Shown: one piece after another, positions 1 through 13,558 of the stretch
How positions within the stretch are numbered: the first letter of the stretch is position 1
How the letters are laid out: each line of letters begins with the position of its first letter
Virus record (IMG/VR): IMGVR_UViG_2529292874_000020
DNA: 13,558 nt
Reading direction: 5' to 3' (one strand)
Source of the DNA: a virus
Lineage: Duplodnaviria; Heunggongvirae; Uroviricota; Caudoviricetes
The notes under the pieces: model-generated
Database searches by the model: none
The model's input: the letters and a program-made list of their open reading frames with translations, nothing else
Told to the model about the DNA's origin: nothing
Program-made: the position numbers and the translations under genes

Positions 1-1131
1 TCAAATGACCAGTTTTTTCCATTCCTTACCGCGTGCGTCGTTGTAAATATCGGTCATTTTTTGATTCGAATGGCCTAGCAAAATTTTGGTATCAACCCCC
101 TGCTCTCTGAACAATCGCTCTGATAAAGATCTCTGCTCATGGAAAGAGGGAGGGGTGCCATTAGCACGCCAGTTGTAATCCACAGAATCCCGGGCTTTTT
201 TAAATGCAACGGTTAATGTTGCTGGCTTAACCATCCCGCCGCGCTTAGCTGTCCCTTTCGCGTGATGGTGGTGCAATAGCCACGGACTAAGAACGCAATC
301 GCGGCAGGATGACACCACATCATCCAGGGTGAGATTTAATTTATCGCAACGCAGAGCCAGAGGGATGGCAATCCGGGTTCCTGTTTTTTGCTGTTCGACA
401 TGAAGATAACCATCCCGGATATCCGAAAATTGCATTTTGCAAATATCTGAAAGGCGCTGGCCTGTCATCAGTGCCAGCAGCATACCGCGCTGTAAAAAGT
501 AACCATCCTTTTCCGCTGCGTTATAAATCATCATCCACTCATCAAAAGTCAGTCGCTGTCTTGATATCCGCACCTGCGGTTTTTTTGCCGATTCTGCAGG
601 GTTAAAGCCTGGCGGGACATCGCCCGTTTGCTGAGCTTCCCGGAAAACATCGATCAGTACTTTCCTGAAAATTTGTCCCATTCTGTTATGTCCTCTGGCC
701 TTGTACTCTTCCAGTACTGATACCACATCTTTTACGGTTATGGCATCTAACGGTCTGGTGCCAAAACGTTCATCAAATACCCTGAGAGGGGCCGCTTTCT
801 GTTTCAGCGTGTTGAGTTTGATCTCGCCGTTTTCATATCTTTCCTGTTGAATTTTTCTGTAATTATTCAGAAAAATGGTAACGGTTGATGAACCGCCGGT
901 ATCACTAATAATTTTCTCCTGCAGACTGAGCATTTGTTCCATTTGCTGCCGGGCAAGACGGCTGTTCGCTTCTGCTGCAATAGTTTCTGCCAGTTTCTGG
1001 TCAATACTGCCGAGACCGTGATTTTTGCCTGTTATGGGATGCCTGTAACGCCAGTAAACTTTGTTATTTCTTTTGTCAAAATACGGAGATAATCCCGGAA
1101 CATCGGTTTTATATTTTCGCGGGCGCGCCAT
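1..1131 (-). CDS. int: Phage integrase, lambda-family tyrosine recombinase
   Basis: 376-aa ORF with stop at 1-3 and ATG at 1129-1131. Translation shows the catalytic signature in order (TGQRLSD, FHEQRSLS, LLGHSNQKMTDIY with the nucleophile Tyr). Its 5' end is overlapped by an excisionase-like ORF, the usual int-xis arrangement at a prophage end. Confidence 0.9.
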   Translation of the reverse strand: MARPRKYKTDVPGLSPYFDKRNNKVYWRYRHPITGKNHGLGSIDQKLAETIAAEANSRLARQQMEQMLSLQEKIISDTGGSSTVTIFLNNYRKIQQERYENGEIKLNTLKQKAAPLRVFDERFGTRPLDAITVKDVVSVLEEYKARGHNRMGQIFRKVLIDVFREAQQTGDVPPGFNPAESAKKPQVRISRQRLTFDEWMMIYNAAEKDGYFLQRGMLLALMTGQRLSDICKMQFSDIRDGYLHVEQQKTGTRIAIPLALRCDKLNLTLDDVVSSCRDCVLSPWLLHHHHAKGTAKRGGMVKPATLTVAFKKARDSVDYNWRANGTPPSFHEQRSLSERLFREQGVDTKILLGHSNQKMTDIYNDARGKEWKKLVI

Positions 1132-1357
1132 CTTCCAGTATCCTCTTCAAAGCAGGGTGATCTGTGGCGATCACCTCCGGCTTGTTTACCATTCCGACAA
1201 AGCGAGCTTGCGGATCCACTCGCCAGCGTCTTCCAACTTTTTTGGGGAGAGGAAATATCATTCCGGCTTTAGCGTATTTACTTAACGTACTCGGAGTTGG
1301 GACCGGTTCACTGAATTCCTCTTTTGCCCACTCAGTGAGCAGAATAAGTCTTGCCAT
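1109..1357 (-). CDS. xis: Excisionase (Xis-like small DNA-binding protein)
   Basis: 82-aa basic ORF immediately upstream of int on the same strand, overlapping it by 23 nt. Size, position and a lambda-Xis-like pattern (LTEWAK...IFPLPKKVGRRWRV) support the call. Confidence 0.7.
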   Translation of the reverse strand: MARLILLTEWAKEEFSEPVPTPSTLSKYAKAGMIFPLPKKVGRRWRVDPQARFVGMVNKPEVIATDHPALKRILEDGAPAKI

Positions 1358-1549
1358 GAGCGTCGTTCGCTAATCATGGTCGCCGCCACTATAGCTGGTG
1401 GGCAACGACCGGGGTTGAACATTAAAAATCAGCCTGACTCGGGATCAGTTTTTGCCAGATAGCTGAAACGTATTTTGCCTGGTAACGGGCGTCATCAAGT
1501 GCATTATGGCGCTCACCTTCGAATGGAATAGCCGTTCTGGCATCGAAGT

Positions 1550-2548
1550 CTATGGCTTTCCCCAGCTCAACGATTGTGCGTACATCGCGATCGTTGTAGT
1601 AACGCCACGGGCAGGGGTCCCCTGCCGTTCGTATGAACGGCGCAAAATCGTGTTGTCGAAGTTGGCTCCATTTCCCCAGACATGAACAAAAAATTCACCG
1701 GAGTTTTCGTCGATAAATTCCCGCAATTGTAACAGTGCATCATCTAACGGGATTTCATCGGTCATAATGGCAGATTGCGCTTCGCGTGATTGCTTAAGCC
1801 ACCATTTCATGGTGTCCCGATCAATGACTCCGCCAGCAGTATCCAGATCGATAGTCTTACTAAATTCCGGTCCCATATCTCCGGTTTGCGGATCGAAAAA
1901 TATTGCACCTATTGAGATGATCGGGGCATCAGGATTTTTTCCCATGGTTTCAAGGTCGATCATTAGATGAATCCCCGCTCTGCTGGTGGATGTGAGATTA
2001 TGATGACCGTTCGCCTTAATTAAGGGATCTGACGCCTCGCCAGTTTCACTATCGCTGGCATGATGCTGATTGCCGCCAGTGTTCTCCTTGTGCTGATGTG
2101 CAGTACCTTCCATTTCCTCCGGATCATTTTCCTGAACTTCAGGCTGATTCTCTCCATCGAATATTTCCTGGTATGTTGCGTCGCCCATCACCGCGCCACA
2201 ATCAGGGCAGTTGCCGCCGCCGGTCTGACCGCAGGCGGTGCAGACTTTTTCCGGTTCCTGTTGCGCTACTGGTTCAGGTTGTTTCGTTTCTGGCTCGTTT
2301 TGTAACGCATTTGGACTGTTTTGTTCCGTTTCTTGCTGGTTCTGGTTCACAGAATCGCGGGTTTCAATCCCCTTCACCCATTTCGGATCATTCGGGTCGC
2401 TAATCCCTTCAACAAATTCACCACGTGATGCAGCAAGCAATTTATCGGCGTCAGGCTGGCTGATATTGGCTGCCTGCATAATTTTGTTTACTTCGTCAGC
2501 GGTAACTTTTACCGGCTCTGGTTGTTCTGAATCTTCAGCGGTATCCAC
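1550..2548 (-). CDS. Exonuclease fragment (RecE-like linker plus DEDDh Exo I/II motifs; C-terminus lost to frameshift) as an ORF caller would report it
   Basis: 332-aa ORF from the supplied track, starting on GTG. Contains MIDLETMG and NGANFDNTIL. The expected H-x4-D motif is absent from this frame but present in the adjacent frame downstream. Confidence 0.6.
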   Translation of the reverse strand: MDTAEDSEQPEPVKVTADEVNKIMQAANISQPDADKLLAASRGEFVEGISDPNDPKWVKGIETRDSVNQNQQETEQNSPNALQNEPETKQPEPVAQQEPEKVCTACGQTGGGNCPDCGAVMGDATYQEIFDGENQPEVQENDPEEMEGTAHQHKENTGGNQHHASDSETGEASDPLIKANGHHNLTSTSRAGIHLMIDLETMGKNPDAPIISIGAIFFDPQTGDMGPEFSKTIDLDTAGGVIDRDTMKWWLKQSREAQSAIMTDEIPLDDALLQLREFIDENSGEFFVHVWGNGANFDNTILRRSYERQGTPARGVTTTIAMYAQSLSWGKP

Positions 2549-3297
2549 ATTTTGCGGTAAGCCCGTGTATGTGCCATTTTTTCGGGCAAAATATTCTTCT
2601 TTTGTGATTTCAGTACCGCCGGCAGCCAGCGCCTTGTCCAGACCAGAAAGTTTGTTTGCCCTGCCGTATTTTTCGCCTCCTTATCGGTGAAGAGGAAGTA
2701 GAACGGCCCCTCACGCTCTACAGATGGTTCGACTTCCACTTTGCATTCGGTTTTTTCGTTGTCCGGAATTGCCGTTTCCACTGCATCAGTTTCTGGTACT
2801 GGCGACGAGAGAGTGTCAGTTGCGCTCTGATTTGTTCCTTCATCTTCAAACACGCCCTTTGTAGTCAGGTATTCAGTAATGTATTTGTTCAGTGCCACAG
2901 GGTCTTTGTGAATATCGATCGGACGTTCGCGAACAAGGCCAAAAATAGTCTGACGGTCATAGCCAAGTGCTTCGGGCTGTTTGCGCATTGATGCTGAGAT
3001 ACGCTTCCAGTCTTCGCGATCCTTGTCGATAACCTCATTTGTCGCCCAGCGATGGATGGTACCGTCAATGTTTCCTGCATCCACATCACCGGGCCAGAGG
3101 GCGCAGGCCAGTTCGTCATCCAGTGTTTTCCATGTCTGCTTATATTCGCGACGAATGACTGCAGTGACAGGGGGGGTTTTTTCAGCAGCGTTTTCAGTGT
3201 TCTGTTGGTTGACTCTGGCGCGGGCGAGATCAACAACAGACGTGTATTTTCCGGTTTCCTTGCGTTCACCTTCGCGACGTTTTTTCCAGATGCGCAT
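2509..3297 (-). CDS. Fragment of the same disrupted RecE-like gene (middle segment)
   Basis: 262-aa ORF, protein-like over its first ~200 aa. Its last ~55 aa (Trp/Arg-rich) look out of frame, while the exonuclease frame is open and protein-like from 2680 downward. The other frame over 2889-3297 is compositionally junk. Confidence 0.5.
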   Translation of the reverse strand: MRIWKKRREGERKETGKYTSVVDLARARVNQQNTENAAEKTPPVTAVIRREYKQTWKTLDDELACALWPGDVDAGNIDGTIHRWATNEVIDKDREDWKRISASMRKQPEALGYDRQTIFGLVRERPIDIHKDPVALNKYITEYLTTKGVFEDEGTNQSATDTLSSPVPETDAVETAIPDNEKTECKVEVEPSVEREGPFYFLFTDKEAKNTAGQTNFLVWTRRWLPAVLKSQKKNILPEKMAHTRAYRKMWIPLKIQNNQSR

Positions 3298-3548
3298 TTC
3301 TGCCTGAATTTCAGGCCATTTGCACCAGGCTTACATTTATGCTTAACCCACCCGATGGCATGCAGCTTAAGCTCCGGATACATGGCGTTAACTTCTGGCA
3401 TTTTCATCAACGCTTCAACGATATGTCCGTCGAATGTTGCCATGTCTTCCTGCAACAATTCCTGTGCGCTAATCACCATATCAACGGTGATGTTTTCACA
3501 TGTGTCGAACTTAACCATGACAGCGTTCTGTACTTCAGGGGCAGCTTG

Positions 3549-3869
3549 TCAAAAGTTGACGTTCATCGGATCGGATTCAGTCTCGACCGGGACAAAGGAA
3601 GCAGACTCCTCATCCCAGCGGTTTTCCTGCATATATTCAGCATCCCAGGAATCGAGGGCAGGGCGGGGTATACCGGGTTTATCCTCGCAAACAAGAAATT
3701 TATAAGCGCAGTCCTGAGCAGCCGGATAATGCTCCAGGAATTGCCAGTGAAATTTTGCGCGGGCGCGACGTTCATCACCGGCTTCAATGGCAGTGGCTAC
3801 AGCGACTGCACCTTCTTCCTTTATTGCCTGTTCGTCCGGAATGGCGGCGCAAATAAAGACTTTACTCAT
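3549..3869 (-). CDS. Hypothetical protein; likely N-terminal segment of the RecE-like gene (ydfE-like position)
   Basis: 106-aa ORF in the same frame as the ORF starting at 3518, separated from it only by a TGA at 3549-3551. No convincing Shine-Dalgarno precedes the ATG at 3518. Confidence 0.45.
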   Translation of the reverse strand: MSKVFICAAIPDEQAIKEEGAVAVATAIEAGDERRARAKFHWQFLEHYPAAQDCAYKFLVCEDKPGIPRPALDSWDAEYMQENRWDEESASFVPVETESDPMNVNF

Positions 3870-3961
3870 TTTGTTTTACCTCATTACAGATTTAAGGGTG
3901 AACAAATCCCTGCCATTGCTGGCATATAAGAATGAAATCGGATGTTTATTACGGAACTGTT

Positions 3962-4162
3962 TTAAAGACCTGCCGGGATTTCGTTATTATCCTGGTGAAT
4001 AACTTTATCGACCGGGTAACAGTTACCGGGAATTTTCTGTTCGGTTGCTGCAGTCACACACTCCTGCATTGTCCTGTGAACACTGACTGCAATATCAACT
4101 GGCTCTCCGGAAACAAGAAAAACTGTCAGAACAAGTGCAAATGCTGTATTCATTGCCAGCAT
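3962..4162 (-). CDS. Small protein with N-terminal hydrophobic segment, YdfD-like (position and size)
   Basis: Track ORF 3962-4207; the likely start is the internal ATG at 4160-4162 (MLAMNTAFALVLTVFLVSGEP...), preceded by AAGGA. It overlaps the end of the dicB-like gene by 13 nt and is 66 aa, as expected for the gene following dicB in Qin. Confidence 0.5.
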   Translation of the reverse strand: MLAMNTAFALVLTVFLVSGEPVDIAVSVHRTMQECVTAATEQKIPGNCYPVDKVIHQDNNEIPAGL

Positions 4163-4338
4163 CCTTTTTGTATCGGACGTAAACGGGCCAACATTGAAAG
4201 AATGCATATTTTATTTAATAGCTCCCGTTCGTGTTTTCTCTTGTTAATGGCATCTTCAGTAAATACAGGGTTACTGATAGTGACACCAATTTCAAAACAA
4301 CCTTCAGACGTATTAACGTTTGGTAATAACGTTTCCAT
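4150..4338 (-). CDS. dicB: Cell-division inhibitor DicB
   Basis: 62-aa ORF from the ATG at 4336-4338, preceded by GAGGA 7 nt upstream. METLLPNVNTSEGCFEIGVTISNPVFTEDAINKRKHERELLNKICILSMLARLRPIQKGCWQ matches my recollection of DicB in length and sequence. The supplied 97-aa ORF extends it upstream in frame without support. Sits immediately downstream of the DicF-like sequence, as in Qin. Confidence 0.8.
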   Translation of the reverse strand: METLLPNVNTSEGCFEIGVTISNPVFTEDAINKRKHERELLNKICILSMLARLRPIQKGCWQ

Positions 4339-4508
4339 TATCGCGTCCTCAACAATGAATTTTGTGATGCGGTGCCTGGTGCCTCCAGGTGACGTTAACC
4401 AGTTAACAATTAACGCCGGATACAGAGAATCCACCCATAACACTGTTTTTAGGTTTTAACTGTTCCGCGTGCGCTCAGCCGCATTCACCGCATCACAAAA
4501 TTCACTTT

Positions 4509-4566
4509 AAAAAGGGCGGCAGAGCAGTCACGGAGTAAAACTGATACCGCCAAACGTCACCAGAAA
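4509..4566 (-). ncRNA. dicF: DicF small RNA (ftsZ-targeting sRNA of the dicB operon)
   Basis: The reverse complement of 4509-4566 reads TTTCTGGTGACGTTTGGCGGTATCAGTTTTACTCCGTGACTGCTCTGCCGCCCTTTTT, which matches the DicF sequence as I recall it, including the GC-rich 3' stem and U-run. Orientation and position (between the ydfC-like gene and dicB) fit. Confidence 0.7.
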
Positions 4567-4898
4567 ATTGATAACAGAGGGCGTTGCAGCGGGGTTGTCA
4601 CTTAAGCGTATGGTCAACCTGACAACCCGGTGTCCTCAACGGGGGAAGGAATAACCCCGCCATACTTACCGCCGCGCCATTTCGCGGATTGCCACAACCG
4701 GAAGCGCACGGTCGACGAAAATTTAACGACAGGCTATCTATGAACCAGCTACCTCGCCGTGCGCTTTCGCGTTATGTCTGACTTTTCAGGGAAATATCCT
4801 TTCAGTAAACTGTCAGTGCCGGATGCTCACCCGTGTCCGGCGCACGCACTCCACCTCACCCGTGGAGAACTCCTTAATTACCAACCTCAGGAGGGTGA

Positions 4899-5132
4899 AT
4901 GTTAAAATCAACTCTTATTGCTAAATGCCTTTATCAAAATCGCATGGTAAGCAGCATTTCAATAGGCGAGTCTGCAGTTAAAAGTATTTTCGAAGAGTAC
5001 TTTCCCGGGCATGATTTTAATAAATGGAATACCAAATTACCGCCAGCAGTTTCAACGCGTATTCTGAAAGCAACCGAAAGAGCAAGTACAATTCGCGTTA
5101 ACTATTTCATTAAAGATTTGTGGGATCTTTGA
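4899..5132 (+). CDS. Hypothetical 77-aa protein (AT-rich cassette gene A)
   Basis: ATG at 4899 preceded by AGGAGGG with a 5-6 nt spacer. Visibly AT-rich coding sequence. Converges on the next gene and overlaps it by 23 bp. Confidence 0.5.
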   Translation: MLKSTLIAKCLYQNRMVSSISIGESAVKSIFEEYFPGHDFNKWNTKLPPAVSTRILKATERASTIRVNYFIKDLWDL

Positions 5133-5517
5133 TATCCACAGAGCCTAAAGTATGTGCATATGGATGTGCTATTATGCGCCCTCGCAGATTTGCATCATTT
5201 TCTAAATTCACTGAACGAAACAGGGCATCAACAAGGCTCTGTACAATGCAAAGGCAATCGAAGACTGTCGCCGTTTCTGTTTTGATTGATGAAAGAACAT
5301 GGCCATTCACGCAAACAGAAATTACCCGTTTATTAACATCGCTTTCCTGCTTTTGATTATCAGAACCATATAGCCCAGAAAAAGCATTGCGCACATTACG
5401 AACCATATTATCGATGGTTTCTTTTTCTGCGGTACTAAGGTCAAGAGTAGCCAGTTGTGAACGAACTATATTCGATGCCATTTCCTGTAATGGCGTTGGT
5501 AAATCTTTAAATTCCAT
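5110..5517 (-). CDS. Hypothetical 135-aa protein (AT-rich cassette gene B)
   Basis: ORF on the early-left strand, 22 nt downstream of the ydfC-like gene. No recognisable motif and a weak RBS. AT-rich relative to neighbours. Confidence 0.5.
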   Translation of the reverse strand: MEFKDLPTPLQEMASNIVRSQLATLDLSTAEKETIDNMVRNVRNAFSGLYGSDNQKQESDVNKRVISVCVNGHVLSSIKTETATVFDCLCIVQSLVDALFRSVNLENDANLRGRIIAHPYAHTLGSVDIKDPTNL

Positions 5518-5539
5518 TATTAGCTTCGTTGGTTAGCTA

Positions 5540-5758
5540 TTAACGCGGGTATGTAATCATTCTGGCAATGCTTAATGCCGCTGCTTTTTCCAGATTGGTG
5601 ATATCCTGCTCCAGAGCGGACAGATTTTCAGCCTGCTTAGCCCTGGCTTCATTGGCCCATTTCAGATCCTGCGCTGCATTAATTTTCTGGTGCATCCACT
5701 CATAAAGTTCATCATCGGTATAGTCTGGCGCGATGATGACGGGGTCTCGTTTCTGCAT
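5540..5758 (-). CDS. Hypothetical 72-aa protein, YdfC-like by size and position
   Basis: ATG at 5756-5758 preceded by AAGGAG with a 6-nt spacer. 72 aa, the same length as YdfC, which precedes dicF in the K-12 dicB operon. Sequence identity to YdfC was not verified. Confidence 0.55.
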   Translation of the reverse strand: MQKRDPVIIAPDYTDDELYEWMHQKINAAQDLKWANEARAKQAENLSALEQDITNLEKAAALSIARMITYPR

Positions 5759-5851
5759 GTCGGCTCCTTGTGGTTAGCGTTGCCTGCTTTTTAACCACGT
5801 CAGGCGAGGTGGTATCCTCTGAGGGGGCTGTTACTCGAGAGGAAATTGGTT

Positions 5852-6052
5852 ATGAATACAATCAAGTTTTCTTGCCCAGAATGTGGTGGCGAAGTCTTTG
5901 ACACATCCTTTAAGCCGCAGGGCTCTGACAGTTTCGCGGGAGCCATCTGCAAAAATTGTGGTCACCTTGTAACTGAAGATGAGTCCTCGCAGTTCGATGA
6001 CGAAATCGTTGACAATATCTTCGGTGCACTCACCAGAGACTTTCTGAAGTAA
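5852..6052 (+). CDS. Small zinc-ribbon protein (CPxCG ... CxNCG)
   Basis: 66-aa ORF from the ATG at 5852 (track start at 5846 is TTG), with GAGAGGA upstream. Two Cys pairs, CPECGG and CKNCGH, 17 residues apart. Codon usage looks E. coli-like, unlike the overlapping antisense ORF. Confidence 0.5.
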   Translation: MNTIKFSCPECGGEVFDTSFKPQGSDSFAGAICKNCGHLVTEDESSQFDDEIVDNIFGALTRDFLK

Positions 6053-6098
6053 AGGCGCATACCGCTTAGTTACCGCTCTGATAACTCTTACCTGTCCT

Positions 6099-6133
6099 GC
6101 AATGGCGCTGATGTCAATATAAAGCGCCATTGC
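6099..6133 (+). terminator. Strong hairpin (11-bp perfect stem, 13-nt loop) downstream of the zinc-ribbon gene; possible terminator or RNA processing structure
   Basis: GCAATGGCGCT (6099-6109) and AGCGCCATTGC (6123-6133) are perfect inverted repeats. It lies 47 nt past the zinc-ribbon stop, but the following tract is only moderately T-rich. Confidence 0.3.
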
Positions 6134-6268
6134 TGCTTCTTTGCCGATCCCGGGATGCCTTCCATTCTGATGTTTGACTTCGCCCACTGAGAAACCCTCT
6201 GCTTCCCCTTAACGCCGGGTAGCGGAACTGTTTGCTGAGAACACCGTGCGGTGTCTTGATGAGTAGAA

Positions 6269-6320
6269 TTTAGAATAGCCTAAGAGTTATGGTCAAGCTT
6301 TTTGTGTAGAAAAACCTAAG
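6269..6320. promoter_or_regulatory. Two operator-like dyads resembling the dicA-dicC operators (candidate oL/Pb-type control region for the dicB operon)
   Basis: TTTAG-aatagc-CTAAG at 6269-6284 and the imperfect TGTAG-aaaaac-CTAAG at 6305-6320 share the xTTAG-N6-CTAAx pattern of the three sites at 6803-6869. Confidence 0.3.
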
Positions 6321-6394
6321 CTTCTTGATGTAAAAAACACAAGTATTTGAAAGTTTGTGCTTTTTATTACAGAGAGTTGCGAAAAAAAGGGGGG

Positions 6395-6802
6395 TTATTT
6401 ATTTGCGCTTCTTTTGCGAGCTTTGAGTAGTTCTTCAAAAAGTTTGTTGAAATTCTCAACTCGAGCACGCATCTCTGACAACAGAGCCTTTTGCTCTGAC
6501 TCAGGCAGTGCGTCGAACAGTTGAAGCAACTCTTTTTGATCTTCTGTCAGATTGACTGGCTGATTATCTGGGATCGGTTCGCCTGGTTGCTTATCTTCAT
6601 CTCCAAAAAGAAGCCAAGTCGGCGAGCACTGAAGCGCCTGGCTCAGTGCGAATAATCTCTTCCCCGCTGGCTGTGTTTCATCTCTTTCCCATTGAGAAAT
6701 TGTTACGTGAGCCACTTTGACCAGCTTACCTAATGCGGCCTGAGACAGTTTTAATTTTTTTCGCCTGTATAAGAGGCGAGCACCGAAGGTTTCGTTTTTC
6801 AT
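6395..6802 (-). CDS. dicA: DicA-like HTH (XRE-family) prophage repressor
   Basis: 135-aa ORF with an N-terminal helix-turn-helix (LSQAALGKLVKVAHVTISQWERDET) and the DicA-like C-terminus SPTWLLFGDEDKQP...MRARVENFNKLFEELLKARKR. Same length as DicA and divergent from a DicC/Cro-like gene. Confidence 0.85.
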   Translation of the reverse strand: MKNETFGARLLYRRKKLKLSQAALGKLVKVAHVTISQWERDETQPAGKRLFALSQALQCSPTWLLFGDEDKQPGEPIPDNQPVNLTEDQKELLQLFDALPESEQKALLSEMRARVENFNKLFEELLKARKRSANK

Positions 6803-6869
6803 ATTAGGTAATTCTAATTTTTCTTGACTTAGGTTTCTCTACGATCTAGTTTCCTTAGGAAAATCTAAG
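6803..6869. promoter_or_regulatory. Tripartite operator array in the divergent dicA-dicC promoter region (oR-like)
   Basis: Three 16-bp dyads with the same architecture: ATTAG-gtaatt-CTAAT (6803-6818), CTTAG-gtttct-CTACG (6828-6843), CTTAG-gaaaat-CTAAG (6854-6869). Centre-to-centre spacing is 25-26 bp. A TTGACT -35-like hexamer at 6824-6829 overlaps the middle site. Confidence 0.55.
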
Positions 6870-6878
6870 GGGTTCGAT

Positions 6879-7106
6879 ATGTTGAAAATTGATGCTATAG
6901 CGTTTTTTGGCAGCAAAACAAAGCTTGCCAATGTCGCAGGAGTTAGGCTGGCAAGCGTTGCTGCATGGGGGGAACTGGTTCCTGAAGGTCGCGCGATGCG
7001 CCTGCAAGAGGCATCCGGCGGGGAACTTCAGTACGACCCCAAAGTTTATGACGAATATCGTAAGGCAAAGCGGGCGGGGCGGTTGAACAATGAAAATCAC
7101 CACTGA
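6879..7106 (+). CDS. dicC: DicC-like Cro-type regulator
   Basis: 75-aa ORF divergent from dicA, with AAGGGG 6 nt before the ATG. MLKIDAIAFFGSKTKLA...GRAMRLQEASGGELQYDPKVY matches my recollection of DicC. Confidence 0.8.
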   Translation: MLKIDAIAFFGSKTKLANVAGVRLASVAAWGELVPEGRAMRLQEASGGELQYDPKVYDEYRKAKRAGRLNNENHH

Positions 7107-7641
7107 ACAGGTTTGTGAGGCTCTGGATACCTGGGTATGCCGACCAGGAATGACACAGGAGCAGGCGACGATATTAATCACGGAAGCATTCTGGGCTCTG
7201 AAAGAACGCCCGAACATCGATGTTCAACGCGTCACGTTTAATGATGGCGAGGTTGATCAACGGGCGCTGGGCGTTAACCGGGTGAAGATATTCGAACGCT
7301 GGAAAGCTATCGACACCAGAGATAAGCGTGACAAATTCACGGCGCTGATTCCGGCAATTATGGAGGCTATCCGGATCAGCGATTTCAGATTGTATTGTGA
7401 AATTACTGACGGAAAAAGCATTACGTACATGATCGCCGGGTTAAACAAAGAATATGGCGATGTGGTGGAGTCCGGGCTGCTTTTTGCGGATCCAGTTGTT
7501 GTGGAACGTGAGACTGACGAGCTTATAGAAAAAGCTATTGCTTTCAAGCACGCGTATCGTCAGCAATACCAATATTACTTTGCAGATAAACAAATGTCTG
7601 CCAGGGGGGCGTATGAGTATCGATGCACTACGATGGGCTAA
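7090..7641 (+). CDS. YdaT-like protein (prophage CII-like/YdaT family, function uncertain)
   Basis: 183-aa ORF whose start overlaps the dicC stop (ATGA-type coupling) and whose end overlaps the replication gene start. Position after the cro-like gene mirrors ydaS-ydaT in Rac. Family assignment is by recollection only. Confidence 0.55.
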   Translation: MKITTEQVCEALDTWVCRPGMTQEQATILITEAFWALKERPNIDVQRVTFNDGEVDQRALGVNRVKIFERWKAIDTRDKRDKFTALIPAIMEAIRISDFRLYCEITDGKSITYMIAGLNKEYGDVVESGLLFADPVVVERETDELIEKAIAFKHAYRQQYQYYFADKQMSARGAYEYRCTTMG

Positions 7642-8650
7642 AAAGGTGAAAACCGGCAGTTCATCCAGTAAGTCAGTATTGACCTGGCTTGCTGATATGT
7701 GCGGTGCCGATTTGTGTGCATACCCGTCTGTATCTGCACTGGCAGAAGTAACGGAACTGAACAAAAAGACTGTGCAGGACAGCTTACGACACCTGATGGA
7801 GATTGGGTTAATTGTTGATACCGGTGAGAGAAAAGGCAGAACAAAGCAAATTGTGGTGTACCGACTTATCGGTGTAGAAGAAAGTGTTGCCGAGCCTGAA
7901 TACACCCAAAAACGGGAGTCTTTAAAGGTGGGTAAAATTGGTGCTGTTAATAAAAACAGTACCGAAAATGGTTATGTTTCAGCACAAAACAGACCCAAAA
8001 ACAGAACTCTTAGCTGCATGGAAAATAACCAAAGACACCCAAATTTTCCATCAAAGACACCCAAAAACGGATCACGGAACCCAAAGGAACCCAAAGATCT
8101 AAACCCCACACATAACGCACGCGAGAGTGCTCCGACCAGTGAGCAGGAAGTTTTGTCGTTACAGGCAGCCCCCCCTGTATTCCTGTATGGCCTGAGCGAA
8201 CCCATCGGAAAATTCCCGATGAGCGATAGCTGGTATCCGTCACGGGATTTTCGACGACGGGCTGCGTTGTGGGGGATGGCTTTGCCGGAGACAGAGTTTA
8301 CACCTGCTGAGCTTGCCGCATTCCGGGATTACTGGATGGCGGAGGGGAAGGTTTTCACGCAGGTTCAGTGGGAGCAGAAATTTGCCCGTCACGTGCAGCA
8401 CGTCAGGGCACAGGTAAAACCAGTCAGCAAGGGGGTAAGCCATGCAGCACCAGGTGGCACCGCATCACGGGCAGTTCAGGAAATTCGGGCAGCACGTGAA
8501 CAGTGGGAACGTGAAAACGGATTTATCAGCAACGGAAACGGCCTGGAAGCTGTGGGAACTTATGGGGGAGGTGTATTCGAACCGCTGGACCCAGAAGAAC
8601 GGGGCTGCGCCGTCGAAGCTCTGGATTGCTCAGATTGGCGCGATGACTGA
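7613..8650 (+). CDS. Replication initiation protein (N-terminal HTH domain, C-terminal DnaT-like domain)
   Basis: Likely start is the ATG at 7613 (MSIDALRWAKK...), preceded by AGGGGGG; the track ORF starts 25 codons earlier. The C-terminal segment WYPSRDFRRRAALWGMALPETEFTPAELAAFRDYWMAEGKVFTQVQWEQKFARHVQ resembles the DnaT C-terminal domain. Internal iteron-like repeats. The 3' end overlaps the next gene by 209 nt. Confidence 0.7.
   Translation: MSIDALRWAKKVKTGSSSSKSVLTWLADMCGADLCAYPSVSALAEVTELNKKTVQDSLRHLMEIGLIVDTGERKGRTKQIVVYRLIGVEESVAEPEYTQKRESLKVGKIGAVNKNSTENGYVSAQNRPKNRTLSCMENNQRHPNFPSKTPKNGSRNPKEPKDLNPTHNARESAPTSEQEVLSLQAAPPVFLYGLSEPIGKFPMSDSWYPSRDFRRRAALWGMALPETEFTPAELAAFRDYWMAEGKVFTQVQWEQKFARHVQHVRAQVKPVSKGVSHAAPGGTASRAVQEIRAAREQWERENGFISNGNGLEAVGTYGGGVFEPLDPEERGCAVEALDCSDWRDD
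7990..8097. repeat. Iteron-like direct repeats (ACCCAAA core) inside the replication initiator gene; candidate prophage origin
   Basis: AAAGACACCCAAA is repeated exactly at 8031-8043 and 8054-8066. GAACCCAAAG occurs in tandem at 8077-8096. A further ACAGACCCAAAAACAG copy sits at 7990-8005. The repeats encode a low-complexity P/K/N-rich linker, as with the lambda ori inside O. Confidence 0.45.
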
Positions 8651-9104
8651 ACAGCAAATCCGGCAGGTCTGCCGTCAGTGCATGGACCGCTGCCGGGCGG
8701 GTGAAACGTGGCCTCCGGATCTGGCTGAGTTTGTGGCGTTGATTTCGGAGAGCGGGGCAAATCCATTTGGCCTGACGGTGGATGCCGTGATGGAGGAGTA
8801 CCGTCGCTGGAGGAATGAATCCTGGCGGTACGACGGGAGTGATAAGTACCCGTGGTCTCAGCCTGTGCTGTATCACATTTGCCTCGAGATGCGTTCAAAG
8901 GGGATTGAGCGCCAGATGACCGAAGGGGAATTAAAACGGCTTGCAGAACGGCAACTGACGAAATGGGCAAAGCATGTTAGTAACGGCCTGAGCGTTCCGC
9001 CAGTCCGGCGACAACTGGCAGCACCCAAACGCCCGCCAGGGCCAACGCCAATTGAGTTGCTGAAACAGGAATATGAACGCCGGAAAGCGGCTGGTTTTGT
9101 CTGA
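8442..9104 (+). CDS. Replication protein, lambda P N-terminal-domain-like
   Basis: 220-aa ORF with ATG at 8442 preceded by AAGGGGG. The segment LWIAQIGAMTEQQIRQVCRQCMDRCRAGETWPPDLAEFVALIS aligns by eye with the lambda P N-terminal region (EQVNAGMRVARRQNRPFLPSPGQFVAWC). Confidence 0.6.
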   Translation: MQHQVAPHHGQFRKFGQHVNSGNVKTDLSATETAWKLWELMGEVYSNRWTQKNGAAPSKLWIAQIGAMTEQQIRQVCRQCMDRCRAGETWPPDLAEFVALISESGANPFGLTVDAVMEEYRRWRNESWRYDGSDKYPWSQPVLYHICLEMRSKGIERQMTEGELKRLAERQLTKWAKHVSNGLSVPPVRRQLAAPKRPPGPTPIELLKQEYERRKAAGFV

Positions 9105-9138
9105 GTTGAGAAGTGATTTTTTACCGGGAGGAAATTTA

Positions 9139-9873
9139 ATGGAAACTGTTTTTGACGCACTGAAAGCGATGGGAAAAGCCACGTCGGTATAGCTGGCTGC
9201 GCGACTTGATATCAGTCGTGAAGAAGTACTGAACGAGCTGTGGGAACTGAAAAAGGCTGGCTTCGTTGATAAAAGCGTATACACCTGGCGTGTGGCTGAT
9301 AACAACGTTCAGCAGGAACAGCCAGCGCCAGAAGAAACCACCACGGCAACAGAAGCGAAAATCTCAGAGTGCGATTTAACCGCGACGATTGAACAACGCG
9401 GACCACAAACGGCGGATGAACTGGCTACGCTGTTCGGTACAACATCCCGCAAAGTTGCTTCAACGCTGGCAATGGCAATCAGCAAAGGTCGTCTGATTCG
9501 CGTAAATCAGGACGGTAAATATCGTTACTGCATACCAGGCGATAATTTACCGGCAGAGCCGAAAGTTGAATCGGTAGCGGAAACCGATGGTAAAGCCTTT
9601 CCTCAGCCAGCCGGTGTTGCGTTACCGGTACAGAAAGATGCAACACAGGAAGATATTAAAACAGAAACTGTGGCGGACATTGTGCAGTCGCTGCCATCGT
9701 TTACTGCAACGCGAGAAGATGATTTGATTTTGCCATCGCTGCATATGGCAAATCGCGAACTGCGTAGGGCGAAGAATCATGTCCAGAAGTGGGAGCGAGT
9801 CTGCGCCGCGCTGCGGGAGCTGAACAAGCACCGGGATATGGTTGCCGGGATTTGTCGGAAGTCCGGGCAATGA
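9139..9873 (+). CDS. Hypothetical phage protein with in-frame amber codon at 9190-9192 (track reports only the 9292-9873 part)
   Basis: ATG at 9139 has a strong GGGAGGAAA RBS. The frame reads [17 protein letters not shown], then TAG, then [25 protein letters not shown]..., continuous and in frame with the 193-aa track ORF. The N-terminal text looks like a small winged-helix-type domain. Confidence 0.5.
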
Positions 9874-10002
9874 GCGGATGGTGCAGGCCTGAAATCATGA
9901 TACTAACAATGAAGGTAAAATGCATCGGCAGTCTGATTGGTCGTAGTGAGGCGGCGGTCAGGATGAAAGCCCAGGTTAAGGGAATAAGCCTGATTCTGCG
10001 GG

Positions 10003-10470
10003 GTGATTTTCACCAGTCAACAAAATATCCGTAGCGCGATAACGGTCAAAAATTATGGCGCTGACACTTTTGTGCCACTGGAGATGACTGTACCTAAGTT
10101 CAGGGGAGAAGAACACGTCCGGTGGGATGGTCGGGCCAGATTTAAAGGGCAGGTCATGGCTCCAGCCTGTACGCTGGCAATGGAGGCTGCCTGGCGGGAA
10201 ATTGATATGGGAACCACGCCACTCAGGGATTTACTGCCGGTCCAGAGAATAAATTCCTGTTACGGTTACACCACTGTGATCTTGCAAGTGCAGGAAAGTA
10301 GGTCTACACGGTAACGCGAGTGCGTGTAACTTTTGATGTCATTCCCGTAGAAACACCGGACAAATTTTCGCTGACAGGTCATGCAGAAGGTATAAATCTG
10401 CAGATTATGGACAATTACGGATATCCGGCAAGAGCCGGAAAAAGCATGCCGCCTCTAATTCTCAGTGGAA
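10003..10470 (+). pseudogene. Possible decayed fimbrial-subunit-like gene remnant
   Basis: Two adjacent frames give pilin-like text: RFKGQVMAPACTL...(28 aa)...C, resembling the conserved FKGxVVxxxC Cys pair of major fimbrial subunits, and later GINLQIMDNYGYPARAG, resembling the C-terminal VGVQILD-type strand. There is no signal peptide or intact ORF. Confidence 0.25.
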
Positions 10471-10540
10471 GATGGACTTGATTATACTCATTGCATTGTC
10501 AGAAATAGTTATCCATTAAAGGCTGGCTATTCCAAACAGG

Positions 10541-10568
10541 ATGTTGATTACAAAAATGTAATCAACAT
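10541..10568. promoter_or_regulatory. 28-bp near-perfect palindrome (12-bp arms, AAAA spacer) in the AT-rich leader of the ModA-like gene; candidate operator
   Basis: ATGTTGATTACA-AAAA-TGTAATCAACAT, about 165 bp upstream of the ATG at 10733, followed by a TATAAT hexamer at 10595-10600. Confidence 0.35.
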
Positions 10569-10732
10569 GTAAGGTTTATACTCTTCAATATGCGTATAAT
10601 TTTCCTTATTTTGTTGACTTTAAATAACAAGCTATGCACGAGGTAAAGTCGGATAAGTTTATCTGGATGTAATATATATTATTTGTAGTGTTTATAACTT
10701 TATTTCATGATAACCAATAAAAGGAGTTTTTT

Positions 10733-11491
10733 ATGAGGAACATAATGGCAGGTTTTTTAATATTCCTGTCTTCTGCTGCTTATGCTGATATCAATCTGTA
10801 TGGTCCTGGTGGCCCGCATACAGCCTTGCTTGATGCAGCCAAACTTTATGCCGAAAAAACAGGTATTATAGTGAACGTTCATTACGGCCCACAGAACAAA
10901 TGGAATGAAGATGCCAAAAAAAATGCAGATATCTTGTTTGGCGCATCAGAACAATCTGCTCTGGCTATCATTCGGGACCATAAAGACAGCTTCAGTGAAA
11001 AAGATATTCAGCCTCTTTATCTGCGAAAAAGTATTTTACTGGTAAAGAAAGGTAATCCTAAAAATATCCGGAGTATTGACGACCTGACCAGACCTGGGAT
11101 TGGCGTAATTGTTAATGATGGTGGTGGTACCAGTAATACATCAGGCACTGGCGTCTGGGAAGATATTGCCGGACGTAAAGGGAATATAGAAACTGTCGCC
11201 GCAATCCGAAAAAATATTATTTTATATGCGCCCAATAGCGGAACTGCACGTAAGGCTCTTGAGAATCAGCCTGGAGCAGATGTCTGGATAACCTGGGCTG
11301 ACTGGGCAGCCAGTAATCCAGAAATTGGTGATGTCGTGGAAATAGCGCCAGACTACGTGATATGGCGTGATATGAACATTACAGTACGTCAGGATGCAAA
11401 TGATGAAACCCGTCGATTTGCAGAATGGCTACAAACCGATGAAGCGGCGCCTGCATTCAAAAAATATGGCTGGACCAGGAAAGGCACTTGA
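10733..11491 (+). CDS. Orphan periplasmic substrate-binding protein, ModA/TupA-like (PBP type II fold), with signal peptide
   Basis: 252-aa ORF with AAGGAG RBS. N-terminal signal peptide MRNIMAGFLIFLSSAAYA. The mature protein matches the ModA-type oxyanion-binding layout by eye (ADILFGASEQ vs ModA PADLFISADQ; C-terminal FKKYGW vs ModA FKRYGF). No permease or ATPase genes are adjacent. The leader is AT-rich. Confidence 0.75.
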   Translation: MRNIMAGFLIFLSSAAYADINLYGPGGPHTALLDAAKLYAEKTGIIVNVHYGPQNKWNEDAKKNADILFGASEQSALAIIRDHKDSFSEKDIQPLYLRKSILLVKKGNPKNIRSIDDLTRPGIGVIVNDGGGTSNTSGTGVWEDIAGRKGNIETVAAIRKNIILYAPNSGTARKALENQPGADVWITWADWAASNPEIGDVVEIAPDYVIWRDMNITVRQDANDETRRFAEWLQTDEAAPAFKKYGWTRKGT

Positions 11492-11496
11492 CATCC

Positions 11497-11523
11497 TCGT
11501 CCTTCAGGACGTGGATTCTTTTT
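11497..11523 (+). terminator. Weak hairpin plus T-run after the ModA-like gene
   Basis: CGTCC-ttca-GGACG stem-loop at 11498-11511, followed by a TTCTTTTT tract to 11523. Short stem, so low confidence. Confidence 0.3.
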
Positions 11524-11610
11524 CCGGATGCCGCGCCAGCGGCATGTAGGGGCAGCTCACAAAACGGAAAAAATTGTACGCTAAGCCTCGCCAGGTGAAC
11601 TGAATTCATT

Positions 11611-11634
11611 CCGATATGGGAATTCCCATATCGG
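11611..11634. repeat. Perfect 24-bp palindrome CCGATATGGG-AATT-CCCATATCGG in the hok upstream region
   Basis: Exact inverted repeat read directly from the sequence, embedded in a wider imperfect dyad (GAATTCATT...). Function unknown: mRNA fold-back element or protein-binding site. Confidence 0.5.
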
Positions 11635-11826
11635 GCGAAAACGGTTTGCTGTAACGGCAGAGTTAAGTAGGATTGCTGCGGGTGCTTGAGGCTATCTGCC
11701 TCGGGCATGAACACCAACGGCAGATAGATAAAAGCCCCACCCGACTATAAATCGAAGTGAGGCCCCTATATGCTCGTCACATATAGATTGCCTCTTACGG
11801 ACCGAAAGGTCAAGGAGAAGCAGGCT

Positions 11827-11982
11827 ATGAAGCAGCAAAAGGCGATGTTAATCGCCCTGATCGTCATCTGTTTAATCGTCATAGTGACGGCACTGGTAAC
11901 GAGGAAAGACCTCTGCGAGGTACGAATCCGAACCGGCCAGACGGAGGTCGCTGTCTTCACAGCTTACGAACCTGAGGAGTAA
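11827..11982 (+). CDS. hokD: Hok-family type I toxin, HokD/RelF-like
   Basis: 51-aa ORF MKQQKAMLIALIVICLIVIVTALVTRKDLCEVRIRTGQTEVAVFTAYEPEE with a single transmembrane segment and the conserved Hok C-terminus. AAGGAG RBS 8 nt upstream. The track ORF 11770-11982 is the same frame with a 19-codon upstream extension. Confidence 0.85.
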   Translation: MKQQKAMLIALIVICLIVIVTALVTRKDLCEVRIRTGQTEVAVFTAYEPEE

Positions 11983-12051
11983 GAGACCAGGCGGGGGAGA
12001 AATCCCTCGCCACCTCTGATGTGTCAGGCATCCTCAACGCACCCGCACTTA

Positions 12052-12080
12052 ACCCGCTTCGGCGGGTTTTTGTTTTTATT
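12052..12080 (+). terminator. Rho-independent terminator downstream of hok
   Basis: ACCCGC-TTCG-GCGGGT stem with a UUCG tetraloop at 12052-12067, followed by TTTTTGTTTTTATTTT. Confidence 0.8.
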
Positions 12081-12202
12081 TTCAACGCGTTTGAAGTTCC
12101 GGACGGCGCCGGAATAGAATCAAAAATACTTAAGTAGCGCGCAGGGAGAAGAGGGATGGACCCCGAACAGGGGAGTGCTATTTATCTGGAAGGATTCTGT
12201 TG

Positions 12203-12460
12203 ATGAGAATCGAAGAATTACGTGAAATTTTTAGTGAAGATGGCCTCTATACTGTGCGCGTTGAGAAGGGCGCTATTGTCAGCCACTGCCGTATTAAATG
12301 TTTACAGTCTCAACAAAGGAAGAGTGGAGCTGCGTTAATTCATTTTGTGGATGGGCTTGTGACGGATGGTTTTATTTTGCGTGCAAATGAATTTGTCACA
12401 TCGTTGCCGTCTCTGAAAGAAGCTGGGATTAAGGCTGGTTTTTCTGCTTTTGAAGATTAG
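12203..12460 (+). CDS. Hypothetical 85-aa protein (Rem-like by position next to hokD)
   Basis: ATG at 12203 (track starts on TTG at 12200), with GGAAGGA upstream. It occupies the position rem holds downstream of hokD in Qin. No sequence-level confirmation. Confidence 0.5.
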   Translation: MRIEELREIFSEDGLYTVRVEKGAIVSHCRIKCLQSQQRKSGAALIHFVDGLVTDGFILRANEFVTSLPSLKEAGIKAGFSAFED

Positions 12461-12529
12461 TGAATTCATCTACAATTCAGCGCAGGGCTGAACCCCTGTT
12501 GAGTAACACTGTGCCACCGGAGAAAGCCG

Positions 12530-12808
12530 ATGGCGCAAAATTCCAGACTACACAATTCTGATAATTCAGCCGTCTTTGCCAGCAGGCACGGGCGGCGTTC
12601 TCATGCATTCAAATCTGACTGGTTCCGGCACGCCCCATGCACTGAAGAACAGGCCGAATGGCTGATTCAGAACTACCGCAGACGTGGGTATGAGTTTAGG
12701 AAAGCCCTCAGCCTCGATTATCGTCACTGGATAATCTACGTCAGGCTGCCGTACTCCGAGCGCCCACCGCGTCCGTCCCGCACATTCCAGCAACGCATCT
12801 GGAGGTAA
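12530..12808 (+). CDS. Hypothetical 92-aa basic protein
   Basis: ATG at 12530 with GGAGAAAG RBS. Its stop overlaps the GGAGG RBS of the next gene. Confidence 0.45.
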   Translation: MAQNSRLHNSDNSAVFASRHGRRSHAFKSDWFRHAPCTEEQAEWLIQNYRRRGYEFRKALSLDYRHWIIYVRLPYSERPPRPSRTFQQRIWR

Positions 12809-12809
12809 C

Positions 12810-13244
12810 GTGCGGGTATTACTTCGACCTGTTCCGGTACCGGAACTTGGGTTGGTGGTCCTTAAACCAGGCCGTGAATCCATGCAGGTATTCCATAACC
12901 CTCGAGTGCTTGTGGAGCCGGAGCCGAAAAGCATGCGCGGTCTGCCGTCCGGCATCGTACCTGCCGTTCACCAGCCGCTGGCGGAAGATAAATCACTACT
13001 GCCATTTTTCAGCGATGAGCGGGTGATCCGTGCTGCGGGTGGCGCTGGTGCACTGTCTGACTGGTTATTACGTCACGTGAAATCCTGCCAGTGGCCTCAT
13101 GGTGATTATCATCACAGCGAAACCGTCATTCACCGTTACGGTACCGGCGCGATGGTGTTGTGCTGGCACTGCGACAACCAGCTGCGTGACCAGACATCCG
13201 AATCACTGAGCAACTTGCTCAACAGAATCTGGCCGCCTGGATGA
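12810..13244 (+). CDS. Hypothetical 144-aa protein with Cys/His cluster (possible metal-binding; DUF968/YdfU-like is a guess)
   Basis: GTG start at 12810 with GGAGG 4 nt upstream. Contains CQWPHGDYHHSETVIHRYGTGAMVLCWHCDN. Its stop overlaps the next start (ATGA). Confidence 0.45.
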   Translation: MRVLLRPVPVPELGLVVLKPGRESMQVFHNPRVLVEPEPKSMRGLPSGIVPAVHQPLAEDKSLLPFFSDERVIRAAGGAGALSDWLLRHVKSCQWPHGDYHHSETVIHRYGTGAMVLCWHCDNQLRDQTSESLSNLLNRIWPPG

Positions 13245-13558
13245 TTGACATCATCCGTCACGCAATGAATGGCGCACAGGAGCGTGAATTATCTCTGGCT
13301 GAATTATCCTGGTGGGCGGTCCGCAATCAGGTGGCGGACGCGCTACCGGAAGCGGTATTACGTCGTTCGCTGGGGTTGCGTGCGGAAAAAATCCGCTCCG
13401 TATACCGTGAAAGCGACATCGTACCGGGAGAACAGACCGCCACCAGCATACTGAAGCAGCGCACAAAAAATATTGCGCTACCGCCTCACACCCACCAGCA
13501 ACAGAACCCACCACAGGAAAAGACGGTGGTCAGCATTGCCGTTGATCCGGAGTCTCCG
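13241..13558 (+). CDS. Hypothetical protein, 5' partial (runs off the window end)
   Basis: ATG at 13241 overlapping the upstream stop. The frame is open for 106 codons to the window edge (MIDIIRHAMNGAQERELSLAELSWWAV...). Not in the supplied track because it has no stop in the window. Confidence 0.4.
   Translation, partial: MIDIIRHAMNGAQERELSLAELSWWAVRNQVADALPEAVLRRSLGLRAEKIRSVYRESDIVPGEQTATSILKQRTKNIALPPHTHQQQNPPQEKTVVSIAVDPESP

Follow-up and report, generated by a model that had tools for sequence, protein, structure and literature searches.

A frameshifted exonuclease gene in the ompW prophage of Escherichia coli O157:H7 strain G5101 is probably a consensus of collapsed prophage repeats

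We compared a disrupted gene in a 13,558-nucleotide stretch of Escherichia coli O157:H7 DNA (the window) with the protein families that it most resembles. Its closest known relatives are the exonucleases of other ompW prophages, namely WP_000048549.1 from strain FRIK944 and WP_000048551.1 from PV15-279 (both 823 residues) and WP_000048548.1 from O55:H7 CB9615 (816 residues). These proteins form a lambdoid-prophage family that corresponds to PHROG 2082 ('exonuclease / 3'-5' exoribonuclease'), with the phrog_2082 match spanning positions 1-823 of 823. Of 5426 complete E. coli genomes, 4803 (~89%) have a gene of this 816- or 823-residue type, and O157:H7 genomes carry 5-7 copies that are 88-96% identical to each other. 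More than 7900 cluster representatives of the family were found at E<=1e-50 in a protein database clustered at 90% identity, and PF27430, PF27432 and PF16473 occur together in 120 of the 120 family matches listed. In ompW prophages the gene is located in the early-left operon, between xis and DUF1482/dicB. The initial annotation of this DNA regarded the domain architecture as unusual, a view that is contradicted by the size of PHROG 2082 and its presence in most complete E. coli genomes. The gene is common and already annotated, and its architecture here is nothing new.

The center of these proteins resembles RecE of the Rac prophage, which is encoded at the same early-left prophage position. 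About 150 central residues, including a CxxC...CxxC motif, are 72% identical to Rac-SA53 RecE (residues 474-624 in BLASTP, with another weak stretch at residues 262-336), in agreement with the RecE-like central region recognized in the initial annotation. In the window, this RecE-homologous center maps to 2021..2452 on the minus strand (BLASTP, NF007259), and its CxxC...CxxC motif CTACGQTGGGNCPDCG starts at 2242. The RecE-like center and the shared position together account for the frequent annotation of the gene as 'exodeoxyribonuclease VIII'. We rejected this identity, because the NCBIfam RecE model NF007259 scores 275 bits, far below its cutoff of 1269, and aligns residues 452-626 with model positions 445-603 of 877 only. 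Rac contains a recE-recT pair, whereas the exonuclease gene has no adjacent recT: none is annotated or appears in the Pfam lists for the window and the homologous loci, where xis and then int are found instead. A further difference to Rac RecE is that a DEDDh domain replaces the C-terminal PD-(D/E)xK nuclease. No PD-(D/E)xK domain was found at the C terminus by Pfam, which reported PF16473 and PF00929 only.

The C-terminal domain is related to the Rv2179c-like/DnaQ-like DEDDh exonucleases (PF16473, with a weak match to PF00929, RNase_T). In an intact homologue the C-terminal 172 residues match the full PF16473 profile (225.7 bits, cutoff 27; residues 642-813, profile positions 2-177 of 177), and the DLET, NGANFD and H-x4-D motifs are present. 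Unlike in Rv2179c-like exonucleases, the domain is fused in the prophage protein to a ~640-residue phage-specific N-terminal and central region. The sole sequence match in the PDB is weak (8KEL, E=1e-6). Judged by profile and motifs, the C terminus is a predicted DEDDh (DnaQ-like) 3'-5' exonuclease domain. We found no experimentally defined role for the intact family, which combines the DEDDh domain and the RecE-like center without an annealase partner.

Inactivated members of the same family occur in defective prophages. The PPompW copy has a 4-bp deletion, and one of the PV15-279 copies is truncated by an IS3-family element. We take ydfE of the K-12 Qin prophage to be another inactivated copy. 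Such copies show that loss of the exonuclease gene is tolerated, and each has one clean lesion that recurs in related records. Unlike the PPompW and PV15-279 copies, the gene in the window has multiple indels that are locked to paralogue-specific SNPs, and it is represented by one draft contig.

The window corresponds to the final 13.6 kb of contig AETX01000174.1 in the draft assembly of E. coli O157:H7 str. G5101, presumably a product of 454 sequencing and the Newbler assembler. It includes a prophage integrated beside ompW, and coordinate arithmetic places the window end at the contig end, inside this prophage. The disrupted exonuclease copy spans 1422..3869 on the minus strand and can be recognized by its YdfE_N domain, its RecE-like center and its Rv2179c-like DEDDh domain. 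It shares with the ompW-prophage exonuclease genes the locus, the neighbors int, xis, DUF1482 and dicB, and the domain set. At the nucleotide level, it is 95.4-96.5% identical to these genes (95.9% to the intact 2472-bp O157:H7 genes in a database search) and colinear with them once repaired, but unlike them it contains five 1-nt indels and unique patches of paralogue-type SNPs. GenBank annotates 1422-3869 as three coding sequences, EFX07217.1, EFX07216.1 and EFX07215.1 of G5101, which match three ORF fragments of the window exactly. Each of these fragment proteins is found on a single 108,938-bp contig only. At the ompW locus of PV15-279, the closest closed relative, which shares the beta-glucuronidase-positive lineage of G5101, the 2472-bp gene is intact. 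In public G5101 data no stx genes are detectable, though the strain was reported to be stx1+/stx2+ (PMC6256406), which indicates further prophage gaps in this draft.

The repaired translation is colinear from end to end with WP_000048549.1 of FRIK944 and with the 816-residue protein of O55:H7 CB9615, and its domain order is that of the family. The four reading segments that the initial annotation had joined into one ~815-codon gene thus indeed align with single intact proteins of 823 and 816 residues. That annotation had also proposed three homopolymer frameshifts and a nonsense codon. Alignment of 1422-3869 with intact alleles instead yields five indels of 1 nt each and an in-frame gap of 21 bp. 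None of the indels extends the G4 run or lies in the T5 run at 2669-2673, the T6 run at 3280-3285 or the GG at 3314-3315, where repairs had been suggested. One-base repairs against intact homologues do restore a single colinear gene, but the number, the positions and the nature of the lesions are different. The 21-bp gap relative to the 823-residue alleles lies between CGGAACA direct repeats (2321..2329, minus strand; allele comparison). We rejected it as a lesion, as it equals a natural in-frame length variant of 816 residues: in O55:H7 CB9615, the ortholog from the ompW prophage has 2451 bp (816 residues) and is annotated as intact, and many 816-residue proteins are present in the database.

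The first reading segment in the ORF list comprises the N-terminal 106 codons (3549..3869, minus strand) and ends in a TGA at 3549-3551. Its protein contains Pfam YdfE_N (PF27430) and is found in exactly this form on one contig only. Alignment to the paralogues reveals that the in-frame TGA is created by a compensated +1/-1 indel pair (3541..3557, minus strand). The insertion at ~3555-3557 changes GTCGCTTTT to GTCAACTTTT, the deletion at ~3541 changes CTGGCCCC to CTGCCCC, and the TGA falls into the 14-nt stretch flanked by the two. Over 3541-3557 the window reads GTCAACTTTTGACAAGCTGCCCC, compared with GTCGCTTTTGACAAGCTGGCCCC in the ompW allele, GTCAATTTTGACAAGCTGTCCCC in paralogue 1 and GTCACTTTTGACAACCTAGCCCC in paralogue 3. 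Both indels are located at paralogue-variable bases, and the window combines the paralogue strings into a hybrid. We considered the TGA as a nonsense substitution and rejected this, as the gapped alignment requires 2 indels and ~2 mismatches and the ungapped alignment ~11 mismatches in 15 nt. The supposed nonsense codon is thus a by-product of the +1/-1 pair.

Two further deletions also coincide with paralogue SNPs in the alignment. One of them, at ~3322 (3321..3323, minus strand), converts GCCAAA to GCAAA; the ompW allele has GTGCCAAA at this position and paralogue 1 GCGCTAAA, as opposed to GTG-CAAA in the window. The other one, at ~2678 (2677..2679, minus strand), removes the lone T of GGA(T)GGC, where the ompW allele reads AAGGATGGCGAA, paralogue 1 AAGGGCGGGGAA and the window AAGGA-GGCGAA. 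Here, the SNPs that flank the deletion alternate between ompW and paralogue 1 types.

The fifth 1-nt indel, at ~1618, is the loss of the lone T of GGGGA(T)CCCC. This frameshift splits the DEDDh domain, which maps to 1450..1970 on the minus strand by its PF16473 match and the frames of its motifs: Exo II (NGANFD, from 1672) lies on one side of the break, and Exo III (HNALDDA, from 1508) lies on the other. All three Exo motifs are nevertheless present as noted in the initial annotation, with MIDLETMG and NGANFDNTIL in one frame and HNALDDA in another, and its assignment of a DEDDh rather than a PD-(D/E)xK nuclease agrees with the PF16473 match. Because of the frameshift, PF16473 covers only profile positions 2-123 of 177 in the 332-residue fragment of the window (141.7 bits). 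There is no SNP between the two main paralogues at ~1618, and the O55 allele has GGGTATCCCC at a distance of two bases. The deletion is contained in a 17-nt palindrome, GGCAGGGG-T-CCCCTGCC (1610..1626), which had been pointed out before and is indeed present in the sequence; intact alleles have the 18-nt palindrome GGCAGGGGATCCCCTGCC in its place. We rejected the palindrome as a special element, because it is neither statistically remarkable nor conserved in the Evi and O55 alleles. The window contains three palindromes with 8-nt arms compared with 0.5 expected, and at least one is found in 39% of Markov resamples. Either an ordinary sequencing error or a genuine mutation in the palindrome center could account for the indel at ~1618.

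We analyzed how the differences are distributed over the window. There are no mismatches to the O157:H7 ompW prophage at 1-1000, 5001-5500, 7001-8000 and 10001-12500, and all divergence and all indels relative to this prophage are confined to a few patches. The PV15-279 paralogues are located at 1149117-1151588, 2029904-2032375 and 2128057-2129379 of AP018488. The ompW allele and a paralogue from another PV15-279 prophage are distinguished by 310 sites; at 246 of these the window agrees with the ompW allele and at 63 with the paralogue. The allele type switches 32 times across the exonuclease gene, and some of the tracts consist of a single SNP. Among the 86 differences from the ompW allele, 56 recur in a phage-allele panel, and sites unlike both main paralogues match further alleles of the panel or the third PV15-279 paralogue, which is truncated by an IS. 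Four of the five genic 1-nt indels lie exactly on paralogue-variable bases and produce hybrid strings, such as GTCAACTTTT from GTCGCTTTT, GTCAATTTT and GTCACTTTT. Four or more of five indels would fall on such bases by chance with P≈0.006. The same signature is found outside the exonuclease gene. The DUF968 gene (12810..13558, plus strand), which runs to the window and contig end, is frameshifted at 13207 in the alignment, again on a paralogue SNP (ompW allele CACTCGAGC, paralogue 2 CACTGGATC, window CACT-GAGC), and the signature is also seen in intergenic DNA at 4777.

This mosaic is absent from complete E. coli genomes, in which the best match to the whole gene is 95.9% identical, that to its central 951 bp 94.5% and that to a 241-bp patch 97.1%. 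No closer intact donor of the whole or the central gene was found among complete E. coli genomes and phage records, with best identities of 95.9%, 94.5% and 94.1%. In a large protein database, where clustering at 90% identity precludes allele-level resolution, the best representative is only 92% identical. A paralogue-type patch at gene positions 766-956 contains ~20 nucleotide differences and 6 amino-acid changes, as concluded from a by-eye comparison of translations. Most substitutions in this patch are synonymous, which fits a real functional donor allele and not random error or decay. The paralogue-type substitutions thus look selected.

Together, the coincidence of indels with paralogue-specific SNPs (four of five genic indels and the DUF968 indel) within a mosaic of paralogues is indicative of a chimeric consensus in which prophage repeats were collapsed. 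It is thus probable that the window contains a normal, widespread prophage exonuclease gene, whose frameshifts and stop are an artefact of such a consensus and not biological. Reads from several near-identical prophage copies would have been merged into one consensus in the G5101 draft. Where the copies differ by substitution, the consensus would have taken one allele or the other, generating a fine-scale mosaic. At some variant sites both variant bases may have been dropped, leaving a deletion, and at others bases from both alleles may have been kept, leaving an insertion. The outcome would be the five 1-nt indels in the exonuclease gene and the one in DUF968. The exact behavior of the consensus is assumed here, as averaging two alleles need not mechanically lose a base. 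From the sequence comparisons, we infer that the consensus step of a collapsed repeat caused the lesions and that the real G5101 gene is likely intact.

An alternative that we consider unlikely is a genuine pseudogene, in which many short gene conversions with paralogous prophage copies were accompanied or followed by five 1-nt indels in a decaying cryptic-prophage gene. The lesions do stand in the sequence as deposited, O157 prophage paralogues do recombine, as is evident from patchy differences between the ompW alleles of FRIK944, PV15-279 and O55:H7, and the gene is truly inactivated by the deletion in PPompW and by the IS3-family insertion in PV15-279. Real frameshifts would however be expected to be random with respect to paralogue SNPs, yet four out of five genic ones coincide with them, as does the one in DUF968. 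Locally, the strings represent either the union or the intersection of alleles, which neither point mutation nor mismatch repair would yield, and 32 switches in 2.4 kb, some with single-SNP tracts, would be extreme for gene conversion. Lesions and mosaic are seen in no other genome, and the closest closed relative is intact. Also improbable is a reading in which both mosaic and frameshifts are real, with dozens of micro-conversion tracts derived from sister prophages and indels at the conversion junctions. If true, this would mean error-prone template-switching recombination between co-resident prophages.

Finally, it is very improbable that the lesions are simple homopolymer-length sequencing errors, or the result of slipped-strand mutation, in an otherwise correctly assembled single-copy gene: two classic homopolymer length errors do occur in intergenic DNA (C4 to C5 at 4645, GGG to GG at 4887) and two of the deletions in the gene reduce a 2-base run by one base (CC to C, GG to G), but none of the five genic indels lies inside a run of at least 3 bases, two drop a lone T, the one insertion extends no run, the T5 run at 2669-2673, the T6 run at 3280-3285 and the GG at 3314-3315 do not differ from those in intact alleles, and 86 substitutions, most of them paralogue-matching, would be left unaccounted for. 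The doubt about sequence quality raised in the initial annotation was thus reasonable, but homopolymer miscalls do not explain the evidence, and neither does the slipped-strand decay it had offered as an alternative, as the indels coincide with SNPs that distinguish the paralogues and lie within a mosaic of them.

If the gene is a consensus of collapsed repeats, as we favor, it illustrates that in old drafts of prophage-rich genomes, such as those of O157:H7, a repeated phage gene that looks like a pseudogene can turn out to be a chimeric consensus. Such chimeras may be scored as decay or 'repaired' at the nearest homopolymer, which would result in wrong proteins and inflated pseudogene counts.

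We compared the minus-strand prophage exonuclease gene at 1422-3869 with the intact 2472-bp genes annotated "exonuclease" that match this region, and placed its lesions by alignment to intact alleles. Relative to these, the gene shows a 21-bp gap and five indels of one base each. With the gene of the prophage integrated beside ompW in O157:H7 (the ompW allele) as reference, one base is gained at ~3556 (GTCGCTTTT to GTCAACTTTT), and one is lost at each of ~3541 (CTGGCCCC to CTGCCCC), ~3322 (GCCAAA to GCAAA), ~2678 (GGATGGC to GGA-GGC) and ~1618 (GGGGATCCCC to GGGGA-CCCC). The initial annotation had recognized a single broken gene whose product has a RecE-like center and a DEDDh domain, which stands (the gene has ~816 codons); its lesion details do not. 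It had placed the frame junctions at homopolymers, and none of the five indels aligns to the proposed runs or to any run of three or more identical bases. The TGA at 3549-3551 is not a nonsense substitution: it falls inside the 14-nt stretch separating the ~3556 insertion from the ~3541 deletion and arises as a side effect of this compensated frameshift pair. The 21-bp gap (window 2321-2329), bounded by CGGAACA direct repeats, falls within a low-complexity linker rich in Q, E and N and is a widespread, natural in-frame length variant (816 versus 823 aa). Exonuclease forms of 816 aa are common in the protein database, and the orthologous ompW-prophage gene of O55:H7 CB9615 (2451 bp, 816 aa) is annotated as intact.

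Among the contigs of public collections, only AETX01000174.1 (108,938 bp; assembly GCA_000187285.4) carries the 106-aa N-terminal ORF (3552-3869, minus strand). All three ORF fragments of the gene are deposited proteins of E. coli O157:H7 str. G5101 (EFX07217.1, EFX07216.1 and EFX07215.1), and the 262-aa fragment forms a singleton protein cluster. By coordinate arithmetic, window position 13558 is the last base or two of this contig, which therefore breaks within the prophage. Over its whole length, the window shares 98.1% identity with the ompW-adjacent lambdoid prophage of typical O157:H7 strains, with the gene order int, xis, exonuclease, DUF1482, dicB and, further on, cI/cro, DnaT-like, P, paa, hokD and DUF968. 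The AcfC-family adhesin Paa (252-aa ORF, 10733-11491, plus strand) is virulence-associated prophage cargo; in the reference prophage, a fimbrial-protein pseudogene, annotated as carrying a frameshift and an internal stop, comes before paa.

Every substitution and indel relative to the O157:H7 ompW prophage falls in one of a few patches, and the rest of the window matches it without mismatch. The gene has 86 differences from the ompW allele, 56 of them shared with alleles in a panel. These differences are non-random. At gene positions 766-956 they form a tight cluster that fully matches the paralogous exonuclease of another prophage in O157:H7 PV15-279. Of the 310 sites separating these two paralogues, 246 carry the ompW-type base in the window and 63 the paralogue-type base, with 32 allele switches and shortest tracts of a single SNP. 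Some leftover sites, including that of the +1 indel, match other alleles such as the third, IS-truncated PV15-279 paralogue. The mosaic is absent from complete E. coli genomes, where the gene reaches at best 95.9% identity, its central 951 bp 94.5% and a 241-bp patch 97.1%; the seven mismatches of that patch are flanking ompW-type sites.

Four of the five genic indels fall exactly on bases differing among paralogues (chance of at least four among five random indels, about 0.006); the cause initially proposed, homopolymer errors or slippage, does not hold for the genic indels. At the four sites the window sequence is a hybrid: GCC and GCT yield GC, CTGG and CTGT yield CTG, GGATGGCG and GGGCGGGG yield GGA-GGCG, and GC, AA and AC yield AAC. 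The ~1618 indel lies off any SNP between the sampled paralogues, with the O55 allele differing two bases away, and may be either a real mutation or an ordinary error. It sits at the center of a palindrome that has 18 nt in intact alleles (GGCAGGGGATCCCCTGCC); the initial annotation had correctly spotted the 17-nt form of the window at its first junction. The palindrome itself is not remarkable: not every allele conserves it, and 39% of random window resamples hold one with 8-nt arms. Two more perfect 8-nt-arm palindromes without spacer lie at 11615 and 12831, making three observed in the window versus about 0.5 expected.

The same signature extends beyond the gene. DUF968 (12810-13558, plus strand) is frameshifted at 13207 by a 1-nt deletion on a paralogue SNP (CACTCGAGC and CACTGGATC to CACT-GAGC), and over its last ~570 bp the window follows the DUF968 copy of a different prophage (98.2% identity) rather than that of the ompW prophage. 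Small indels cluster in a paralogue-type patch at 4452-4887 (intergenic/dicB upstream), and an intergenic indel at 4777 is on a paralogue SNP (AGAGC and AGGGC to AGA-C). Classic homopolymer length changes are found at 4645 (C4 to C5) and 4887 (GGG to GG). Single-base insertions relative to the O157 ompW prophage at 6179 (T to TT) and 9138 (A to AA), each with a SNP a few bases off, may be the same artefact. Over DnaT-like and replication protein P (8001-9000), the otherwise identical prophage diverges in a patch with 48 mismatches; a 3-bp in-frame deletion is present at 8443, and both genes remain intact (345 and 153 aa).

In this old draft assembly, the breaks most likely reflect a chimeric consensus of collapsed prophage paralogues; we infer the collapse from the patchy divergence, the paralogue mosaic, the indels on paralogue SNPs and their recurrence beyond the gene. 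Reads of several 88-96% identical copies would have been co-assembled, and substitutions between copies treated as paired insertions and deletions. Where no variant base won, both would be lost; where both were retained, one base would be gained; the majority base elsewhere would create the mosaic. The G5101 draft (Rump et al. 2011, J Bacteriol 193:2058) was reportedly produced by 454 pyrosequencing, and a flow-space consensus would give such an outcome.

Real gene conversion and real inactivation of the exonuclease gene do occur in other strains, so that a genuine mosaic pseudogene keeps a small probability here. The mosaic is unique to the draft, and relatives and literature agree with a chimeric consensus. 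At the ompW-prophage locus, the gene is intact in PV15-279, the closest closed relative and a member of the same beta-glucuronidase-positive lineage. A published comparison could not detect stx genes in public G5101 data, though the strain is reported as stx-positive (PMC6256406), a further sign of poor handling of prophage repeats in this draft. Many "exonuclease, partial" database entries stop at contig edges, and the gene is a routine assembly breakpoint. The third PV15-279 copy (2128057-2130641; L017 8058-10642) is a clean case of real inactivation, an IS3-family insertion cutting the gene after 1323 bp; the adjacent dicB and DUF1482 encode the same proteins as in the ompW prophage. The PPompW prophage orthologue in other EHEC strains (Stx2_14040, L009 101-2568) is annotated as frameshifted, with a 4-bp deletion.

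Of 5426 complete E. coli genomes, 4803 have a match to the gene (median two copies per genome, up to 10), and several temperate phages also match the region. The intact 823-aa homologue contains a full-length C-terminal Pfam Rv2179c-like 3'-5' exoribonuclease (DEDDh) domain (aa 642-813, 225.7 bits) and matches PHROG 2082 ("exonuclease") end to end. It matches the RecE equivalog model NF007259 only partially (aa 452-626, 275 bits versus a cutoff of 1269); BLASTP gave 72% identity to Rac RecE over aa 474-624, a stretch with a CxxC...CxxC motif, and no convincing similarity outside it. The domains had thus been read correctly. Rac has a recE-recT pair, whereas no recT lies downstream of the window exonuclease. 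The CxxC-x8-CxxC motif (CTACGQTGGGNCPDCG, coding strand, 2195-2242), possibly a zinc ribbon, is kept in this family and in Rac RecE and sits in the sole region common to both. Contrary to the initial claim, the architecture is not unusual: database hits at E<=1e-50 include more than 7900 cluster representatives, and all 120 listed, mostly 816-aa or 823-aa proteins, share the same three Pfam domains. Our literature search found no experimental study of this exonuclease. The family is already known and abundant, and the broken copy is of interest mainly for its lesson about method; position and domain content indicate that the exonuclease is most likely an early-left-operon DNA-processing enzyme with 3'-5' polarity.

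Follow-up and report, generated by a model that had tools for sequence, protein, structure and literature searches.

A pair of small convergent genes, which we call A (77 aa) and B (135 aa), forms a conserved two-gene module of lambdoid prophages, with B in the early-left (PL/dicB) operon and A on the opposite strand; this conclusion is well supported. So is a second one, that the E. coli pair represents one of the alleles occupying a hypervariable slot enclosed by ydfC and the dicF leader, with the core of B fused to an N-terminal module belonging to the slot. The window (the whole stretch of DNA analysed, 13,558 nucleotides) is a Qin/CP-933-type lambdoid prophage from an O157-like E. coli. 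A prophage of O157 strain 9000 (locus L001) matches it at 98% identity in this region, and there RefSeq gives both ORFs as 'hypothetical protein' (WP_000920491.1 and WP_000394552.1). The window contains the following features.

1-1131, minus strand: integrase; the excisionase gene is also on the minus strand
Between the excisionase gene and dicB, minus strand: fragmented exonuclease region and a ydfD-like gene
4150-4338, minus strand: dicB (62 aa, translation METLLPNVNTSEG...), annotated as dicB in the near-identical O157 locus
4514-4565, minus strand: DicF sRNA (Rfam RF00039, 76.7 bits)
4566-4886, no strand assigned: G+C-rich dicF leader/spacer (~320-330 nt), the upstream region of A on the plus strand
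4887-5520, no strand assigned: variable-slot segment of 634 bp, present here and absent from K-12 Qin
4889-4895, plus strand: Shine-Dalgarno sequence AGGAGGG of gene A, 3-4 nt before the ATG
4899-5132, plus strand: gene A (77 aa, ATG start, phrog_10348), antisense to the dicB operon
5110-5517, minus strand: gene B (135 aa, ATG start), among the listed ORFs
5110-5132, both strands: 3' overlap of A and B (23 bp), with the perfect inverted repeat AAAGAT-N7-ATCTTT at 5112-5130
5110-5343, minus strand: B core domain (residues 59-135, phrog_23433), homologous to stand-alone proteins of 75-90 aa
5344-5517, minus strand: B N-terminal module (residues 1-58, MEFKDLP...), common to the slot alleles
5540-5758, minus strand: ydfC (72 aa), directly upstream of B in the operon
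5831-6130/6187, minus strand: ORF of 99/118 aa, of which the 99-aa version is the RefSeq-annotated ORF (phrog_21318)
6395-6802, minus strand: DicA-like HTH repressor, with dicBp/PL downstream of it
Beyond the repressor, plus strand: cro/ydaS, ydaT and replication genes

B follows ydfC after 22 nt on the operon strand and lies upstream of the dicF leader, DicF and dicB, so that an uninterrupted series of genes on one strand runs from the DicA-controlled promoter to dicF-dicB and includes B. Because dicBp/PL lies downstream of the DicA-like repressor, B is expected to be repressed in the prophage state, as far as the regulation of the dicB operon known from K-12 (PMC10448788) applies here. The dicF leader contains hairpins at 4818-4841 and 4849-4867. 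In the window, Rfam detected DicF and sok and nothing else, and in 14 related loci it detected no new family.

Other parts of the window have features of their own. The exonuclease (RecE/YdfE-like) region at 1550-3518 on the minus strand is divided into three overlapping ORFs of 332, 262 and 209 aa, and the same region of L001 is a single 823-aa gene; given the 19 gap openings in the alignment of the window with L001, the copy in the window may be frameshifted. A zinc-ribbon-like 68-aa ORF with two CxxC pairs (5846-6052, plus strand) lies wholly antisense inside the minus-strand ORF at 5831-6130/6187. It gave sub-threshold matches to Pfam zinc ribbons and a match to phrog_4852 (5.5e-10), and tblastn returned near-identical copies only; if coding, it would add a further antisense gene to the early-left operon. 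A type I toxin-antitoxin (TA) locus of the hok/sok type is located at 11680-11982 (Rfam sok, 103.9 bits), where a 70-aa mok/hok-like ORF (11770-11982) overlaps sok. The 252-aa ORF at 10733-11491 occupies the same position as the 'AcfC family adhesin Paa' of the strain 9000 prophage and comes after a very AT-rich stretch (29% G+C around 10500-10800).

The first-pass annotation of this DNA had described a convergent 77-aa gene on the plus strand and 135-aa gene on the minus strand, overlapping by 23 bp and more AT-rich than their surroundings. The ORF list confirms the arrangement, and the base composition agrees: the segment 4887-5520 has a G+C content of 39.0% (A, 36.3%; B, 39.7%), against 48.2% for the window, 47.9% for ydfC and 54.2% for the dicF-leader spacer, and equally AT-rich stretches of 634 bp amount to 3.7%. 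Its statement that K-12 Qin has only spacer at this site also proved right. In a MAFFT alignment with NC_000913.3, the difference is a clean indel, in which ~12 unrelated bases stand in place of 4887-5520 and the flanks (the 3' end of ydfC and the 320-nt dicF leader) are ~98% identical. This 634-bp indel is compatible with a loss in K-12 or a gain by this prophage.

Among 5000 dinucleotide shuffles of the 634 bp, an ORF of 77 codons on one strand arose in 13%, one of 135 codons in 0.14% and both in 0.02%. The longer ORF and the two together are thus beyond chance, whereas length alone does not prove A; the proof comes from homology and selection. Homologues of A with 55-72% identity and a length of 75-78 aa were found in at least 8 genera (Klebsiella, Raoultella, Serratia, Dickeya, Xenorhabdus, Yersinia, Morganella and Salmonella), and a profile search of 1.84 billion representatives returned 163 matches at E<=1e-3, nearly all of them stand-alone proteins of 74-79 aa. 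At intermediate divergence, dN/dS was 0.06-0.26 for A and 0.17-0.41 for the B core. These comparisons indicate that A and B are both real genes under purifying selection.

The pair extends well beyond Qin. A and the B core are convergent in every enterobacterial locus examined, comprising those of Serratia (L007-L010), Klebsiella (L011-L013), Leclercia (L018), Citrobacter (L014-L017), Proteus (L025) and Photorhabdus (L027, Photorhabdus/Xenorhabdus-like), 15 diverse IMG/VR contigs and further metagenome contigs. In the Photorhabdus locus, A is frameshifted and B is intact. The pairing persists where A has diverged to ~35-40% identity (Citrobacter, L029 and L114), and the overlap is 23 bp in 18 of the 22 unique pairs, 26 bp in two and 51 bp in two. 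Its fixed length follows from the C-terminal motif FIKDLWxL of A: the stop codon of B, TAA, is the complement of TTA within the conserved Ile-Lys codons (ATT-AAA). The last residues of B are poorly conserved. In Serratia, a palindrome (AAAGATCTTT) lets both proteins read Lys-Asp-Leu from the same bases.

Exceptions to the pairing exist on both sides. A occurs alone in four distant loci (L028 from Psychrosphaera and L115-L117), and a rare E. coli allele of 201 aa has a B core but no A; it is present in 8 of 5426 genomes, as compared with 659 that carry the pair. Scans of viral contigs with single distant A proteins as queries gave no matches. On this sequence evidence, the pair is not specific to Qin and is more general than the first-pass annotation assumed; that two adjacent genes are co-inherited is no proof that their proteins interact.

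The two proteins were modelled as monomers with AF2. A is basic (pI 9.5) and is predicted to be a compact five-helix bundle with a pLDDT of 96.7. B is acidic, evolves faster than A, and is predicted to consist of a helical hairpin (residues 8-47), a disordered linker (49-61), a beta-hairpin, two helices and an extended tail, with a pLDDT of ~80 in the domains. Together with GRAVY values of -0.13 (A) and -0.17 (B), the models point to soluble proteins, a globular helical bundle in one case and a beta/alpha domain in the other. A matches phrog_10348 over 77 of 77 positions (1.1e-47), B matches phrog_1363 (4.8e-47) and the B core matches phrog_23433 (1.7e-8), and all three families are without an assigned function.

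The C-terminal ~75 aa of B (residues ~59-135) share 34-38% identity with stand-alone proteins of 75-90 aa from other genera and, with them, the motif V-x-VNG...AVAADY...LE-x-EAN-x-SGKT-x-H. Only this part of B is associated with A. The N-terminal MEFKDLP... module also heads proteins of 124, 133, 201, 208 and 212 aa with unrelated C-termini. Judging from these alignments, B is a chimera of the slot's N-terminal module (1-58) and a core (~59-135) that belongs with A. The N-terminal parts of B proteins are interchangeable, and may be lacking altogether or be a ClpX-type zinc finger, a YdfC-like domain or the MEFKDLP module; they may be oligomerisation or adaptor modules. The zinc finger (C4, PF06689) stands at the N-terminus of B proteins from Citrobacter and elsewhere, and fusions of it to B were observed at L104:2712-3185 (minus strand) and L014:3501-3920 and in P0182/P0205-P0210. 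In one viral contig, a YdfC-like domain with 35% identity to the YdfC of the window over 62 residues (E 2e-9) is fused to the B core (L111:2712-3293, minus strand). This fusion links YdfC, a protein without an assigned function, to the A/B module, and a ydfC-like gene precedes B in Proteus as well as in the window. Phage Evi (LR597642.1), an inducible prophage, has the gene order ydfC-B-A.

Neither protein carries a motif that had been recognised at first reading, and searches of Pfam, NCBIfam, PADLOC and PDB sequence profiles likewise came back empty. By sequence and structure searches, A and B have no homology or fold similarity to defence, exclusion, toxin or antitoxin proteins; PADLOC-DB v2 gave 0 families for either at E<=1, and no recognised type II TA superfamily was matched (RelE/ParE, MazF, VapC, HipA, Phd, RHH, AbrB and others). 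A Walker A reading of the EANASGKT segment of B proteins was discarded, as its spacing does not fit [AG]x4GK[ST] and B in the window has NDANLRGR. A literature search with the RefSeq protein accessions and PHROG identifiers found no paper that mentions them, and in papers on the dicBF operon the extra genes specific to O157 are labelled 'not conserved', without study.

In E. coli, the pair is present in 659 of 5426 complete genomes, mostly O157:H7, O145 and O111. The presence/absence comparison of Qin-like prophages that the first-pass annotation had proposed reveals a polymorphic site, and other Qin-like prophages carry different pairs there. The slot is bounded by ydfC (or ydfA) and by the dicF leader, which is conserved in K-12 and in all Qin-like alleles and absent from other genera. 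Each allele consists of a sense gene, with the common N-terminal module and a variable C-terminus, facing an antisense ORF; in the other alleles the antisense ORFs belong to different PHROG families (phrog_2605, 18692, 4274 and 7249). Alleles of this hypervariable slot were observed at L003:4001-4775, L020:2501-3056, L021:2501-3337 and L023:2501-3281. DicF is present in L020 and L023, and was not detected at the Rfam gathering score in L003 and L021, in which the leader is mostly conserved (the match starts 17 nt into the leader of the window).

The same junction, CCTCAGGAGGGTGAA with AGGAGGG, directly precedes A as well as an ORF of 63 aa in the 201-aa allele and the longer one in L020, so the slot supplies a ready-made translation start for whichever antisense gene is inserted. 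The strong ribosome-binding site attributed earlier to the cassette is therefore real (4889-4895), but it is part of the conserved spacer side and not of the cassette. In most alleles, the A/B-core unit is free of recombination break-points. The proposal that two AT-rich genes had been acquired separately from their surroundings is too simple: B is a resident N-terminal module fused to an imported core, and A in E. coli has lost the promoter-like motif of its homologues. Another variable site of this operon lies between the repressor and ydfA, where some Qin-like prophages carry a PaaA2/ParE TA pair (L004:2694-3172 and L006:2685-3156).

The site had been described as adjoining the immunity region, and this relation is even stronger in other prophages. 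In those with an S24-type cI, the interval between cI and the B homologue contains a terminator and a promoter whose operators repeat those between cI and cro, which makes B the first gene of the early-left operon, directly after the cI terminator and PL/OL. A ~70-nt leader on the minus strand (CAACAGCGAACAGGCAGGACGCCCACGAAGTAGCCGCC...GATGATTCG) was observed between PL/OL and the start of B (L018:3440-3500, L015/L017:3405-3500, and around 5450-5560 in L009 and L007). It is conserved across different immunity specificities and without a match in Rfam, and may be a leader element of the nut/put-like or another type.

Outside E. coli, 18 of 22 unique sequences upstream of A contain TGnTAnnnT at 30-34 nt from the ATG. 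This is an extended -10 element that keeps the critical T1, A2 and T6; TTCACC-like hexamers stand before it, and it sits in an inverted repeat (CACCAC...GGTGG) that is invariant with immunity type. By its match to the consensus, it would fit a separately transcribed A firing towards PL. E. coli A has no TGnTAnnnT upstream, and no consensus sigma-70 promoter was found in the dicF-leader spacer, so A may be poorly expressed in the E. coli allele or driven differently. A weak 8/12 promoter (TTTTCA at 4783-4788 with TAAACT at 4806-4811) fell below the scan threshold and is not claimed. A word-7 blastn found no homology between the E. coli spacer and the regions upstream of A in other genera, and a hairpin resemblance between them in a MAFFT alignment was not reliable. 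No intrinsic terminator was found between A and B or for either direction; the weak 5-bp stem at 5563-5580, far downstream, was not accepted as one.

From this arrangement, we infer that A and B are expressed in opposite states, A being an autonomous effector and B its faster-evolving cognate neutraliser, and we tentatively favour, as a possibility, the following scheme. A would be made in the prophage state, while PL/dicBp is repressed, in other genera from its own extended -10 promoter, and would act as a conserved effector, probably with an accessory exclusion or abortive-infection-type function. On induction, B would be the earliest lytic product and would bind and neutralise A through its core and extended tail, and read-through from PL across A in the antisense direction would shut A off by convergent transcription or duplex RNA. 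The prophage would thereby escape its own factor, a form of self-immunity as with BstA-aba or P22 SieB/Esc. The polarity of effector and neutraliser is read from relative conservation and solo occurrences only: A alone in several distant loci suggests that it can function without B, and a faster-evolving acidic protein with an extended tail and swappable N-termini has the profile typical of neutralisers.

The opposite polarity seems unlikely to us. In a TA-like guard of this kind, B would be an early effector of host takeover or growth inhibition, and A, made in the lysogen, would neutralise leaky B by binding, by antisense transcription or by both. B does lie among small host-directed early genes (dicB, ydfD and, in phage Evi, kil), the convergent overlap is conserved, and A and B co-occur in all enterobacterial loci examined; a broken A beside an intact B, as in the Photorhabdus locus, would be tolerable if cI represses B. 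A dedicated antidote found solo in several distant loci would be odd, however, and A evolves more slowly than B, the reverse of the usual relation of antitoxin to toxin. Nor is B similar to any toxin, and the two genes are not an operon.

We give a similarly low probability to the view that A and B are unrelated accessory genes that travel together through gapless packing, their overlap being a by-product of the B frame entering the conserved 3' end of A. The stop of B merely complementing TTA in ATT-AAA, the poor conservation of the last residues of B and the occurrence of each gene without the other are as expected under this view. It does not readily account for a pairing that persists down to ~35% identity of A while flanking genes, immunity types and the N-terminal parts fused to B vary, nor for break-points mostly outside the A/B-core unit, and the other E. 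coli slot alleles are sense/antisense pairs too.

It is quite improbable that the pair is a module regulating the lysis-lysogeny decision, in which a promoter for A would send transcription across B towards PL and early-left expression would be tuned by transcriptional interference or duplex RNA, A, B or both being small regulators and not effectors. K-12 Qin, the other slot alleles and many lambdoid prophages lack the pair, which is thus dispensable for the switch, and strong purifying selection on both proteins means that the proteins matter and not transcription alone. In favour of such a module are the position of B as the first PL gene in S24-cI prophages, the conserved promoter-like motif with its inverted repeat upstream of A irrespective of immunity type, the absence of a terminator between the genes, and the precedent of lambda OOP/cII for convergent antisense control (PMC12197685). 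Chance ORFs in AT-rich DNA, one or both of them non-genic, can be dismissed, since the 77-codon ORF seen in 13% of segment shuffles is outweighed by both ORFs together in 0.02%, a very confident AF2 model of A, a strong ribosome-binding site common to different alleles and, as the conservation data that already refuted this reading, length-conserved homologues across genera with dN/dS well below 1.

The favoured scheme, with A active in the prophage and B as its early-lytic neutraliser, resembles several known systems in logic, and on the features open to testing the pair does not qualify as a TA system of type I or II, as Rex/SieB or as a known defence system. The closest concept is BstA-aba of Salmonella phage BTP1 and relatives, in which a prophage factor beside cI has cognate self-immunity (bioRxiv 10.1101/2020.07.13.199331). 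Both are accessory loci directly beside the prophage repressor. In BstA-aba, and as we propose for A/B, an effector goes with a cognate element that spares the induced prophage, and cognate pairs diversify. BstA is expressed in lysogeny, as we propose from sequence for A. Unlike A/B, BstA-aba combines a single large protein with a DNA element of 63 bp that lies within its own locus; A and B are two small proteins on opposite strands, and there is no similarity in sequence or fold.

The first-pass annotation likened the position to that of lambda rexAB/sieB. Pfam, PHROGs (families of unknown function only), PADLOC and structure searches gave no Rex or SieB homology, and no PHROG or Pfam link joins A or B to SieB. 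The placement itself is comparable. The pair lies beside the immunity region, and an extended -10 precedes A in 18 of 22 regions outside E. coli, although not in the window. In P22 and lambda, SieB is encoded by an exclusion gene of the prophage state in the early-left region, a likeness we propose for A, and an escape product protects the phage's own lytic growth, with antisense transcription in the switch, a likeness we propose for B. SieB, however, is a membrane protein of ~190 aa and Esc an in-frame product of the same gene, whereas A and B are soluble, unrelated and separately encoded. SieB/Esc/sas and OOP are precedents for antisense control (PMC12197685). Seen as a possible moron, the pair differs in composition from its neighbours; neither a promoter for A nor a terminator in either direction was found in the window, and the promoter-like motif occurs with the homologues of other genera.

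A second early suggestion, a toxin-antitoxin module, found no support in gene order or homology: the genes are convergent and match no toxin or antitoxin family. An exclusion, abortive-infection or TA function would nevertheless fit the anatomy. Convergent genes cannot share a transcript, so A and B do not form a type II TA operon. The likeness to type II systems is that two small proteins are inherited together, of which one is compact, basic and better conserved and the other is acidic, evolves faster, is partly disordered and has variable accessory domains; unlike them, A and B are not co-transcribed, have no family similarity and can each occur alone. Some type I loci of prophages, such as txpA/ratA and bsrG/SR4, have convergent transcripts that overlap at their 3' ends. 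A and B are likewise convergent prophage genes, and their transcripts would overlap at the 3' ends, to judge from ORFs that overlap by 23 bp with no terminator between them. In those loci, a non-coding RNA serves as antitoxin to a small hydrophobic toxin peptide; in A/B, both strands encode conserved soluble proteins under selection, and by GRAVY and the AF2 models neither is a small hydrophobic membrane toxin. Like polymorphic effector/immunity cassettes, the slot alleles have a constant N-terminal module (MEFKDLP...) and alternative C-termini, each with a different small neighbour. In contrast to such cassettes, they have this neighbour on the other strand and lack any secretion or toxin domain, and the B core occurs outside E. 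coli without the MEFKDLP module.

That A/B represents a new family of prophage exclusion or abortive-infection modules, with protein-based cognate self-immunity, an effector of new fold and convergent opposite-state wiring, and that the ydfC-dicF slot is a hotspot swapping such pairs, is a broader claim that we consider rather doubtful. If the favoured scheme is right, the pair would be a compact and widespread way for a prophage to carry a lysogen-active factor yet escape it on induction, with effector and antidote tied to lysogenic and lytic transcription by gene orientation alone. Of the complete E. coli genomes, 12% have the pair, chiefly those of Shiga-toxin-producing lineages, and many other Enterobacterales carry it too. 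Qin-like prophages would then have, between ydfC and dicF, an exchange site for such pairs, and a new small protein fold would join the repertoire of defence and counter-defence. As A lies antisense within the DicF/DicB operon, its transcription could modulate these cell-division regulators in EHEC. Whatever its function, the pair is a short and tractable 'known unknown' adjoining the immunity region.

Follow-up and report, generated by a model that had tools for sequence, protein, structure and literature searches.

Five short inverted repeats on either side of a dicA-like repressor gene very probably serve as operators in an immunity switch that is P22-like and of the DicA/DicC type, a reading that we base on comparison of the sequence with phage P22, with E. 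coli K-12's Qin prophage, and with related immunity regions. The repeats share the core TTAG-N6-CTAA, in two of the five with one mismatch. Three of them (sites 1 to 3) lie between the divergent dicA-like and dicC-like genes, in an intergenic region of 76 bp (6803-6878), and are spaced 25 and 26 bp apart from start to start; the other two lie downstream of dicA, at a leftward promoter whose operon holds ydfC, DicF, and dicB. The initial annotation of this DNA had reported all five sites, giving the half-site sequences of sites 1 to 3 within 6803-6869 and the positions of the other two, as well as the 25-26 bp spacing within a 76-bp divergent region, and our own reading of the sequence returned each of these as described. 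It had also taken the sites to form a lambda-like oR/oL pair. The paired reading, with one cluster at dicA-dicC (OR) and another downstream of dicA (OL), is supported by our analysis, but the layout is P22-like and only two OL-type sites are present.

The window (the whole 13,558-nucleotide stretch that was analyzed) is the early part of a lambdoid EHEC prophage inserted at ompW and carries, in order, int, xis, exo, a dicB-like gene, DicF (4514-4565, minus strand), ydfC, a 118-aa open reading frame, the dicA-like and dicC-like genes, and a YdaT-family gene, followed by replication genes, paa, hok/sok, rem, and others. Over 911 bp around the sites, the identity is 100% to chromosomes of E. coli O157:H7, O103, and other EHEC and 99.9% to the “PPompW” prophages of STEC, which are lambdoid and inserted at ompW; at a coverage of at least 80%, this 911-bp immunity region occurs in 751 of 5426 complete E. 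coli genomes. In EHEC, the prophage type carries effector genes, and in some records it adjoins a Stx2a phage. The control exerted by the prophage extends to dicB and DicF, which block division of the host cell, and knowledge of its operators bears on the design of reporter and derepression experiments, on the prediction of cross-immunity between the numerous DicA-type prophages of a single genome, and on the interpretation of DicA and DicC ChIP data in pathogens. It makes no conceptual addition to the model known from P22, lambda, and Qin. The OR-OL architecture is not new, as the idea dates from 1988, and what we describe here is a CTTAG...CTAAG-flavored version of the P22/Qin layout.

Proteins of the switch and the evidence from K-12

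The repressor is 63% identical to DicA of K-12 Qin over 131 residues, and its residues 2-69 match the N-terminal domain of P22 c2 (E = 1e-21). The Cro-like protein encoded divergently from it is 83% identical to K-12 DicC, scores above the curated cut-off for the Pfam family P22_Cro, and matches the P22 Cro structure 1rzs. Pfam gives HTH_3 as the only domain of the 135-aa repressor, and no peptidase or autocleavage (S24-like) domain was found in it. For DicA, the literature reports that the Ala-Gly cleavage bond is missing (PMC10448788). Because the repressor has no autocleavage domain, induction probably takes the antirepressor route through a Rem-like protein, which would free the repressor from its operators, and not the RecA route. 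Rem of K-12, which was recognized from its likeness to the antirepressor GfoA, lifts the repression of dicBp by DicA, and deletion of dicA raises dicBp expression 22-fold (PMC10448788).

The K-12 switch has also been described by Ragunathan and Vanderpool 2023 (PMC10448788), where Bejar et al. 1988 is cited for three operators at dicA-dicC and for operators at dicBp. Yun et al. 2012 found that DicA binds the operator Oc (TTGTTAGTCATAACTAACAA, TTGTTAG-N6-CTAACAA) in vivo, that a single A-to-C change in the CTAACA of Oc abolishes this binding, and that dicC is repressed and dicA activated by DicA at Oc (PMC3441716). The motif proposed in the initial annotation is not in conflict with these published data, as Oc contains the TTAG-N6-CTAA core. 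Site 3 of the window (CCTTAG-N6-CTAAGG) shares the core of Oc, including the A whose change to C kills binding in K-12. For DicC, ChIP-seq in K-12 gave the strongest signal at the dicA locus, where the authors infer one site on each side of dicA, and yielded the palindromic motif TT(A/C/T)G...C(G/A/T)AA (PMC11430063). Reg-Seq confirmed that dicC has a site of the DicA class, giving no sequence for it, and failed for the dicA promoter (PMC7567609).

Dyads and promoters on the two sides of dicA

The features of the switch are collected in Table 1.

Table 1. Positions of the dyad sites, promoters, and genes of the immunity switch in the window
Feature	Coordinates	Strand	Sequence or elements	Remarks
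Site 1	6803-6818		ATTAGgtaattCTAAT	ATTAG-N6-CTAAT; counterpart of Qin Oa and P22 OR3
Site 2	6828-6843		CTTAGgtttctCTACG	CTTAG-N6-CTACG; imperfect dyad; counterpart of Qin Om and P22 OR2
Site 3	6854-6869		CTTAGgaaaatCTAAG	CTTAG-N6-CTAAG; perfect dyad with A-tract center; counterpart of Qin Oc and P22 OR1
OL1-like site	6269-6284		TTTAGaatagcCTAAG	TTTAG-N6-CTAAG
OL2-like site	6305-6320		TGTAGaaaaacCTAAG	TGTAG-N6-CTAAG; one core mismatch
Rightward PR-like promoter for dicC	6824-6852	+	-35 TTGACT (6824-6829), 17-bp spacer, -10 TAGTTT (6847-6852)	
Predicted PRM-like dicA promoter	6811-6839	-	-10 TAGAAT (6816-6811), 17-bp spacer, -35 GAGAAA (6839-6834)	weak -35
Leftward PL-like promoter	6267-6296	-	-35 TTGACC (6296-6291), 18-bp spacer, -10 TAAATT (6272-6267)	dicBp homologue; from consensus scan
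Hairpin with flanking A and T runs	6331-6366	-		separates the stop codon of dicA from the OL-type sites
dicA-like repressor gene	6395-6802	-		135 aa; HTH_3 domain (Pfam), peptidase domain absent
dicC-like Cro gene	6879-7106	+		75 aa; divergent from dicA
rem homologue	12203-12460	+		candidate antirepressor; 73% identical to K-12 Rem

Sites 1, 2, and 3 align base for base with the annotated C2-binding operators OR3 (AGTTAAGTCATCTTAAAT), OR2 (ACTAAAGATTCCTTTAGT), and OR1 (ATTTAAGTGTTCTTTAAT) of P22, respectively. In the alignment, P22 OL1 and OL2 are the counterparts of the two distal sites, one to each side of a common GGTCAAG that is invariant in an alignment of the leftward promoters with P22 and Qin, and the OL1-like site aligns in addition with the dyad proximal to dicBp in Qin, GATTAG-N6-CTAACA.

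In the OR region, site 1 is contiguous with the start codon of dicA and shares bases with the predicted dicA -10, site 2 fills the rightward promoter's spacer and extends over the predicted dicA -35, and site 3 begins 2 bp past the rightward -10 and spans the point where the dicC transcript is expected to start. The -35 of the rightward promoter is invariant across an alignment of P22, Qin, and mEp460, and TAnnnT is retained in relatives at the position of its -10; this -10 is weak (3/6), and a consensus promoter scan does not report it. The dicA promoter was assigned by homology only, from an alignment with the annotated PRM and the 5' end of the RM transcript of P22, where the PRM -10 lies inside OR3 and the transcript begins 4 nt before the c2 ATG. 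By this alignment, transcription of dicA would begin about 3 nt ahead of the ATG, near 6805, and the mRNA would be nearly leaderless; the expected start for dicC is near 6859 and that for the leftward transcript, from an alignment with the annotated PL transcript start of P22, near 6260. Reading the sequence before the dicA ATG, we found no Shine-Dalgarno sequence.

The initial annotation had expected a repressor-controlled early-left promoter at the distal sites, and the consensus scan does place a leftward promoter between and over the two. The OL1-like site falls within the spacer and -10 of this promoter and the OL2-like site lies 9 bp upstream of its -35; the two flank the -35. The hairpin that separates them from dicA has a folding energy of -12.5 kcal/mol (z = -3.1 against shuffles) and is probably the dicA terminator, insulating the leftward promoter. 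It occupies the position that in P22 corresponds to OL3. A scan of 6100-7000 with up to two mismatches gave no third OL-type site, the extra matches lying only inside dicA (6490 and 6741).

Clustering, conservation, and co-variation with the repressor

The statistical case is made by clustering and conservation, as the raw motif count alone is not significant. With at most one mismatch allowed, TTAG-N6-CTAA has five matches in the window, exactly these sites, for a motif that was defined post hoc, after inspection of the sequence; about four would be expected by chance, and the total is unremarkable. The two imperfect sites depart from the core in the right half of site 2 (CTAC) and in the left half of 6305-6320 (GTAG). 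None of 2000 dinucleotide-preserving shuffles of the sequence gave three matches in 60 bp or five in 600 bp. When only the AT-rich intergenic regions were shuffled (GC 33% and 41%), the probability of at least three matches in the 76-bp region was P < 5e-5, and that of at least two in the 207 bp downstream of dicA was P = 0.006. The whole-prophage motif scan that the initial annotation had suggested was run on the complete record of 44,350 bp, where the only three exact matches (0.6 expected) all fall in the immunity region; the remaining one-mismatch matches come from the AT-rich right-end effector region and have the appearance of chance matches. The same window was searched for the published YdaT box, TTGATT-N6-AATCAA, which at two mismatches has 2 matches (1.1 expected), neither of them near the switch.

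Conservation was assessed in 97 loci with relatives of DicA, which comprise 36 distinct intergenic sequences. The initial annotation had made its proposal depend on conservation of the sites among homologous immunity regions, and this held, the half-site cores of close relatives being unchanged. In the 18 distinct OR variants with a DicA at least 95% identical, variation is seen in 14 of the 76 columns but in 0 of the 24 core columns (P = 0.003), and at OL it affects 1 of 16 core columns versus 79 of 215 columns overall (P = 0.005); both P values take columns as independent and sequences as unrelated, and they are indicative only. The conservation of sites 1 and 2 is in addition confounded, because both overlap promoter elements (the dicA -10 for the one, the rightward -35 and spacer for the other).

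Dyads are found at equivalent positions in Pantoea, Enterobacter, a Klebsiella phage, Citrobacter, Buttiauxella, and Yersinia, and among those relatives the spacing from site 1 to site 3 is constant at 49-51 bp. The site 1 dyad is retained in 13 of 17 representative loci (15 of 17 if one core mismatch is allowed), and in most relatives its symmetry survives changes of the spacer. Site 2 is conserved where DicA is at least 71% identical, and only its left half is kept in the group of Qin, E. albertii, and Citrobacter. The OL2 position holds a perfect TGTTAG-N6-CTAACA in E. albertii and Citrobacter and GATGAG-AAAA-CTCAAG in mEp460.

With immunity type, the half-sites shift symmetrically, and they do so at OR and OL together. 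They read CTTAG...CTAAG in the window and GTTAG...CTAAC, as TGTTAG-N6-CTAACA, in Qin, E. albertii, and Citrobacter; in the mEp460 type, TTGAG-AAAA-CTCAA occurs at site 3 of OR and at both OL sites, and TTGAG also in the left half of site 2. The recognition helix of the repressor is HVTISQWE or HVSVSQWE in the types with TTAG/CTAA and GSSISLWE in mEp460, with TTGAG/CTCAA, and the correspondence applies at OR and OL alike. Such co-variation of half-site and helix is to be expected from repressor-operator co-evolution, and it is the strongest in-silico argument that the dyads are operators.

This pattern bears directly on two readings in which the dyads have nothing to do with the repressor. That the palindromes are chance products of AT-rich intergenic DNA or by-products of promoter hexamers, with no specific binding, is scarcely credible to us: five matches against about four expected, the AT-rich setting, and the post hoc motif would all agree with it, but no shuffle clusters the matches so tightly, the local shuffles give the low probabilities reported above, the core columns are invariant amid varying neighbors and change symmetrically and in concert in heteroimmune relatives, and the same core was found independently by experiment in Oc of K-12. 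It is also very unlikely that the sites are bound by the YdaT-family CII-like protein (7090-7641) or by a nucleoid protein of the host, for example H-NS, instead of by repressor and Cro. The gene for the former does come after dicC, the corresponding intergenic region of the Rac prophage contains three operators bound by YdaT (PMC11879457), and H-NS with CnuK9E antagonizes DicA binding in K-12 (PMC3441716). However, the YdaT box is a different half-site, and the dyads both co-vary with the recognition helix of the repressor and match the motifs obtained experimentally for DicA and DicC in K-12.

A narrower version of the operator reading deserves more weight, although we consider it rather unlikely: only site 3, and perhaps the OL sites, would be true DicA operators, with site 1 mainly a target of DicC and site 2 a leftover half-site. 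DicA of K-12 bound Oc and neither Om nor Oa when these were cloned and tested singly (PMC3441716), although an assay of isolated sites is blind to cooperative binding, which is the way weak middle operators work in P22 and lambda. Site 2 has a degenerate right half that is missing in the clade of Qin, E. albertii, and Citrobacter, but its left half becomes TTGAG in the mEp460 type and there matches the other operators. As for site 1, DicC represses dicA 48- to 84-fold and binds the region by ChIP-seq (PMC11430063), and conservation of the site could stem from the overlapping -10 and start codon; against this, it is a perfect dyad with the core of site 3 and persists as a dyad in most relatives despite changes in the spacer. 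All three sites, moreover, align with P22 operators annotated as C2-binding. The equivalents of sites 1 and 2 may be weak sites, sites that depend on cooperativity, or mainly DicC sites.

Under the reading that we prefer, in which all five dyads are operators, a DicA-like dimer would use its P22-c2-like helix-turn-helix to recognize the outer bases of an operator of about 18 bp, with the core TTAG-N6-CTAA and a flanking position that is mostly C...G in this phage. Repressor on sites 3 and 2 (on site 2 cooperatively) would silence dicC along with the replication and lytic genes that follow it, and by analogy with P22 and Qin the same occupancy would also stimulate the weak dicA promoter. Site 1 is the likely target at which dicA is shut off, by high levels of repressor or by the Cro-like DicC. 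On the other side of dicA, the leftward promoter would be blocked from the OL1-like site, partnered by the OL2-like site, so that the ydfC/DicF/dicB operon would be repressed, and derepression would come through the Rem-like antirepressor rather than RecA. We infer here the pairing of proteins with sites, the order of affinities, the cooperativity, the activation of dicA, and the transcription starts.

Relation to P22, Qin, lambda, and Gifsy-type switches

The side findings of most interest are a probable specificity switch at the flanking operator position and a conserved leader. The flanking position corresponds to the first contacted base in P22 operators (PMC4267663), and because the flank differs there, this prophage and Qin are probably heteroimmune. 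The leader follows closely on the leftward promoter, has a length of about 65 nt, and is very conserved and unannotated. Its consensus fold consists only of a 4-bp hairpin with weak covariation, and as a single sequence it folds no more stably than shuffles. Searches of Rfam, at the gathering threshold and at relaxed E-values, returned only DicF and sok, with no match in the switch region or the leader, and comparison of the leader with P22 nutL and with HK022 put-like relatives in phage records gave neither a resemblance nor an annotation. One possibility is that the leader is a new antitermination RNA that replaces N/nut of P22 at that position. A short, uncleavable repressor might likewise work via an OR-OL loop, with five operators about 0.5 kb apart. 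The joint reading, with a separate DicA-family immunity specificity set by the C...G flank and, besides this, an OR-OL loop and an antitermination leader, is offered tentatively, and we would sooner doubt than adopt it; if the flank does set such a specificity, the prophage would be heteroimmune to Qin-type elements despite the common TTAG core.

The operators of P22 are 18-bp dyads in which the outer bases from position 2 are contacted by the repressor and the center is read indirectly (PMC4267663). Here too, the outer operator bases are conserved and the center is variable and A/T-rich. The resemblance to immC of P22 extends to the promoters, with a -35 TTGACT overlapping the middle operator, a -35 TTGACC between OL1 and OL2, and a repressor ATG that abuts OR3. 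Operator centers are 25 and 23 bp apart in P22 versus 25 and 26 bp here, and TTAG is at 4-7 bp from the dyad center, whereas P22 has TTAAG at 3-7 bp. The P22 c2 repressor has 216 aa, in contrast to 135 aa and no C-terminal autocleavage domain here, and P22, like lambda, has three OL sites to our two. We found no homologue of gene 24 (N) in this DNA and no recognizable nutL boxA/boxB in the leader.

Qin has the same order of genes, with ydfC/DicF/dicB on one side, then dicA, and dicC divergent from it, as well as dyads with the TTAG-N6-CTAA core at homologous positions at both promoters, a homologue of the Rem protein at the identity given in Table 1, and a strongly conserved leader past the leftward promoter. 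The flanks of the core are usually CTTAG...CTAAG here, as opposed to GTTAG...CTAAC in Qin (Oc being TGTTAG-N6-CTAACA), and the middle site, with 7 of 8 core bases, is a better dyad than Qin Om. Three dicBp operators are stated for Qin, versus two in our DNA; the first gene of the leftward operon is the 118-aa open reading frame here and ydfA in Qin; and replication and structural genes are retained here, whereas Qin is cryptic.

With lambda, whose switch logic is summarized in PMC10448788, this region shares the divergence of the repressor gene from cro, a trio of operators over PR/PRM at intervals of about 2.3-2.5 helical turns, a second group of operators at PL, and a repressor mRNA that is leaderless or almost so (predicted here). 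The operators themselves have no sequence similarity to those of lambda, and the repressor family and the operator length are different. The distance between OL and OR is about 0.5 kb rather than the 2.4 kb of lambda, and we would expect induction by an antirepressor in place of RecA-stimulated cleavage. In this last respect, the switch resembles the Gifsy-type repressors GfoR/GfhR of Salmonella, which are short, uncleaved, and inactivated by a small antirepressor. The switch thus functions like those of P22 and lambda but, with the autocleavage domain absent, is not a classical member of that group as far as induction is concerned.

A conserved leader downstream of the PL-like promoter

The leader that directly follows the PL-like promoter, the leftward homologue of dicBp, is ~65 nt long (CATCAAGACACCGCACGGTGTTCTCAGCAAACAGTTCCGCTACCCGGCGTTAAGGGGAA) and is nearly unchanged in sequence comparisons across heteroimmune relatives (Qin, the cryptic prophage of K-12; mEp460; and E. 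albertii), despite the differing operators adjacent to it. Less closely related loci keep a CGCC-N5-GGCG hairpin of the leader, predicted by alifold. When the sequences of these loci are read by eye, the first hairpin, which is absent from the alifold prediction, appears to carry compensatory substitutions in its stem. We found no match to the leader in an Rfam search, no annotation of it in phage records, and no likeness to nutL of P22, the element at the same position in that phage. The leader may act in antitermination or processing.

A mosaic junction lies immediately past the leader, at ~6187-6200. In Qin, and in loci with a 100% identical DicA (e.g., the locus L014), the leader is followed by ydfA (ATGGATACTATCGATC...), whereas in this window it is followed by a 118-aa ORF for which a Pfam search returned no match.

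Features around the switch and in the flanking genes

Between the OL-type sites and the dicA stop codon, we observe a hairpin, probably a bidirectional terminator, that is bordered by a run of A and, on its opposite flank, a run of T, and a homopolymer tract whose length differs between otherwise near-identical relatives. Beyond dicC, a YdaT-family gene overlaps the end of the Cro-like gene. YdaT is a CII analogue in the Rac prophage, with a published box of TTGATT-N6-AATCAA (PMC11879457); scanning the window for this box revealed none near the YdaT-family gene. On the minus strand, the exonuclease gene appears to be split among several overlapping ORFs (1550-2548, 2509-3297, and 2889-3518); in a near-identical phage record it is annotated as a pseudogene, with a frameshift through a 4-bp deletion.

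Features located in the window
Feature	Position	Strand	Remark
Exonuclease gene	~1400-3900	minus	
DicF sRNA	4514-4565	minus	Rfam, 76.7 bits
118-aa ORF	5831-6187		beyond mosaic junction
Leader	6190-6262	minus	
Hairpin	6331-6366		z = -3.1
C6T7 tract	6376-6394		directly past dicA stop codon
YdaT-family gene	7090-7641	plus	
sok antitoxin RNA (hok/gef module)	11680-11829	plus	Rfam, 103.9 bits
rem homologue (antirepressor Rem)	12203-12460	plus	73% identical to K-12 Rem

Comparison with mEp460, P22, and Qin

In the mEp460 immunity type (locus L096, which is mEp460 itself, and the loci L100-L179), the dicA-adjacent site of the dicA-dicC intergenic region is ATTTAGATATCTTAAT. This site is closer to the operator type of P22 than to mEp460's own TTGAG-AAAA-CTCAA sites, so the mEp460-type switch has mixed operator types. 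The rem homologue of the window is flanked by hok/sok and ydfU, and rem holds the same relative position in Qin.

Follow-up and report, generated by a model that had tools for sequence, protein, structure and literature searches.

An iteron-like repeat array within the initiator gene of a Rac-like lambdoid prophage as its probable replication origin

Does the replication initiator gene of this prophage harbour the origin at which the encoded protein acts? The question is raised by short direct repeats in a stretch of 13,558 nucleotides, referred to here as the window, in which a preliminary description had noted five copies of the core ACCCAAA in the linker-coding part of the initiator gene and had proposed them as initiator-binding iterons. 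The gene (7613..8650, + strand; 345 aa by open reading frame and translation) is preceded by cI/cro-like genes and ydaT and is followed by the gene of a lambda-P-like helicase loader (8643..9104, + strand), the start of which overlaps the initiator stop codon. The loader matches Pfam Phage_lambda_P (PF06992, E=1.1e-16) and phrog_109 'P-like helicase loader' (E=1.5e-54), and is annotated in RefSeq as 'replication protein P'. The prophage is Rac-like lambdoid, and its type was present in 907 of 5426 complete E. coli genomes (approximately one sixth), including O157:H7. The exonuclease gene of the host prophage is fragmented; the element therefore looks partly degraded, and an origin located on it may no longer fire.

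The initiator and the repeats in its linker

The initiator was assigned to phrog_1032 'replication initiation protein' (E=2e-91) and shares 97% identity with a protein annotated as 'phage replication protein' in E. coli PPompW prophages. AlphaFold2 predicted a winged-helix DNA-binding domain of four helices and a beta-hairpin wing at aa 1-90 (7613..7882, + strand; pLDDT 92-98), a disordered linker at aa 91-200 (pLDDT 38-56) and a DnaT-like single-stranded DNA-binding domain at aa 201-267 (8213..8413, + strand; pLDDT 85-96). In Pfam, the protein matched DnaT (PF17948, E=5.9e-17) and, weakly, HTH_36. With Foldseek, the winged helix resembled ArsR/MarR-type winged helices and the plasmid Rep-DNA complex 5kbj, while a sequence search of the PDB with this domain turned up nothing but a generic archaeal regulator. 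The domain has residues that are invariant or nearly so, among them K52, T53, V54, D69, T70, G71, E72, R73, G75 and T77, and we presume that it is the reader of the iterons. The DnaT-like domain superimposed on residues 84-153 of DnaT (4ou6, 6aeq) with 56-58% identity and an rmsd of 1.0. The initiator thus contains the C-terminal ssDNA-binding domain of E. coli DnaT (PF17948, Foldseek) but does not match its full-length architecture, having a phage-type winged-helix N-terminus and being encoded in a prophage replication module. The array occupies linker residues 96-153, in agreement with its earlier placement in the linker.

All five reported ACCCAAA copies are present on the + strand (7993, 8037, 8059, 8079 and 8089). 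A sixth at 7904 (+) lies outside the range of 7990 to 8097 given before, and a seventh is isolated at 9023 (+). The first six span 192 bp (7904-8095), and the window total of seven compares with 2.4 expected. In 2000 first-order Markov simulations no 200-bp span held more than two copies, as against the six observed, and under a null model with the composition of 7881-8130 none of 20000 trials gave six or more. Clustering by chance is therefore excluded.

ACCCAAA is repeated as stated, but it is only half of a longer unit of about 19 bp with the consensus GAAYRNA-CCC(A/G)AAAACGG-K, which can also be written GAAYRNA-CCCAAAAACGG-K and contains a CCC-N6-GGG quasi-palindrome. The core itself is CCC-N6-GG(G/T), with dyad arms of 3 bp only; perfect 12-bp palindromes occur in relatives, namely CCCAACGTTGGG in Acinetobacter and CCCAAATTTGGG in L030, L033 and Bcep176. 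We trained a weight matrix on other genera only and scanned both strands of the 13.5-kb window. Four matches scored at least 12, compared with 0.12 expected; they are the top four, all lie on the + strand (7898, 8053, 7987 and 7954; scores 29.7, 26.9, 19.7 and 17.2), and the next match scored 10.0.

The array starts at 7898 rather than at 7990 and comprises four full iterons of about 19 bp, one variant and one decayed copy, all in + orientation. Iteron 1, GAATACACCCAAAAACGGG (7898..7916, read as TQKRE), reaches the maximum possible matrix score of 29.7, the best of the window, and is conserved in Kluyvera, Plesiomonas and Edwardsiella. It is followed by the decayed copy with the core GGTAAAATTGG (7924..7942), which has no matrix score and lines up position by position with an intact CCCAAAAACGG iteron in Edwardsiella and Plesiomonas. 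The degenerate iteron 2, AAACAGTACCGAAAATGGT (7954..7972, read as TENG; score 17.2, rank 4 in the window), aligns with ACCGAAAACGG in three other genera; this degenerate copy, ACCGAAAATGG at 7961-7971, had been overlooked. Iteron 3, AAACAGACCCAAAAACAGA (7987..8005, read as RPKNR), ranks third with 19.7. The variant or half iteron AAAGACACCCAAATTTTCC (8031..8049, read as HPNFP) shares its 5' 13 bases with iteron 4 and differs in its 3' half; its position is kept in relatives as CCCAATTTT or CCCGTTTTTT, and CCCAAATTTGG is the main repeat type of Paracidovorax and Bcep176. Iteron 4, AAAGACACCCAAAAACGGA (8053..8071, read as TPKNG; score 26.9, rank 2), has a core that is invariant in four genera. 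The exact 13-bp pair AAAGACACCCAAA described earlier does exist, its first copy at 8031 and its second at 8053 instead of 8054. Spacing within the array is irregular (56, 33, 44 and 22 bp). Neither promoter-like nor terminator-like sites were found in the array.

Conservation of the repeats as DNA

PPompW prophages have an array with 100% identity to this one, so that close relatives are uninformative and distant homologues are needed. We compared the window with 52 homologous loci, whose N-terminal domains are 41-79% identical; the same motif also occurs in the linkers of three phages. Across the window and the 52 loci, the 11-mer CCCAAAAACGG with up to two mismatches was found 161 times in the linker (9.2/kb) and 70 times elsewhere (0.27/kb), a 34-fold enrichment. 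Nearly all linker matches lie on the + (coding) strand, distributed over frames 0, 1 and 2 as 77, 36 and 44, and the 11-mer is accordingly read as PKNG, QKR or PKT, often in several frames within one gene. One locus (L010) has 12 copies, in the frames 6/4/2. Positions of the flank by which the sites had not been chosen are conserved as well, with A at -5 in 57 of 57 sites and A at -6 in 49 of 57. Within the motif, proline is encoded by CCC in 42/42 codons compared with 13/106 elsewhere (p=9e-26), and arginine by CGG in 11/12 compared with 32/199 (p=8e-8), both p-values being overstated since homologous repeats are not independent samples.

The occurrence of the 11-mer in three frames together with invariant synonymous sites points to selection on the DNA. 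The preliminary description had considered conservation in the protein alone as the outcome that would speak against its proposal; the opposite is seen. This bears directly on the idea that the repeats are a protein feature, a PK-rich low-complexity linker shaped by amino-acid selection with DNA repetition as a side effect of duplication. The linker peptides do look repetitive (PKNG, PKEPK), distant homologues align across the linker, and some phages have in-frame 24-bp tandem repeat units. However, the three frames and the fixed synonymous codons, as well as the predicted disorder of the linker, lead us to reject this explanation as highly improbable. The peptides TQKR, PKNG, TENG and PNFP are by-products of the DNA sites, tolerated by a disordered linker.

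The same data argue against programmed ribosomal frameshifting at C CCA AAA A, by which alternative initiator isoforms would be made. In one frame CCCAAAA conforms to the slippery pattern X XXY YYZ, and a second frame stays open through the array (ORF 7938-8102). Yet only a minority of copies lie in the frame able to slip, GAAY and CGG(G/T), which belong to no slippery heptamer, are conserved too, and the Acinetobacter variants CCCAACGTTGG are not slippery, which makes such a function barely credible.

Coupling to the DNA-binding domain and a second repeat class

E. coli genes with 87-91% DNA identity in the C-terminal half but another N-terminal domain lack the motif; at the corresponding place they have nine GTCACGAC repeats, and E. 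coli PA11 has an initiator of this GTCACGAC type. Judged by their sequences, these genes are a natural domain swap. Conversely, the motif accompanies the N-terminal domain whatever the C-terminal type (DnaT, PF09524, Acinetobacter or Proteus type). Together, the cross-frame conservation of the DNA, the coupling to the N-terminal domain and the P-like loader support the proposal of initiator-binding iterons inside the initiator gene, and on these comparisons the repeats are almost certainly iterons bound by the prophage's own initiator.

Directly 3' of the last iteron, the units CGGAACCCAAA GGAACCCAAA GATCTAAAC (8074..8104, + strand) form a second class of short tandem repeats, a candidate unwinding or loading element. 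The previously reported tandem pair is found here as GAACCCAAAG at 8077 and 8087 and is detected by TRF as GGAACCCAAA x2.1 at 8076-8096; it is a separate conserved element and not two further iterons. Nearly all homologues, as well as the phages phiV10, Her and Bcep176, have equivalent tandem units of 9-13 bp in 2-4 copies after the last iteron, and the reading frame of these units varies. An AT-rich tract had been expected nearby. A weak low-GC stretch is indeed present within the array, where the lowest 40-bp GC content of the initiator gene (0.30, the 3.6th percentile of the window) is reached at about 7917-7972, but a search for a strongly AT-rich tract in the array or beside it found none. 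GC content is 52% in the 60 bp that follow the last iteron on its 3' side. The corresponding 60 bp have 25-37% GC in most Acinetobacter relatives, compared with 35-42% for the locus, and GC profiles across the family show a mild dip only.

The array ends at a module junction, GATCTAAACCCCACACATAACG (8095..8116, + strand), downstream of which homology extends to Rac ydaU-type genes with other N-terminal domains. Megablast matches to Rac-SA53 and to numerous genes of E. coli set in at nucleotides 481-488 of the gene, and AAACCCCACACATA is common to the window and L001-L003. That the array ends exactly at this mosaic junction, and that one strain, E. coli 2011C_4247, has lost one 10-bp tandem unit with a resulting frameshift of the gene, would suit repeats serving another DNA transaction, such as a recombination hotspot or module boundary, a partition or packaging site, or a site for a host factor. 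We regard this as very unlikely. At the junction, AAACCCCACACATA differs from the iterons and recurs in genes whose repeats are unrelated, while the iterons go with the N-terminal domain; the genetic context is that of replication and not of packaging or partition; no DnaA box (TTWTNCACA) was detected in the window, and no Rfam family covers the array region.

An unlikely, though somewhat less remote, alternative is that the initiator binds the array for control, by autorepression, titration, handcuffing or a transcription roadblock, with the true origin elsewhere in the prophage. Conservation of the DNA and coupling to the domain are expected of any cognate binding site, and the array of the window has no convincing AT-rich unwinding tract beside it. 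In iteron plasmids, iterons serve control as well as initiation. Against this, no second cluster of matrix matches exists in the window, the six of the ten best matches outside 7898-8071 scoring 10.0 or less and being scattered singly. Moreover, the position of the array matches that of ori-lambda within O, and the last iteron is regularly succeeded by the conserved second repeat block, which recalls the placement of unwinding elements behind the iterons of known origins. The control and origin roles are also not mutually exclusive. We therefore consider it likely that 7898-8104 is the replication origin of the prophage, or at least its initiator-binding part, inside the gene of its own initiator.

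Comparison with known origins and implications

In lambda, the winged-helix region of O is directly followed by the iterons, whose reading frames differ (PMC7466680). The parallel drawn earlier with lambda holds, as the repeats lie in the initiator ORF between an N-terminal winged helix and a C-terminal domain, as in O. Further similarities to the ori-lambda of lambda and of Stx/lambdoid phages are a similar core (TCCCTCAAAACGAGGGA in lambda and CCCAAAAACGGG here), a P-type loader gene immediately downstream, a rightward early operon after cro-like genes, and the exchange of the N-terminal half and the origin as one module. In contrast to ori-lambda, the dyad arms measure 3 bp instead of 6 bp, the 5' GAAY extension is conserved, the spacing is irregular, GGAAYC-type tandem units follow the last iteron, a clear AT-rich tract is absent from the window, and the C-terminal domain is DnaT-like and not lambda-O-like. 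BLASTP of the initiator against lambda O gave no match, nor did Pfam report Phage_rep_O. Using hhalign, the N-terminal domain matched lambda O weakly (E=0.0028, probability 10.8%), and both proteins match phrog_678 and phrog_345 through the N-terminal region plus linker, which suggests homology of this domain to lambda O only indirectly.

An active origin, oriJ, is reported for Rac and Rac-type prophages (PMC3945230; Potrykus 2000 as reference in PMC11014345). The oriJ region of E. coli K-12 Rac (ydaU-ydaV) belongs to the same prophage type with the same gene order, and DNA identity with Rac amounts to 87-91% in the C-terminal half of the initiator and in the P-like gene. The N-terminal domain of Rac-SA53 YdaU, however, is unrelated, and its gene contains no CCCAAAAACGG or comparable array, only a 10-bp inverted repeat, so that a direct link to oriJ cannot be drawn.

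Theta-plasmid iteron origins of the RepA/RepE/pi/TrfA type likewise combine several same-orientation repeats of about 19 bp with a winged-helix initiator, and the short tandem repeats beside the last iteron recall the 13-mers of plasmid unwinding elements. They differ from the present case, in which the repeats are located inside the initiator ORF, show neither phasing of about 22 bp nor a DnaA box, the initiator has no Rep_3-type Pfam match, and the helicase is loaded by a lambda-P-like protein. In repABC plasmids, the origin lies inside the coding sequence of the initiator repC. The N-terminal domain has a weak similarity to Pfam RP-C (E=0.0077, below the cut-off), but gene context and partner proteins differ.

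From these findings we infer that the array functions as an origin, and a plausible course of initiation can be outlined. Following transcription of the operon of cro-like gene, ydaT, initiator and P-like loader, the winged helix of the initiator would bind the four full iterons, and probably the variant as well, to form a complex resembling the lambda O-some. The flanking DNA would then open, the best candidate being the GGAACCCAAA/GATCTAAAC units 3' of the last iteron or, failing these, the stretch of 30-32% GC in the array, and host DnaB would be recruited jointly by the DnaT-like C-terminal domain and the P-like protein.

More tentatively, and with some doubt, the winged helix, the iteron array and the GGAAYC-type tandem block may constitute one portable origin-plus-specificity cassette. 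Among phages of Gamma- and Betaproteobacteria, this cassette would have become linked to no fewer than four unrelated C-terminal (helicase-recruiting) domains. The tandem block, conserved as DNA across frames and not necessarily AT-rich, might in that case be a previously unrecognised sequence-specific element for unwinding or loading, comparable to DnaA-trios or to plasmid 13-mers bound as single strands.

In the searchable literature, we found neither a description of these repeats nor binding or replication data on the array or any homologue; the oriV described in a Pf-5 paper is of plasmid type and unrelated. Such a layout is not new, and the principle of an origin within the initiator gene has been familiar from lambda for decades, but the CCCAAAAACGG-type repeat family appears not to have been described before.

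The array provides a candidate origin at base level for a common E. coli prophage type, and the same origin family would extend to phiV10, Vibrio phage Her, Burkholderia phage Bcep176 and many Acinetobacter prophages. It accounts for the odd PKNG/QKR/TENG linkers, which annotation pipelines have taken as protein features, and would be a clean case of a coding sequence dictated by DNA-binding sites and not by the protein. The DNA signature GAAYRNACCCAAAAACGG followed by short tandem units may predict both the origin and the specificity of the initiator throughout this family.

The initiator gene and its repeats

The repeats described here are probably the origin iterons of the prophage's own initiator, located within its gene. 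They lie in an ORF on the + strand (7613-8650, 345 aa) labelled replication initiation protein by PHROGs, followed by a P-like helicase loader gene (8643-9104; PHROGs, Pfam PF06992). Residues 1-90 are predicted to form a winged helix (pLDDT 92-98) and residues 91-200, a span that takes in all repeats, to be disordered (pLDDT 38-56). A ssDNA-binding domain of DnaT type makes up the C-terminal part (PF17948, E=5.9e-17); Foldseek matched it to DnaT 84-153 with 56-58% identity and an rmsd of 1.0. At 97% identity, the region matches the replication module of E. coli PPompW (Rac-like) prophages, in which the genes run dicA-like repressor, dicC/cro-like gene, ydaT-family gene (Pfam YdaT_toxin, though the record calls it 'hypothetical'), replication protein and P. 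A near-full-length copy is present in 907 of 5426 complete E. coli genomes.

Elsewhere in the window, a large exonuclease gene (1550-3518, - strand) is split into several overlapping ORFs and frameshifted according to the PPompW_14040 record; the prophage is therefore at least partly decayed. Rfam matches above the gathering score were DicF antisense RNA (4514-4565, - strand, 76.7 bits) and sok antitoxin RNA (11680-11829, + strand, 103.9 bits), the latter adjoining a gene annotated gef, 'phage maintenance protein', in the PPompW record. On the immediate upstream side of ORF 10733-11491, a Paa/AdfO adherence factor per the PPompW record, lies the most AT-rich stretch of the window (10480-10750, 40-bp GC 0.15-0.25); together they resemble foreign cargo equipped with a promoter region of its own.

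A scan of both window strands located ACCCAAA at 7904, 7993, 8037, 8059, 8079 and 8089, with a lone copy at 9023, all on the + strand and none on the - strand. Exact copies of AAAGACACCCAAA start at 8031 and 8053, GAACCCAAAG stands in tandem at 8077 and 8087, and TRF reported GGAACCCAAA x2.1 at 8076-8096. Six ACCCAAA fall within 192 bp, against a maximum of two per 200-bp span when the window was simulated 2000 times with a first-order Markov model, and at least six copies arose in 0 of 20000 trials under a null with the local A-rich composition. The repeats named in the preliminary description thus exist and cluster beyond simulated chance. Its position 8031 for AAAGACACCCAAA is right and its 8054 becomes 8053; the array, given as 7990-8097, does contain repeats there, but starts about 90 bp further upstream. 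A second frame is open over most of the iteron array (54-aa ORF, 7938-8102, + strand), which probably reflects the A/C-rich repeats rather than a gene.

The iteron unit and its conservation as DNA

Homologues of the N-terminal domain (35-79% identity) occur in many bacteria, among them Kluyvera, Klebsiella, Edwardsiella, Plesiomonas, Yersinia, Proteus, Providencia, Arsenophonus, Marinobacterium, Ralstonia, Noviherbaspirillum and many Acinetobacter, and in phages such as phiV10, Vibrio phage Her, Burkholderia phage Bcep176 and AP22. With up to two mismatches allowed, CCCAAAAACGG was counted in the window and 52 genomic loci: 161 copies lie in the 330-bp linker segment (9.2/kb) versus 70 in the other 257 kb (0.27/kb), nearly all on the coding strand. 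At sites picked by the core alone the flanks are conserved as well (A at -5 in 57/57, A at -6 in 49/57, G or T at +11), which gives a unit consensus of about 19 bp, GAAYRNA-CCC(A/G)AAAACGG-K. The ACCCAAA of the preliminary description is one half of a CCC-N6-GGG quasi-palindrome, and relatives carry perfect palindromes (CCCAACGTTGGG in Acinetobacter, CCCAAATTTGGG in Bcep176).

Eleven loci of other genera supplied a weight matrix which, run over both window strands, scored 7898-7916 highest, with the maximum possible value (29.7), followed by 8053-8071 (26.9), 7987-8005 (19.7) and 7954-7972 (17.2); the fifth-ranked match reached 10.0, and four matches of at least 12 compare with 0.12 expected. 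A variant copy at 8031-8049, its position conserved in alignments, shares its 5' 13 bases with the iteron at 8053-8071, ends in TTTTCC and resembles the CCCAAATTTGG type dominant in Paracidovorax and Bcep176. In Edwardsiella and Plesiomonas an intact iteron aligns with another copy (7924-7942), which is decayed in E. coli. Further + strand CCCAAAAACGG-like matches occur upstream of the initiator gene in Arsenophonus (L050; six, 635-1033 nt) and Phaseolibacter (L034; three, 725-1515 nt); these could represent either a second array or another copy of the gene. No account of the repeat family came up in the searchable literature, which does not prove that none exists.

Copies of CCCAAAAACGG fall in frames 0, 1 and 2 (77, 36 and 44) and read as PKNG/PENG, QKR and (V)PKT. 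Several frames are often used inside one gene, as in comparison locus L010 with 12 copies (6/4/2 by frame), and the window copies translate as TQKR, TENG, RPKN, HPNF and TPKNG. Within P[KE]NG motifs Pro is CCC in 42/42 versus 13/106 elsewhere in the same genes (p=9e-26, on phylogenetically non-independent counts) and Asn is AAC in 42/42; within QKR motifs Gln is CAA in 12/12 and Arg is CGG in 11/12 versus 32/199 elsewhere (p=8e-8, likewise on non-independent counts). Since the N-terminal domains diverge up to about 60% in amino acids, free synonymous sites would be expected to be randomised; three-frame reading together with fixed synonymous sites therefore indicates selection on DNA. Conservation at the protein level alone, the outcome the preliminary description regarded as fatal to its proposal, is the reverse of what was seen, and it is very unlikely that the repeats are a protein-level feature. 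The linker peptide motifs are by-products of the DNA sites, borne by the disordered linker. That the repeats are frameshift sites is hardly credible. Neither promoter-like nor terminator-like sites were found in the array, and no Rfam family matches it. Other DNA functions for the repeats are unlikely.

The second block and the mosaic junction

In nearly every homologue, two to four tandem units of 9-13 bp starting (G)GAAYC/GAACAG directly follow the last iteron on its 3' side: CGGAATCTTTCAAAGAATCTATCAATAGAATCT and then an A-tract in Acinetobacter, GGAACCGTCA x4 in Noviherbaspirillum, AACCAGTCATAT x3.4 in phiV10, AGAACCAGTCATT x2.5 in Vibrio phage Her and GAACAGTAG x4 in Bcep176. These units, too, are translated in differing frames (TRNLSKNLSLES versus TESFKESFNES). 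The block of the window is CGGAACCCAAA-GGAACCCAAA-GATCTAAAC at 8074-8104, so that by homologue comparison the last two copies previously counted as iterons belong here instead. From its position, the block would be the best candidate unwinding or loading site. The AT-rich tract anticipated nearby is weak: the lowest 40-bp GC in the initiator gene (30%, about 7917-7972) does lie within the array, but is only the 3.6th percentile of the window, and the second block, AT-rich in Acinetobacter, has 52% GC here. In E. coli 2011C_4247 (L056, 301-1331) one of the two tandem GGAACCCAAA units corresponding to 8076-8096 is deleted, and this 10-bp loss frameshifts the initiator into an HTH-only ORF and a DnaT-like pseudogene; the unit is a slippage hotspot able to switch the gene off.

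By megablast, the initiator gene becomes homologous to Rac ydaU-type genes from gene nt 481-488 onwards (window 8093-8100), precisely where the array ends on its 3' side. The E. coli PA11 and ECA64 genes share 90-91% DNA identity with the C-terminal half, but their N-terminal domain is unrelated and the CCCAAAAACGG motif is absent. Nine copies of GTCACGAC, all on the + strand, form two clusters in these genes and presumably are iterons of a second origin type; one cluster immediately precedes the shared junction AAACCCCACACATA. The in-gene (T)GTCACGAC clusters, spaced at 10-11 bp on the + strand, lie at 2154-2214 and 2435-2484 in L002 and at 2147-2207 and 2428-2477 in L003, two E. coli loci with the other N-terminal domain. 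At GATCTAAACCCCACACATAAC (encoding LNPTHNA; window 8095-8116, also in L001 to L004) unrelated N-terminal modules meet a common DnaT-like half, and this junction is likely the recombination boundary of a mosaic gene. The CCCAAAAACGG array stays with the winged helix across C-terminal domains of DnaT-like, PF09524-like, Acinetobacter and Proteus type, as would be expected if protein and cognate site were exchanged together as a single module. Initiator-binding sites serving control only are the main residual alternative, albeit an improbable one.

Comparison with known origins

In lambda, four annotated iterons (TCCCTCAAAACGAGGGA and variants) start from codon 117 of O, read in different frames (IPQNEG, SPKTRD, SLKLGD, PSKQGD) and are followed by an AT-rich tract (PMC7466680). 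They begin directly past the region weakly aligned with the initiator winged helix (hhalign, initiator aa 40-84 versus O aa 72-116, E=0.0028, probability 10.8%), and the N-terminal half of O and the origin are likewise exchanged as a module. BLASTP and Pfam gave no direct relationship between the two proteins; the N-terminal region and linker of each match phrog_678 and phrog_345 ('replication initiation O-like'). By analogy, the window element would work like ori-lambda, and the two are probably distantly related. Compared with ori-lambda, its dyad is shorter and carries a GAAY extension on the 5' side, its iterons are irregularly spaced, short tandem units take the place of a clear AT-rich tract, and the C-terminal domain of the initiator is DnaT-like.

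A theta-plasmid iteron origin was rejected, as phasing, a DnaA box (none in the window) and a Rep_3 domain are all absent. Rac reportedly has an active origin, oriJ (PMC3945230). In contrast to the window, the Rac-SA53 initiator (ydaU, L001) has another N-terminal domain and no CCCAAAAACGG array at the equivalent place; that locus shows GATACA repeats and an inverted repeat, TGTTCAAACA/TGTTTGAACA, that is perfect over 10 bp (2422-2454 and 2483-2505).

Taken together, the placement of iterons in the initiator gene, as proposed in the preliminary description, is supported and refined by the unit of about 19 bp, its conservation as DNA and its coupling to the N-terminal domain. The principle of an origin inside an initiator gene is classical, but conservation throughout the family regardless of frame is useful and open to testing, as is the second block.

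Follow-up and report, generated by a model that had tools for sequence, protein, structure and literature searches.

Gene content of the locus

The DNA analysed here is a stretch of 13,558 nucleotides from a Caudoviricetes virus record (IMGVR_UViG_2529292874_000020), referred to below as the window. In the early region of the PPompW-type lambdoid prophage that it represents lies paa, also named adfO (z2053, in O-island 57 of strain EDL933), the E. coli member of the AcfC/PEB3/Paa family (Table 1). [quoted passage not shown] GenBank records of PPompW phages call the product 'porcine attaching-effacing associated protein Paa/adherence factor AdfO' and start it at Met5 (248 aa), whereas RefSeq starts it at Met1 (252 aa). 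The best O157:H7 prophages match the window as a whole at 98.1% identity and its paa segment at 100%. Genome comparison shows that the cassette DNA is also 100% identical in EDL933 and in hundreds of other STEC genomes, and a paa cassette is carried by 611 of 5,426 complete E. coli genomes. In the literature, adfO (z2053) is the Paa homologue adjoining ckf (z2054) in OI-57, and the two genes always occur together (PMC8565820). The preliminary description had taken the gene for an unknown ModA-like orphan; it is the already known paa/adfO, of the AcfC family, with about 52-53% identity to the solved PEB3 and AcfC. As a virulence marker, this gene is routinely typed in Shiga-toxin-producing, attaching-and-effacing and enterotoxigenic E. 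coli, and its rediscovery therefore brings no new biology.

The gene had further been placed alone between the replication module and hok, with no permease or ATPase as partner. The missing partner is borne out, as the 23-kb O157 locus, like the whole window, contains neither gene type, but the solitary position is not: a DUF1627 gene, a small ORF and a frameshifted PapH-like pseudogene separate replication gene P from paa. The RefSeq annotation of positions 10039-10572 reads 'fimbrial protein' and marks a pseudogene that has a frameshift and an internal stop. Intact fimbrial genes match this remnant at 85-86% identity and papH at about 70%; in its intact form the gene comes third in an operon ordered papB / major subunit / papH-like / usher / chaperone. 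A Pfam search of the pseudogene fragments gave no match, and its identity comes from DNA similarity. On the other side of paa, the hok/sok locus is recognised by Rfam RF01794 (103.9 bits) and by Pfam HOK_GEF. In K-12, relB-relE stand directly upstream of hokD, so the remark that paa occupies the place of relBE in Qin was correct; from 11813 on, 14 nt ahead of the hokD start, the window is homologous to K-12 again.

Table 1. Features in and around the paa cassette (positions are those of the window).
Feature	Position	Strand	Remarks
PapH-like fimbrial minor-subunit remnant	10067..10531	+	left flank of the paa cassette, outside it
paa cassette (leader, CDS and terminator)	10539..11551	+	unit common to plasmid-borne alleles
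Palindrome, 28 bp (12+4+12)	10541..10568		conserved inner core ATTACAAAAATGTAAT; candidate operator; at the left edge of the cassette
TATAAT hexamer, candidate -10 of the paa promoter	10595..10600	+	read from the sequence; invariant in three diverged plasmid alleles
Shine-Dalgarno GGAG	10723..10726	+	6 nt before the ATG at 10733; AAAAGGAGTTT invariant in plasmid alleles
paa/adfO CDS	10733..11491	+	252 aa, ATG start, AcfC family, Pfam SBP_bac_11; signal peptide encoded by 10733-10786
Intrinsic terminator	11493..11525	+	directly after the stop codon; GC-rich stem-loop, then TTCTTTTT
Second hairpin, ATGCCGC-gcca-GCGGCAT	11528..11545	+	right cassette edge; kept in plasmid alleles, homology ending about 6 nt beyond
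Junction stretch, 108 bp	11552..11659		contains a perfect 24-bp palindrome (11611-11634); full length only in genomes with this paa locus
hok/sok locus, complete	11680..11982	+	sok/hok regulatory region 11680-11829; hokD ('ckf' in the literature) 11827-11982; not part of paa

A single-gene cassette shared with plasmids

The gene belongs to a self-contained single-gene unit of 1.0 kb, in which an AT-rich leader of 194 nt and a strong ribosome-binding site precede the coding sequence and an intrinsic terminator closes the unit. Its edges are set by comparison with alleles on IncF plasmids, to which homology (86-89% identity) begins at 10529-10539, so that the left edge falls at the palindrome, and stops at 11551. 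The cassette has a GC content of 0.41 against 0.48 for the window. A leader and terminator of its own, a deviant GC content, occurrence on plasmids and the presence of relBE at the same position of K-12 Qin all agree with the proposal that paa is a prophage moron, with a promoter that is inferred. Transposable-element ends were considered for the borders and rejected, as the palindrome on the left, the two hairpins on the right and the palindrome at 11611-11634 have no sequence in common, and no transposase gene adjoins the chromosomal cassette.

The position of this cargo, a single gene in the prophage early region beside the hok/sok maintenance locus, is what could suggest that Paa protects the lysogen from other phages through receptor masking or periplasmic superinfection exclusion, as had been proposed. 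This role is most improbable: Paa matches no PADLOC defence family, a search of PHROGs places it in a family to which no function is assigned, its diverged alleles are found on plasmids, and its close homologues, in Edwardsiella, Enterobacter, Francisella, Campylobacter and Vibrio, are chromosomal rather than phage-borne and belong to a family with documented colonisation phenotypes.

The leader and its palindrome

The leader was originally given as about 290 bp long and strikingly AT-rich. Its composition is as stated, with a GC content of 0.29 (10500-10799), 0.28 (10482-10732) or 0.26 (10539-10732) against 0.48 for the window. The length must be reduced, since the first 90-130 nt (from 10440 to about 10531 or 10572) are fimbrial pseudogene, and the AT-rich leader that travels with paa measures 194 nt (10539-10732). 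From base composition only, silencing of the leader by H-NS is a reasonable inference.

The 28-bp palindrome reported earlier is confirmed, with two perfect 12-nt arms, ATGTTGATTACA and TGTAATCAACAT, on either side of AAAA. When the window was shuffled with its dinucleotides preserved, perfect arms of at least 12 nt with a loop of at most 10 nt arose in 4 of 300 cases, and shuffling of the leader gave them in 3 of 2000, so that the palindrome counts as non-random. The core of the palindrome is invariant in four contexts, while its outer arms decay in two plasmid alleles. A 15/16 match to this core also sits 127 nt upstream of the Providencia homologue, in an otherwise unrelated leader. The conserved core reads TTACAAAAATGTAAT, followed 5 nt on by TGTAA, and lies about 30-50 nt upstream of TATAAT. 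That hexamer, too, had been noticed before and is present; no acceptable -35 hexamer accompanies it, which is why a consensus promoter scan reports nothing from 10489 to the ATG.

Several readings of the palindrome were tried. It contains TTGATT-N10-AATCAA, which recalls the TTGATT-N6-AATCAA site bound by YdaT of prophage CP-933P (PMC9986795), but the spacing is 4 bp off. No N6 site occurs anywhere in the window, the cro/ydaT junction included, no similarity to the crystallised YdaT could be detected for the YdaT-family protein of the window (no PDB match), and the loose-spacing pattern arises in 12 of 200 shuffles. A YdaT operator was accordingly rejected. A terminator of the upstream fimbrial pseudogene was rejected as well, as the palindrome is AT-rich, lacks a T-run and is not called by a terminator scan. 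To our knowledge, none of the E. coli consensus sites for FNR, TyrR, CpxR, PhoP, RstA or OmpR fits the core in both half-site sequence and spacing. A full-text literature search found no papers on paa regulation.

Predicted export, fold and ligand loop of Paa

The 252-aa open reading frame and its description as a secreted protein are upheld by the sequence. At the N-terminus, MRNIMAGFLIFLSSAAYA|DINLY, a charged n-region is followed by a hydrophobic core and by the cleavage motif AYA; there is no lipobox, because the signal contains no Cys. Paa thus has a signal peptide of the signal-peptidase-I type and is predicted to be exported. The mature start, AYA|DINLYGPGGPH, fits the family pattern D-[IV]-N-L-Y-G-P-G-G-P-H, in which G24-H29 are invariant, and the crystallised mature chain of PEB3 (3fj7_A) begins at the residue aligned with Paa residue 19.

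Matches to PEB3 (E = 1.2e-81) and AcfC (E = 3.5e-81) extend over residues 11-248, the whole mature protein. The AlphaFold model of Paa has a pLDDT of 91.2, with low confidence solely at residues 1-20. It superposes on AcfC with bound D-aspartate (4jb7) with a TM of 0.90 and an rmsd of 1.1 Å, and on PEB3 structures with a TM of 0.87-0.88. In the model, Paa adopts a two-lobed periplasmic binding-protein fold of class II, nearly superposable on both relatives. Among 29 relatives (51-92% identical), 53 alignment columns are invariant, including S134-G140, W142-E143-D144 and N168-S169-G170. The first of these is the loop S134-N-T-S-G-T-G140, invariant across the family and aligned with PEB3 136-142, so that T136 and S137 of Paa correspond to T138 and S139 of PEB3. 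Min et al. are said to have found in 2009 that the T138A/S139A change in PEB3 abolishes ligand binding, and these residues reportedly contact the ligand.

Structure prediction, one of the checks proposed in the preliminary description, therefore puts Paa in the AcfC/PEB3 fold family (TM 0.87-0.90), with ModA and sulfate-binding protein coming next at a TM of about 0.71 and 16-17% identity. The ModA/TupA-type layout seen earlier stands as far as the class II fold goes, and ModA and sulfate-binding proteins are indeed the nearest neighbours outside the family; what does not stand is the assignment to oxyanion binders of the ModA/TupA/WtpA type (18.3 vs 62.5 bits). With ModA/WtpA/TupA and Sbp/CysP, Paa shares the class II fold and Pfam family SBP_bac_11, and these are its next-best structural matches (TM 0.66-0.72). 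It differs from them by an identity of 12-18%, the range found against ModA structures, by an rmsd of 3.5-4.4 Å and by missing their curated models by large margins. The modA equivalog model TIGR01256 gave 18.3 bits against a cutoff of 62.5, other ModA models 11.7-17.7 bits against cutoffs of 253-470, and the Sbp/CysP models TIGR00971, NF008022 and NF008106 gave 19-22.6 bits against cutoffs of 155-308, in a local match confined to residues 93-146. Those proteins are also encoded in transporter operons, and paa is not.

These observations bear on the idea that Paa is the substrate-binding component of a host ABC importer and scavenges a nutrient, for example phosphorylated C3 acids as has been proposed for PEB3, or that it binds sulfate, molybdate or tungstate instead. 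The Pfam family, the structural neighbours and the weak local similarity to sulfate-binding proteins would suit such a role, as would the binding of 3-phosphoglycerate and phosphoenolpyruvate by PEB3 (PMC8835900). It is nevertheless improbable, given the low identity to ModA, the scores against curated models (18 vs 62.5 bits for ModA, 22 vs 155-288 bits for sulfate-binding proteins) and the gene contexts. No permease or ATPase gene adjoins paa here, and no transporter gene is plausibly co-transcribed with the homologue in any of the four relatives inspected (Edwardsiella, Enterobacter, Francisella and Campylobacter). In three of these four no ABC gene adjoins the homologue; in Edwardsiella an ABC cluster lies about 1.9 kb upstream with two genes between, and in Enterobacter a complete ABC system, which has a binding protein of its own, ends 690 nt upstream. 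Orphan status is a trait of the family.

A proposed route from ligand sensing to colonisation

How Paa acts is unsettled in the literature, where it appears either as a direct adhesin or as a periplasmic ligand sensor. Batisson in 2003 and Ho in 2008 reportedly described Paa/AdfO as an adhesin or adherence factor, and the RefSeq name follows the same usage. If Paa is a true surface adhesin, it must reach the outer surface and bind host epithelial cells directly. An adfO mutant does adhere less to HeLa cells, and it also secretes less of several proteins (PMC8565820), which suggests that the effect on adherence is indirect. PEB3 and Paa 'are considered to be adhesins' (PMC5976639), and AcfC binds mucin and sulfated glycans, glycosaminoglycans among them, in ELISA; yet AcfC is periplasmic by fractionation, promotes chemotaxis towards mucin and has no effect on adhesion to Caco-2/HT-29MTX cells (PMC5976639). 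Paa itself has the fold of a soluble periplasmic binding protein, and no anchor, lipobox or autotransporter domain was found in the sequence, by Pfam or in the model. A surface adhesin is therefore rather unlikely.

The explanation that accounts best for the locus as a whole, and is very probably right, combines the identity of the gene as paa/adfO, its carriage as a single-gene prophage unit and a periplasmic ligand-sensing mechanism. Paa would be exported by Sec to the periplasm, where its two lobes would close round a small anionic ligand, for instance an acidic amino acid or a compound that is phosphorylated or sulfated. Reported ligands vary among the three members of the family that have been studied, being phosphorylated C3 acids or citrate, D-aspartate, and sulfated glycans respectively. 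The ligand signal would then pass to a membrane partner encoded by the host, either a chemoreceptor or a transporter, and promote colonisation, so that the adherence defect of the mutant would be at least partly indirect. At the level of expression, the palindrome core upstream of TATAAT is probably a transcription factor binding site, and paa is induced in bovine rumen and rectum contents (PMC8524897). The literature treats paa/adfO as a virulence factor of the lysogenic-conversion type (PMC8565820), in keeping with one of the roles first put forward for the gene.

A bolder extension can be offered tentatively. The palindrome core may be an operator through which a host transcription factor turns paa on in the gut; separately, Paa may work in the periplasm as a co-receptor feeding into a chemoreceptor or a secretion pathway of the host, and not as an adhesin. 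If the operator is real, the Providencia copy of the motif would show these orphan binding proteins, as a family, to be accompanied by a conserved regulatory input.

Comparison with known systems

AcfC of V. cholerae (4jb7) is 52% identical to Paa, has the same length and also a signal peptide, shares the invariant ligand-loop residues, and is likewise a colonisation factor of an enteric pathogen encoded on mobile DNA. The genes are organised differently: in the Vibrio pathogenicity island, acfC shares a transcript with the chemoreceptor-like gene acfB and is controlled by ToxR/ToxT, whereas paa forms a unit by itself in a lambdoid prophage, and no chemoreceptor gene lies nearby. AcfC is also without an adhesion phenotype (PMC5976639). 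PEB3, a major antigenic peptide and glycoprotein adhesin of C. jejuni (2hxw, 3fj7, 3fjg, 3fir), has 52-53% identity and, like Paa, is encoded by an orphan chromosomal gene. The two differ at K135 of PEB3, which is Thr133 in Paa, and at the N-glycosylation sequon DFNVS, which is replaced by DSFSE.

The closest comparison is with Paa/AdfO of EDL933, which is the same gene with the same hokD ('ckf') neighbour and the same PPompW-type prophage context, and from which the present locus shows no difference of substance. New in detail are the sharing of the 1.0-kb unit with IncF plasmid alleles, its left edge at the palindrome, the PapH-like pseudogene that flanks it on the left, and the return of a 15-nt core of the palindrome upstream of the Providencia homologue. 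The present analysis fixes where the cassette begins and ends, which leader motif is conserved and which ligand loop is invariant, all of which refine this known system and are no discovery. These three features give concrete handles on what Paa binds, on what turns paa on, and on how an orphan binding-protein fold promotes adherence and colonisation.

Identity of the gene

The orphan binding-protein gene of the preliminary description is the well-known paa/adfO of the AcfC family. Many STEC chromosomes carry loci annotated "paa: AcfC family adhesin Paa" that match the paa segment at 100% identity, and the PPompW phage records label the gene [quoted passage not shown]. In OI-57, according to a review of O157 O-islands, adfO (z2053) is a homologue of Paa and is always accompanied by the adjoining hok-family gene ckf (z2054); the same review reports that an adfO mutant shows lower HeLa adherence and lower secretion of several proteins (PMC8565820). 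These exact matches, the PPompW annotation and the review together identify a known, named virulence-associated gene. The 1.0-kb paa cassette is present in 611 of the 5,426 complete E. coli genomes, and is at least 99% identical in 552 records (100% in EDL933). The finding is thus already known, leaving as a small novel residue a defined cassette and a candidate conserved leader motif. The earlier observation is confirmed and its interpretation was partly right: a secreted protein of this fold class, encoded as an orphan and carried by the prophage as lysogenic-conversion cargo, was recognized, but the paa/adfO identity and the AcfC family were missed.

Prophage setting

The window covers the left-hand 13.5 kb of a lambdoid prophage that is integrated at ompW and named PPompW in GenBank records of the same element. 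Its genes run in the order integrase, excisionase, exonuclease, dicB, DicF RNA, ydfC, dicA/dicC-like repressors, a YdaT-family gene, replication genes, a DUF1627 gene, paa, hokD, rem and ydfU. The best complete-genome matches are about 98% identical over the full window, and 100% over the paa segment (10300-11700). An IS1203 insertion interrupts a replication gene in O157:H7 PV15-279, and is absent from the window (near 8372). In K-12 Qin, relB-relE lie immediately 5' of hokD, so that paa does occupy the relBE position, as the preliminary description stated. Homology to K-12 picks up again at 11813, 14 nt 5' of hokD, with none before that point. The weak isrK-like match beyond hokD is probably due to chance, or else a distant relative of the prophage sRNA.

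Features of the paa region and its prophage neighbours
Feature	Position	Strand	Details
DicF small RNA	4514-4565	-	Rfam RF00039, 76.7 bits; flanked by the ydfC and dicB homologues, the arrangement of K-12 Qin
Fimbrial pseudogene	10039-10572		Frameshifted; RefSeq annotation; directly upstream of paa
paa leader	10539-10732		194 nt
Leader palindrome	10541-10568		28 bp; two perfect 12-nt arms, AAAA between
TATAAT hexamer	10595-10600		
paa ORF	10733-11491	+	252 aa
Intrinsic terminator	11493-11516 (stem)		After the paa stop codon; stem followed by TTCTTTTT
Second hairpin	11528-11545		ATGCCGC-gcca-GCGGCAT; right part of the paa cassette
Second palindrome	11611-11634		Perfect, 24 bp, CCGATATGGGAATTCCCATATCGG; inside a 108-bp stretch (11552-11659) between the paa cassette and hok/sok
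hok/sok locus	11680-11982		Complete; Rfam sok RF01794, 103.9 bits; hokD 11827-11982
isrK-like match	11991-12072	+	Weak; 24.9 bits vs gathering score 50, E = 0.0085; just 3' of hokD

The gene had been said to sit alone. This holds for transporters, as neither the window nor the 23-kb O157 locus contains a permease or ATPase gene, but a frameshifted fimbrial pseudogene lies directly upstream. Its 10067-10531 section shares 85% identity with an intact gene for a PapH-like minor subunit; elsewhere in E. coli, such intact copies occupy third place in pap-type chaperone-usher operons. With this PapH-like remnant stranded beside paa, the cargo region is a mosaic of two adhesion-related fragments.

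The paa cassette and its leader

The AT-rich leader, the palindrome and the TATAAT hexamer are all present, with GC falling to 0.26-0.29 across about 10480-10800 (0.48 window-wide). However, the first third of what was taken as a leader of about 290 bp is fimbrial pseudogene. RefSeq starts Paa at Met1 (10733; 252 aa), while the GenBank PPompW records start it at Met5 (10745; 248 aa), as does PHROG 11834. We favour Met1, judging from the GGAG 6 nt 5' of its ATG and the conserved MR/MK start in homologues.

IncF plasmids, many of pig origin, carry diverged paa alleles (86-89% DNA identity), one of them beside the STa enterotoxin gene and copies of IS1. Homology to the window starts at 10529-10539 and stops at 11551 in each of the three plasmid types examined. 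These shared limits define a mobile unit composed of leader, gene, terminator and second hairpin. The stretch that follows (11552-11659) is found full-length solely in the roughly 577 genomes with this paa locus, and other hok/sok loci are homologous to the window only from about 11660.

The left edge of the cassette lies at the leader palindrome. A repeat of matching quality arose in 4 of 300 window shuffles and 3 of 2000 leader shuffles. The complete 12-nt arms are found in the window and in plasmid pSTEC388_3. Two other plasmids differ at the outer four positions of the left arm, which leaves only the inner ATTACAAAAATGTAAT invariant, and the 28-bp extension is not itself conserved. The E. 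albertii homologue (87% protein identity) and the Citrobacter homologue have leaders unrelated to this one. In Providencia alcalifaciens (67% identity), CTTACAAAAATGTAAT lies 127 nt upstream of the homologue with TGTAA 5 nt further, in an otherwise unrelated leader. The element TTACAAAAATGTAAT-N5-TGTAA is thus common to the E. coli (10547-10574) and Providencia leaders. On this comparison, the palindrome core is likely a protein-binding site, and the shared element is a candidate conserved operator.

A YdaT operator was considered and rejected. The palindrome contains the window's sole TTGATT...AATCAA pair (10544-10565), but with N10 spacing, whereas the CP-933P YdaT operator is TTGATT-N6-AATCAA (PMC9986795), a site found nowhere in the window. 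The "toxin YdaT family protein" encoded at 7090-7641 (+) shows no detectable similarity to the CP-933P YdaT of known structure. The resemblance is treated as coincidence.

Family and fold

Paa belongs to Pfam SBP_bac_11 (118 bits). Among solved structures, the matches that span the entire mature protein are C. jejuni PEB3 (E = 1.2e-81) and V. cholerae AcfC (E = 3.5e-81); sulfate-binding proteins give local matches only (E about 1e-4). An AlphaFold model built from an alignment of 29 relatives has a pLDDT of 91.2, low over the signal peptide only. Foldseek places first AcfC 4jb7, a D-aspartate complex (TM 0.90, rmsd 1.1 Å), then PEB3 (TM 0.87-0.88) and, past a clear gap, ModA proteins (TM 0.66-0.72, 12-18% identity) and sulfate-binding proteins. 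The proposed ModA-type layout is therefore correct as a fold class, but Paa is not a ModA, scoring 18.3 bits where the TIGR01256 cutoff is 62.5, and it also falls below the cutoffs of sulfate-binding family models.

The family is compact, being found in Enterobacterales, Aeromonas, Vibrio, Francisella, Helicobacter, Campylobacter and some gut metagenome bins. The Edwardsiella, Francisella and Campylobacter relatives stand alone, with no adjoining ABC gene; the Edwardsiella homologue is preceded, about 1.9 kb 5' and with two genes between, by the end of an unrelated ABC cluster. In Enterobacter, the ABC system that ends 690 nt 5' is complete and has a binding protein of its own. The absence of a co-encoded transporter is a trait of the AcfC/PEB3/Paa family, not a peculiarity of this prophage. 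Oxyanion scavenging by Paa through a host ABC importer is much less likely than the sensor and adhesin readings below, since ModA and sulfate-binding models miss it and none of the four relatives inspected has a plausibly co-transcribed transporter gene.

How Paa may work

The cassette is a single-gene unit whose product has an export signal, the AcfC/PEB3 fold and invariant pocket-loop residues. We propose that Paa would sense or bind a small anionic ligand in the periplasm and act via a host-encoded membrane partner, and that the adherence phenotype may be indirect, at least in part. Its chief competitor is the reading of Paa as a direct adhesin, taken from the original papers; a role as a phage exclusion factor is much less likely. 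Expression of EDL933 paa is induced in bovine rumen and rectum contents (PMC8524897).

Fractionation places AcfC in the periplasm; the protein binds heparin, chondroitin sulfate and mucin in ELISA, promotes chemotaxis to mucin and shapes intestinal distribution, and leaves adhesion to Caco-2 and HT-29MTX cells unaffected (PMC5976639). PEB3 ligands are 3-phosphoglycerate and phosphoenolpyruvate (PMC8835900). The family alignment has 53 invariant columns, among them G24-P-G-G-P-H29, S134-N-T-S-G-T-G140, W142-E-D144, N168-S-G170 and W185/T187/W188/D190/W191. Paa T136 and S137 are the aligned counterparts of PEB3 T138 and S139, and Min et al. in 2009 reportedly saw ligand binding lost in the PEB3 T138A/S139A double mutant.

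Follow-up and report, generated by a model that had tools for sequence, protein, structure and literature searches.

The locus described here lies in a 13,558-nt stretch of viral DNA (the window, by which the whole stretch that was analysed is meant). It comprises the toxin gene hok, an upstream mok reading frame in frame with it, a putative sok gene on the opposite strand and the RNA elements tac, ucb, dcb and fbi, and it is preceded by the adhesin gene paa (Table 1). A stretch of 721 bp around it is 100% identical to many E. coli O157:H7 chromosomes and, over at least 80% of its length, is carried by 578 of 5426 complete E. coli genomes. Under this match, RefSeq gives the annotations "paa: AcfC family adhesin Paa" and "hokD: type I toxin-antitoxin system toxin HokD". 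Phage and prophage records named PPompW show 99.9% identity to the same stretch, and their gene order (int, xis, a dicB-type immunity region, replication genes, paa, "gef", rem, ydfU, rusA, Q) places the window in a lambdoid prophage, in its early and nin region. Judging from these matches, the window is an E. coli O157:H7 prophage integrated at ompW. The hok/sok locus itself is already known: RefSeq annotates it, its family is a textbook one, and a paralogue in the same strain background has been characterised experimentally.

Table 1. Features of the hok locus and of the region between paa and hok (positions in the window).
Feature	Position	Strand	Basis or remark
paa (AcfC-family adhesin Paa/AdfO)	10733-11491	+	ORF; RefSeq and DDBJ annotation; Pfam SBP_bac_11, 5.5e-34
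Terminator-like hairpin and T run after paa	11498-11524	+	-13.3 kcal/mol
Tn3-family terminal inverted repeat relic, 37 nt	11549-11585		Interior side faces right
KilA-N gene relic, contains palindrome 11611-11634	11601-11641	-	Reads SPDMGIPISE*IQ (tblastn)
hok promoter (putative)	11645-11673	+	-35 TTTGCT 11645-11650; 17-nt spacer; -10 TAGGAT 11668-11673
Full-length hok mRNA, ~399 nt (predicted)	11680-12078	+	Both ends predicted: Rfam model position 1 at 11680; terminator
tac, GGGUGCUUGAGG	11680-11691	+	Pairs with 12032-12044 (full-length MFE fold), with 11732-11738 (3'-trimmed)
ucb / anti-SD, AAGCCCCAC	11732-11740	+	Pairs with mok SD (full-length fold), with tac (truncated fold)
Sok-like antisense RNA, ~51-59 nt (predicted)	11778 to ~11728	-	Ends transferred from K-12 sokC, NC_000913 16952-17010
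mok SD GAGG	11759-11762	+	Read from sequence; partner changes between full-length and trimmed folds
mok, 70 aa, in frame with hok	11770-11982	+	ORF; K-12 mokC arranged alike
sok promoter (putative)	11784-11813	-	-35 TTGACC 11813-11808; -10 AATCTA/CAATCT 11790-11784
dcb GCCUC	11790-11794	+	Partner is mok SD in centroid fold of trimmed mRNA
GACC-GAAA-GGTC hairpin	11800-11811	+	3' arm overlaps opposite-strand sok -35 box
hok SD AAGGAG	11812-11817	+	
hok (HokD-type toxin, 51 aa)	11827-11982	+	ORF; RefSeq "hokD"
UACG at Tyr47, TadA A-to-I editing context	11965-11968	+	Read from sequence
GC-rich 3' stem-loop, likely 3' end of processed mRNA	11990-12011	+	Intact here; folds
fbi, CCUCAACGCACCC	12032-12044	+	12 bp and one bulge with tac, MFE fold
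Intrinsic hok terminator	12051-12078	+	Stem 12051-12068, then T run

The hok gene, its leader and the antisense gene

The Hok peptide matches the Pfam family HOK_GEF (PF01848) with an E-value of 1.7e-21 and 75.9 bits (cut-off 22) and is identical to K-12 HokD in 50 of 51 residues (98%), the difference being T17I; it would presumably be toxic. The first-pass annotation of this DNA had described an intact peptide followed by a terminator, and both are found as described. Upstream, the Rfam model RF01794 (hok/sok leader) matches residues 11680-11829 over its full length (model positions 1-157), with 103.9 bits against a gathering score of 59. This match, one of two Rfam matches in the window, sits on the hok-sense strand and stops at the hok AUG. 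The family is named "sok", but the match marks the leader and the type of locus, not an antisense transcript as such. A match to isrK at 11991-12072 (24.9 bits, gathering score 50) was treated as a chance resemblance.

A strict sigma-70 consensus scan of 11400-12250 picked up neither the hok nor the sok promoter, and both were therefore placed by homology to annotated K-12 genes. The hok promoter is placed by where it lies with respect to the 5' end of the homologous mRNA and by its -10 box, which is conserved as TAGGAT, TAGAAT or TATAAT in relatives. The paa gene ends 335 nt before the hok ATG. This interval had been described as a single leader of about 330 bp; with an mRNA starting at about 11680, as homology suggests, the 5' untranslated region would take up only 147 of the 335 nt.

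Folding of the predicted full-length mRNA gives a free energy of -163.8 kcal/mol (z=-6.7). In this fold tac is paired with fbi and the mok SD is held by GCC/CAC at 11734-11740. When the last 50 nt are removed (11680-12028), the 5' end shifts in silico onto 11732-11738, with positions 1-8 of the RNA pairing with positions 53-59, and the centroid structure puts the mok SD on dcb. The predicted folds match the scheme described for plasmid R1, in which tac/fbi pairing gives way to tac/ucb pairing, with dcb as a further element (PMC9841398). The first-pass annotation had proposed folding 11540-11830 to look for pairing of the tac/fbi type; the predicted pairing reaches out of that range to its 3' partner. 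Covariation between tac and fbi is uninformative among the close relatives fetched, since both elements are nearly invariant there, and covariation support comes from the more distant K-12 hokB, which has compensatory GAGA/UCUC in the tac/fbi helix where the window has GAGG/CCUC. An R1-type plasmid copy (L016), truncated upstream by IS150, was used for the mok-hok-fbi part only.

The predicted Sok RNA spans the mok SD and start codon and would begin with nine unpaired nt, followed by a long stem-loop and UUUUAU (-21.1 kcal/mol, z=-4.9). The minus strand of the window (ctccTTGACCtttcggtccgtaagaggcAATCTAtatgt followed by GACGAGCAUAUAGGGGCC and onwards) matches K-12 sokC (ctccTTGACCttacggtcagtaagaggcACTCTAcatgt followed by GUUCAGCAUAUAGGAGGCC and onwards) column by column. 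K-12 sokC is annotated at 16952-17010, overlapping the first nine bases of mokC and continuing upstream. The -35 box, the spacer, the start site and the terminator stem with its U run align with annotated K-12 sokC and sokB; the -10 box is weak. The putative sok -35 box TTGACC corresponds to 11808-11813 read in reverse complement and thus overlaps the 3' arm of the hairpin that the first-pass annotation had correctly located just before the hok ribosome-binding site. Its statement that no convincing antisense promoter could be identified agrees with the strict scan, but not with the alignment to sokC. At the level of sequence, a cis-encoded sok gene appears to be present, and it would be expected to be expressed.

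Comparison with known hok loci

DNA homology to the K-12 cryptic prophage Qin begins at 11813, 14 nt before the hok ATG, and continues via hok, rem and ydfU to the end of the window, with 85% identity and conserved synteny. Upstream of this point K-12 has relE, where the window has the hok leader. In tblastn searches RelB and RelE show no similarity to the window (best E=1.8), which also speaks against the leader being a decayed 3' end of relE, and relB and relE do not lie directly upstream of hok as in a relBEF operon. As the Qin homology begins only at 11813 and the window contains neither RelB nor RelE, K-12 has lost the hok leader to relBE. The K-12 relBE-hokD locus is, on these comparisons, the derived, leaderless arrangement, and the window keeps the complete locus. 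A description of the window gene as a hokD uncoupled from relBE has the direction backwards.

The K-12 relB-relE-hokD (relF) locus shares with the window its nearly identical Hok, but has no promoter, tac, ucb, mok, sok target or sok promoter, with relBE there instead. Its hokD is co-transcribed with relBE (PMC3598666), which the window does not contain. The derived reading of the K-12 locus agrees with this report and with PMC12214031. According to the latter, which cites Pedersen & Gerdes 1999, the K-12 hok homologs other than hokB are all believed to have been inactivated: insertion elements account for hokA, hokC and hokE, and genomic rearrangement for the one left over, by elimination hokD.

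The K-12 hokC/mokC/sokC locus (gef), unlike K-12 hokD, can be aligned with the window over the whole stretch between the -10 box and the hok stop codon. Its mok shares the frame of hok, again with a 57-nt offset, MokC having 69 amino acids and the window Mok 70, and mokC and hokC have one stop codon in common, where mokB and hokB have separate ones. However, in K-12 an IS186 element located 20 nt past the hokC stop removes fbi and the terminator, which are intact in the window copy; IS186 interrupts the hairpin homologous to the GC-rich 3' stem-loop in K-12 hokC and also in two P1-like plasmids. The K-12 locus lies beside nhaA, the window copy in a prophage. The hok/mok/sok locus of plasmid R1 (parB) has the same order of parts and the same predicted tac/fbi lock and tac/ucb switch, and belongs to the same Rfam and Pfam families. 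Its Hok is only 40% identical, over 45 residues, its mok is out of frame with hok, and it is a plasmid stability locus, whereas the window locus is prophage-borne. The hokW-sokW locus of Sakai prophage Sp5 and the Stx2 phages is a prophage-borne paralogue from the same host lineage with about 86% identical DNA and, likewise, an annotated 70-aa in-frame ORF. Its leader is 22 nt longer, containing an extra hairpin, and its flanking genes differ. [quoted passage not shown]

The spacer between paa and hok

The gene upstream of the spacer had been called ModA-like, which holds at the level of the fold (SBP_bac_11); its identity is that of the AcfC-family adhesin Paa. It is context only, outside the toxin module. 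A module spanning 10529-11551 matches porcine and bovine E. coli plasmids at 86-89%, and its end at 11551 falls exactly at the Tn3-family inverted repeat relic. The relic aligns with a 38-nt inverted repeat located beside tnpR/tnpA on a plasmid of ETEC O169:H41. A search for a partner repeat left of paa found none, and no transposase ORF is present among the ORFs listed for the window's downstream third or among those annotated in a near-identical phage record. The two terminal 38-bp repeats flanking tnpA/tnpR that make up a Tn3-family transposon are not found; with one repeat, no second and no transposase ORF, the element is a solo relic. The 335-nt spacer is a patchwork of the paa terminator, this relic, a 41-nt KilA-N relic, the hok promoter and the 147-nt 5' untranslated region.

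The KilA-N relic contains a perfect palindrome, formed by CCGATATGGGAA and TTCCCATATCGG (12+12 nt, 100% complementary); none of 200 shuffled sequences contained a match, even with three mismatches allowed. This palindrome had been reported as a 24-bp element of the hok leader. Its presence is borne out, but the mRNA start placed by homology is 46 nt further downstream, and the putative hok -35 box follows after about 10-12 nt; being upstream of the promoter, the palindrome is outside the leader. A literature search for the palindrome string returned no papers. The sequence GATATGGGAATTCCCATATCG encodes DMGIPIS, and GAT ATG GGA ATT CCC ATA TCG is read as D-M-G-I-P-I-S, a conserved motif of KilA-N domain proteins. 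Residues 11601-11641 are identical in 36 of 41 nt to an intact KilA-N gene upstream of hok in another contig (L085). Intact homologues match Pfam KilA-N (PF04383) with E-values of 4e-27 (L085) and 2e-22 (L103). In the window, 11 codons survive, with an in-frame stop and no ORF matching the Pfam family, so that we regard the segment as a relic of a KilA-N gene, not a gene.

Six contigs have an intact minus-strand KilA-N gene upstream of the hokD locus, with the 18-nt core of the palindrome 551 nt ahead of the leader motif. Of the 73 hok-adjacent viral contigs with the exact 18-mer, 67 have it at a distance of 70 nt, as in the window. The identity of 36 in 41 nt, with homology to the hok locus resuming right after 11641, points to the loss of about 480 nt. 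Scanning viral contigs with the 18-nt core gave at least 120 loci, 73 upstream of a hok leader and at least 47 in unrelated contexts with GC contents of 21-66%. In at least 27 of the unrelated loci the ORF running through the core is a KilA-N protein (phmmer; Pfam), and the occurrence of the core in such contexts is explained by its encoding the conserved motif. The same count led us to reject the palindrome as a widespread mobile or homing element. It was also rejected as a boundary of the paa cassette; prophages without paa carry it in the same place, and it is therefore not part of paa.

Within intact KilA-N genes the motif shows a particular pattern of codon use. In a codon-agnostic sample of 22 distinct sequences, mostly from enterobacterial phages, third-position entropy is 0 at GAT, CCC, ATA and xCG, and variation in the palindrome is confined to the two central codons (GGA/GGG and ATT/ATC), that is, to its 4-nt centre. 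The codon preceding the motif has 0.27 bits, and its last base is C in all but one of the 22 sequences even though it encodes different amino acids; flanking codons mostly have 1-1.9 bits. This suggests that inside KilA-N genes a hairpin or palindrome with 11-bp arms may be constrained at the nucleotide level.

Mode of action and alternative readings

Taken together, the nin region of this O157:H7 lambdoid prophage at ompW very probably carries a complete type I toxin-antitoxin locus, a hok/mok/sok of the hokD type, most likely working like that of R1. The weak promoter (-10 TAGGAT) would yield the mRNA of about 399 nt, in which the 5' tac would be locked to the 3' fbi and the upstream anti-SD box would hold the mok ribosome-binding site. 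Slow trimming from the 3' end would then remove fbi, upon which tac would capture the anti-SD box and the mok start would be exposed; ribosomes on mok, which is in frame here, would pass through the hok start. As long as the element is present, a short antisense RNA, starting at about 11778 on the minus strand and driven by the TTGACC -35 box in the hairpin before the hok SD, would cover the mok SD and start codon and block the mok step.

That such a locus has a physiological role may be presumed, but structural completeness is no proof of activity, since the chromosomal hokA, hokB and hokC loci are reported not to give post-segregational killing (bioRxiv 10.1101/2025.08.07.668861). The locus could be a structurally complete yet silent passenger, little transcribed and never activated, like the chromosomal hok loci of the K-12 type. 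Besides the report just cited, the weak promoter hexamers fit this alternative, as does the toxin sequence: changing Tyr47 to the conserved Cys requires A-to-I editing, which has been reported for hokD and reaches only 6% in K-12 (PMC12214031). Nevertheless, we consider a silent locus unlikely, as the regulatory elements are all intact, the 3' hairpin is free of the IS186 found in K-12 hokC, the sequence is identical in hundreds of O157 genomes and the paralogue hokW-sokW is active and aids phage release (PMC8621323).

In a different mode of action, the 70-aa in-frame Mok-Hok protein would itself be the toxin, with Sok blocking toxin synthesis directly and not via translational coupling. The mok frame, which the first-pass annotation had correctly described as starting at 11770 in frame with hok, has its own SD and is open through the hok start to 11982, and mok and hok end at a common stop codon. 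Annotators also disagree on the toxin ORF, PGAP choosing the 51-aa hokD and the DDBJ phage record the 70-aa ORF, which it labels "gef". However, hok retains a strong SD (AAGGAG) and an ATG of its own, and sister loci with a near-identical leader have mok shifted by +1 or overlapping the hok ATG as ATGA. Among 47 distinct hokD/hokC-type loci fetched, a sample biased towards carriers of the palindrome, the 57-nt in-frame offset occurs in 37, so that the in-frame arrangement, also present in K-12 mokC, is the majority state and not an unusual one. The offset is 58 nt in six loci, with Mok out of frame and 68 or 55 aa long, 56 nt in three, where the end of mok overlaps the start of hok as ATGA, and 54 nt with an early stop in one. 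Even among in-frame loci, the 19-aa extension is scrambled by paired indels (LPLTDRKVKEKQA in place of LASYVPKGKEKQA), which indicates that constraint acts on the RNA and on the passage of ribosomes, not on the peptide. Direct synthesis of a Mok-Hok toxin is thus rather improbable, and translational coupling is the preferred reading.

The palindrome might be retained as a working cis element for hok, either as a protein site about 57 bp upstream of the start or as a hairpin insulating the locus from read-through from paa and the early operon. Its predicted fold (-20 kcal/mol), the fixed distance of the relic from the leader motif and the arms frozen at synonymous sites in intact KilA-N genes, which imply some DNA- or RNA-level function there, could be taken in this sense. 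Against it, the hairpin has no U tract, and the hok loci of mEp460, Rac and pPE4, among many with the same promoter and leader, do not have the palindrome. Where the relic is present it decays: 13 sister loci lack 1 nt of the left arm, another carries a C-to-T change in an arm, and in one paa-type contig most of the left arm is gone. The fixed distance of 70 nt is accounted for by common descent from a single deletion event. A cis-acting role in hok control is therefore very improbable, and we conclude that the palindrome is, as far as its sequence tells, what is left of a KilA-N gene. The more specific idea that the 22-24-bp palindrome is a functional DNA or RNA element whose window copy ties hok promoter activity or upstream insulation to a phage-encoded factor has, in our estimate, only a very slight chance of being right.

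The view from which the analysis started, of an unusual hokD that escaped from relBE control and acquired a novel leader with an in-frame mok and palindromic control in the 5' untranslated region, possibly without Sok, deserves hardly any credence: the listed features exist and a consensus scan shows no antisense promoter, but K-12 has the truncated form, the in-frame mok prevails, the palindrome precedes the mRNA start placed by homology and is missing from loci with the same leader, and the sok promoter and terminator are homologous to those of K-12 sokC. The features singled out as unusual are either the norm in the clade or unrelated relics.

For discovery, the complete hok/mok/sok locus described here matters little, but it can serve in three modest ways. 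It offers a clean point of comparison for how the K-12 relBE-hokD locus would have looked before relBE replaced the leader. The survey of mok frames finds all three frame relations between mok and hok in one closely related clade, which supports the accepted view that ribosome traffic, and not the Mok peptide, is what counts. Finally, the spacer between paa and hok may be read as a record of how paa arrived in the prophage, beside a Tn3-family end and at the site of a deleted KilA-N gene.

The hok leader, 3' hairpin and editing context

The GC-rich hairpin located directly 3' of hok (11990-12011) is uninterrupted in the window, whereas K-12 hokC and a pair of P1-like plasmids, one of them from Cronobacter, have the equivalent hairpin split at the same spot by IS186 (loci L003, L012 and L014), an insertion that separates hok from fbi and the terminator. 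Most of the other hokD and hokW leaders from phages contain an additional hairpin, roughly 22 nt long (…GTTAACATTACGCGTCCTGCAAGACGCTTAAC…), downstream of the ucb box and ahead of the mok Shine-Dalgarno sequence; when compared with loci L004-L014, both the window leader (at 11739-11745) and that of K-12 hokC are without it. Codon Tyr47 of hok lies in the TadA A-to-I editing motif (see table), and in K-12 hokC, hokD and hokE the equivalent tyrosine is reported to be edited to cysteine, in hokD at a level of 6% (PMC12214031).

Features of the hok locus, its upstream flank and the prophage immunity region
Feature	Coordinates	Strand	Remarks
DicF antisense sRNA gene, full-length	4514-4565	-	Rfam RF00039, 76.7 bits (gathering score 48)
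paa module (gene and AT-rich upstream region)	10529-11551		86-89% identity to porcine/bovine E. coli plasmids
Tn3-family terminal inverted repeat relic, solo, 37 nt	11549-11585		interior side toward hok
UACG context at hok codon Tyr47	11965-11968		TadA A-to-I editing motif

The prophage setting and the paa module

The DicF gene is consistent with a dicA/dicC/dicB-type immunity region in the window prophage. Upstream of paa, the GC content falls to 29% (10500-10730). Since the paa module is common to porcine and bovine E. coli plasmids, paa looks like a plasmid-derived insertion in the nin region of the prophage. The Tn3-family repeat is positioned at the exact right end of this module, and the same repeat flanks tnpR/tnpA in plasmids of ETEC O169:H41; a search for a second inverted repeat as its partner found none. 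In the paa-less relatives L007-L009, a hydrophobic ORF of 34 amino acids (around 2400-2510) ends 9 nt before the palindrome; this ORF is without counterpart in the window, where the repeat relic and paa take its place.

The palindrome within KilA-N genes

In intact KilA-N genes (L140-L219), compared with 11611-11634 of the window, the palindrome is formed by the 21 nt coding for DMGIPIS. The exact 18-mer is found too in KilA-N genes of giant-virus MAGs, which are very AT-rich. Synonymous sites of the arms show no variation, with GAT, CCC, ATA and xCG invariant, and 21 of 22 sequences have C as the last base of the codon preceding the stretch, although the amino acids differ. The flanking codons are saturated, and variation within the palindrome is confined to the central 4 nt. 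Together, the invariant arms, saturated flanks and variable centre suggest a DNA- or RNA-level element inside KilA-N genes.
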